64,000 nt of DNA from Octopus vulgaris. Its lineage: Eukaryota. The notes beneath the pieces were generated by a model that was given only the letters and a program-made list of their open reading frames with translations, searched no databases and was not told the origin of the DNA. Where the stretch lies: contig OX597830.1 in the NCBI GenBank assembly GCA_951406725.2, positions 51,026,001 through 51,090,000 on the forward strand, given 5' to 3'. A program made the translations under genes and the position numbers. Each line of letters starts with the position of its first letter. The stretch's first letter is position 1. Below, one piece after another: positions 1 to 64,000 of this stretch.

Positions 1-68
1 AACAGCAGTCGAAATACGGTTACGCATTTCGCCCGGCGTGCTAACGATTATGTCAGCTCGCCGCCTTT
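1..68 (-). mobile_element. SINE family C, 5' head (continues off window)
   Basis: Reverse complement reads AAGGCGGCGAGCTGACATAATCGTTAGCACGCCGGGCGAAATGCG, matching the head of the full copies at 26880 and 30796. Confidence 0.85.
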
Positions 69-108
69 GATATTGTACCAAAATTAAAAAGAATTGTTAA
101 AAGCAGTA

Positions 109-490
109 GGAGCACTCCGTCGGTTGCGACGATGAGGGTCCCAGCTGGAACGATCAACGGAACAGCTTGCTCGTGATATTAACGTGCAAGTGGCTGAGCA
201 CTCCACAGACACGTGTACCCTTAACGTAGTTCTCGAGGAGATTCAGCGTGACACAGAGTGTGACAAGGCTGGCCCTTTGAAATACAGGTACAAGAGAAAC
301 AGGAAGAAAGAGCGAGAGAAAGTTGTGGTGAAAGAGTACGGCAGGGTTCACCACCACCCCCTGCCGGAGCCTCGTGGAGCTATAGGTGTTTTCGCTCAAT
401 AAACACTCACAATGCCCGGTCTAGGAATCGAAACCACGAACCTCCGACCGCGAGTCCGCTGCCCAAACCACTGGGCCATTGCACCTCCAC
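109..490 (-). mobile_element. tRNA-derived SINE, head A + tail X, full length
   Basis: Minus-strand head GTGGAGGTGCAATGGCCCAGTGG...GGTTTCGATTCC carries A and B boxes. 13-bp TSD GTTAAAAGCAGTA at 96-108 and 491-503. The head recurs at 1555-1759 and 35480-35679. Confidence 0.92.
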
Positions 491-509
491 GTTAAAAGCA
501 GTAAGGAGG

Positions 510-715
510 AGACGAAAAGGTGCAATCGTTAGCGCGTCGAAAAACATGATTAGAATGATTTCTTTCGATTCTTTAGGTACTGAGTTCAAATTCTGCAGGA
601 GCTGGCTTTAACTTTCACCCTTTCAAGGTCGATAACATAATAACAGTCATGTGCTGGAGAATCGATATAATCGACTTTCCCTCCAAATTGCTGAATTTGT
701 AGCAAAATTAGATAG
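510..715 (+). mobile_element. Old diverged SINE family C copy
   Basis: Retains CTGAGTTCAAATTCTG, CTTTCACCCTTTCAAGGTCGATAA and CGATATAATCGACT in family order. Confidence 0.7.
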
Positions 716-1275
716 AATTATTTGAAGTAGCAAGCCGACGGCCCTTGCACAAACAGTGTTTAAACAAGTGTTTCGTTCTTGTTGTGACCAGAAAAGGAAA
801 TATTTAAATGAGTTAATCATTGACAAGTTTAGAGGAATGTCACGTGACATCGTCCAACATTGAGCAGATGGAGATAAATAGCTTGCTTCATTCATTCATT
901 ATGGAAATATTATTTGTATCATTTAGTTGGTCAGTGTAAATTCCTGTCGTGTAAACGAATATTACCTCTCACGCTATGGAGACGTGAATTATTAACAGAA
1001 TCTCTGTTATGGCAGTGATTAATATAGTCAGATATCGATTCTCAATGTCTTTGATATATTTTAGATGTGATATTAGGAATATTTGGATGGGAATTGTGTA
1101 ATAACCTAAATGCCAATCATGGAATAATGTCGTTTGCGTCTATCTGTTTCTTTATGGCGGGGGAACCACTTAATCACGGCATTCATTGTCTGTTTAGCAT
1201 GTTGCAGCATACATAGCTAGCAAATGATCGAGTCGTTAGCACACACATACATACATATATACATACATAGACACA

Positions 1276-1309
<34 letters not shown>

Positions 1310-1449
1310 CATACATGCATAGAGACACGCATAGATGCATTCACACACACATATACTTGCAAATGTTCACACATATATTATTATTTTAGTTATATATATT
1401 TTTGACGACATGAGAGTTATGTAAACTTTCGAGAGAACGTGAAATAGTT

Positions 1450-1759
1450 GTTTTTTGTTTTGTTTCGTTTTGTTTTGTTTTTGGTGGAGAGGTGGAGATA
1501 ATAGTGGTCCTTGAATGTACATCACATGCAGCTGAAAAGAAAAATAAGTCGGGGACAAGAAACAAGAGGAAAGAGTGAGAGAATGTTGGGGCGAAAGAGT
1601 ACAACATGGGTCGCCACGCCCACCCACCCTCTGCCGGAGCCTCATGGAGCTTGAGGTGTTTTCGCTCAATAAACACACACAACGCCCGGTATGGGAATCG
1701 AAACCACGATCCTCCGACCGCGAGTCCGCTGCCCTAACCACGGGGCATTGCGCCTCCAC
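1450..1759 (-). mobile_element. tRNA-derived SINE, head A with a different 3' region and (CAAAA)n-like tail
   Basis: 1555-1759 closely matches 290-490. Downstream on the minus strand it diverges and ends in an A-rich run. The 3' boundary is uncertain. Confidence 0.8.
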
Positions 1760-2182
1760 TGTTGTTGCTGCTGTTGCTGTTGCGGTTAGATTTACTGTTG
1801 CTAGTGTTTCAGTCGTTGTTGTAACTGCTGTAGGATTTTTTATAGCTGTTGCTGCTTCTGTTATTCCTGGTTTGCAATTATAATTACTGTTGTTATTCTT
1901 GCAGTTGTTATTGCTACTGTTGCTGCTGCTGCTGCTGTTGTTGTTGTTGTTATCGTTGTCATTTCACTCCAGCTCAGCTATTATTTTCAAGACCTATAAT
2001 CAAATCCATTTCATGCATGACTATTCATCTTTGTATTTTCTTTCAGATAAATTGTATTTACAAATATATTGCTCCAGCATGGCTGCTGCATTAGGGCTGA
2101 AACACGTAAAGGATTAAGAGAATAACCAAACGTATCCTTCCTTTTTTTCAGAATGTTAGAATGCGATCTGAGGCGGGTTTGT

Positions 2183-2187
2183 TTATC

Positions 2188-2259
<72 letters not shown>

Positions 2260-2264
2260 CATCC

Positions 2265-2347
<83 letters not shown>

Positions 2348-2364
2348 CATCTATCTATCTATTT

Positions 2365-2411
<47 letters not shown>
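2183..2411. repeat. (TATC)n microsatellite
   Basis: Directly visible. Confidence 0.98.
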
Positions 2412-2412
<1 letters not shown>

Positions 2413-2974
2413 AAACCAAAACCTGCCGAAAGGAAAGATGAACGCAGACTATCTGGCTGTATCACGGTTATTCAGAATTTTGTTATTGGTGCTTGTAGTC
2501 CGAGAAGCCAACAGGAAGGGAGAAGGTCTGATATAAAATTGAATATATGAGGAAAGGTATTGGATATCTGTGCATCTTTTCCTTCCGCATGGGATCATTG
2601 CGCATCTCCATTCCTCAGCGAGTAACTTATATTGTCACTAGATATATTGCTTTGCCTTTATCCCTGGATAATGTGAAAAGGGTGAGAGGGCTTATGTCGT
2701 GCAAGCCTTACTGGATACAACATTTTGCATAAATAATGGTCAGTGATTGCCTTTGCTATGTATATGATACCCATCATATACATAGCAAATATATAAGCAG
2801 CAAGCAAACGAGGTGAAATAAAATAGGGTGTATTAGGTTTACGCCCAGAAAATAGAAATTAGAAGGAAGTCTTTTATGCTTCCAGCATAAACTCAGCTTC
2901 TGAAACACGAGGAAAACCTGGAAAAGGAGAAGAAAATGAGTATACATACATACATTCAATAAAAATGCATAAAT

Positions 2975-3135
2975 AACTTATTTTAACGGGTGTAAGGAAA
3001 ACTTTTTTTTTTCAAAAATTAGGTTATAAATCGCTAGTATCATTATCCTTTAATAAAGCGTTTTCCTAAATTTAACCCACCCAAATTAGGGGATTCCTTG
3101 TACACGAAGGTGCCTTATACACATTAAAATACAAT
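2975..3135. mobile_element. Short MITE, probably Tc1/mariner-pogo superfamily
   Basis: TATTTTAACGGGTGTAAGG (2979-2997) matches the reverse complement of 3113-3131 (TATTTTAATGTGTATAAGG) at 16/19. The right end abuts TA repeats. Confidence 0.5.
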
Positions 3136-3195
3136 ATATATTTGTATTTATACTATATATATACATACACATATATATTTATATATATGTACATA

Positions 3196-3229
<34 letters not shown>

Positions 3230-3287
3230 CATTTATATATTATATATATACACACACATATATATTTATATATATTATATATATATA

Positions 3288-3352
<65 letters not shown>

Positions 3353-3412
3353 ATATATATATGTATGTATGTACGTATGTATACATGTATATGTACATAG
3401 GCATTTGAATGA

Positions 3413-3465
<53 letters not shown>
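3135..3465. repeat. Compound (TA)n/(TG)n microsatellite
   Basis: Directly visible. Confidence 0.97.
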
Positions 3466-3467
<2 letters not shown>

Positions 3468-4253
3468 CATACAAATGAGACTATTTACAAGTGAACAAAC
3501 GTTAAGTAAATACAAAGACAAGTAAATAAATAAAATATTGATTGATTAATTGTATAGGAAATATGAATTAGTGATTTTTTTCCTCTTTCTCATTTTCGTT
3601 TTGATTCTCTAACATAATATTTAGGAATATTAAATTTAAATCGTATCGATAAATATTTTAAGCTAAATATTTAGAGAAATATTCTTTTGTCACATTAACT
3701 TGTTTTTCATATTCATCAAAGAGAAACAAAATTCCGTTGAATTTCTCCTTCTCTCTCTCAACCACTCTCTCTTTCTCTATATTTCACTATCTTTATCTTT
3801 CTCTGTTTCTTTTCCTTTTTCTCTATTCTATCATTTTTCTCAGTTTGTACGGAGAAATAAGTCACATAGTGTCTGCACTTTGATCAAGCATTAATATTTT
3901 CTAATGTATGTTATTTATCTTAAGCAAAAGAGCAGCAAAGCAAAACAAAAACTATATATATATAAAATAATGAATAACAGTAAATAAAACTAAGTCAAGC
4001 AAAATGAAAACGAGTCCAAAATATACAATAACCTACTTCTACTGAAGATAATGGACATATTGTTTAGAACATAAGAAATTATTGGATATTTGAGAGAATC
4101 ATTATTTTATTCTACTATTTTCCTTTCTTTAAGTGATTACTACCCAGCCAAACTTATTGCTGATGTTTTCCAGATAATAAACATAAATATTGTACAGAAC
4201 TTAGAATGGTTTTGCTGCTTTCCACTATCTACCCAAAACGAAAACGTTCAAGT

Positions 4254-4430
<177 letters not shown>

Positions 4431-6031
4431 TTCATAAAACACAAATAAAAGTTGCACATATATTAGGCTGGTATATGATGCAATAAATATGAAATATTAC
4501 TAAGAGATGAAAAGGCAGGAAGCGACAAATTTGCGCATCAGAAAAGTGTTAAATGAAATGCCGCACGGTATTTGTATCGATCCTCTGCTCTCCGAGTTCA
4601 AGTCCTGCCCAGATCGCATTTTCCTTTTATTTTTTTCACAATCAATAATGTACCGGTCCAGAGTCATGGATTTATTACATGGTAGTGAGAGTTGCATGGA
4701 ATTGGTTTATGTTCCGTGTCTTTGTATAAAACATCACCACCCGACCTTCAGTGCTTTTAGTGTAATTTACTCTGTAAAAAAAACATTAAGGCAACTTTGC
4801 TATTTTTAATATTAGAAAATTTCGAGCTCTACTCGAGAGAAGAATTCACCACTGAATTTTCAGACCCCTGCTAGTACTCTCACAGGTGCTCCATATACTT
4901 AACCCCACTTCAAGAGAGGATCTCTCTTGATGACCACACAACCTTAATTTAGTAAAAACCACATCCCTAAAACAAAACATTTCAGCCCACAACAGCTGTT
5001 AACATACTACAATGTTCAGGTGAGACTCACATTGGAGTGCTGTGTCCATTGAAAGGTGATACATCTTTTGCAGCTTTAACTAATGAAATTAAATCGTTTC
5101 GTTTGACATAGTGTATACAGACAAAGTGAAGGAGAAATAGGACAGATTTTTGACGATATGGATTCACAAGCTACTTTTCCAGTGGTTGAGATAACAATGG
5201 ACTTATCGGAACTAGCGTTAATCAAAATTCTAGTCGGGTTCTGATTCTAAATGCTCATTACCAATATATATTTTACAGAATATTTAGTATTAAAATTTTT
5301 TAAATCATAAGATAAAGCGCAGATTTCTTAGGGCTTCATTTTTGGTGAAATCTAGGTATTTCTTTTGGTCATGCACAGATGGAAAATACAAGCACACACA
5401 TGCACACTCTCACTCACACACAAATACACACACATTCACACACACGTACACATATATTCACACACACATATACGTATATTCACGCACACATACACATACG
5501 CACACGCGTATCCAGCAATTAGTAATGAAGAATCTCATAAGATATTTCGTTTGAAATTATCATTAAAGAAATCTCAACGTGGCAGAGGTCGAAGATCAAC
5601 CAGGTGGAGTTAATTTAGTCACCAGGCAACTCGTATCGACGCAGTAATTGGAAACCAGATCCCTAATCTAAGGAAATAGTTGATAGATTAACAGGGTTTC
5701 CCATAATTACACTTGTCCAATTTACAAACCAGTGGCATTAATTAACAGAGAAATGAAGATTAAGTTAAGAACTGATTATTTTCGTCATGAAAGTAGCAGA
5801 ACAGTGTTAACAAAGGAAGAGTAAATAACATTGTTTGATAAAGAGGATAGAAAATGGGAACCAGAGCATCAAGGGCACTTCACTGGATTAACACTTTACG
5901 GACAAAGGGAACCAATAAAACTCACACTTCATTGAAGGCTCATTGAGCTGGTAAGAGCAAAATCTCAATTTATATAAAAAAAGAACATCTTCAACATTAA
6001 TTAATCTTTATAATACATAATTACATATACA

Positions 6032-6117
<86 letters not shown>

Positions 6118-6425
6118 GAGAGGCATTAGTGTCAAGAAGACCCAAAGGTATCTTGATTTGACCTTACAAACTCATTCCCAACTTTTAAGATACTTCAAAA
6201 CAAATAAAACCCTCGATCGAATAACACCGTTTGCAAGACTCTATGCTTGGAATGACCAATTATAAACACCTTTGGAACTCACACACAAGGTACAGAAAAC
6301 TTATATATACATCATGCTGCTTAAATAATGGAACTGCAAATATAATATCCTTACGTATCTCACGTGTGTCTTCATTCCTCCACTTCACTCAGTATTTCAT
6401 ATCTTCTCTATAATAACTATTACTT

Positions 6426-6487
6426 AAATGAAGCTGTAATGGATGACCAGTGGTCCCGTGCTGCTGTCATCCATTACAGCTTCATTT
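6426..6487. repeat. Perfect 22-bp inverted repeat with 18-nt loop
   Basis: AAATGAAGCTGTAATGGATGAC (6426-6447) / GTCATCCATTACAGCTTCATTT (6466-6487). Confidence 0.97.
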
Positions 6488-6631
6488 GACCACTTGTTGA
6501 AATAAGGGATAATGCTCCGAAAACCATTATAAACTCACGATAAAGACACGCACGAGCAATGCAATGAACATATGAGAAACAGGCTTACCTTTGCGTTGAA
6601 TACATCAATAAGTTCAATAAGTAATGTATAT

Positions 6632-6692
6632 ATCAATATCAGTTGATTTCACGCTTTGCATGACATATGTACTCTGCGTTCTTCCGTTGAAA
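6632..6692 (-). ncRNA. Degenerate minimal type I hammerhead ribozyme motif
   Basis: TTCAA-CGGAAGA-ACGC...GCGT-GAAA-TCAACTGA-TA-TTGA. Stems I, II and III are present; core U4 is changed to G. Confidence 0.65.
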
Positions 6693-6965
6693 ATAATATT
6701 TTCACTTTTATTTTTTAAATATTCACTACATTAACTCGTGTGCGTTCCTCACCGTTCCTTATTTTAGACGTCCCGCTCCATTTAAAAGAAAACTTTAGTG
6801 AGCAAGAAAAACAACTTAAATAAAAAGTATCATTGCTGTTATAAGTAGTATCAATAAGGTGATAACAAGGTGGCTAGTAAGTCCATACTGTTACAGGCAC
6901 AATAAAGTAAGGAACGCACACGAGCTAATGAAACGAATATTTTAGAAATAAATGTTAAAATGTTA

Positions 6966-7028
6966 TTTTCATTTGAAGATCGCAGAGTATGTTTGTCATG
7001 CAAAGCGTGAAATTAATTGATAACGAAA
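6966..7028 (+). ncRNA. Degenerate minimal type I hammerhead ribozyme motif
   Basis: TTTCAT-TTGAAGA-TCGC...GCGT-GAAA-TTAATTGA-TA-ACGAAA. Core C3 is changed to T; stem III is near-palindromic. Confidence 0.65.
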
Positions 7029-7168
7029 TATACATTACTTACTGATGAATTCAACGGAAAAGGTAAACCTGTTTCTCATATGCTCATTACACTGTTCGTG
7101 TGTATCTTTATCGCTTTTGGAGCATTAGCGCTGATTTTAGCAAGTAGTATTATATACCCTACTGAATC

Positions 7169-7195
<27 letters not shown>

Positions 7196-7199
<4 letters not shown>

Positions 7200-7800
7200 T
7201 TAAGAAAACAAATTCAAAGGCCGTTGTATACATTCGTTCAATCTATATTAACGAAATTCTGCATGGTATACAAAGTACATACATAGATGTATTCATCAAT
7301 ATGATATATAAAAAATTTCTAAGAATTTATATACACATACATATACACGAAAATTTATAAATATATAAAAAGTGTAAGTCAATAAATGTACTTACATGTA
7401 TAAAGTCTATATATACATAGACTTTATACATGTTCCAGATTCCTTATGAATCATTGTACATCCGCTTTATCATCCTCTCCATTCGGACTTACACTTTTTA
7501 TATATTTATATTTATGAATCTTTATGTGTTTATAAATATTTAGATGTTTATGAATTTTTATGTATTTATAACTCATCGTGTATATTTATGTATTTGTAAA
7601 TTCTTAGAAATTTTTATATAGCATATAGATGAATGCATCGATGTATGTACGTTGTACACCACGGAGAATTTCGATAATATGGATTGAATGAATATATAAA
7701 TCGGCGTTTGAATTTCCTTTCTCCTCTCCTTAATTTTATATTCCTGAAGCGCTATCAGAGTGTTAATCGGTTGAGCTGTATAAAGTGGATACCTATACCA
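7196..7800. mobile_element. Long imperfect inverted repeat between (TA)n tracts, probable Penelope-type non-autonomous element
   Basis: 7196-7380 is reverse-complementary to about 7486-7740. An inner perfect 17-bp hairpin ACATGTATAAAGTCTAT/ATAGACTTTATACATGT lies at 7394-7433. The classification is inferred from architecture. Confidence 0.65.
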
Positions 7801-7814
7801 CTTATTTCTTCATT

Positions 7815-7944
<130 letters not shown>

Positions 7945-7989
7945 GCACGTTTATAAATTTATGTTATAAAGATTCCTGATTTCGGAATT

Positions 7990-8358
7990 TTGCATGTATA
8001 GGAACAGGAGCGAAGAGAGAAGATTAGTTCTTGTTTACGGAGAAGGCGGGAGTCCTGATAGCCCCTGGGCAAAGACAATCTGAACATTATAACACAGGTT
8101 TATACCGAATGACTGGTAAAGCGAGACCGGGGTGTGATTGCCGAGACTGAAGTCTTGGAGGTGCTCCGTGAACCGTTCAGCCAAGCGGGTTCCCGTTTGA
8201 CTGATGTACAGAGAAGTACAGAAAGAGCATGAGATGCAGTAAATGACATTGCTAGAAGTGCAGGTAAAGAAGTCGGTGACAAGAGAGGGACGATGATGGG
8301 TGCCTATGAGAATGGTGGTGTTAGAGAGGTAGGGGCAAGTGCAAAAGCGTGGGCGAGG
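7990..8358 (-). pseudogene. Penelope-like retroelement GIY-YIG endonuclease fragment
   Basis: CTCPYL...FTCTSSNVIYCISCSFCTSLYISQTGTRLAERFTEH...PV, then after a frameshift SRLLRKQELIFSLRS. This is the typical PLE Cys-rich linker plus GIY-YIG C-terminus. Confidence 0.9.
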
Positions 8359-8399
<41 letters not shown>

Positions 8400-8773
8400 A
8401 AAGGTATATCAGACGATAAATCTTCAAAACCCGAAAGAACACAATAGACGAAGTGCACATACACACACACACACCACACGCACGTATACATCCGTATATA
8501 TATATATATATGTGTGTGTGTATGTATGTATGTATACATGTATGTATTTATGTATGTGTATATCATCACAGCTGGAATAACTTTAACCACATGCCTTCTC
8601 AATCGGAGCCGATCTGTGTCTAGACAACAACAGCGATAGCAAGTAAAAACTAAGAAGACCAACTGCGAATTTCAAGTGAACATCTTTCAAAAAGCTATTT
8701 AAATTTTGAAATAGTAAAATCAATTTAAACATACAGGAATACACACACACATGCACAAAAACACACACTCACA

Positions 8774-8853
<80 letters not shown>

Positions 8854-9351
8854 TTAAATCTGGATAAATGTATTTCCATATGCATAGACAATTTAAATAT
8901 ACGTTACAGCAGAAAAACCAGAAAACGTGTTATATAAATACTTGGCTTTATGATGTGGCTTGAATTATAAAGCTGTGCGATTAGAAACTTGACTAATTCG
9001 ATTTTAAATATCTCTATCGTTTTATTACGAGTAGTTAGATGTAATTATGAGCTTTTTCATCCAGGAGATATAGGATTTTAAATATGTTATGTGCATGATT
9101 GTGTGTGGCTCTGACGAAAACTGATATTTATATAATTGATAGATCGTATAGTACATGACTTTATTACTCTGTGGATGGTCACAAAAAAAATAATCTATGT
9201 ATTTAGTAGCATTCTGAATATATATTACTTCTAACTTAGCAAATAAACCTAAGAAAATATTATGTCTATCTTTCTATCTATTTCTCTCTCTCCCCCTTCT
9301 CTCTTTCCATCCCCCTCTCTCTTTCTCTCTCTCTTTATATATATATATATA

Positions 9352-9410
<59 letters not shown>

Positions 9411-9413
<3 letters not shown>

Positions 9414-9678
9414 GGCTTAGCAGTTCGGGTGTTGCACTCACGATTACGAGATCGTAGGTTCGATTCCCAGACTGGGCTTGCATTGTGTTCTTAAGCAAAA
9501 CACTTCATTTCACATATGTCTGCGATGAGTTCGACATCTGACGCAAGGCACCCAGCTGCATCTGTACGGATAATGTCGATTTGATGGAAGGAGTAAGCTT
9601 ATGTCTACGCAAACATTTGATCACTATAAACAAATTATGTTTGCGGCTGTTCGGTAAGAAATTTTCGAACGCTTACAC
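9411..9678 (+). mobile_element. tRNA-derived CORE-like SINE, head B + tail W
   Basis: TGGCTTAGCAG...GGTTCGATTCCC head, then TGTGTTCTTAAGCAAAACACTT. The tail CATTTGATCACTATAAACAAAT is shared with 36585-36850. Confidence 0.8.
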
Positions 9679-10044
9679 GTTTCTTCCAGAGTGTTGTTTC
9701 GATGAGGAAGTTTTTGCCTCTTTCTCAAAGGCTGTCATTACTTTCAAGACAGTACTTCTTGGTATACCAAACATTTCTGCTGTTTTCGTTACGCTAGCCC
9801 CTGGCATACGAGCACCAACAATTTGACCTCTTTGAAAGTCTGATAGATCTGTCATTTTAGAGATTTTTAATTACCTTTTTCTGATGATATCTGAAAAGAA
9901 ACAGCAATTTTAGCAAAACGTATTAAGCAACAATAATAATAAACCATAAAATATAAAAATAAACAAGCTTTTGACGGTTTTTTAGATATTTCAACATGTT
10001 GCTGCTGTGATGCTAGATGTTTCCATTATTTTATCCAACCCCTG
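9679..10044 (-). mobile_element. Tc1-like transposon 5' fragment (TIR + transposase N-terminal HTH)
   Basis: Terminus TA|CAGGGGTTGGATAAAATAATGGAAAC at 10044. ORF from 9855 reads MTDLSDFQRGQIVGARMPGASVTKTAEMFGIPRSTVLKV...SGR. Confidence 0.9.
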
Positions 10045-10079
<35 letters not shown>

Positions 10080-10789
10080 CAAAAGGATGTGCTATAATAC
10101 TATTCCACAGCCATACTAACCATCCAGCATACCTCCATCATCAGCTGCCCCACGAATATCATTATGGTTTCGACACCTGGGTAGTACCATTCAATCCGGC
10201 GGTGTCAGCAGCACTAAAATAAGTATTGCTTGGGCAAAAGCAAACCAAAAGAAACCACAACTTTCAAACACATTATACCTTATGTACAAACGTAACGATA
10301 AATAAATTGAATGAGTAAATTACAATTATCCCTAAATACGTAACTAATCAGCGACAAATCTGTTAAGTCATACGAAATTTATAATCCCTAGCGTCTTCCG
10401 TAGTATAATATAAAAGTAAAAACTTAGTAACCACATTATTTCAATCAATCAATATATAGTCAAGATTAAACTCTAACTTTAATAAAAAAACTACGACAAA
10501 GAAACGTATAAACCAATGTACATTGTATCGGTATTAATAGTAAGCTGCAATAACTGAATCATATGTTAAATGGCGATGAGTCTTTAAGTCCATATAAATA
10601 ATCCCACCGGTCTTCCATAGATATTATAATGAAAGTTCAACCTTAAAACTATTTTCCAAAACACGATTGCAATTAATTTAACGAGGACATTTGGTAATTT
10701 AATAAACCATCTCTAATCTAACACAAAAGCAAATGGATTTTAATAATGATAAAAATGCTCTCATGTACTTAATAAGTTTTCTTATAAGA

Positions 10790-12110
10790 ATATTCTATGA
10801 ATACCACTCCAACTTCGATCATTGCTTCTATGCTAAACTGGAATCGTTGGACATGCTTGCAGTAAATGGTGAATTCGCGTGCCTCAGTGGTAAGCGCTAT
10901 CGGCCCATGATCTTAAGGTCGTGAGTTCGATTCCCGGCTGCACATTGTGTCTTTAAGCAAGACACTTTATTTCAAGCTTCTCCAATCCACTCGAGTGGCA
11001 AAGATTAGTTGTACCTGTAATTCACAGGGCCAATCTTGTCACATTCTGTGTCACGCTGAATCTCCCTAAGAGCTACATCAAGGCTACGCGTATGTTTGGA
11101 GTGCTCAGCCACTTACATATTAATTTCACGAGCAAACTGTTCTGTTGATCGGATCAACTGAGACACTCGCCGTTGTAACGGAGAGAATGCCAGTTAACTA
11201 AATAGTTCACATTCACGCTGGCCATCATCTGGACAATGGCGTCCTTCTATGAATCTATAGTATAGAGAGGATGTTCATCAGTCTGCCTCTCAATAGCACT
11301 TCAAATATAATAGTCCATAGGATTTAAACATTAAAGATTTGGAGACCACAAGTCTGGTATCAAATGATCGTAAAGAATGTTTGATATCCATTTTTGAGCT
11401 GCATAGTCTTTGTGAGAATGTATGTGTGATATTCCACAGCATATTTCATCTACTCAGAGGTTCATAATTGTTATTAATTCTAAGACCCTATGGAAAGATG
11501 AGAGATGACATGACATGACATGACCTTTGTTATTCACCGCCCATAAAAATATCTCAGTTACTGGAAACTTAAAGTGTTTCAATCTTGGGTCACCAGAAGG
11601 ATCTGGACGTAACCATCTGTCATTTCTTCTGATAGGCTTTTTGTCTTAATTTATACTTTTGTCATCAGAATTGAACCAAAGCATACCATTTCCGTGAAGT
11701 CTTTTAACCGTGTTAAATAAACGATTGATACACACCAGGGGGATTTCTTGGCATGATTTGCCCTTTCCTCACTGGATACGACTTGTGTCGAATGTCTTCG
11801 ACCACTACAGATCTGATAGTCCACACGTAAAATTCTTTCGCAGTAGGTCCCATTAATTTTCTGGGATCATCGTAAGTAATGTAGTGAGCTGGTTTGATGA
11901 ATTGCATTGTGCTTATGGTGTTCAAACGTTTAGTGTTGTTTTTATCGCTGATACATTTGAAATATTCCCGCTACAGACTTTCAGTTCTATCTGATCTTTG
12001 AGTAGAAAAGATCTTACAACAGCTAGAGACTTGGAAATTTCGAAATCCTGCGTTCTGCACATGTGACAACTACGACTGCATATCGTTTCATTTCTAGTGA
12101 TTGCGTCTTA
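10790..12110 (-). pseudogene. Decayed DD37D (maT/Bmmar1-like) Tc1/mariner transposase, interrupted by a SINE
   Basis: Frameshifted minus-strand peptides in order: EMKRYAVVV, DDPRKLM..AKE..TIRSVVVEDIRHKSY..RKGQ, GMLWFNSDDK, RRNDRWL..DP, KFP..NNKGHVM, DLWSPN..LNPMDYYI..IERQT, RFQFSIEAMIE..FIE. Confidence 0.85.
10872..11193 (+). mobile_element. tRNA-derived CORE-like SINE, head B + tail X
   Basis: GCCTCAGTGG...GAGTTCGATTCCC head and CORE-like TGTGTCTTTAAGCAAGACACTTTATTTC. The tail (GTCACGCTGAATCTCC, GGAGTGCTCAGCCACTT) matches the reverse complement of 109-290. Confidence 0.88.
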
Positions 12111-12429
12111 ACTACTATGAGGGATTAATACAATATATTTTTAAAATTGGTATAAAAGGAGTAATACATTCCTAATTCTGTGTCCTCAAATACCTCTCGT
12201 ACACACTAATATTTATACTAACATTTGCATAAATATTATCCCCCCTTTCACTCTCTCTCTATCTCTCTCTATCTCTGTTTTAAAGACAGAAAGAGACGAT
12301 GGAAGATTATTTTAGTACAATACTTATCAAGATACATAATGCATTAAATCTATATTAGTTGCTATATTGATATCAAATGCAAGCACAAATGTATATGTAC
12401 AAACACATTCAATCGTAAAAACACTCACG

Positions 12430-12509
12430 CATATACATCTCACGTCATACACAGATATGCAAGTATATAGACATACATATAATACACTGAAAACAATACA
12501 TACGTATAA

Positions 12510-12575
<66 letters not shown>

Positions 12576-12721
12576 TGTATATGAATATATATATATATAT
12601 ATATAAATATAATATATATATATGGATATAATATATAATATATATATAATGGATATATATAAATATATATATATATATATTGTGTGTGTGTGTGTGTGTA
12701 TATGTATGTAAATATATATGC

Positions 12722-12771
<50 letters not shown>

Positions 12772-13080
12772 TTTTTCTACATGGTAGTACTCTGGATATG
12801 GATGGATGTGGAGGATGCAATTAAATATATGGTAAACGAATAGGAATAAAAATAAGTGTACTATCTTTGCCTCCGTCACTGTCTCTCTCTTCATATATAC
12901 ACATTATGTTATACACGCATACACACAAATGCATATATACATAGATATCGATATGCATGCGTACCAACACACACGTATGTGGGTTTCGGTCTTTGTATAT
13001 ATGTATAGCGATACATATACATCTATACAAACGTACATGCATACATACATTTATATATATATATATATGTATCTTTGGTA
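12430..13080. repeat. Compound (TA)n/(TG)n low-complexity region
   Basis: Directly visible. Confidence 0.93.
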
Positions 13081-13459
13081 ATACATGTGTGTGTATTATG
13101 GAAGCTGAAGTCAAAAAATCAATTTAATAATCGAATAAGTGAATGTAATACAAGATCGGTGTGTCTATTTTAGTCTAAGCCGCAGGGAGTTAGTTGTAAG
13201 TATTGTTACTATATATTAATGGGATGGCGACAGTATTGAGGGTGGAGTTGAAGGATCGGTGGCGTTAGTGGTAGGGGATGTAATATAAGGTGAGAGTAGG
13301 GAACTGAGAGAATAGGGAGATGGAGATATGAGAAAAGTTTCAATGTGGGAGTGTGAGGGGTGAGAGGGGGAACAGAGGATAAGACAGTGTAAAACAGAGA
13401 GCCAGAGAGAGATAATGAGAAGGTCTATGAGACGGGAATATATTGAAGTCTATTACTGA

Positions 13460-14520
<1,061 letters not shown>

Positions 14521-15149
14521 ATATGTATATGTATTACACACTTATACACACTCACACGCACATAGAGACAGATATATGTAGGGGTGAAAGGAGCAAGTGG
14601 TGAAGAAAAAGTGTGTAAGAGAGTGAGAAAGGAAGAGATAAAAAAAAAGAGTAAATGGCCAGATAGAGAAAGACAGAAAGCTGAAGAATAAAATGTAATT
14701 CTCGAAATTGATGTGAGGAATGTAGAACTAGTGATATTAATTCTCTAAACATTAGAAGTTTGTCCTGTCTTGGAGTAAATCTCCGGAGATTCCACCAAAC
14801 TTTGCCAGCCCTCTTCCTAATAATCTGCAATGGAAATAGAAGCTGGTATACGAAGGAAAGTAAAGATAATTTAAATCTATCATCAGTTCAATAAGGGAGA
14901 TTGAAGTAGATAACTGATTATTGTATCACATGATTGGAATACCACGTCAGTAAGTGATGAGGTTTGCGATAGTTTTAAGTGTTTTGTTAGTTTTGGCTTC
15001 CATTCCTGCTTCAGGCTGTTTCATCTGCTTAATAAGGGGTCAGTTGCCTGAACCAGACATTATAGCTCTCGTACTTGCAGCTCTTTCGAGTTTTAGGAGA
15101 TTAAACAAAGACGAACACCGGTTTTAATGTCAAGAAACAAGTTGAAACA

Positions 15150-15188
15150 TTATCTATCTATCTATCTACCTATCTATCTATCTAACTA

Positions 15189-15250
<62 letters not shown>

Positions 15251-15255
15251 CATCC

Positions 15256-15340
<85 letters not shown>

Positions 15341-15457
15341 TCTACCTACCTACCTACCTACCTACCTACCTATCTGTCTGTATGTCTGTCTGTCTGTCTG
15401 CCTGCTTGTCTGTCTCTCACTGTCTGCCTGTCTGTCTGTCTATCAATCAATCAATCA

Positions 15458-15506
<49 letters not shown>

Positions 15507-15720
15507 CCTACCTACCTATCTGTCTGTCTGTCTGTCTGTTTGCCTCCCTCCCTGTCTGTCTGTCTGTCTGCCTGCTTGTCTATCTGTCTCCCTGTCTGTC
15601 TGTCTGTCAATCAATCAATCAATCAATCTATCTATCTATATCAACACATATATGTATATATATTTATTTATTTACTTATTTGTGTGTGTACGCGCGTGTG
15701 TGTGCGTGTGTGTCTGTGTC
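15150..15720. repeat. Compound tetranucleotide microsatellite (TATC/TGTC/TACC/TCAA)
   Basis: Directly visible. The block TGTCTGTCTGCCTGCTTGTCT...(TCAA)n recurs at 15391 and 15561. Confidence 0.95.
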
Positions 15721-15728
15721 TGTATCTG

Positions 15729-15868
15729 TGCAGGTGTGGCTGCGTCGTTAGAAGTTTACTTCACAAACATATGGTTCCAGCTTCGGTCCTACTTCATGCT
15801 ACCTTGTGAATGGATACGGCTACGCATTTTGCCCGGCTAGCTAACGTTCCTGCCAGCTCGCCGCCTTA
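15729..15868. mobile_element. SINE D head (+) fused to SINE C head (-)
   Basis: 15729-15812 matches the family D 5' end; 15813-15868 is the reverse complement of the family C 5' end. Confidence 0.7.
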
Positions 15869-16604
15869 CACAATATTGCAAAAGTTTGACTATGCATTGT
15901 ACACTTATATTTCATACAGGGTTCCCTCCATATTTTAATACCACTACGAGATACCGTACACATATGTTATATACGAGGCTTTCGGTACAATACGAGAACT
16001 CGGTTCTACGTGAATATTTTCAGTATAATAAAAAAAACACCAAAATAAAGGAAACTCAAGATATACATAATTTCATCTTACAATTGATGATATTTCTCTC
16101 CTGAGCTAAACTTATTGGCCTGCTTCCTGATAAAGATATTTGCCACCACAAGGAAACATTAATGCAATCACAATATCTTGATTAAATATAAAAGCATAAA
16201 AGAATTTCTGTTATACAAATACATTTAAATATGTACTTGCTGAACGACGGAAGCGGAAAAAATTGCATTAAATCACTGCAATGCAAAGTGACAATTCTTA
16301 AAAACGTTCTTCACTCTGAATAGCTCTGTAGTCTCACCTGTCTTTTAGGAATCATATTAAAAGTGTATTATGTAATTATATCAACGTATCTACAACATCT
16401 ACAATGAAGAATGTATGAAATGAGTATCATATATGTGTGTGTGCGTGAGTGCGTGCGGGTTAATATTGCGCAAAAATCTATTATATTTCTAGTAAAGACG
16501 GATATCTCCCAATATATTTTTAGTTCGATTCCTTGTTGAATTAACTTAACCATTTAACTTGCCAAGGTTTATTGGTTAACTACATAGAATTAAATAGGTT
16601 TTAA

Positions 16605-16800
16605 TACTTTCAGTCACTGAATTGCAACCATGATGGGGCGAGATCTTTATTTATATTTCATTTTATTTTTATCGATCAAGCCGACTCTAATATTTATTTC
16701 AGTTAGGTTCTTATTTTCTCAATGTTTGTTTATCGAATGTCTATAACTTTCGACACAAAGAGACGCAGATCGACGCTATACAAAAAACATAATACCCACA
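16605..16800 (-). mobile_element. Old SINE D 3' part
   Basis: TTTCAGTCACTGAATTGCAACCATG resembles the reverse complement of the family D tail. Confidence 0.5.
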
Positions 16801-16810
16801 AACAAACATA

Positions 16811-17019
16811 TATTTATTTATTGTCCACAAGGGGCTAAACATAGAGGGGACAAACAAGGACAGACAAACGGATTAAGTCGATTACATCGACCGCAGTGCG
16901 AAATTGGTACCTTATTTATCGACCCCGAAAGGATGAAAGGCAATGTCGACCTCGGCGGAATTTGAACTCAGAACGTAACGACAGACGAAATACCGCTAAG
17001 CATTTCGCACGGCGCGCTG
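16811..17019 (-). mobile_element. SINE family C, slightly 5'-truncated
   Basis: High similarity to 30796-31029; TSD CAAACATA(TA) at 16803 and 17020. Confidence 0.92.
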
Positions 17020-18884
17020 CAAACATATACATATATATGCATATGCATACAGACACATATTGCAGTCTTTAACAAACTAAAATAAGAGAATTAATTCAAT
17101 GTAATTATAAAGTGTGGATTGTGAAATCCCCGTTGCCAACATCGAAGAATCACATGCAATACTCTCTTCTAAGTTATGTCTATTGAAGTACTGTACATTT
17201 CCTTTCGGCTTCCGGTACTGCATCTGAACACCCTACTCAATATTTCCTTCAATGTTGCTTGTCAGCTTATTCACCAACCAGCATGTACCACATTCCTCGC
17301 CCCTCACTTCATGCAGAAACAACAAGCAAAGGTCGAGTCGACCTTCTAACTGCTAGCTAGCTATGCAAATACAGTCTTATCTCTTTTATGCCTCCTGCAC
17401 AAACTTAATACCTTTTGCTCGCTGTGGTCCCTTATTTTTTTCACCTTTTCGCCAATCTGCCAGAAACCGTTGCGAACTTCCGAATATTCGATTGCAGCTC
17501 CAATGAAAAGGCTTGGATAAGAGCCACATAACCAGTAACCGAAGTCTGAGCGACACCTTGATTTCTTGTACTTCTCTTTCTATTTGACGGCTTCCACCAT
17601 AAAGGAAGTTTTATCTGCCACATACGACCATTTTAACTGGACCCCTCTTACACTCCCAGGAAGGCCTCAATACTATACGAGTAACTATATTATATTACAG
17701 TACAAAATTGGGAGGGATGGAGTACCGCTTCAGTGTTTCACTAGATGAATTTCATAATTATTTCCAAGACAGGCAATGAATTGACAATGTTTCAAATTCT
17801 AGACGCCATCTGTAATCACTTCCTTTCATGCCCGATCACAATGTAGTGTGAGATGATACGTTTACTTGTCTCGTATAAGCTTACTAAATTTTCCCACCTC
17901 AATATATAGACATAAAAGTTAAAGATATTTACTTTACAGAGATGCATGATATGTTTCCATAATATTACACTTGTTATGAGTTTTTCAGAAATCAAGTAGA
18001 AAATATGTTTTCCTATGAAGCTGGAATATTTTATAATATTTCAGATCTACCTACGATGTAAGTAGCCTTGAGAAAAAAATTATTCATAAGTTGCTTACTT
18101 AAGAGGGTAGCTTTAGAAGTCTCTAATTCATCTGGCTTCATATGTTAAATTTGGTGGTATCGTAAAGCAACATGTCTTTAATAAGTGCATATGAAAGAAA
18201 TGGAATCTACGAAAACAGTCTAGGAGAATTTATGGGTATTTTTGTGAAGATTTTATCATATTATGTATAGTAATTTTTCCGTCTTAAGAGCTGGCAATGT
18301 CTCATCGCATTGGCGCAAGATTTTCATTACCCTTGGACGTTTTTTTTTATATTACATTTGATATTATTCTTGTTTATAAAGGATCCCAATGTCTTTCATG
18401 TATCCTTTAATATTTAATTCTTCATTCTGTTATCTCTTCTGCATTCAGTGTTAGTCTCTATTCTTATCGATGAAGTTCGCTTCTCTCCATATATTAATGA
18501 CACGGTTGTGTACACGCCTCTTTATTCCTACAAGTGTAATTGTCTGCCGCATGTGATTTTGGTACACGCATTACTATGTGATGAGTGATGCTCAACATAC
18601 ATTTTAGCAGCTTCTAAGAAAAGATTGTCCTATAATAGAGCTGGCTAAGGAAATGTGTATCTGATGAAAATTTTTCAGGAATATTTAATAAAATAGAGGG
18701 TACCATTACACTGATAAATTGGCGTTTAATCGTAGACTGGGAGACGAATTATGTAGATATGTGCGTGCGAGCAGATCATCGCGAAAGATTTGGTTAGAGG
18801 CCCAAACTTCCGAGTTCATTTACAGGGCTCAGATAAACTGAAGGATCACTTTAAAAACGTTTCAGCACACCTTCTTATATATTT

Positions 18885-19082
<198 letters not shown>

Positions 19083-19183
19083 GCAGCAAAAATTTAGATT
19101 CAGATGAATATGGTACTTAAGTTGAGGCACCAGAATTTAATACGGTATTATCCATACAATTTCAAAATGACGTGATTAAAATA

Positions 19184-19558
19184 AAAATAAGCATCAAGGA
19201 TGTCCAGAGGTAATGCAATACGATCGTTTCAAGCAGTTCCATTTAATTGAACAATGCAATCATTACGTCAATTTAAAGGCAAAGCAATCCTCAACTGCAT
19301 AAATACATAGAATTTAATTTAGTAGCTTCTAAGCTGAAGTGAAGATAGCATGTTCTCTATCAACTTACCTTCTTGGAGATTTTAGGTAAAATTATACTAA
19401 TGTGTCCATCTATTTTAATTTAATTAAATTCCATGACTTTATGCAGCTGAGGATTGCTCTACATTAAAATTGATGTAATGATTGCATTGTTCAGTTAAAT
19501 GGAGTTTCTTGAATCGATCCTACAGCATTACCTCTGGATATTCTTGCTGCTTATTTTG
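19184..19558. mobile_element. Inverted repeat (about 135-bp arms) carrying degenerate hammerhead motifs
   Basis: 19184-19319 is reverse-complementary to 19422-19558. The arm consensus gives ATGCAG-CTGAGGA...GAAA-C-GATC-G-TA-(C/T)TGCAT. Confidence 0.75.
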
Positions 19559-19560
19559 AT

Positions 19561-19592
<32 letters not shown>

Positions 19593-19599
19593 TATATAT

Positions 19600-19936
19600 A
19601 AAGACCCCCTTCGGTCATGAATGACCATGGGATTGCACCTAGAAAGTTACCCTCCTAGACACAAGTCCGGGCAAGGTTGTTTATGGAAGACCAGCAGTCG
19701 CCCATGCATACCAGCCTCCCCTCTCCACGCCACCAGTGTTATCCAAGGGAAAGACAAAGGTCGATACAGCTTGGCACCAGTGACGTCGCAACTCATTTCT
19801 ACAGCTGAGTGAACTGGAGCAACGTGAAATAAAGTGCCTTGCTCGAGAACACAACACGCAGCCCAGTCCGGGATTCGAGCTCACAACCTCACGATCGTAA
19901 GCTCGACGCTGTAACCACTGAGCCATGCGCCTTCAC
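19600..19936 (-). mobile_element. tRNA-derived CORE-like SINE, head B + tail Y, full length, inside (TA)n
   Basis: GTGAAGGCGCATGGCTCAGTGG...GAGCTCGAATCCC head, CORE-like TGTGTTCTCGAGCAAGGCACTTTATTTCAC, and a unique tail ending CCATGGTCATTCATGACCGAAGGGGGTCTT. Confidence 0.9.
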
Positions 19937-19938
19937 GG

Positions 19939-19982
<44 letters not shown>

Positions 19983-20324
19983 AGCTAGTTGCAATGTTAA
20001 ACCGTAGGGAACAATCGTCGTCGTCAAATAAACGTGACTAAGGATGTCAAGACACTTACTTTGCTAGAAATGAGTGCTAAAATGTTCCAATGCTGATATA
20101 AACACATAACATATATTCTGATAGAGGCTGCACTCGCCCTTAACACTGAATGAATAATTCGTTAGACTGACCGGTATGTTTCGGCTATTTCCGTAGCCAA
20201 TTGTCAGTAAGGCCAGCTCTTGCGGCAATATATATATATTTACCATAAAATTTATGGGTGATTTAGCAGATTGCTAACGTGTATACAAAAACTAATACAC
20301 AATCAGCTGTGACACCACCTTAAC

Positions 20325-20550
20325 GGATGAGTCGAACAAATCGACCCCAGTACATATACATATTTTTTAAAGCCTTATACATAATTTATCGTTATCTTTA
20401 GCCGAGCCTTGAGGTAACAGAAATGTAAACAAACTAAAATCGGTTGTCAAGCGGTTGTGAAGGACAAGCACATACGCAAAGACACTCACAGACGCACACA
20501 CATGCACACTGACACACACACACACATATAGCTGCAGACACACACACACA
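20325..20550 (-). mobile_element. SINE D 3' fragment
   Basis: The reverse complement contains CCGCTTGACAACCGAT, GTTTACA and GGGGTCGATTTGTTCGACT. Confidence 0.7.
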
Positions 20551-21302
20551 CATTAAGTAAACAAGTTTATTTTAACTTATGCAATACATATTTCTGTTAT
20601 ATACCTATATATAGCAAAATAGAGATACAAAATCATTTTATCACATAAAAATTGCTTTGATATGACACATTTACTGAGTAAATATTGGTGTATATTTTCA
20701 AAAATTGAGTTTTACACATCAAAATAAACAACAAAGATGGAGAGAAATACTGAAAACTTTTCGTAAAAAATACTTTGACTGAATACTTTTAGTACATGTT
20801 ATAACTAAACTAGGTTATGCAGGAGTCCATCGTCTCTATATAGACCGATATAGAGTTATCATACAGAGTTATTATTTTAGTCTCAGTATTCCAACGAAGG
20901 TGCATATATCTACTCTATCATATGAGTCCATATTCACGAGGAACATGTCGATTAAATCGAATTTTATTTACTCGATTCTTTATCAAAGAGTAAAGTTTAT
21001 GATCTTTTAATCTCTGCTATCAGTATCGTAACAGCTTTTCCGAAGCGAGATCAACTGCATTATTTGGTAGAAAAGCAGTTACAAACAAGTCAAAGTCGAC
21101 GGTAACAGATTGTTTGAATTTAGGATATTTTTTGTTATGGTTATTATAAACAACATTAAAATTACATAACTGCTGTTCCAGTGTTGTGATATAATCTCTC
21201 TAAATTTGTCGTTAATCTTCTATAGAATATTTTGCCCGTTAATCGTATTTCTGTCTTAGTTTGGTTTAATAAACTATATATGGGATGAGGAGTAAAATCT
21301 AG

Positions 21303-21420
21303 AAAACCGGTGTCGGTTTGTTTACGTTCCCGTAACTTAGTGGTTCGGTAAAAGGGATTGTTAGAATAAGTAACAGGCTTAATAAATAAGTATGAGGTTG
21401 ATATGCTCGACGGTACCTCA
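21303..21420 (+). mobile_element. SINE D 3' fragment
   Basis: AACCGGTGTCGGTTTGTTTACGTTCCCGTAACTTAGTGGTTCGG...TAGAATAAGTA. Confidence 0.75.
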
Positions 21421-21450
21421 GTAAAGCCGCAGTGGAAGGGATGAAAGATA

Positions 21451-21981
21451 TTGGGTTGTCCAGAAAGTTCGTGCCGATTTTTAAATGAAAGGAAAAGGTC
21501 AATAAATACTTGCCATTGCATTTTTAATCAACCAAATGTGAACCATTTTGTTGCACCCTGTGTCTCTATCTTTCCTTTAAATGAAACCTCTTCCCAGAAT
21601 TGAGGTAGTTTCATGGCAAAGAATTCATCAAGGTATCTTTTTACGTCATCCAAGGAATTTAAATCTTTACCATTAAGACTATTCTGCAGAGACCTGCCTG
21701 AATAAGTGGAAATCCGAAGGAGTAATATCTGATGAATATGGAGGGTGGGGTAACACATCCCAGCCGAGCTGCAGCAATTTTTGTCTAGTGCCGAAAATGA
21801 ACTTTCTTATCTTCCATTTTAAAGGGTTACAGAATTAACTTAGGTTATAGGAACATAGACTTTCTTCCACGAAAAGATGTTTTAACTGTGCTCTAAATGC
21901 AGGTGTAGTTAAATCCTATTTTATGGACTCAACCATGTTCTGAAATAAGTCGAAAGGTAAGCTACTTTCCGGACAACCTAA
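21451..21981 (-). mobile_element. Internally deleted mariner-like element
   Basis: TIRs TTGGGTTGTCCAGAAAG / CTTTCCGGACAACCTAA flanked by TA. Encodes the mariner C-terminus (GWDVLPHPPYSSDITPSDFHLF...SLQNSLNGK). Homologous to 62141-62707. Confidence 0.93.
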
Positions 21982-22240
21982 TAAATAAAATTTGTTGATT
22001 TTAAATATAACTACGCCGAAGTCCAATAAATACATTGAGCTTTGTATAGTTTCTCTCAATCAAATATCAGTGTCAAAGCAATCGTCTCTGTGAGTTAAAC
22101 AGAAAGCCATTGTTCAAGATGCCATACATTGGAATTGAAACGAGAACGCCATGTGATAATAAAGCGAACATCTTAACGCCTTTACTATACCTGCTTCTAT
22201 TCAAAGACCAAATTAAATGGTATTTCTGAATTATTTTCAA

Positions 22241-22397
22241 CGGTGGCTGTGTTGTAAGAAGCTTTCTTCCCAACTACATGGTTCCATGTTCAGTTCCACG
22301 GCTTGACCCCTTGTACAAGTGTCTTCTACACTAGACTCGAGCCCACAAATTTTTTTTGTGAGTGGATTTGGTAGGCGGAAATGAGAGAAGTGTATGC

Positions 22398-22459
<62 letters not shown>

Positions 22460-22720
22460 AGAAGAGAGAGTGAGAAAGAGAGAGAAGAAGAAAGAGATCT
22501 ATGTATGTGTGTCTCGTTCTGTATGTCTTCCACCACCGCTTAACAACCGGTGTTGACGGGCATATTCCCCGTAAATTAGCGGTTCGATACAATAGACCGA
22601 TAGAATAAGTACTAAGCTTACAAATAAGTCCGGGGATCGATTTATTCGACTAAAAAACCTTCAAGGCAGTACCCCAGCTTGGCCGCAGTCAAATGGCTGA
22701 AACCAGTAACAGATATAAAG
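22241..22720 (+). mobile_element. SINE family D with internal (TA)n(GA)n
   Basis: GTGGCTGTGTTGTAAGAAG head, GTGAGTGGATTTGGTAG, and tail CCAGCTTGGCCGCAGTCAAATGGCTGAAAC. Confidence 0.9.
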
Positions 22721-22889
22721 AAAACCGTTAACCGCGGAAGTTTTATAATAACAAAAGAGAAAACGTGTTGTTTTGATGGTTACTATTGACATTAACTCAG
22801 TAAGTGAATAAAGAAGAGAAAGGAAGGCTGATGTAGAGTCATCTCATCATTAGTAAAAAAAGCATTGGGCACACTGGATGTTGTCGTTC

Positions 22890-23330
22890 TTGTTGTTTAA
22901 TCTAAATTCAGCGTTGATCACGTAAACATATGATAGAAGTTAATCAAGCAGTGGCTATCATGTCATATATTCAAATGAAGTGTGTATAAATGACTGCATC
23001 ATACACTGAGTGTTTCCTTGCTGTTGTCAAGCAAAGACTTTACAGATCTTTGCTCAAAAGCCTTCCACCTATGACCAACTTTTCTCTTATTTAAACATAG
23101 GGCATCCAGGACTGCATTATCTATTGTATCCTTCCTTGCAGTTTCTTAAACCCGAGTTAGTTTTGAGTCATGAACCTATAATCAAAAATACTCCAGGCAT
23201 GATCTTCTTTGTGTTTCACGAATATATTTGTCTTTCTCATGTTTAAACTGGTGAAATGTAATTGGAGAGCGGTGTGACTGCTATTTCTAGCAAGTCGAGT
23301 AAACTTTCAGTATATATTTTGGATGGCCCG
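22890..23330 (+). repeat. Degenerate interspersed repeat with about three related subunits (unclassified)
   Basis: Loosely similar blocks start near 22890, 23020 and 23145; a related block occurs at 29680-29860. Confidence 0.3.
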
Positions 23331-23539
23331 TGTGTATGGCGTTGGTAGGTCGGTTGTGTTGAGATGTCTGTTAAATACGAAACAATAAGACAACCGTTCA
23401 TTTCAATTTGTACAAACATTGATATAATTAATGTTCTTTTTCAAACAGGGACACCACCAAATAATTAGTTTAGAAACGAAAAAAAAAAAGACAGCACAAA
23501 ACAAATATAAATAACCAATATATCTACAAACAAGAAAAT

Positions 23540-23563
23540 TCATTATTACTATTATTATTATCA

Positions 23564-23621
<58 letters not shown>

Positions 23622-23661
23622 CATCATCATCATCCTCATAAGCAGATGCAGCAATAGCAAC

Positions 23662-23734
<73 letters not shown>

Positions 23735-23735
23735 A
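23540..23735. repeat. (TTA)n,(TCA)n,(TAG)n microsatellites
   Basis: Directly visible. Confidence 0.97.
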
Positions 23736-24739
23736 TGATAAATTCCAAATAATGACACGAAAATGATAGCAACAAGTATAAAAATCAGTGAGAAACAAGA
23801 GTTAGATTCGGAAAAATAATAGAACTTTTATTTTGTTGTTGTTGTTGTTTAGTGAGCGTGTAGCATGAAAGATAGAGAGAAGGGTGGAAAGAGTCAGAGA
23901 AAGAAACCTTTAGAGAGAGCGAGAGAGAGAGAGGGAGACAGATAAAGAAAGACAGACAGAGAGAGTGAGAGATAAATTGGTGGCATTTAAGCGAATATCA
24001 AACAACGACGAGATAACATTACGGTTTAATAACATAAAAACACACAGAGAAATAACAATGGACAAATATAACATAAGCAAACAAAATGAAACGACAAATT
24101 TACAACAAAACAAAGCCATAAACAAACAGAATGTGATCCCAGTGGTGAGTAAAGAGTATTAAATGAGGAGTATTATGATATGGTTATATATATGAACGGT
24201 CCATTGGGCAGAAGCTTTATCTTTTGTTTTATGCTAGAATATCAAAGAGATTTGTGGCGTAAATGAAATTTACAAGTGGAGAGACGGTCATATTTTATTT
24301 AATCAGTTGTCGAGGCTGTTGGATGGAAACGTAATCAACTGTTATGATGGCTGACGACGTCTTCTCAAAGTTTGAAAGAGCGTACAGAGTTGTCAGTAAA
24401 TATGGCGGTCATTATGAAATATGGATGCACAGACGCACCACACAGACACGTTGATACAGACGTCTATACATGTGTTCGTTGTTGCTCACACACACACACA
24501 CTGGCGCGCGCACACACACATACTCAGTGAGAAAGAGAAAGAAAGAGAGTTAGAAGGAAGGAAGGAGATAGACGAAGATAGTTTGATAACAAGATGAACT
24601 AATAGATCAATAGTTTCATACGTATATTTAAATATACATTGGTGTACGCTAGCAGACATATTATATAGAGGACTAAAGAGGTGGTTAGAGGGTAGAGAAC
24701 GAAAGTAAGATAAAGTGATATACAGGAAGATAAATAGTT

Positions 24740-25110
<371 letters not shown>

Positions 25111-25390
25111 CGGGGGGTATAAGGAAACTGCGTACAATAACAGAAATAGTTGTTCAACAATGTTAAAGATAAACGAAAACAGCCAGTATCAATGACAAAA
25201 TAATAGGGTACGTTCAGAAGCAAAGACCGACATATTAAGACATACCTTTAGGTCCGTACCTCTAATTGTTTAGGGATTAATTGGTTACGTCACTAAGTGC
25301 CTTCACAGTGATATTGAGAAGCTGGGTGTCACAAAACCAGAGTGGACACTGGTTATTAATAATTGCCAATAGCATATCTTTAATAAAGAT

Positions 25391-25810
25391 GCAGGCGTTG
25401 CTGTGTAGTAAGAATCTTGCTTCCCAACCACAGGTTCTGCGTTCAATCCCACAGCGTAGTATTGGCAAGTTCTTCTACTGAAGCCTTGGTTTAGACAAAG
25501 ACTTGTGAATGGATCTGGTAGATGGAAACTAAAAGAAGCTCATCGTATAAATATGTATGGAGGATGCATGTGTGTGTGCGTGCTTGTGTGTGTATGTTAG
25601 TGTGTGTGCATGTGTACGCGTGTGTGTGTGTCTTTGTGTCTATGTTTGTCCTTCACCATCGCTTGTTAACGGGTAACTTATACTTTCGGCAAAACAGACG
25701 GATGAATGAAGTTCAAGGCTTAACAACAAAAGTGCCGAAGTTGATTATTCCAACGACTGAAAGAAGTTCTCAGTGTAGGACTATTGCTCAGTCACAAATT
25801 TATGACAGGA
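25391..25810 (+). mobile_element. SINE family D, diverged, internal (TG)n
   Basis: GCTGTGTAGTAAGAA...TTGGCAAGTTCTTCTAC...TGGATCTGGTAGATGGAAAC. Confidence 0.85.
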
Positions 25811-26815
25811 TCTTACGATATTACTTAGAAGAAATGCAGTATGAAGTACTTTATACCTAAAACTGTAAAATCTACGCTATTGTGCATAACACCAGACACG
25901 TTCAAGTTCGGGAGAAACAGAGGTGAATTAGTTTTGGGATTTCACTCCTTCGAAAACTCAACGCAGAAAAAAATTGTGAATCATTCATGTGAATCATTCA
26001 TGTGAATCATACTTGGCATTATGACCATTATGTTAATATACTGTAATCATCGACTTTTTTGCAATGATTTCATATTCAAGGAGTCTTCTTTAATTTAAAA
26101 TTTTCCCTTGCTAGCGACTCACGTTCGCATATAAAGGAGGCTGTGATCTCCAAGTATTTAAAACCACCAAATCAATCTCGTCTGTAAAAGGCATAGTCAC
26201 ATTATAATATTCTTTGCAGCCAATTTGTTTATCAACGAAGTCTTGGCTTCAGACAACGTGTCGTCTTTTATGCCAAGATCCTCAACCTTAAAACAAATTT
26301 CCGCGTTCTTTCATTAGTCTCCCTTTCAGCTGCAGCAATTTCACAACATTAAAAACATGATTGAACTGGTGATATGAGATTGTTGATCAGTATGCTGTGA
26401 TCTGAATTTCAATGTTATCAATCTTTTTACTAGAGATATCTTTATTTCGGGGTTATCTCTCAACTGGCAGTTTTGAATAATTTTCGCTGAAGTCGATGAG
26501 TTGTTCCCTTGTTTAGACGAATTATTTCAAGTGGCTCCAGATACTAAATCAAAACTGTGCCAAGTAAACAGTGAAAAAATCATCAAGAACGTCATCAAAA
26601 TGAGTTCCAAATAAATATTCAGGCAACTCCGATTTCCTGAAGCTTTAAAAAATATTTGACATTAAGTACTTCATAAATTAAACAATATTTATTTGAATAA
26701 TAAAGTTTGACAAATGAGTGATGATAAGGTTATAAAAACATAATTTGTTTCCTTTATTGTTACTAGTGCATATCTTGATAAAGTAAATTTTTTTGAATTT
26801 ATCGATGTGGCAGAG

Positions 26816-27265
26816 AAGGAAGGTGAGCTGGCAGACTCGTTAGTAGGTCGGACAGAATGCTTATCGGTATTTTTTCAAGGCGGCGAGCTGGCAGAAACGT
26901 TAGCACGCCGGGCGAAATGCTTAGCGGTATTTCGTCTGCCGCTACGTTGTGAGTTCAAATTCCGCCGAGGTCGACTTTGCCTTTCATCCTTTCGGGGTCA
27001 AATAAATTAAGTTCCAGTTACGCACTGGGGTCGATGTAATCGACTTAATACCTATGTCTGCCCTTGTTTATCCCCTCTGTGTTTAGCCCCTTGTGGGTAA
27101 TAAAGAAATAGGTATTTTTTCAAGCTTTATCTTCCGAGTTCAAATGCTGCCGTGGTCAACTTTACCTTTCATCCTTTTGGAATCGATGATGTGTCATTTG
27201 AAAACTGGGGTCAATGTAATCGATTAAACCCCTCCCACAAAATCCAGGGCTTTTGTTTATTATAG
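26816..27265 (+). mobile_element. Old SINE C copy split by a younger SINE C
   Basis: Head AAGGAAGGTGAGCTGGCAGACTCGTTAG (26816-26879); the element resumes after 27124 with CCGAGTTCAAATG...CCTTTCATCC. Confidence 0.85.
26880..27110 (+). mobile_element. Young full-length SINE family C (nested)
   Basis: Complete head to tail ending AAAGAAATA; TSD GGTATTTTTTCAAG at 26866-26879 and 27111-27124. Confidence 0.95.
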
Positions 27266-27440
27266 AAAGAAATATTAGGAACACCAGAGCTTTCACAGCT
27301 CTTTTTTTTCTGTGTCTTCCGCACCTGCATAATTTAACATTAAATGACAGTGGCTAAACTGGACAAACAACAGGCAAGTGGTTTCAATTCTTGCACCTAG
27401 AGTACGAGAAAGTGGATGGGGGAAGAATCATTTCAATAGA

Positions 27441-27480
27441 CCTGAACCTTATTGACTTAACCTGAACCTTATTGACTTAA
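27441..27480. repeat. Exact 20-bp tandem duplication
   Basis: CCTGAACCTTATTGACTTAA x2. Confidence 0.95.
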
Positions 27481-27642
27481 CAGAAATAAACATGAGCGTT
27501 ATCAGTTCTTTGCAATTTACTTAATCATTGATATTTTATTGTTATTTTAATTTTAATATTTCTATTATATGTAATTTTTTAGATGGTGTAATTTAATTGT
27601 TCATTTTGAATTGATAAAAGGTGTTTGTTTTTTTTTTCTAAA

Positions 27643-27694
<52 letters not shown>

Positions 27695-28507
27695 TTCCTA
27701 CACTCACTCACGCCGGTGTACGCTCGTGCACACACACACTTACGTACACACATACACGCACATATGTATCTGACTCAGTGGTTTTATGTCGACAAATCCA
27801 AATTTAATTCATTTTGACAGGGACGTCTCGAGCTGCTTGATAATTGCTACTACCATTATTCAGAGCTTTAACCATGATATAAAGGGCGCCCCGTAAACAG
27901 TTTAACAGGCAATGTAAATAAATATATTAATCTCACTATATTTGTATAATACTTTTAATTTACTCTATACATAAAATCCTTTTTACATCGGTGACACATT
28001 TCCTGAGACAAGACAAAATTCAGTTTGTTTCATGACTCCAGCTTTGTTCATACAACGTGATTCAGTTTGATTTAAGTTCGACTGGAACTCATTTGAGTTT
28101 GATTGATTTTTTTTTATATGATAGTCAATCTACTTGACTGTCTAGTTTAGCTTGATGCGTCTTATCAAACATTTGGCATTTTTTCTTAAATTGATACATT
28201 TTATTAGGAAATTTTTCATTATTACCTACACATGCCATTTATTCTTTAGGCAAATCAGCCAAATTATTACGAAGTATGGATATAATATTTCGAGAAAATT
28301 ATTGCAGTAACTTGGAATAAAGAGTTTATAGGACGCTTACTTATTTAATAACGGTTTCTGCGAATTCGTAGTCAAGTGTTCGATACTGACTCACAAAATG
28401 CCTCACAAAATACTTGTGTCGGAAATTGGAATTTAAAACTTTATATTTTTTCTTTTGTTATTACTGAACGCAGTTTAAGGAATAAATTGCTGATAACGTA
28501 TAGTTAA

Positions 28508-29312
28508 TCTCTATATATATAAACGGCAGTTTGTCTGTCTGTGTGTTTGTGTGTCTGTCAGGTTGTACCCTCGCCCTGACCACAGCTTTCAACCGATTCT
28601 GATGAAACTTGACACACACATAACCCAATGTCATAATTCAAAACTAACGCAGCGAAAATTTTGGAAAGTTCCCCCAGTTCTGAAAAAAAATCGATAAATT
28701 CGACATGGGTCGAGAATTTAAGCTTTTTATATGCAACATATTTTCTACAGACGGTCTAGGGGACGCAACTCAACCTTTTTAACTCTCGGAACACGTGGGG
28801 TAAGTATCCCAAAATGTATAAAAATGTACAAACACGGCAAAAAAGCGGGCAGCAATGTGAGTGACAACAACGAAAAAGTCAAAAGTGACCAAACTGAACA
28901 AACGAATGGAAAATGTTTTTTGATGCACACGACAAAGCGGTTTATAATAAACCAAGAGTTTGCAAGTAGCGTCCGAGGACCCTTACGGTACGTCAAAAAT
29001 TTAAGGTAAAACGATGGGGTGGTAGTTATAAAGAAAGTGTAAACAAAAAAAGTATTCGAATAACTTGCGGCTGCAGCAGCTATTAGCAGAAGAGGCGGTG
29101 TTGGGGGTAAAGTCTCGAATGTAATTTCTTCCTGGTAGGAATTGGTTGGGTTGAATTATCGATAGCTGTTTGATAGTTATTTGGGAGTGAAGAGAAGACA
29201 TTGCAACCTACACACGCGCCTTCGTTCCCTAGAGGGAAAGGACTAGATTGGGATTAGTCGTTGCCTACTAGGGGCTCTTACATACCCGGGCAACGCCGGG
29301 CTATGCTGCTAG
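28508..29312 (+). mobile_element. Non-autonomous Helitron
   Basis: 5' A|TCTCTATATATATAAA; 3' hairpin CCCGG-GCAACG-CCGGG (29285-29300) followed by CTAG|T. Inserted between A and T with no TSD. Confidence 0.9.
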
Positions 29313-29516
29313 TAATTTATAAGTGTTTCCTTCACACCAGGGCATGAATAACAAGACAACAAAATATTTTAAAAAACGAGAGTTCAATTGGGACGATTTC
29401 TGATCAACAAGTCACACTTCAAATTCTAACATGAATACACAATTCTCTTCGAAACATCCCAGATAGGAACGGCATTATAACAGTTGATCTAGCATTGAAT
29501 TCAATAGTTGTCGACA

Positions 29517-29614
29517 TTAGGATTAGGGTTAGGGTTACGGTTAGGGTTTAAGGTTAGGGTTTAAGGTTAGGGTTAGAACTAGGATTAGGGTTAGGGTTAT
29601 GATTAAGTTTAAGG
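29517..29614 (+). repeat. Degenerate interstitial (TTAGGG)n tract
   Basis: About 16 units of TTAGGG and variants. Confidence 0.9.
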
Positions 29615-30201
29615 TATTGGTCCATCATCAAGCAATAACAACCATTGGATTTGGAATTCAGCACTGCAAGTTTATGAAGTTGAAGTTGTTATTGTCGTAT
29701 AGCCTCAAGTAACCCTTATCGAAGGAACCAGTAATGGAAATAGTTGCAGTTATGACCATCACAGTAAAAAAGGACCACATTAGCTGATTTATCTATTAAG
29801 TGTGCTCCGATGGGTAGTTGACAACTATTTTAGGTAGCTCAAGCAACGACTACAATTCATCTCATTAGGCTTCTTTATTGAGAGGGATGGTGTATTCTAC
29901 CATGATTAACTGATTGTTTACTGCTCCTCAGCGCTTCCAATGGTTGACAAATCTTTATTATCTTGTCTGATTGTCATAAAGGATCATTAATGCATATTGC
30001 AGCAGAAGACATTATATAGATATAGAGCGTAGGCAATACGGTTCCTTCACACATAAAGTGGTGTAAATATGAATCGGTCATGTTGGGGTGTCTTCGCATA
30101 TAAAGCTGTTTAAATGTGTCATGGGTCATGTGGTACCTACGTATAAAAGTGTACAAACGTTCCTTACAGGTAATGTGGTACGTTTACTAACAAAACTGTA
30201 T

Positions 30202-30380
30202 AGGCGCATGCATTGCTGTGTGGTTAGAAGTTTGCTTCCAAACCACATGGTTCCTGGTTCAGTCCCAGTGAATGGGATCTTGAGCAAGTGACTTCTACTA
30301 TAGCCGCGGTTCTATCAAAGCCCTGTGAGTGGATTTGGTAGAGGGAAACTGAAAGGAGTCTGACCTATAATGTGTGTGTG

Positions 30381-30444
<64 letters not shown>

Positions 30445-30600
30445 CGTGTGTGACAACTGGTTTGGTGTGTAAGAGGTTCGGCAAAGGAAACACATAGAAT
30501 AAATACGCGGTTTCAAAAGAACTGAATACGAAGGTCAATTCTTTCGACAAATTTCTTCAAAGCGGTGCCCCAGCATGGCCGTAATCTAATGACTGAAACG
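30202..30600 (+). mobile_element. SINE family D with internal (TG)n
   Basis: GGCGCATGCATTGCTGTGTGG head; tail GCGGTGCCCCAGCATGGCCG...GACTGAAAC. Confidence 0.9.
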
Positions 30601-30795
30601 GTTGTACATTGTGGATGATGTGTTACCTGCTCATAAAGATCTGTAAATGTAAATGGTGCTTGATGACGTACATTCTTCACACATAAAGCTACATAAATGT
30701 AGAGTGTAGGAGATGATGGTACTTGAAATCGTAAAGGTGTATAAATGTATAGGGTGTCTGGTACCTCAACTGATAAAGCTATATAAATCTAGAAT

Positions 30796-31029
30796 TAAGG
30801 CGGCGAACTGGCAGAAACGTTAGCACGCCGGGCGAAATGCGTGGCCGTATTGCGTCTGTCGTTACGTTCCGGGTTCAAATTCCGCCGAGGTCGACTTTGC
30901 CTTTCATCCTTTCGAGGTCGATAAATTAAGTACCAGTTACGCACTGGGGTCGATGTAATCGACTTAATCCCTTTGTCTGTCCTTGTTTGTCCCCTCTGTG
31001 TTTAGCCCCTTGTGGGTAGTAAAGAAATA
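30796..31029 (+). mobile_element. Young full-length SINE family C
   Basis: 16-bp TSD TATATAAATCTAGAAT at 30780-30795 and 31030-31045; A-box-like TGGCAGAAACG and B-box GGTTCAAATT. Confidence 0.95.
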
Positions 31030-31544
31030 TATATAAATCTAGAATGTGGCTGATCTGTATAACTAGATTTTGTGAAATATACTGTATCGTCTGCACGCAT
31101 ATGACTTCTTTTTCGTTGCCAGGTGCAAATGTAGGTGAAAGTCAGTATAAGTGCGTAAGTCTATCCAATATGCAATTACTTCACAACTCATAAACATTTA
31201 ACTAATCAATTCCTATCATTCATATTTATGTCTTCATTAATTCAAAAGTCCGCGTCTTTATTCATTCTGTTCGTAAAAAAACCCATACATCTATAGTCTT
31301 AGTTTTCTGTTTGTTTTATCGTTGTTAGTTTTGTATTTCTCCTCCCATATTTCATATTTGCCATCTTCATACATCCAATTCATGACGAAAATAGATATTC
31401 CATCATTAAATGATACTAGACAACTAAAAAAATGAACAAATATATGTGACAAAAACAAAAGCAAAAGCTTATTGTGTCAATGGAGAAGATGAGAACGAGA
31501 ACTTATGACTACATATTTCTATTGTATTGCCTGCAATGCGTGCA

Positions 31545-31553
31545 ATATTATTA

Positions 31554-31636
<83 letters not shown>

Positions 31637-31640
31637 GCTA
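31545..31640. repeat. (TTA)n microsatellite
   Basis: Directly visible. Confidence 0.98.
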
Positions 31641-32379
31641 TTGTTTCTACTGTTGTTGTTGCTATTCGTTTCGCCTTCATTTATTACACGCATTATTCGA
31701 CAGGAAGTAATGTTTGTAGTAGCGTTTTGGGCGAAAAACGTTGAACAATAGATTACATTCGCTCCGAAATGTGTCTATTGATTCTCTACAAATAATTAAA
31801 TTAAGCTGTATTCCATAGATACACTTTATGCAGAGATTTCAGGCCTTTATTTCCTAAATAATTTTCTCCTGTAGTTTAAAAATTTATTTCATTCTTCCGT
31901 TTCTTCTTTTTTTAATGTAGGTTTTTTTAAACTATATTTTTTTTTACATACATTTTCATCATTATAGTTGCCATTGTTGATGTTTTATACATTTTATTCA
32001 TTTTTTTGTTTTAAATCGACATTTAATACGGATATCTTTGTGTGCAGACGATAATCTCAATCGACGTCATCTTTGCTAAAACAGAATATTGTTCCTACAT
32101 ATTTGAAAGTTGTTCATTTAGTCCATTACACGGCTCATTGATTTAATTGGCGTTTTATCGTGTTTACATGATACAATGGTTGTTCGGTTGTGGTTTTGTG
32201 TGTCAAAAGTGTATAGAGGAGATTTCTGTTAGGAAACTAGGATCTTTGTTTTCTCGACTGCAATACACAACGCTGAAAAGCAAAACACATGCAAACATGC
32301 ATATATAAACATACATATATACATACATTTAGACACGTACATATAAACATATTTACAATCATACATACATAAATGCATA

Positions 32380-32535
32380 CATACGTTTATACGTACCTAC
32401 ATACATAGATGCATGCATAGATACAGACATACACATACACATACATACGTACGTACATACATACATATATACATACATACATACATACATACATACATAC
32501 ATACATACATACATACATACATACATACATACATG
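32380..32535. repeat. (CATA)n microsatellite
   Basis: Directly visible. Confidence 0.97.
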
Positions 32536-32972
32536 CGCAGAGAGTTGAGTGCCGTACCGCAAGCATCTTAATACACATAGATGTATACACATACATATAG
32601 GCGTACTTAGCGAAATAAACGTACATCTAGGAATATATACATAGATGTATATATACACCGATGTGGACATCTATAGAGATAAAGATACGTATATAAACGC
32701 AGTAACATATGTTCGACATATGTATACACACATGAAATGACAGCAATAGATATACTCATACACATTCATATATATATATATATATACACAGACTCATGGA
32801 GATCATAGTAACATGTGTATACATATACAAGCAAACACACGTACACACACATAAATATATTTGAGTGAGGGGATGTGTGTGTTCATACACATACAGAAAC
32901 GCGCAGAAACACAGTTACATACACACATAAACAAGCACAAAGTACACATACATTCTCAAAAATATACACAGC

Positions 32973-33020
<48 letters not shown>

Positions 33021-33061
33021 CAGCATAGATACTCATATACACATAGCATCAAATATACATA

Positions 33062-33175
33062 TTGGTTTAAATTTTAGCCCTAGGCCAGAAAATTAGTGTG
33101 AGGGGTAAGTTCATCGCTCAATTGGTACTTATTTTATCGACCTCGAAAAAACGAAAGTCAAGGTCGACTTGGACA
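33062..33175 (-). mobile_element. Old SINE C 3' fragment
   Basis: TGGTACTTATTTTATCGACCTCGAAA...AAAGTCAAGGTCGAC. Confidence 0.7.
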
Positions 33176-33332
33176 GATGATCGCTCTACCGCTCTCCTTT
33201 GACTGTGCAGCACAGATAGCACTCCTTTGTCTCATAATAATGGTGATGCAAATTGCATGGTGGACACACTTGTAATATATATATACACACACAAGCACGC
33301 ACAAACACACACATATACATACATATATATGC

Positions 33333-33384
<52 letters not shown>

Positions 33385-33392
<8 letters not shown>

Positions 33393-33720
33393 TATATAAA
33401 AGTCAATGTCTTTATGTGTGTTCGTGTGTTACTTATAGACTCGAAAGCTGCTGCACACATTCTAATGAAATTTGGAACACAAAATCCAAGCCTATTGAGA
33501 AAGGTAATGCCGTATGTTTCATGCAATTTCATGGATCAAAATTACTAAATGGATCCTTATGATATTTGGAACTCAGATTCAATGCATATGGGCGGATATA
33601 ATGCAGAAAGTTTGGTTTGAATTTGAGTTTGCTTAAAAGGGGGCAGAACCCACCCACCCAGCATGAAAATTCATAAATTTCCGATGTTCTTGAAATTTCA
33701 ACCATAGGCAATTGAGGCAC
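33385..33720 (+). mobile_element. Possible 5' part of a second Helitron-type element
   Basis: TATATTATATAAAAG...GTGTGTT...CATTCTAATGAAATTTGGAACAC parallels the 5' organisation of 28508 (GATTCTGATGAAACTTGACAC). No 3' end identified. Confidence 0.35.
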
Positions 33721-34389
33721 ATGAAAAAGTATTCCAAATTTTTCCGTTTCCGATTAAGGAAAAGTGCTTTTCACCCCAGTTATTACAACCAAGCCACAAA
33801 GAAATTATTATCCGGGGGTTTTGACATATCCCGATCACGAGAGAGTAAATTGGAAGACATATATGGCAGAAGATACTTGCCCTTCTCATTAAGTGCAATC
33901 TAGAATTGTGGAGCTCTTAAATTGGTCCCACAGCATTCCTTCCAAGTTAGATACCCAAACTACAATACTTTAATACTCATAAAAACAATTTAGCCAACGA
34001 TCGCCATTGTGAAAATTTCAATTTACTCAAATGCGTCCTGGTTTGCAAATAATTCAGATAGCATAAAGCTTTATAACCAAAATCCCTATACATCCTAAAC
34101 AATCGACATCAACACATACATAATCTCCAACTCCAAGACAACTATAACGATTTCTCACCAAACATCATCTTCTTTTCTACACATTGCACTACAACAAATT
34201 GATAACAATTCATTTAATTTTTTCACACTTCCTACCACTTCTTATCACAGCACATACATCTTTGAAGACAGCAAAAACACGTTTGCAAACTGAAATCGGG
34301 TTCCAATTCGAAATGGAATGAAAATTTTCCAAACCCCATTATGTCGCAATCTCCTACATTCAACACATTCTAGACGTAGAAAAATCGCA

Positions 34390-34780
34390 TTCTACAATAC
34401 AACCCAGTTCTTTCACAACTCTACACTAGTTCTACTATAATGTGGCACAAGTTGTTCCACGACACAACCCTACTTTTTCAATAGCACAATACCATGTCTT
34501 CCACAATACAACACCAATTTTTCCACAGCACAAGCTCAGTTTTTCCACAACATATTCGTAGTTCTTCCTCAACATATTTCCAGTTCTTCTACAATGGAAC
34601 AGCAGCAGCTCTTCCATTATCACAACCTCAGTTCTTCCATATTACAACACCGGTTCTTTCATGACATTAGCTTAACTCTTCCAAATACAACTGCAGTTCT
34701 TCTACAAAAGAAGCATCAGTTCTTTTTCAACACAACCCCAGTTTTTCCGCAACATACCAACAATTCTTCCTCAATACGAA
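34390..34780. repeat. Degenerate 22-bp minisatellite (~17 units)
   Basis: Approximate consensus CAACACAACCCCAGTTCTTCCA. Confidence 0.88.
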
Positions 34781-35351
34781 CTTTGTTCTGTTGTGGAATA
34801 TTCATATCAACCAGGGACAAATAATTTCAGCATCAAGCAAAGAATAAGAAAATAAAAATAGAAAATAAAAATTGAAAGAATAAGAAAATAGAAAAAAAAG
34901 GGTAGAATAAATTGTTAACAAATTCCCTGAAAAAGTATGAATCATTTGAAGCTAACATGACTATAATTAACACTAAAACAAGATAATTCTTAATTAATAG
35001 CATCAAAAGGATCAATAAAGGTCAGGCTACCGTTAATACAACAACATTAAGATACGTACATAACACTAAACAAATACCCTTATCAGATATATTTTCTAAA
35101 GCGAGTCACTAAAAGCAAAACAAACCACAATGACGCATCGTCCACCGAGATAAAGCATGATTTTGAACCCTTCTTTCCATCAGACGTTCAAAAGTTTCAG
35201 TGTAGGGAAAGATTCTAAAAATACACCTAATTTTCTTCAATTGCATGGAGAGATAGAGTTCTGTGAGAAATTAGAATGCTGAGATCTTTGAATTGGAAAC
35301 ATTGAGGGTTGAAAGGAAAACGAAATAATCAGTATTGTCCGACAGTTTGCA

Positions 35352-35679
35352 CGATAAACAAAAGACGATAAACGTCGCCCTTTTCAAGCCTAGCCAGGAT
35401 CATGGGCCCGGTTTCCCGGTTTCTCTGGCATATATGCCCCCCCCCAGCTAGACGGGACGCCAGTCCATCGCAGCGTTATTCAAAAAACAGGAAGACAGAG
35501 TGAGAGAAAGTTGTGGCGAAAGAGTGCAACAGGGGTCGCCACCACCCCCTGCCGGAGCCTCGTGAAGCTTTTAGGTGTTTTCGCTCAATAAACACACACA
35601 ACGCCCGGTCTGGGAATCGAAGCTGCGAACCTCCGACCGCGAGTCCGCTGCCCTAACCACTAGGCCACTGCGCCTCCAC
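35352..35679 (-). mobile_element. tRNA-derived SINE, head A + tail Z, full length
   Basis: TSD GACAGTTTGCA at 35341-35351 and 35680-35690. The tail has CTGCGATGGACTGGCGTCCCGTC and GAAACCGGG x2. Confidence 0.93.
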
Positions 35680-35944
35680 GACAGTTTGCATACTATGCCA
35701 AATATGCAAACGGCTACAAATAACAGTCAAATCACCTTCAAATCACGTATTGTCTTACAAAGGGACATAACTGTATAATATAAGTTCTAATATACCTAAA
35801 CTTTTGACAGGATCTCACAGAGGAATTTCAAAATAGTTCCGATGTGTGAGGGATTCCCAAAGATTCAACAATCGATATAAAATTATTTTCGTGAAATATT
35901 TTATATCGATTGTTTAAAACGTTGAATATTGATTTCTAAAATTG

Positions 35945-36125
35945 ACATAATGCGTCACACATTTTACAGCTTGGCATGATCGATTAAATCGAACTTGTCT
36001 TTGATTGGTAGTTACGGTATCGATCCCAGGTAGATGAAAGTAAAAGTTAACTAGAACAGGATTAGAACTCAGACTATAAAGTTTTGTAACTAGACTCTTT
36101 GAATTATTCTCTATTGATTTTGACA
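35945..36125 (-). mobile_element. Old SINE C copy
   Basis: TCGATTAAATCGA, ATCGATCCCAGGTAGATGAAAGTAAAAGTT, TAGAACTCAGA. Confidence 0.6.
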
Positions 36126-36584
36126 CCCTCCTCCGAGTATAGTTATTAAAATATTTAATGGGGACAGATGTGGTGGATGTTTGTGGAGCAGAAGAGTCAA
36201 CACCCTTTAAATTCCGGACGAAATATTTTGCAGTTTTTAGATTCTTCCATTGAATTTCTCAAAGGTTGATTTTAACCCTCATCCTCCCAGGGTCAAGAAA
36301 ATATTTAACGATTCCAGTCATTCAATCCTAGAACAACAGAAAAGTGGCTGTAATTTATTTTTGTCCTTTTCTGTAAAGATATCGTCAAATAAAAAGCTTC
36401 TCCTTTTGAGACCGATGAAAGAAACTTGAAGTGATTTGCCTGGTATTTCTGCGATCCAAAATTTTCATGGTTCATTAGTTTGTCCATAGTCATTATATAA
36501 GTTGAAATATACTAATTTAAAATCACACACACACACACAAAAACCAATATACACGAATAAATGATGATAGTGATTATGATGTTG

Positions 36585-36850
36585 GTTGTTTCTGCAGTAT
36601 CTTTCTGGACTACCGGCACAAAAGATTTGTTTATAGGGATCAAATGTATGTGCTGTACATTGGCTCGCTCTCTCCATAAAATTGATATTACCTCTCTGTA
36701 CTGGTGTGCGGGGTACCACAGGTCAGGTGTCGAAGTGATCACAGAGCCACATGAGATGAAGTGTTTGTAAACACCACGAACCATCCAGTCCAAGAACGGA
36801 AACCACATCTCCCGATCGTGAGTGCAACACCCTGTGGTCATGCACCCTCA
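36585..36850 (-). mobile_element. SINE head B + tail W
   Basis: The reverse complement has GGGTGTTGCACTCACGATC and CATTTGATCCCTATAAACAAATC, as at 9411-9678. Confidence 0.8.
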
Positions 36851-37664
36851 CATAATATTATGCACCTTCACGTGATCATTAACCGTCACACTCACAAATA
36901 AATAGACACACACAAACACTCACGCAAACATAAACATGCTCACCCATAAACACAAATGTAAGAACTTGCTTTCCATTTCTTGTTCTCCGTTTTTCGTCCA
37001 ATGCACTCCCATATGAATGTCAATAAAACCAGTTTCCGAATACAACATTGCCTCATTTAAGAAAAATCAATCTGCGGATATGAATATAATAGTTGTAAGG
37101 AGTGGTTAATTAACTGAAGACGGATGTAAATTAAAGATTAATAAATCGTAATTAGATTAATTGCTGAACTATTAGAGTGAACTGAATCTAGTGCGTTTCA
37201 ATGACAACTACAAAACAACGCACTTTTGAAAGGATATTGGCAACTAAGATGGTCTCTTTTTCATTTCTCTCTTTCGATCACTGCTTTCGCGGATTCCCAC
37301 AACTTTCTGTAACCATCCAGTTCCACCATCATGAATTTGAATTGGAGACTTGAGTCGTAGTGAATATTTCATTAACTGATTACGCAGCCATAGATACTGC
37401 CCCTAGAGATGCGTGGCAGTTACTCTCTTGATAGAGCTTGATAGAGCTTGGTACTCCTGAAAGTTCTGCTGGGTTTCTACCGCTCAGCGTGAATGTAAGT
37501 TGGCTCAGCTGAGATCTTCCGCTAGGTCTTCATAATCCGCCAAACGACAGTCCCATGATTTCGCGTACCCCTGGCAGGATGGATTAACAGTTGCTATGCC
37601 TTGCTATAGGGCAACCAGTAACTATGCAGGGCACGGTCCTCACACCCATGAGATATTTTAAAAA

Positions 37665-37820
37665 TACCCGCATACTCATTAATGACATTTATTTCAATGT
37701 CCTAGACTGATAAACCCGAAATTAACTTTGGCTACATCCGAAGGTAGAAATCAAAGAGCCGCAAAGAAACATCACGTAGAATTTCGTCCGATACTCAAAC
37801 GATTCTGCAAATCCGCGGAG
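37665..37820 (-). mobile_element. Very old SINE C copy
   Basis: ATTTCGTCCGATACTCAAACGATTCTGCAAATCCG resembles the reverse complement of the family C head. Confidence 0.45.
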
Positions 37821-38597
37821 CGAGTGGACGGCAATAATGTTTGAAATTCAGAATTGAGGAAATTCAGTTATGGATTTGCGTTAGAAAAATCCATGCAATG
37901 CAACATAACTTGCCTTGTGGAAAAGCGGAATTAATCAAAGATTTAAGGACAGGAAGTGTTTTTTTATTATATATAAGGGAAAATGAGACTGAGTGGAAGA
38001 AAGAATTTGACCGTGTTTGACGAAGGATTACGTCACGCACTTAGGGTTGGTTTGTGAGCTTTGGAATCTAACTGAACCCCAATTCTCAAGGTTGGCCCCA
38101 TGTATCTGTTTGCATACACCGGCAGCCACACCAGGTAAACTGCACCAACCGGTGTGCTAAACCAGGTGATAGTGGCCAACTCTTAGTGAGTTATATCATG
38201 TATACCTACGTATGTGAAGTTTGGATCCTGTATACTCGGTGGGAGAAACATTCTCGAATCAAAGGAGAATAAGGCGGCTGCAGCCACACCCTGTGTAGTG
38301 CAAAGAGGAATTTGAGGGAAGAAAAATATCTTGTTCATTCACTGCATCCATCTCTATAAGCATTCCTGGTTCTGTTACTGAACTGAAGCTGGTCGCTGGT
38401 TACACAACAAGGTCGACTGTGCGCAACTATTTTTCTCTTTAAACAAAGACATCGCACGAGTCGTTAGACATCTCGTTACAGACTAGATGGTCATCAACTT
38501 GCTTTAAAAGCAGGTAGTAATTTTGTCTTTCCCTTAATCTTAGTGCAAGTTTTGAAGAGAGCAGTTCGATTTTAACAGTTATTTTTTCGAAGCTATA

Positions 38598-38730
38598 ACG
38601 GCAGTGTCAAAGGAGCATATTCGGCATATTTTGCCTAATGAGTTAAATAAAGGCAACAACGCAACGGAAAGTGCGAGGAATATTAATGCAGTATATGGGG
38701 ATCGGACAATGAGCGTAAACATGTGTCAGT
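38598..38730 (+). pseudogene. Mariner transposase N-terminal HTH fragment (second mariner family)
   Basis: (M)AVSKEHIRHILPNELNKGNNATESARNINAVYGDRTMSVNMCQ. Confidence 0.85.
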
Positions 38731-38899
38731 CAACTCATTTGCTTCTGGCGTTCGCGGCATGGCTATATGCTGTACACAATTAATATACTGTAATCTGGAC
38801 TGAAAAATAATAATTGGTCATAAAAAGCTTGACGCACGGATTCATGAGGGTGTCTATCTACTTTTGATATGTCTGTCTATCTGTATATCTGTCTGTTTG

Positions 38900-39660
<761 letters not shown>

Positions 39661-40214
39661 TGTCATCATACTTCAATATGCCAATAATCAACAATATCAA
39701 CAACAGATGTTATTACAAACACAAAAAGACAACCAACGAAAAAAATATATATATATAAACTAAAGCCATAGTTATATATGTTTCCATTTCTAAATTTCCA
39801 TTAATAGCATTCTGCGTTGTCGTGTGATATTACAGAAGAATATAGTGCTATCCTTGTGAATTATCAAGCTGACATGAATATATGTTTTAGAGAATAGAAT
39901 TGTTAAGATAGTTACAGTGTCCCAGCTGGGGGGAAATTTCTTTTCAAAACCCTCATATTGAATATTGAACATTAATGTTTTTTTTACAAAATGCTCGTTG
40001 TTCTGCTGTTTTGTGCTATATTTCCACCATTCACTGCTGTTTTCTAGTTTTAGGTTTTGCTGTTACCTGAAGAAAATACTGGTTCACGGTCGTGCTTTTA
40101 ACAGTGAAGATACCCGTTATCTAACATTATTAACGCTTTTCCCTCTCTCTGCCTCCATCTTTTCTTTCTCTCTCACTATTTCTCTGTTTGTCTGCCTGCG
40201 TGTATGCCTCTCTT

Positions 40215-40268
<54 letters not shown>

Positions 40269-41859
40269 CACACACATATATACATACGTATTGATATGTA
40301 ATTTTCCATATACATTTGTATGTATGTATCTGATAAATACACACGCGCTCATACACTCACACACACATCCACATACACGCATGCTTGTACAAAATCAAGG
40401 AGACAAAGGGTGAATGACAATAGTGACATCTGTGTTTACAAACGGGGTGAAAAGTTACTTGCTGCTTACTAAATATTCTATATATTTTGTTAGAAGGTGA
40501 GGTTTCTTGAATTACAACAATTGTTTTCACGTCGCCGTTCATGCACACGATTCAAGTAGGGACGAAGTATGAAAGTACACAAAGAAAAATAGTCAGAAAC
40601 ACTTCGAGCTATTGTCAACTAAAAATAAACTAAAACAAATATCCCACACATTTATCTCCTCATTGCTATTTTGGAAACAAGCCGAATTATCATCAATTTA
40701 TTAGCGAAAGATATATTTTCATGTCTGCCTCTGCTATGTGTACAGCACACACTTAACCAAGGGAAAGTGAAATCTTAATATTGATGAGCATATAAAAGGT
40801 TTTACGAAATAAAAATTTTCCGGCATAGTAAATTCCTCATGTAGGGAGTAAATTATTTTAGCCAGCTCTTTGTTGGAAAATTTTCAATAATAAGCGATGG
40901 AAGAATGTACTGGAATTCACAAATTCTAATCATTTTTGTAAAATTGTAAGTGGTTGCAAAAGAATGTTATAGTTTCCCGATAAAGAGATACCACCATCTA
41001 GGATAATCTCTGTAGGGTAAGGCCAGATTTGTAAAATAAAACAACCAATCGTCAGATGTATTTGGATAATGACGTTGCAAAACACCTTTCTGAGATTCAG
41101 TATATTTGCATATGTTGAGGTACTATTTTTAGAGGGCTGTTCAGTAAGTTTCCTCTCATCTAAATCACTGGATCAAATTTAGAGCGGGAAGTAAGGTGAT
41201 GGACCTATTCCTGCTAATTTGCGCAGAAAAGCTACCTCTATTGTATATTTGTGGCTTAATGAATGTTTCCAAATAAGAGAGTGGAATAGAAAATTTAAGA
41301 AACACAAAAATATCAACCATTGTTTTTTTGAAGCAAAGCTAAATGTTTCCAAATTCAAATGGTGCACTGCAGTTTCTGCTAGTCTGCCAAAGTAGCCTTA
41401 ATACGGAGAAAGTGCCCTCTCTACACAGCTGATGTAGCAAAGTAGTGTAAAGAATAACCAAAATCTAGTACATCCTAATGGTGCTGGTATATAAAGGCTA
41501 ATGAGAATCTTCACTAAACATTGGTCAAGATACAACTATAATTAATACCAGTGCTTCCTGCCATACTTTTCTAAGAGAATCGCAGTAGTAACGCGCGAGT
41601 TGAATCAACAGAAAGAGACTGAATCGGTAGCTCTCTTGCCCTGGTCCTTTCCTGGGAAGATACGTGTCTTCAAATTGAAACCCCACATTTCAACAGCTTA
41701 TGAACCCTACCCCGCTGCCCCGTCAACAATATGGACGAGTAGCATACATAGCATGCAGTGACTGTGGTGGAGATCTTACGTCATCGTTTGTGAACTGAAC
41801 ATCAACACGTTCGCAACAGATTCTGTCTTGAGTAAAGTGCCTGCCACTCGATAATCTAT

Positions 41860-41982
41860 ATTTGTATGCATGCGTGTATTCATGTATGTATGCGTCTATC
41901 AATCAGCCTGTCTATATATTCATGTACTTATATGTATCTGTGCATATATGTATGCATGTATGAATGTATATATGCAAGTATG

Positions 41983-42030
<48 letters not shown>

Positions 42031-42099
42031 CATATATATATATACATACATACATACATATATGTATATATATATGTATGTATGTATGTATGTACATAC

Positions 42100-42141
<42 letters not shown>

Positions 42142-42320
42142 GTGTGAGGGAAGTATGTATATCTATATGTACAAGTATGTGTGATTATGATAGTATATGT
42201 GTGTGTATGTATGTATGCGTGTATGTATATAAACATACTTATGTTAATATACGTATATATATATATATATATATAAACGCACACACACATGCATATACAC
42301 ATAGACACATACACACACAT
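41860..42320. repeat. (TA)n/(TATG)n low-complexity block
   Basis: Directly visible. Confidence 0.95.
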
Positions 42321-43172
42321 TTATATTCGTATGTGTGTGTCTGGTATGTGATGACAACATACTTGAGATACCACTTTATGACCACAAATCAATCGCTAAT
42401 GTTGTGTTTGATCAGCTACATGGAACACAGAATTCGTTTTGTATCGATCCGAGTAGCCATGAGTGTTAATTACATTAAATTATTATCGATTTCTGTGACC
42501 AATCGTTGCTGTTCAATAGAAAGTACTTCACGACTACACATACTCGCTGACCTCTGGCCTCAAACTTCATAGAGTTATCTACATTTAGACACACCCAGAA
42601 AGACAAATATTGTATACACATACATACTTACGAATAGGTATTGTTATACACCCATATACTCAGTAATACAACAAACATATACACTTCAACGCACCTCCAT
42701 ACATGTGCATATATATACATTGGCTGTTTTATGATTTTGCCAGTCAATCACGCAAACACCAAATTTCCTCCAAAACTACAATTCCCAAGACAAGATCGCT
42801 GGAAAATCAGACGAGCAGAAACTACAGTGCTCCATTTGATTCAGAAATGTTGAGCTTTGCCTCAAAATTCACTGGTTAATATTTTTAAGTCACCTAACTC
42901 TTTTTATCCCACTCTCTTACTTGGAAACATACATTTAGGTCGCAATATTAAATTTTAAAAAGTGGAAAACAATTTTTAAATTTAAAAGATTATCTTAATT
43001 TGCTTGGAGTATATTGCAATGTGTAAATGATATAAGCAATACTGTATATCCTATTTTATACTTGATAAGGTGTTATGAGAGAATCCTGAACACCCCACGT
43101 GATTGATGGTGGACTAACCGAGCCCAATAAATAAGCACTGAGTGAACTGTCAAGGGGAGAGTTGACAGCGTT

Positions 43173-45014
43173 TTTTTCTAATTCCGTTTCATCTCTGTTG
43201 GAAGTGAGTCACATTGTTAATTATTTGTAGATAGGTCTCCCTTAAGGGTGAACCTAATTGTTGAACCTCATTGTTAAATTGTTGAATTGTTAGTTGCTAT
43301 TTTTTAGCTGTGATTTTATAATTGCTTTCTTCCCCATTTATGGTTGAAATAGAAGAAAAAAGAAGAATGGCGTACGAACCAATTCCAACCAGTAGCTATG
43401 CTTCAGCCAGGAAGAAGTTTAACTGCAAACGTATTACAGGTTCGAGAGTCGAAAATGGAGCAAGGGAAGCTGAAGGAATTCAACAAACTTATCGAAAAGA
43501 ATGGAACCAGTTTGAGGTTGGCACCGCCGGAATATTTGAGAACTAGCCTAATGAAGCGGACTGTGGTATATAGAACGCTGTCCTCGATAACGAAAAAATA
43601 GAAATAGCTACAGAAGAAGCCATAGTTGAGTGTTTGAAGGAGATGAAAAGCCTCACGACATTCTACACCGGAGGGAAAATATTCGGCACAGTGGAGGTAA
43701 GGTTTGCTAGTGAATAAGAAGCAATAAACCGCTCCACTGTGACGCTAAGGATACCAGAGTGGGTACTTCTGCCGACTTACTGTGGCAAATGAGTGGCCTG
43801 GGTAAGGATTGGCAGAGTACCCCCCGGACATTGAGGAGGCGTGGCTGGTAGCAACCATTATGCATAATATGGAGGAAAACGCAAAAGTCTTAAAAGTAGC
43901 AAGGACGAAATAGGTGAACTGCTGAGGATACGGCCTCGAGGTGGCCATCCAAGTCAGTTTACAAGACTTGCACAATATAGCGGAGGATTTGATACTGCCG
44001 CAGGATGTGAAATTGAGAGTGGTGGTGGAGGGAAGATTTCCAACCTATTATCAGTGTGGTGTAAGGGGAAACATGAAGGCAAGGTGTTCTCAGAAAAATG
44101 ATAAATGTATAAAGGAACTGAAGCAGCAGGGTGCCGAGCGGGAGCAGAGTGACGAAGTGACGATCCCAGTGAATGAGAAGTGTTCGGAGAGGGCGTACGG
44201 TGGTAGATGGAAAACAGCAGGGTGCCGAGCGGGAGCAGAGTGTTGAAGAGACGACCCAATAAGTGAGAAGTATTCGGAGAAGGTGGAATATACGATGGTA
44301 AATAGGAAAAAGAAAAGGAAAGAAAGCGTGGACTCACCGCCAAAGAGTCCACAGAAGAAAAGGAAGGAAAATAAACGAGAAGATGCACAGCAGGAGATTC
44401 CAACAACATCAACAAGCAAAGCAAATGTGGAAAATAAAGTGAGACTGCAAGAACAAGCAACTAAAATAGAACCGAATAATAAATGGCACATGGTGACATA
44501 TTCGAAAAGCACGGAGATGGAAAAGAAAATAGCTAAAATGAAGTCGGTATTAAGAGTGAAGCTAACAAGAGAATATTATCCAGAGAGTACCAAGGGAATT
44601 GTAATTGATAGAGAGAGATGTGCGAGACGGAGAGGGTTGTTCGGAGGTAGCATAGACCCAACGGGAGTGCGCGTGGAGTTCGATGATTTGCCACAAGTAA
44701 TAGATTATGAGGACCAACTGCCTTTCATAAAATGGTAAAAAAAAAGTAAGTAAATATTTGAAATTCTAATGACTGTTAAACAGATGCAAGAAGGAAAAAA
44801 ATAAGAGAAAAAATAAAAATGAAATAAAAACGTTGAACTAAAACTTTCAAATGATACTGCTTGCGAGTGAGGAGCATGCAGCCATTTCATCTTCGTTTAT
44901 TATTGTTTATTCTTCATTCGTTCGTTTTGTCTTTTTTTTTGTCCCCACTGTGGTGTCCTGCCTGTCCTTTTGCTGTCCTCACTATGTATAAGCCTGAATG
45001 CTTAAATAAGGAAA
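43173..45014 (+). mobile_element. ORF1-only non-LTR retroposon (HAL1-like; L1/Tx1-type ORF1), decayed
   Basis: Disrupted ORF 43340-44738 with GTVEVRFASE, VRIGRVPP, LRVVVEGRFPT and a mutated CX2CX4HX4C knuckle (YYQCGVRGNMKARC). A 3'UTR-like segment ends AAATAAGGAAA. Putative TSD 43157-43172 vs 45015-45030 (13/16). No ORF2. Confidence 0.7.
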
Positions 45015-45028
45015 GATAGTTGACGGTG

Positions 45029-45112
45029 TTAGTTCGACCGTGTTGGCTTACTGCCTTAGTCCGACGTACGTTGGTTTATTGTCTTAGTCCGACATACGTT
45101 GGTTTAATAGTC
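45029..45112. repeat. 27-28-bp tandem repeat x3
   Basis: TTAGTCCGAC(G/A)TACGTTGGTTTA units. Confidence 0.9.
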
Positions 45113-45914
45113 GGTAGTTGAACAGTGGATACTGAGTATCGTACCTACATTCGAGTAATACAGAGTGCGTTCCATGTTAACATACATTTCTGCGATAGAC
45201 TATCTTTAGACAGCCTCAACCAACTATTTATTTGTGTAATACCATTTTATACCAGACGTATGTACACACGTCATAATACAAGTGGAAGCTTTCCCGAAAT
45301 ATAATAGAACATTTAAACAACGTATGTATTAATAGAATGATATAATATCATTCTTTGCTTTTATTTATGGACATCACCTCAGATATTTTGGCAACTGCAC
45401 TGCATAAAGGACATTTGTAAAATATATTAAAGGAAGAGTTTGCTGTTCTAAGCCTCTCAGTGACACAGCATTGACGGCATTCAAAGTATCTATTTAACTG
45501 CAAACATTACAGCATTTCGATTTTCTCCCCACATCGATTTAAAATCCACGCCAACACAGATAAATACTTGCTCGCGCATAAGCACATAAACACATCCGGG
45601 TACTATTTTCAGGTGTTTTAGTTCTGTTGGATATTTAAATTTTCGCCGTTTTTGTAAATGTTCTAATTTCGCCTCAAGAATTTATTGAGTATACTCAATA
45701 GGAAGCTAAGCTTCCAAAGAATGGAGAACTTTTTGTGCTCCACTGGTTTGTGTCATAGGTCCTATAAATATCCCGTGAATCTTTTCTGGTAAACATTCCT
45801 CTTCTCTCAAAATATCTATCAGGAAATTGATTTACCGCATCCAAAACAAATTCCCTGATTGCATGTCGATCTGGTATAACCAACATTATTAGTGGTTTAT
45901 ATATATATACATAC

Positions 45915-45968
<54 letters not shown>

Positions 45969-46076
45969 CAGTATTTGAAATATATGCTGCAGAGCGTTGC
46001 CTACAATTCCTGCTGAAGTTATATATCCTGAACTTCAAGAAATGGCACTAGTAACAGAGAAATAAATATCTTCAAC

Positions 46077-46243
46077 GGCGTGGCTGTGTGGCAAACAAGT
46101 TTGCTTCTCAATCACATGGTTCCGGGTTCAGTCCCAATGCGTGGCACTTTGGGCAACTGTCTTCTACTATTGCCTTGTGCCGAATAAGGCCTTGTGAATG
46201 GATTGGGTTGACGGAAAGTAAAATACGTCCGTCGTGTATGTGC

Positions 46244-46274
<31 letters not shown>

Positions 46275-46386
46275 TGTGCGTGTGTTTGTCACTCATAGTC
46301 ACTTGACAAACGATAACGGTTTGTTCACATCCCCGTAATTTACCGGTTCGGCATAATGGACAGATAGAATAAGTACCAGACTTATT
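46077..46386 (+). mobile_element. SINE family D, 3'-truncated
   Basis: GGCGTGGCTGTGTGG...GGGTTCAGTCCC...TTTGGGCAACTGTCTTCTAC; internal (TG)n. Confidence 0.88.
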
Positions 46387-46494
46387 TATGTACGTAATGT
46401 TTATGTGTATATCTGTGTATGTATGTATCAATCAAACTACTAGTATATCAGTCTGTCTATCTTTCGACATCTCAGTCTGTCCATATTTGAATCA

Positions 46495-48480
46495 CATCGT
46501 CTGTCTTAGCATCGATCCAAGACGCTCTTCCTCCGTCGCTTCCTGTACATTGTTGCCCACGGGAACGGACGTGGCTCACGAGTCCGATACAAGATTGGTA
46601 TATATTGTGGCGCTGAAACTGCTCCCGAAAAGCATTTGCCGGAGGTTGAAGACGACACTTCCTCCTCTCGTCATGCAGTTGTCTGCATTCCATTTCAAAG
46701 AGTTCTACTTCAGAGTCACTTGCGGACTTCCATGCCTTCCGATTATCAGTCTGAGCTTCCAACCAAATGGGAGGGAATCCGGATAAAATGAGAGACCGCT
46801 TGAGATGATCATGAAAATGAACCTTTGGACGTCCTTGTGGTTTACTTCCAGTCTCGATCACGCTGAAGAGGACGATCTTTGAAAGCCGATTACTTGGCAT
46901 CTGAATCACATGACCAACCAGGTGGGGAAGACGATGAATGATGCAGGCCTCAATGCTTTAGATCCTAGCCCACGGGAGGACTTCAGTATGCGTTACCTTG
47001 TCTTTCTACGTGAGACTGAGGATACATTGGTGGAGTAATCTGCTATGGAAATCTTCTGTCTGATCTGTGGCTGATAAATGGTCTAACGCTCAGACGTCTA
47101 CGGAAGGGTGGATCCGCAGGCAGCTCCATTAACAGAGATTTTTGTGCTTGTTGTCAGTTTCTTGCTCTAAAAGACTCGTTCGCTGAGTCTCCTGAATGAT
47201 GCTAGAACCAGGTTGATCCGATGGAGTACCTGCTCGCCAAAGGGTCCAACGTTTACGCTTCCAGAATAGCAGGATGAGTCCACCTACGGTAGAGGAGCAT
47301 CATCAATAAGAACTGGTTGAGGGGTAGGTGAGTACGGGAGGGGTGATTAGAGAACTTCAGATTTTCGATTATTCACTTGAAGTCGAGATTAGTTGAAGAG
47401 AGTCAGAGGTATGAGAGGGTAACAGCCTAATTGTCAGAGAAATTTTGATGTGGCTTTCAAGAAGCAACTGTTAAAGATGTTGCCTTCATTGCGGCACCTG
47501 AAACAAATTTCATTGTAGGTGAACTGTCTCCTGGAAAGAAGGGCTACAACGAACAGGTAAATGCTAAACAGTACAGGGGAGGGACGCATCCTTCTATTAC
47601 CCCTACATGAAGACCAAAGGTGTCTAAGGTCTCAGTGTCACTCTCACTTGCATACCATCATGAAACGTGTGGACGATCAAGAGAAACGGTCGTGTTCAAT
47701 CTTACAATTTCAACAAAAGGAAAAGGCAACAGTATAAAAAAAAATATCAACTAGATTATGGTTGGGAAATAGCAGTTTACTCAAAGTAGCCGTCCTCAGC
47801 TTCCACCATAGCGTCGAGACGACTCCGTAACTGACGCATGCTATATTCAGTGTGTTCTTAGGAAAATCGAGAATACCTTTTTCATCTTGGCCACCAAGTT
47901 GTGCTTAGTGTTGCATGAAGAGCAACCTGCACATAATGGTCCATGGGATTACATCAAGGGAACTAGAAGGCCAGAAATTGAGGCTGGTGAAGTCGTAGAA
48001 CTTTTCTGACACCTACTTCTGACTCTTTCTAGAGGTATGACACGGAGTCGAATCCTGCGGCAACACTTACAGCCTTCCAGCTGCAACCCTCTCAAACCAG
48101 AGATTCACAATCATCTCCAGCAGTTTCTCACAGGCGTTAAGCCTAAGGCAATTTTCAAACATGCTGGTATGAATTCCTGCGTGCGCACGCAGTCAGAATT
48201 CCTGCTGCGTCCCTTCCTGTATCATACAGTTTGCTAGTCTCTGTTGAAGCTATCCACATCACATCTCACAGCCTTTAGAGTCTCCACAGAGCATTGAGCT
48301 GCAATTATAATGTCGAAATTTGATACGTCGTGAATAATCATGATACTGGTAACTCCTTTCCATTATTCACATGGTTTCTAGGTCTCCACGTCAGCTAACT
48401 TTTTTCTCAACTACAACTTCAATCTTTACAAAGTCCAATACCATTCACTGTTCCCCAATACATCAAGCTCCTCTCAAATA
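46495..48480 (-). mobile_element. RTE-clade LINE remnant (APE start, RT, C-terminal region), heavily deleted
   Basis: Minus-strand peptides: ELDVLGNSE (APE), GVIEGCVP (cf. GVRQGCVLAP), GLQVNNRKSEV, VDSSCYSGS, HVIQMPSNRLSKIVLF...GSKPQGRPKVHFHDHLKRSL...IGLVSHVR. Confidence 0.88.
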
Positions 48481-48651
48481 AAAAGAAGACACAGAAACCG
48501 TCAAATTTAGTCCCCAAAATTTATATTCATACAAAGATTCACCCACGCCCGCACATACACAGATGCAAATGCACGCACACACGTGCATATATACATGTAT
48601 ATGTATGTATATATGTATATAAATATATATACATACATGTATATGTATGTA

Positions 48652-48720
<69 letters not shown>

Positions 48721-48815
48721 AATTTATAAGATAAGGGCAAAAGAAGTCTGCTCGTGGCTTGGTGCTTGCTTCTTCCATGGGTATGAGTAAGTGTTTCATT
48801 TATATCTCGCGTATG

Positions 48816-48874
48816 TGCCGCTGAAGAGGGGAAAATTTCTTGTGAATTAACCCCGAAATTGGACCAATACGGTA
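48816..48874 (+). ncRNA. Type I hammerhead ribozyme (minimal stem III)
   Basis: TGCCG-CTGAAGA-GGGG...CCCC-GAAA-TTGGACCAA-TA/CGGTA. All core nucleotides and three stems are present; predicted AUA cleavage after 48869. Confidence 0.88.
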
Positions 48875-49281
48875 ATAACGAATTTTTTAGACATTTCTAT
48901 CGGTTTGTTTCGAGACGCATAAATTTAATGGTTATCGACAATTTTTTTTGTTTCGGCGTATCTGGCATTAGAATTTTTCTTCTGCCCTTATCTTATAAAT
49001 TATGTATAAATTTTACCTTTAAAGGCATTTTTGATATGCTGGCCATTGATAAAAAATTTTTCTTCGAAAAAAATTTTATCCTATATCAATTATAAATAGA
49101 TTAGTGTTCACTTCCGGATTCTATCCTTCTGTGAAAGTTTCTAGTTCGAATCACACCTGTCTCGTGGTGCGCCGAAGATTTTTCTATTTTGGATATATTT
49201 GGGGTACTTAAGTCTGCTCGTGGCTTGGTGCTTGCTTCTTCCATGGGTATGAGTAAGTATTTCATTTATATCTCGCGTATG

Positions 49282-49340
49282 TGCCGCTGAAGAGGGAAAA
49301 ATTTCTTGTGAATTAACCCCGAAATTGGACCAATACGGTA
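49282..49340 (+). ncRNA. Type I hammerhead ribozyme, second tandem copy
   Basis: TGCCG-CTGAAGA-GGG...CCC-GAAA-TTGGACCAA-TA/CGGTA; predicted cleavage after 49335. Confidence 0.88.
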
Positions 49341-49557
49341 ACAACGAATTTTTTAGAGATTTCTATCGGTTTGTTTCGGATCGCATAAATTTAATGGTTA
49401 TCGACATTTTTTTCGTTTCGGCGTATCTGGCATTAGAATTTTTCTTTTGCCCTTATCTTATAAATTATGTATAAATTTTACCTTTAAAGGCATTTTTTGA
49501 TATACTGGCCATTGATAAAAATTTTTTCTCGAAAAAAAGTTTACCCTATATCAATTA

Positions 49558-49619
<62 letters not shown>

Positions 49620-49825
49620 TCACTCACACACATGTAAATATACATACTCACACACACACACACATATGCATCAATCTCTTTCCTCTGTACTAGAATGTTC
49701 TATGGTGATGGCCCTTGAAGCTAATAAGCAATTTCTTCTTAAAATAGTCATCATCTTTCATTATTCATAGTTTCACCACTACCACCACTAACACCACCAC
49801 CACCACCACTATCATCATCATCATT

Positions 49826-49858
<33 letters not shown>

Positions 49859-50225
49859 GTCGTTATTCATATTCAATTTTCATTACTTTAATCCCATTGT
49901 AACAGTATAAATACTAGAACGGTTTCTCTTCTATTTCTGTCACTGCTGCACTGTTTACATTACTAAGAGCATATATATGCATGTATGTATGTATGTATGT
50001 ATGCATGTATGCATGTATATGTTCATATATGTATATATAAGCATGGATGTATGTATGTAAATATGCATGTATTATGCATGTATTATATATATATATATGT
50101 GTGTATGTGTATGTGTGTGTGTGTTTGTGTGTGTATATATATATGTGTATATATATATATATAATTATACACACACACATATATATAACAGAAAGATACT
50201 ACAGTGAAGGATATATATATATATA

Positions 50226-50588
50226 GGCGCAGGAGTGGCTGTGTGGTAAGTAGCTTGCTAACCAACCACACGGTTGCGGGTTCAGTCCCACTGCGTGGCA
50301 TCTTGGGCAAGTGTCTTCTGCTATAGCCCCGGGCCGACCAATGCCTTGTGAGTGGATTTGGTAGACGGAAACTGAAAGAAGTATGTCGTATATATGTATA
50401 TATGTATGCGTGTGTTTGTGTGTCTGTGTTTGTCCCCCTAGCATTGCTTGACAACCGATGCTGGTGTATTTAGGTCCCCGTCACTTAGCGGTTCGGCAAA
50501 AAGAGACCGATAGAATAAGTACTAAAAGGTGGTGCTCCAGCATGGCCGCAGTCAAATGACTGAAACAAGTAAAAGAGTAAAAGAGTAA
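50226..50588 (+). mobile_element. SINE family D, young near-full-length copy
   Basis: GGCGCAGGAGTGGCTGTGTGG, GGGTTCAGTCCC, CORE-like CTTGGGCAAGTGTCTTCT, an internal TA/TG tract and tail (AAGAGTAA)n. Confidence 0.92.
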
Positions 50589-50594
50589 ATGAGT

Positions 50595-51130
<536 letters not shown>

Positions 51131-52205
51131 CTGAGAATTGTATTCTATTGAATTATATTGTGTAGAATATGAATTGTGTCGCCAGTATTGTATCTTTTTT
51201 TGTATTTTGTCTATCATGACTTCAAATCTGGCGTCGTGCTTATGTTTTAGGTCACACGACAGTAACGATAGCAGCGACAACAAGAAGGGCAGAAGCAGCA
51301 AGAACAAGAAATGAAGAAGAAAAAGAGGAAGAAGAAGAAGAAGAAGAAGATGGTAATGAAGATGAAGAAGATGGTAATGAAGATGAAGAAAATGAAGAAC
51401 AACAACAACAACAAGGGAGGCGTGTAAGAGGCGGATGTGGAAGGGGAAAGAGGGTGGAGGAAGAGGACTAAGTCTGCAAGTCTTGGAGAATAGCGAAACA
51501 TGGAAAACAACAGAAGGAAAACTTTGGAGCACTTTACTTGGTGTAAAATGGTGGATTCACCAATACCCATGGAAGCAATTTCGTATAGAACTAATAATTT
51601 GCAGAACAATGTGTGCAGAACAAAAATAGGGGCAAGAATAGCATACCCGAAATGGTTGGGGGAGGGGGAGGCAATCAGAAGAGATGATTTGGTACGACTG
51701 TCACACAACGCTAACTTATTCTGACACTCCTAAGTCAAGTGTCTTCCCATGCTTCGTGTTATTAGCTTATGCTTTTGCTTGGTTAATGGAGTTACTAAAT
51801 AAGTTGATGTGCGATTTCTATTAGAAAATTTTTCCAATGCGATTTCAAAGGAAATACATCAAAAAGACTAATGTCATACTAATATCAGATCGATATCAAG
51901 CTAATATCATACTATATCATAGCAGGTAAACAAGTGAACAGAACAGAACGTAAAGGCAAATGGAGAATGTGTGCTCTGGGTAGTGTGCAATAAATAGAGA
52001 AGAAAGAAAAGTTTAGATAGGAATATTTTTGACTCATTATACTCAAAGGTAAAAGCGAAATATTTATAAGTTAACAGACATAAACTTACTACCTGTGCCA
52101 GTATGAGGTTATAAACATATCAAGAAACTGGTTGCTAAACGAATTAGCGAAAATTAACATAAAACTAAAGAAGCGAACCGCTTCATTTAGAAACAGCATT
52201 ATATA

Positions 52206-52670
52206 CAGTGGGGGGAAATAAATATTCGTACATGTCAAAATTCTTTATTTACTTAATTTCTATTGAACATGAATGGGATATACCAATGCTATATTTGCAT
52301 ACACATGCATAAACTAAGAATATACAAAAGAAACTAATAAATTATAGTAACTAATGAATTTATATACAATTATAAATATTTAGGGGTGAAAAAAGTATTC
52401 GTACAGAAATTAAATAACTGATAAAAATAACTTCGTATCATAACCATTATTCAGTTCCACTTCTTCAACCAATCTCTTCTTGTAATCCTTAATTAATGAC
52501 TTGCATGTTTCTTTAGGAATTTTTACCAATTCTTCTTGACAAATTTTCTTCAAATCTGCAATGCACTTTAGGCCTCTTGAATGAATTTTAATTTTCAAAT
52601 AACGCCACGAATTTTCAATGGGGTTCAAGTCAGGTTACTGGCTTGGCCATTCTAATAATTTTATATTGTG
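52206..52670 (-). mobile_element. Tc1-like transposon 3' fragment with IR/DR-type terminus
   Basis: TA|CAGTGGGGGGAAATAAATATTCGTACA at 52206 with an inner repeat GGGGTGAAAAAAGTATTCGTACA at 52383. Peptide LEWPSQ*PDLNPIENSWRYLK...EELVKIP. Confidence 0.9.
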
Positions 52671-52671
52671 A

Positions 52672-55165
52672 CAACGCATAAAGCACATCAACTAAAGAGA
52701 TATGAACAGAAAATAGAGCAGTACAAATTAAACAGACTTTTCGAACAAAATGAGAAACGAGTCTATCTGGAACTGGATGGGATAGAAAAAGGTGTAAAAG
52801 CCATGTCGGATGCTGAGGAAGCAAAATATTCTGGATAAACATATGGTCTCAGGAGAGACAACACGAAACTGAAGCAGGATGTTTAAAGGCACTCAAGGGG
52901 GATAGTGGAGGGCATCAGCAAGAGGATTTGAGAATAACCGATGAGATGATTAGAGAAGAGTGTAGGAGAAGATACCAACTGGAAAACGCCTGGCCCAGGT
53001 AGGGTTCGGGGCTTTGGCGTAAAAACTTGACAGCCCTGCACAGGAGAATTCTGAAACATCTTGACGAAATACTGAGTAGTGACATCCAAGCACCGGCGTG
53101 GATGACAAAAGGAAGAACGGCACTTTACCAGAATGACCCAAGTATAGAGAGCGCGATTGAAAGTTTCCGACCAATAACTTGTTTGCCACTGATGTAGAAA
53201 CTAATGACGGATATCATATCGAACATCATCTATACGTACCTAGATGAGAACGACCTACTACCGGTGGAACAAAAAGGGTGTAGACGTAAAAGCAGAGTAA
53301 GAAAGCATCAATTAATATTCGATAGGACTATCCTGGCTGACAGCAAGAAGGGACACAAAAAGTTGGCGATGACATTGGTTGACTACAGGAAAGCATATGA
53401 CATGGTCCCACAATCGTGGATTATTAAATGCCTTAAACTGCTTCAGGTCTCCCAAAATATCCTGAAGTTAATATAAAACTCTATGGCAACGTGGCGAACT
53501 GAACTCACAGGATGGGGAGATAAGCTGTGAGAGGTAAATATCAAAAGAGGAATCTTTCAAGGAGACAGTCTGCCACCTCACCTATTTGTTGTCTGCATAC
53601 TGCCACTAACCCACGTTTTAAGAAAGATGCGTGTGGGTACATGCTAGGCAGGGTGAAAGTAAACAACCTGTAGTTTATGGATGACCTAAAGCTATTTGTT
53701 AAGACTGAGAAGGAAATTGAGACTTTGACGGCAACTATGCATATGATTTGCAAAGATATTGGCATGGAATTTGGGATCGAGAAATGTGGTGTAATGATTC
53801 TCAAAAGAGGAAAACCAGTAAAAGTCATGGGATTAAGCTGAACAGTGGCGAAACTATAAAGGAAGTCGCAGAGGAAGGATATAAGTAGCTGGGTATCATT
53901 GAAAGAGATAAAATGAATGAACACAAGATGAAAGAAATGTACAGGAAAGAGTATTTGAGGAGAACTCGGCTTGTGCTCCAATCGAAGCTAAATGGCCGCT
54001 ATAAGATTAGAGCAGTTAACACGTGGGCGGTTTCTTTGAGGAGATATGGGGCAGGAATAGTATCTTGGAAGAAGAATCAGTTACAAGAGATAGACCGGGA
54101 AACACGTAGATTAATGGCAATGAACAAGGAACTACACCCCAAGTGTGATGGGATTGGTGTGTTATGAAGGTTGTATAACGGAAGAGGAGAATAGCCTGGC
54201 CTGGTATATCAAGGGGAGTAAAGAAGAAATGATTGAAGCAGTGAAAGTGCAGGGAACCTTAAAAGTGAACGAAGCCGTAGATCCAGCCTGAGAGACAGAT
54301 GAAGAAAATTTGGCAGGACAAGAAAATGCACAGTCAGTTCTTGAAGAATAAAGATGAGATTGATTGGAATAGACCTGACAATGACTGCAGAAATGAGACT
54401 TAAAAGGGCCCATTGAAGCATTAGTGTGCAGTGTTCAAGAACAAGCTCTCAGAACAAACTGCTCCAAATATCACATTGATAAAAGCACTGACTCGCCATA
54501 GAGCAGTATGAGCTATGAGAAGGGAGAATGTATAAGCCAAATTGTTAGTGAGTGCTGTAAGCTCGCACAACGCGAATACAGAAGGAGACATAAGAATATT
54601 GCCAGATATGTCCACAGGCTGTTGTGCAGTAAAACAAGCCTCGATAGAGCCGAACAATGGTATGAACACAAACCAGAGGGAGTCATGGAAAACGAACATT
54701 ACAAAATACTCTGGGATTTTAACATACAATGCGACTAAGTTAGTAAGGTGAGACGGCCAGATATCGTGATCATCCATAAAGATGAAAAAGAAGCAAAGAT
54801 CATAGATGTTGCAATACCAAGTGATCCGGGGGTGAAATATAAGGAAACAGAAAAGAGTGAGAAATATTAGCCAATGTGGGGTAAGATCGGAAAGTTATGG
54901 GGCATGAGTAAAGTAATTGGGATTCCGGTGGTAAATGGGGCCTTGGGGGCAGTTTCCAAAAGCTTTGAAAAACACATTAAAAATATTGGAGCTGCTGTCA
55001 GGATCGAAGTGATCCAGAAGACAGCATTGTTGGGTGCAGCTCGCATTCTAAGGAGAGTATTGTCTCTTTGAGTTAGAGGAGAAGGCACTACTTGAAACCT
55101 TTGGTGATTTGTTATTGCATTCAAGTAAAGAACAACCGGAAATTAAGAACTATCCGAGAGTTTTT
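52672..55165 (+). mobile_element. R4/Dong-type non-LTR retrotransposon (RT + CCHC + RLE), 5'-truncated, decayed
   Basis: FRPITCLPLM, EQKGCRR, DYRKAYDMVP, RGIFQGDSL, FMDDLKLF, IGMEFGIEKC, YRRRH, RPDIVI...IIDVAIP.D...KE.EK..KY, IQKTALLGAARILRRVL; ends at (TAA)n. Confidence 0.93.
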
Positions 55166-55252
55166 AATAATGATAATAATAATAATAATAATAATAATAA
55201 CAGCAACAACAAAAAGAAGAAAAAGACCAACATCAACAACAACAACCACAAC

Positions 55253-55326
<74 letters not shown>
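55166..55326. repeat. (TAA)n tract with CAA/AAG interruptions
   Basis: Directly visible. Confidence 0.97.
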
Positions 55327-55327
<1 letters not shown>

Positions 55328-56520
55328 GCAATCTTGGAAAGAGGAAAACTAGTTAAGAATAGCAACAGCACACTAGATAAAGCAAATGAAATAAGAGAAT
55401 TAGACCAAAGCCTGACATGCAAATAGTTAGGAATCAATGAACTAGATACGATACAACACACGCAAATGAAAGAGAAAATAAAAAAGAATACTATAGGCGA
55501 GTTAGATTAATACTGAAAACAGAGCTCAATGTGAAAACAAGATAATAGGTATCAACCCTCTAGCCGTTCCAGTTATAAGATACAGCTACAATATTTTTAA
55601 CTAGACTCTAAATGAACTAATCAAAATAGACAGGAAAACATGAAAAATAATGACAGGATTTAGGATGCACCACCTAAAATCTGACAGAGAAAGGTTATAT
55701 ATAAAACGTATAGATGGTGGTAGAGGCCTTATACAGCTAGAAAACTATTGCCAAGTAATAAGCATAGGACTAAAAAAATATCTAATTGAGAAGGAAGGAA
55801 AATTGATAGAAATAACCACAAAATACGAACAAAACAAAAAAAAAACTCTTTGCAGTCTTTAAGGAAGCTAACAAATACAGACAAGAAGTCATACTACCTA
55901 ACAACTATTAAGTAAAAAAAAGAGAAACCAAACAACAAAAGCTGTAAAATAACTGAATTTCAAACTAAAACTGGAACAGCAACGAATCATGATAAAACGA
56001 TGGCAAGAAAAGACCCTTCATGACAAATACTGGGTTAAACTAAACGCAAAAGAAATAAACAAAGCAAAATCTCAACAATGGCTGTGAAGACACAAGGCAT
56101 GAAATTTTGGGTATGGGTGGATAGTCGATTACATTGACCCCAGTATTCAGCTGGTATTTATTTCATTGACCCTAATGTTCAGCTGTTATTTATTTCGTTG
56201 GCCATAAAGGACGTTAGGCGAGTTTGACCTCGGCATGAAGACGGACGAAATTCCGCTAAAGATTCTGTCAGTTCGCCACCTTGTCAATCCTAGTAAGAAA
56301 TGCTATTTATATGATGAAAACGAAAACAAAGCATGCAGACAGGCCTTGGGATTTATATATATGCACAACATAGAGAAAACAGTAATACTAGGAAGTGTAC
56401 ATATAATACACAGTGTTTTAAATACAATGCAACTAACAGAACAAAAACAATACAAATCCTAAATATATGACCCACAGAGCTGCAGTCGACAGTAAATTGA
56501 AAGCATGCAATATCAATTAG
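55327..56520 (+). mobile_element. Second R4/Dong-type family, 5'-truncated and internally deleted, split by a SINE
   Basis: RRVRLILKTELN, IDRKT, MHHLKSDRERLYIKRIDGGRGLIQLE, WQEKTLHDKY, KSQQWL; after the SINE, NIEKTVILGSVHIIHSVL. Confidence 0.88.
56090..56281 (-). mobile_element. Old SINE C copy with a small internal duplication
   Basis: AGTCGATTACATTGACCCCAGT, duplicated TTCAGCTG(G/T)TATTTATTTC, and GATTCTGTCAGTTCGCCACCTT. Confidence 0.8.
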
Positions 56521-56879
56521 ACTACTGACTAATTATATTGAAATAACTATTTTATTAATTATATTATTAATAATAGAGAGGAAATAACAAAATGGCTGAT
56601 GCTAGAAATAATTTTAATAAGTTTGTCACGAATTGTCAATTATCATCTCTGTAGTTGTCGCTAGCTGTGAGGTATCAATAAATATATTTTGTAGACTACT
56701 TGATCAACGAGACGAAACTTCGGGGTAAAGTAAATACATTTGTTGTTAAATCGGCGGAAAATAATTGTGTATGCATGCGATGTACTATACGTGTGCATGT
56801 ATGTATATACATATAAGTATAGATATAATGTGCGTGTGTACAGACATACATGCATATGTATATACAAATAAATATGCAT

Positions 56880-57062
<183 letters not shown>

Positions 57063-57521
57063 TTGACGAGAAGGGTGACAGAGATATTTTTGAAAATATT
57101 CCACACAAATAACGAGATACAAAAAGAAACAATAAATATGAAAAATGGATAAATTTCTTTCCAATAAATTATTCCAATATATATTATTGCTATCAAATTG
57201 TTTCAAAATACATAATTACATATTCCCAAATACTTTTTTTACAAACCGGTTTCTCTTCCAGTGATCGGTAGTCATTGAAATATATGAATAATGTCTTGCT
57301 GTTAGTTAAGATAGACTTTTGTGCGTCAAGCGGAAATGATTTTGTTATAGATACACCAAATGACAAAGAATTTAAACGCTATGTATTTTAAATAACTTAA
57401 ATTTGATGTAAATATATTAGGTAATGCAGAAGTTAACTTAAAGTACTTTCCGTATCCAAAGGGGGCTAGACAGATATATTTTCACAAAGGTTGTAATCTA
57501 AATTAAAAATAGATATCAATT

Positions 57522-57560
<39 letters not shown>

Positions 57561-57579
57561 TGATTTAAATTTTCAATAA

Positions 57580-57905
57580 GAATATTTCTTTCTAAATTCT
57601 TAGTGACTTTATTGCATCTTCCGCCAAATTTGGCTGCCTAGTCTAAATGTTTGCACATCGATCTAAATGATTGCTGAGTGGAATTTTTTCCTGTACAGGT
57701 CGCGAATGTTTTTACTGGTGAACCTTCGTGGCCAATGTAATTTTCACCACATCCGCAGCGAGTTATCATATAATTGGATTTTCCAGGAAAGTATGCAATA
57801 TTATGCATTAAAATTTGGTCCTTATTTGAAACGATACTCTGAATCTTCGAATATATCAACACAAATTACACAATTTGTTCTTCCGCACATTTTTCCCGAA
57901 TTATA
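57580..57905 (-). pseudogene. Second, more decayed Penelope-like GIY-YIG fragment
   Basis: KMCGRTNCVICVDIFEDSEYRFK, then NYMITRCGCGENYIG (CxxxxCxxC linker plus IY...YIG). Confidence 0.7.
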
Positions 57906-58000
57906 AGGTGGCATATGGTGATAGTATTTCCTTAGAATAATGGTGCTAATTTTTGTGGTACAGGAGACAGAGGAATAATAACATAACAGAAGCAGCATCG

Positions 58001-58061
<61 letters not shown>

Positions 58062-58088
58062 CTGTAGTAGTAGTAGTAGTAGTAGTAA
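58001..58088. repeat. (TAG)n microsatellite
   Basis: Directly visible. Confidence 0.97.
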
Positions 58089-58469
58089 GGTGAAGAATAG
58101 GAGGAGTACAAAGCACGACATACAGTCTTATGCACAAGCGCACAAGTCCCGGCGTCTATCTAAATAACGCGCAGTAGTAATCTTCGTCGCACATTGTTAA
58201 GGGTTTACAATCGCTCGATTCTAAACATTTATTATAAATATAAATTCCTAATTAATTATGCCTCCCCTCTACGCCAAAGGAGGGAGTTGTTTTGCAAGTG
58301 TTTTCTCGTTAAGGGAGCTACCTGAATAAATTGTGAGTTTTCTATTTCTATTTTTTCTGGTAATTATATATTTATACAGAGGAAAAATAGAATTTTTTGC
58401 TTCTTTTGCATACACACACACACATACACAACACACATACATACATTCATACATACATGCAGACATTCA

Positions 58470-58500
<31 letters not shown>

Positions 58501-58769
58501 GTGATGTATACATATATATATTCATATGTATTTATGTACGTACTTATGTATGTATGCGCGGGGAGGTGGAAATACCTGGGTTGGTGTCCAGGCGTGAGGT
58601 TCACCCATTGAGAGTAGGAGGCTCCTCTGTTGTTGTCACAATTCTCTAGGGGAAGAAAACTGAGAAAAAACCTGCGACACAGACATTTGATTGTGTAGAC
58701 TACTTGTGCGTGTGTGTCTACATATTTATGTACAATCTCTCCCACAAAGTAACGTATTTTGACTTTAAG

Positions 58770-58797
58770 CTACTACTACTACTACTAATACTAATAC

Positions 58798-58871
<74 letters not shown>
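58770..58871. repeat. (CTA)n(TAG)n palindromic trinucleotide junction
   Basis: Centre CTAG at 58837-58840. Confidence 0.95.
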
Positions 58872-58872
<1 letters not shown>

Positions 58873-60919
58873 TAGAAAATTACGTTCCCGAAATGTCTCC
58901 CGTCTTTGAAAGCTTGCTTTCACTTCCCTTCCGTTTGCGGCCATTGTTAGTGTGTCAGTTGGTCAATGGATGGAGGAGGGAAGTAGAGGACTTTCTGGAC
59001 GCATTTCATATTTGAACGCCACCACGTTCAATACACGTAGTCGGATTATTGATAGGCAGAGAAACATTGAGAAAGTGCAGCATAGTTTATTCACGTTGAA
59101 ACTTTGATTAACAACTACTTAAGATAGATTCCGTCTTATCTTGACGCCGTGAAAGACTGTCAAGTCAAATGAAATCCAAGGGACATGATCAACAGTAAAC
59201 TACTCACATGGTCTGTGGAGAAGGAGATATTGATTGTGCGTTCAACAATGAAAATTCTTCACCATTATCCAATTATTCAGTGGAAGTCTATTTTAGGGAT
59301 GTTATCAAGAATTGGTGACTAATACCACCCACAGAGCTACAATGAAATATATATCTCTTCTTATATACACCTACTGAAACAGTTTTATATCTGTGCTTTT
59401 TTTCTTTTCGTTTCTTTTTCTTTCATTCTTTCTATTATTTCTGTCGTTTTATTCGTATCATGTAAGAACGTTTTTATATATACTTTCAATTCGTCTTTTA
59501 TTTACTGTTATTCTTTCATTCTTTCATTCATTCTTACTTTTATTTCCCTCTGGAGTGATTTTTCAATTGAAAAGCTGAAAGACATTTTTCAGTGCTATGG
59601 TTGAACAACAGGAATGTAATCAATCAATAGTATCATTGATTGACCGATAAATTGATTTTACAATTGTTTGACAGTCATATAAGTTAGAGTAATCTTATTT
59701 GAGAATATAATGTAGACTTAGCTGCTTTGTTCAAGAAATTTCAGAAAAGAGTGGAGCGGCGTGTGTTTGGGTGGCAATTTTATTCTTTTCTGTTTTTCGT
59801 ATATTCTTTGGCTTTATAAGATAATTAACTAAAAACCTACGACTGTGATATCACAACAGAAAAGCAGATTTTGCGATATTAAAGTGGAATAATCTTTGTA
59901 ATAACACTTCATCAAAACCACAAACAACTTCCTCCCACAATACAATACAAATCAACAAAGAAAACTATAGAGCGAAACACATAATACACAGATCCGCCAT
60001 TTTAGGGTGAGACTGTTTCATTACTTTGTTCCAGAGAAAGAAAATGTTAAGTTGAAAATTCCTTTTCGTTGAGTGATGGTTTTTGTTTTCAAAGAATATT
60101 TCTGTGTTTGACATTATCTTGTCAACATATCGTTTTATTTTTCTTCTGATTATCTTGTAAAATATTTAAGACAATCGATTTGATTAATAAATACCTCATT
60201 GGGGAACATAATAATTATTTCTCTACAATTATGTTCTAAAATGTGTTTTAAATTATACTTTAATAAAGATTTATTAAATTATATTCTTCATTTAGTCGTA
60301 ATAAATTTGATTTTATCACCTCTTTAGCATCGGTAATGGTGTGTGTGTGTGTTGAACAAATAAAAAAAAACAGACAATGACGGAAAAACAGTGTTATTCT
60401 TTATTGAAGACATTAAAAAACTTCTTCAAATTTTACTGTTCATAGACACATTGAAATCTACAGATAAACCAAATTGGCAATATATAATCGTTTGAAAGGT
60501 TATCATTTCAAACGCTAACCCTTAACAGAACGCGACATATTTAGCACTCATATGCCTGGTTCATCTTAGTGACAACAGTAGTAACGTTGTCAAATTGCCA
60601 GATGGTTTCTTTGTCTCCACTATGAAATGGATTCCTTTCTGTAGTTTGGTAACAAGACATCATTGTTCTGCTGTACACTACTTACATCTCTATATACCCA
60701 AGGTTACCAGTATACCATGAGACCAGCCACAAACTTTCGCTCACAAAGAGAAAATAAGAAGGGTAAGAATTACAGGCAGGTTACAAAATTGATTAAAGAT
60801 AAACTTGTCTCATCATTCCTAAAGGGAACAAATGTGCGAATACATATAATTCACTTCTAAGAATATATAGTATAAGTTCCAAAGCATATAGCCCTTATGC
60901 GTGCACAATATGACTTTTA

Positions 60920-60971
<52 letters not shown>

Positions 60972-61238
60972 GTATGTATAATTTGAGGGAATATCATTCC
61001 TAACTTACAGGGAAAAATTCAATTTAGAAATACTAAATCAAATTTCGCAAAATATAAGATATATATAAAAATTAGAAAAACACACCTTTTATTAATTCAA
61101 AATGAACAATTAAATTACACCATCTAGAAAATTACATATAATAGAAATATTATATATAAAATAACAATATTATACCGATGATTAAGTAATGTGCAAAATA
61201 ATAAATAAATCGTAAATATATATATGTATACATATATA

Positions 61239-61277
<39 letters not shown>

Positions 61278-61659
61278 AAGTATACATATATTTGTGCTGT
61301 GGTGTATCTATGTATTTGTATTGTATTTTGCTTGTTCGCCGGGTCACTGTCGCACAACGCTTTGGGGACCATTCCATCATAGCGTTATGTGTTAAAACAC
61401 CTGAAAGTCATAGACAGGTGAGAAAACTTGCCCCCCAATCAAATTCTGGAATGATGGATAACGATATTTCGACATTTTGGTGGCTTGTCAACATCACGTA
61501 TTTAATCGAACTGGTGATGGAAAGAATCGCCAGTCTATGAATATATACAAATAGTATGAAATCCATTTACTATCATATCAGAGCGATGCATATGTAAGAT
61601 GAATTCAATTAAAAATTAAAAGCAGAGCATAATATACATATTATGTAGTTGTTTGTTAT

Positions 61660-61739
61660 GGCCAGTCAGAAAGTTATCATTGATTTCACGTCTTTAATTT
61701 GCTCTTAACGACATAGGCGACTCATCAGATCTGCTGGCC
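61660..61739 (-). ncRNA. Candidate degenerate hammerhead motif
   Basis: GGCCAGCAGAT-CTGATGA-GTC...GAC-GT-GAAA-TCAATGA-TA-ACTTTCTGACTGGCC; stems I and II need bulges. Confidence 0.4.
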
Positions 61740-62140
61740 CGAGGCCACAAAACAGATTTATTAATGGATGTACATATATAATCTGGGTAGCAATGTTGTG
61801 AGAAAAAATAAAGCCTGAAACGAAATTCTTCGAAGCGAAAACTTCTGTGCTTTGAACGGTTCCTGATGAGTCCGAAAAGGGTAAATTTATGTACGATTTC
61901 CATTCAACCGTAACTGTAAAACGAGATAAAAACAAACGAAAGAACTGTTAGAACTATTAAAAGAAACAAGGAAAAAATTAGAGTTACCATATTGGCTGGA
62001 GCTTCAGTAACATTTAATACATATTGTACGTATGTAGTAACAATGTAAAAATAATGGGAAAAGCTCCACTATTTGGGATTGAAGAGAAACACAATTTTAT
62101 GTCTTATAAGAGATTCTATACACGATGATATATATATAAA

Positions 62141-62707
62141 TTGGGTTGTCCGGAAAGTTCGTGCCGATTTATAGCAGCTTTCCTTTCGACATATTTTAGA
62201 ACATGGTTGAGTCCATAAAATAGGATTTTACTACACATCCATTTAGAGCACAGTTTAAGCTATCTTTTCGTGAAAGAAGGTTTATGTTCCTATAACCTGT
62301 ATTAATTCTCTAACCCTTTAAAATGGATGATAAGAAAATCCATTTTCGGCACTTGGTGCTTTGGGAACAAGGCAAAAATTGCCGCAGCTCGGCTGGGATG
62401 TGTTACCCCACTTTCCATATTCACCAGATATTGCTCCTTCGGATTTCCACTTATTCAGGTCTGTGCAGAATAGTCTTAATAGTAAATATTTCAATTCCTT
62501 GGATTACGTAAAAAGATACCTTGATGAATTCTTTGCCATGAAACCACCTCAATTCTGGGAAGAGGGTATTTTCAAGTTAACGGAAATATGGAGACGCATT
62601 GTGCAACAAAATGGTTCATATTTGGTTGATTAAAAAAATGTAATGGCAAGTATTTATTGACATTTTCTCTCCTTTAAAAACCGGTACGAACTTTCCGGAC
62701 AACCCAA
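62141..62707 (+). mobile_element. Internally deleted mariner-like element
   Basis: TIRs TTGGGTTGTCCGGAAAGTTCGTGCCGATTT / AAACCGGTACGAACTTTCCGGACAACCCAA. MDDKKIHFRHLVLWE is fused out of frame to GTRQKL..GWDVLPHFPYSPDIAPSDFHLFRS...QNGSY. Confidence 0.95.
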
Positions 62708-62749
62708 TATATATACATATACCTACATACATACATACAAACATACATG

Positions 62750-62815
<66 letters not shown>

Positions 62816-62880
62816 TATATAAATATATATACATATATATATATATACATTTATATATATATATATAGAGAGAGAGAGAG
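62708..62880. repeat. (TA)n/(CATA)n/(GA)n microsatellite
   Basis: Directly visible. Confidence 0.96.
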
Positions 62881-63461
62881 GGGGAGAAAGACGGAGAGAG
62901 GGGGAAAGAAAGAGGAGGAGAGAAAGAGAGATGGTTGTTGCTTTCTCGTTGGTTGAATGTGATATTTCTTTTGTGTAATGACTGTATTCTTGCAATTATG
63001 GAGGGGAGTATTAATTAGTTTATGGACTGTTGATTAGTTGGTGGTGGACAGTTTCATTTTAATATTTGTTCATTTTAATTTACATGTACTTTGGGGGATT
63101 TTTTCGTGTATTTTTCGTATGTGAGTGCAAGGTGTTTGTAATTGAATGCTTCTTTGAATGTGTTTATTGGAAAAAGTAATTAAGGGCGTGTTTATTAGTT
63201 GTATCTCTGATGAATGGTGCTTTTCACGGAGGAATGACTAGGGAAGATGGAGTTGTTTCGTAAGAACATCTGTTCTTTATGGAAGGGCTAATAAATGAGC
63301 GTGTATGTCCATGTATGAGCGTTTGTGTTTGCTTGTGTGTGCGCGGGCGCAAGTATGTGTGTGTGTGCGTGCTCGCACGTGTTTGTGTGTGTACGAATAT
63401 GAGATATGGAAAAATATGTGTGTATGTGAGTGCATAGGGGGAGTAGGGATTTGTTTACCGA

Positions 63462-63560
63462 TCATGCATCAAGAACCCTGTGGAGGACTGTTGTAGATCC
63501 AAGCAATGATGTTTTTTGTATGTGTTCTATCTTTACATTTGAACCAGTCTTTTGAGCCAC
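63462..63560 (-). pseudogene. Extreme C-terminal fragment of an R4/Dong-type ORF
   Basis: KIEHIQKTSLLGSTTVLHRVLDA* parallels IQKTALLGAARILRRVLSL* at 55010-55071. Confidence 0.65.
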
Positions 63561-63594
63561 GCTGTTTGTTGAGTGTTGATACTTCCAAGCGCAA

Positions 63595-63972
63595 AAACAA
63601 GGACAGACAAAAGGATTAAGTCGATTACATCGAGCCCAGTGCATAACTGGTACTTAATTTATCGACCCCCCAAAGGATGAAAGGCAAAATCGACCTCGGC
63701 AGAATTTGAACTCAGAACGTAGCGGCAGACGAAATACATATTTCTTTACTACCCACAAGGGACTAAACACATAGGAGACAAACAAGGACAGACAAACGAA
63801 TTAAGTCGATTATATCGACCCCAGTGCGTAACTGGTACTTATTTTATCGACCCGGAAAGGCTGAAAGGCAAAGTCGACCTCGACGGAATTTGAACTCAGA
63901 ACGTAACGGCAGACGAAATACCACTAAGGATTTCGCCCAGCATGTTAACGTTTCTGCCAGCTCGCCGCCTTT
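63595..63972 (-). mobile_element. SINE family C partial tandem dimer
   Basis: Full unit 63972-63739 ending AAAGAAATA, followed directly by a second unit starting at GTATTTCGTCTGCC (63737-63595). Confidence 0.92.
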
Positions 63973-64000
63973 ATATTTTATGACCAATATCATCAACATC

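Follow-up and report, generated by a model that had tools for sequence, protein, structure and literature searches.

The element at positions 48720-49558 of the window, the whole stretch of 64,000 nucleotides that was analysed, belongs, as a single insertion, to a repeat family that is dispersed and non-coding and carries a hammerhead motif. It is probably a retrozyme that was copied from a predicted 466-nt circular RNA by the reverse transcriptase-endonuclease (RT-EN) of a Penelope-like element (PLE). Of the parts of this reading, PLE-type two-primer insertion is very likely and a circular template is quite likely. The tie to PLE machinery is suggested by the fixed two-ended insertion of copies in (TA)n repeats. 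The original prediction, which had read the locus as a retrozyme, stands in its fixed period, its lack of an open reading frame and its Penelope-type mobilization, but has to be revised in its permuted start points and in the minimal hammerhead that it ascribed to such elements.

The element lies between two TA microsatellites and contains a direct repeat (48744-49092 and 49210-49558) with a period of 466 and about 95% identity. Sequence reading and alignment reproduced the coordinates, the motifs and the 466-nt period of the earlier description to the base. Units are numbered here from the first base past the predicted cut, u1 being 48870. The features of the locus are the following:

48587-48719, no strand: left-flank (TA)n/(TG)n microsatellite, likely the target site of the insertion (tandem array 48587-48712; family-wide TA bias)
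48720-48745, minus strand: short inverted arm, u108-133, with its outer end at site A (sequence reading, arm mapping)
48744-48745, no strand: head-to-head arm junction with 2-nt microhomology (arms overlap by 2 nt; gap -2, L001)
48744-49558, plus strand: long direct arm, u341-466, u1-466 and u1-224 (1.75 units), with its outer end at site B (alignment, arm mapping)
48816-48875, plus strand: first type I hammerhead, with every stem intact and a cut predicted after 48869 (sequence, folding, family pairing)
48870-49335, plus strand: cut-to-cut monomer, 466 nt, 34% GC, non-coding, the predicted circular RNA (circular fold z -2.2)
48960-49045, plus strand: conserved stem-closed domain with site A, hairpin at about 48992-49008, end near 49002 (family alignment)
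49003-49093, plus strand: tail of about 90 nt that separates site A from site B; a long AT hairpin (about 49048-49080) immediately precedes B (end mapping, alignment)
49100-49160, plus strand: conserved motif block and candidate promoter, with CACTTCCGG, GTTCGAATC at 49144 and the E-box-like CACGTG (putative function)
49200-49270, plus strand: long conserved hairpin upstream of the hammerhead, u331-400, local z -3.2 (folding, alignment)
49282-49341, plus strand: type I hammerhead 2, stem II down to 3 bp, predicted cut after 49335 (alignment, folding)
49560-49616, no strand: right-flank (TA)n (tandem array)

The 26-nt inverted copy at the 5' junction and the (TA)n on both sides are present as described beforehand. 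However, the inverted stub is not a side feature but the second arm of a two-primer event. It matches unit 2 exactly (49442-49467) and unit 1 with one mismatch. The rare allele u126 A is common to the stub and both units, while u113 T is common to the stub and unit 2, and the two units share variants at u126, u195, u352, u354 and u384. Compared column by column with the family majority, the window copy deviates at 13 of 458 and 12 of 210 columns; it is about 2.5-5% diverged, compared with a difference of 2.5% outside CpG for the copies of its subfamily, and it may be silent. The candidate promoter block (u225-300) sits between the two hammerheads, and upstream of u341 there is no unit sequence from which transcription could begin ahead of hammerhead 1, so that the production of a monomer here would depend on read-through from flanking DNA. 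Since hammerhead 2 is weakened and unit sequence upstream of u341 is lacking, the predicted release of a monomer by the window copy is uncertain.

Hammerhead 1 consists of stem I (TGCCG/CGGTA), CTGAAGA, stem II (GGGG/CCCC), GAAA, stem III (ATTGG-A-CCAAT) and AUA. Two complete and intact hammerheads had been predicted; this holds for hammerhead 1, but hammerhead 2 differs by a private G>A change that turns one pair of stem II into A.C. No relevant Rfam match was found for the whole window at gathering level or for the locus at E<=10, and the isolated hammerheads fold no better than shuffles (z -0.9 and +0.2), so the case for the motif is built on the family. A degenerate pattern of the hammerhead core has 1,733 matches in the genome and none for the reversed control. 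Among 177 loci, 169 motifs were recovered, 94 of them distinct. In the distinct motifs, pairs 1-5 of stem I, 1-4 of stem II and 1-5 of stem III are 88-100% paired; in stem I the 3' strand, and in stem III the first pair, were fixed by the search pattern itself. Pairs are swapped between motifs, G-C and A-U in stems I and II and U-A and C-G in stem III. In 27 chosen motifs, 97.7% of the cells are paired, compared with 22-45% in slid controls, and 6 of 18 pairs, including the stem II extension, change on both sides. These changes follow the subfamily splits, so the covarying pairs represent few independent events; on the covariation-pairs measure, the shuffle count was 114 of 500.

Minimal hammerheads had also been ascribed to metazoan retrozymes, but the one found here is not minimal. 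Stem III is an 11-12-nt near-palindrome with a variable 1-2-nt centre that has 4 bp in the monomer and 5+5 bp in the dimer, and stem II is extended. Stem III alone does not fold, its self-duplex is at -8.9 kcal/mol, and the monomeric hammerhead fold lies about 1 kcal/mol above the MFE. Judging from these models, either the monomeric or the dimeric hammerhead may cleave, with the dimer favoured. Retrozymes carry canonical type I motifs, and those of invertebrates cleave well as monomers, according to the available text (PMC7229834).

A unit search of the 2.8-Gb host genome yielded 3,059 first-look candidates, 40 of which were scored, at 89-100% identity, and a 42-nt core has 98 exact occurrences. 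At least four subfamilies can be distinguished, with 70-90% identity and periods of 461-472 (one of 514), 476 and about 497 nt. The conserved period that had been expected of other copies is borne out at 461-472 nt in the window subfamily. The tandem state is the minority in the family. Two complete hammerheads on the same strand occur in 6 of 88 core-bearing insertions, the window locus and five others, and among 129 insertions the candidate promoter block lies upstream of two cut sites only in L013 and L029 (the latter by inspection). One subfamily (L242-L257) has an identical hammerhead in many copies among the matches listed (G000:C1), and a unit of about 497 nt whose tail contains a hairpin in duplicate; this subfamily may be the youngest. 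Additionally, contigs of organisms A to D from five public runs (X8, X15, X18, X19 and X20) cover the unit at 85-99%, so the family is common to several species labels. These contigs have TA loose ends at site A (organisms A and C) and site B (organism B) and cross the cut site; being only guessed to be RNA, they cannot show strand, ends or circles and count neither way, and no run on record as RNA contained the unit.

The longest ATG frame on the circularized unit is 55 aa and its two overlapping stop-to-stop frames have no Pfam match, in keeping with the predicted lack of credible coding capacity. The mapped copies have no coding frame in the unit, and their arms, when read upstream, return into the same unit. 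A full Penelope reading frame between the repeats was also looked for, and no RT-EN frame lies upstream of or between the repeats in the mapped loci, where a fixed period is found instead. As circles, whole units fold better than 30 shuffles (z -2.2, -2.0, -5.4 and -4.7). In the family alignment, conserved stems surround sites A and B and a long hairpin precedes the hammerhead; the apex of the latter, near u370-375, is a frequent arm junction. The site A domain comprises stem columns 106-115/191-200, with one compensatory pair, and a hairpin in columns 149-165.

Based on its motifs, the block at 49100-49160 is a candidate promoter. The B-box-like GTTCGAATC is conserved across three subfamilies and shows a G/A change that leaves its consensus intact, the E-box-like CACGTG is found in most copies and mutated in the window copy, and CACTTCCGG is presumably ETS-like. 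The B-box-like motif at 49144 was correctly predicted, as was the lack of a convincing A box. No A box was seen in the unit and its sense strand has nine runs of 4-8 T, so use by Pol III appears doubtful. The combination expected of a Pol III SINE, an A box and a B box free of internal T-run terminators, is therefore not seen here. Elsewhere in the window, B-box-like motifs lie at 30256 and 46124 and a degenerate (TTAGGG)n array of 13.5 copies lies at 29517-29599. The window also contains a SINE-like element at 50227-50590, with a B-box-like motif at 50278, which we take to be tRNA-derived and of a kind found in octopus genomes; at other loci (e.g. L242), the retrozyme has often inserted into the TA tail of this element.

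The insertion anatomy was established from 136 mapped loci, 129 of them unique. Two head-to-head arms are present in 88 of the 129 insertions and one arm in the remaining 41. Their outer ends cluster at two sites downstream of the cut site, A (about u133) and B (about u224). Both ends lie at these sites in 66 of the 88 two-armed insertions: 65 are A+B, one is A+A and none is B+B. The sole A+A case continues to site B behind a later insertion and is thus an interrupted A+B. One or both ends are elsewhere in the other 22, and 3 of the 41 single-armed insertions show a detectable stub of the other site; off-site ends and single-armed insertions likely reflect later decay. Restricted to exact-core insertions, the counts are 46 A+B, 1 A+A and 13 other. 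Subfamilies 2-4 behave similarly. Of their 50 loci, 24 are single-armed and 26 have two arms or more (20 A+B, no A+A, no B+B, 5 other and one four-armed), which gives 20 A+B among 25 simple two-armed insertions. When pooled, 85 of 86 two-armed insertions with both ends at the sites have one A and one B end, where independent ends would give half mixed pairs, and in these mixed pairs the tail is at one end only, with two alternative fixed 3' ends. Instead of the freely permuted start points anticipated for other copies, the ends are therefore fixed at A and B. The paired fixed ends, the inverted arm, the one-sided tail and the (TA)n bias agree with the Penelope-type mobilization that had been proposed.

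Either arm may be long. The A arm is the longer one in 32 of the 65 A+B insertions, and 59 of the 65 B arms pass through site A. The 65 arm junctions comprise 29 with an overlap of 1-5 nt, 7 with a larger overlap, 5 blunt joins and 24 with extra bases. Two loci about 11 kb apart, L012 and L025 (G000:C1), have the same junction and right flank in inverted orientation and represent a local duplication; they were counted twice in the end, junction and diagnostic-column tallies and dropped from the rare-allele and strict duplication tallies. At L162, an element of about 490 bp (1650-2149) is inserted exactly at site A of a retrozyme arm, and its ends are presumably Helitron-like.

Of the 91 A ends, 80 adjoin a tract of (TA)4 or more, as do 82 of the 88 B ends (162 of 179 together), against a background of 8.5% of 2,816 flank windows. 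In the unit, both sites are followed by TATAAAT (TGTAAAT at site B in subfamily 2), where, judging by base complementarity, a TA-ended primer could pair. The tail between A and B is about 90 nt in the window subfamily and 85-110 nt in the others. At L102, a 15-bp target duplication lies in ordinary non-repeat DNA with no TA tract, which indicates that the target pre-exists the insertion. Duplications of 14-15 bp at L105, L137 and L179 include the TA tract. These four loci speak against a (TA)n made by the element itself, and that explanation was abandoned. A strict count of target duplications was not above the null (4 of 64 versus 3%), and L102 was missed by that count. No LTR layout was found in the 129 mapped insertions.

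The template appears to have been continuous and single in each insertion. When 21 columns diagnostic of the subfamilies are examined, arms belonging to the same insertion differ in 25 of 391 comparisons, versus 34% between insertions, and tandem units differ in 19 of 313, versus 36%. Rare alleles are shared at 3.5 and 2.3 per 1000 columns within an insertion versus 0.155 between insertions, a 15-22-fold excess. All 169 crossings of the cut site are free of indels, and of 130 arm ends just 2 fall within 5 nt of this site. Thus, one RNA species was copied and was continuous across the cut, as the original prediction implied. On account of this lack of indels, end-to-end template jumping on cut monomers was discarded as the principal route. 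A ligated circle would explain both the continuity at the cut site and the re-homogenizing of newly arisen variants; the same could hold for an uncleaved transcript from a homogeneous array.

The latter alternative retains the same two-site PLE insertion and replaces the circle by an uncleaved linear multimer from one or a few homogeneous arrays, with the hammerhead acting in a different step. An indel-free cut site with no pile-up of ends fits uncleaved RNA equally well, a 4.5-unit array is present at L225 in subfamily 2, and hammerhead mutants of a PLE were still inserted, with unprocessed RNA as the main substrate (PMC11167929). Nevertheless, this explanation seems rather unlikely. The agreement of tandem units at the diagnostic columns would not be restored in a purely linear lineage, and several subfamilies would each need a homogenized array. 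The 98 exact cores listed never form a run of more than two, and the longest mapped arm of the window subfamily has about 2.75 units, although collapsed arrays could be missing from the assembly. Moreover, the junctions of parents are not re-copied, as among the 65 junctions only those of L012 and L025 repeat, and these loci share flanks.

Two further explanations can be considered. LINEs that target microsatellites exist, and the B-box-like motif, conserved in three subfamilies, could mark a Pol III unit, so that the copies would be a SINE- or satellite-like repeat moved by LINE twin priming or by DNA duplication. This is improbable given that the two arms of L1 twin priming are not known to overlap, whereas most B arms here (59 of 65) extend across site A. 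The repeat also has two alternative fixed 3' ends and no poly(A) or simple-repeat tail of its own, the absent A box and the nine T runs speak against a Pol III unit, and DNA duplication gives no new junction for each copy. It is very improbable that the copies are 5'-truncated terminal repeats (pLTRs) of an unsampled autonomous PLE. Their arms, tail and (TA)n bias are indeed those of truncated PLEs in the available description (PMC8557442), and the helper search took in 95 PLE loci of many thousands of candidates. Yet the arms, read upstream, go from the hammerhead into u466-u1 and leave no room for a reading frame, the PLE fragments near some loci are on the other strand or downstream, and in the three loci read the nearby PLE fragment is separated by its own UTR and (TA)n.

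The preferred reading, copying of a circular RNA by a PLE, can be cast as a series of steps. A rare source copy with two hammerheads on the same strand would be transcribed, its RNA cut to the monomer and presumably closed by a host ligase. As the ends and duplications suggest, the GIY-YIG nuclease of the helper would nick AT-rich DNA, in most cases (TA)n, once on each strand, the two nicks lying about 14-15 bp from each other. Each nicked 3' end would then pair by a few bases with a UAUA-containing site in the RNA, the observed ends marking where priming would have occurred. One primer would be used at site A and the other at site B, with the same site never used twice. Both cDNAs would be extended upstream through the ligated cut site, sometimes for more than one round, and after stopping at variable points they would be joined head to head, often by 1-5 nt of microhomology. 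For the window copy, this predicts a B-primed cDNA of 815 nt and an A-primed cDNA of 26 nt. More tentatively, one PLE complex might hold the circle at its two start sites, one for each nicked strand, roll around it with strand displacement and join the cDNAs. If true, the insertions would amount to a large natural data set that proves retrotransposition from circular templates in animals, and the one-sided PLE tail would be explained, here with 90 nt and a helper that shares no sequence with its parasite.

The host genome holds many PLEs, including unbroken 781-aa frames with RT and GIY-YIG. In a young family of this type, flanked by (TA)n, the 3' ends fall at two points separated by 35 nt (13 and 4 of 17 loci). 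Its members (L051-L067, on many contigs) have the variant hammerhead core TTGATAA and tandem CCAAT/TGACGTC-like boxes in the 3' UTR. The helper search used a GIY-YIG profile and two divergent nuclease queries, and compared the 95 PLE loci with three natural units. No sequence shared with the unit was found among these loci, a sample from many thousands of candidates that represents several lineages, apart from nested copies and AT-rich noise. Specifically, a match at L042/L052 was rejected as helper homology, being a retrozyme copy nested in the (TA)n end of the PLE. Site B weakly resembles the end of the tail in the 781-aa family (both TCCTAT..TATAAATA), but this AT-rich similarity was given no weight. 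Relaxed hammerhead patterns returned only deletion variants of the retrozyme family, and a DNA search with the tail region revealed no related autonomous element. Thus, it is from the insertion anatomy that we infer a PLE as helper, while the sampled PLE loci share no sequence with the unit. The window itself contains decayed coding fragments of PLE nucleases at 8119-8352 and 57652-57893, both on the minus strand (tblastn).

Animal retrozymes have been proposed to spread as circular RNAs by means of PLE proteins, a proposal supported in the available papers by co-occurrence and homology. The present family provides mechanistic footprints in hundreds of insertions, namely PLE-type paired ends, a strict assignment of one start site to each strand, a single template for every insertion and no arrest at the cut. 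Two questions can now be addressed at the bench with the 466-nt RNA and the published in vitro PLE system (PMC11167929): whether circles are templates of retrotransposition in animals, and why the PLE tail is at one end. No prior description of the family or of such end statistics for retrozymes was found in the literature, but repeat libraries such as Repbase or Dfam, or the supplements of the cited papers, may list the family by a different name; the words ribozyme and retrozyme have no match in the text of PMC13282606.

The family shows every testable feature of a retrozyme, with a type I hammerhead per unit, a short, low-GC, non-coding unit and tandem copies, and it works like a PLE parasite. 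In the available text of PMC7229834, metazoan non-LTR retrozymes have units of 150-450 bp, cleavage and circles are shown in coral, mussel and axolotl, and PLEs are named as candidate helpers. The present family resembles them in its short, low-GC, non-coding unit with one type I hammerhead each, its thousands of copies, some in tandem, the lack of LTRs in the mapped insertions and its co-occurrence with PLEs, and a mussel family of 350-390 nt represents the nearest host group if the host is a mollusc. In contrast, the unit is longer here (461-497 nt), most copies are dispersed and two-armed with less than one unit per arm rather than arrays, and stem II is extended and stem III an 11-12-nt near-palindrome. 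Circles and cleavage were demonstrated for those retrozymes; for the present family they are predicted. Insertion anatomy is not treated in that available text ('inverted' has no matches), which leaves the helper open.

A preprint, as far as its available text goes, gives retrozyme units of 51-972 bp, links vertebrate retrozymes to pLTRs by homology and co-occurrence, and reports cleavage of one of nine tested frog dimers (bioRxiv 10.64898/2026.07.22.740005). It favours local array amplification, and ends are not analysed in that text ('tail' has no matches). The family shares with these retrozymes a non-autonomous partnership with PLEs, a length within their range and many monomeric derivatives, but no helper homology was found here and the end structure is PLE-type.

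EN+ PLEs are described, in the available texts, as having a tandem/inverted structure, a one-sided tail of 30-40 bp and a (TA)n bias (PMC8557442, PMC3846280), and a PLE protein nicks both DNA strands and extends them from two internal sites of the RNA, which delimit the tail (PMC11167929). As in these elements, the family has a partial tandem and an inverted head-to-head arm, a one-sided tail, AT-rich targets with a (TA)n bias, apparent target duplications of about 8-15 bp at a few loci and a hammerhead upstream of two RT start sites next to stem-loops (PMC8557442, PMC3846280, PMC11167929), and intact PLEs are present in the genome. Unlike EN+ PLEs, it has no reading frame, and its tail is about 90 nt rather than 30-40 (35 in the local 781-aa family). 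Its start sites carry UAUA matching a (TA)n primer, whereas the start of the anole PLE is not homologous to the cut DNA. The hammerheads of PLEs are minimal, and circular templates have been proposed for them in the available text (PMC4209133); the hammerhead of the family is not minimal. Chlamys elements such as MRC1, from green algae, are likewise non-coding PLE parasites with pLTRs and head-to-tail multimers, but the available text describes them as sharing 3' sequence with their helpers and as belonging to a clade without canonical hammerheads (PMC8557442), whereas no sequence shared with the 3' end or pLTR of a helper was found among the 95 PLE loci. Overall, the tail length, the primer-matching start sites and the dispersed two-armed copies set the family apart from known retrozymes and PLEs, and it is a variant of the animal non-LTR retrozymes whose anatomy ties these to PLE chemistry.
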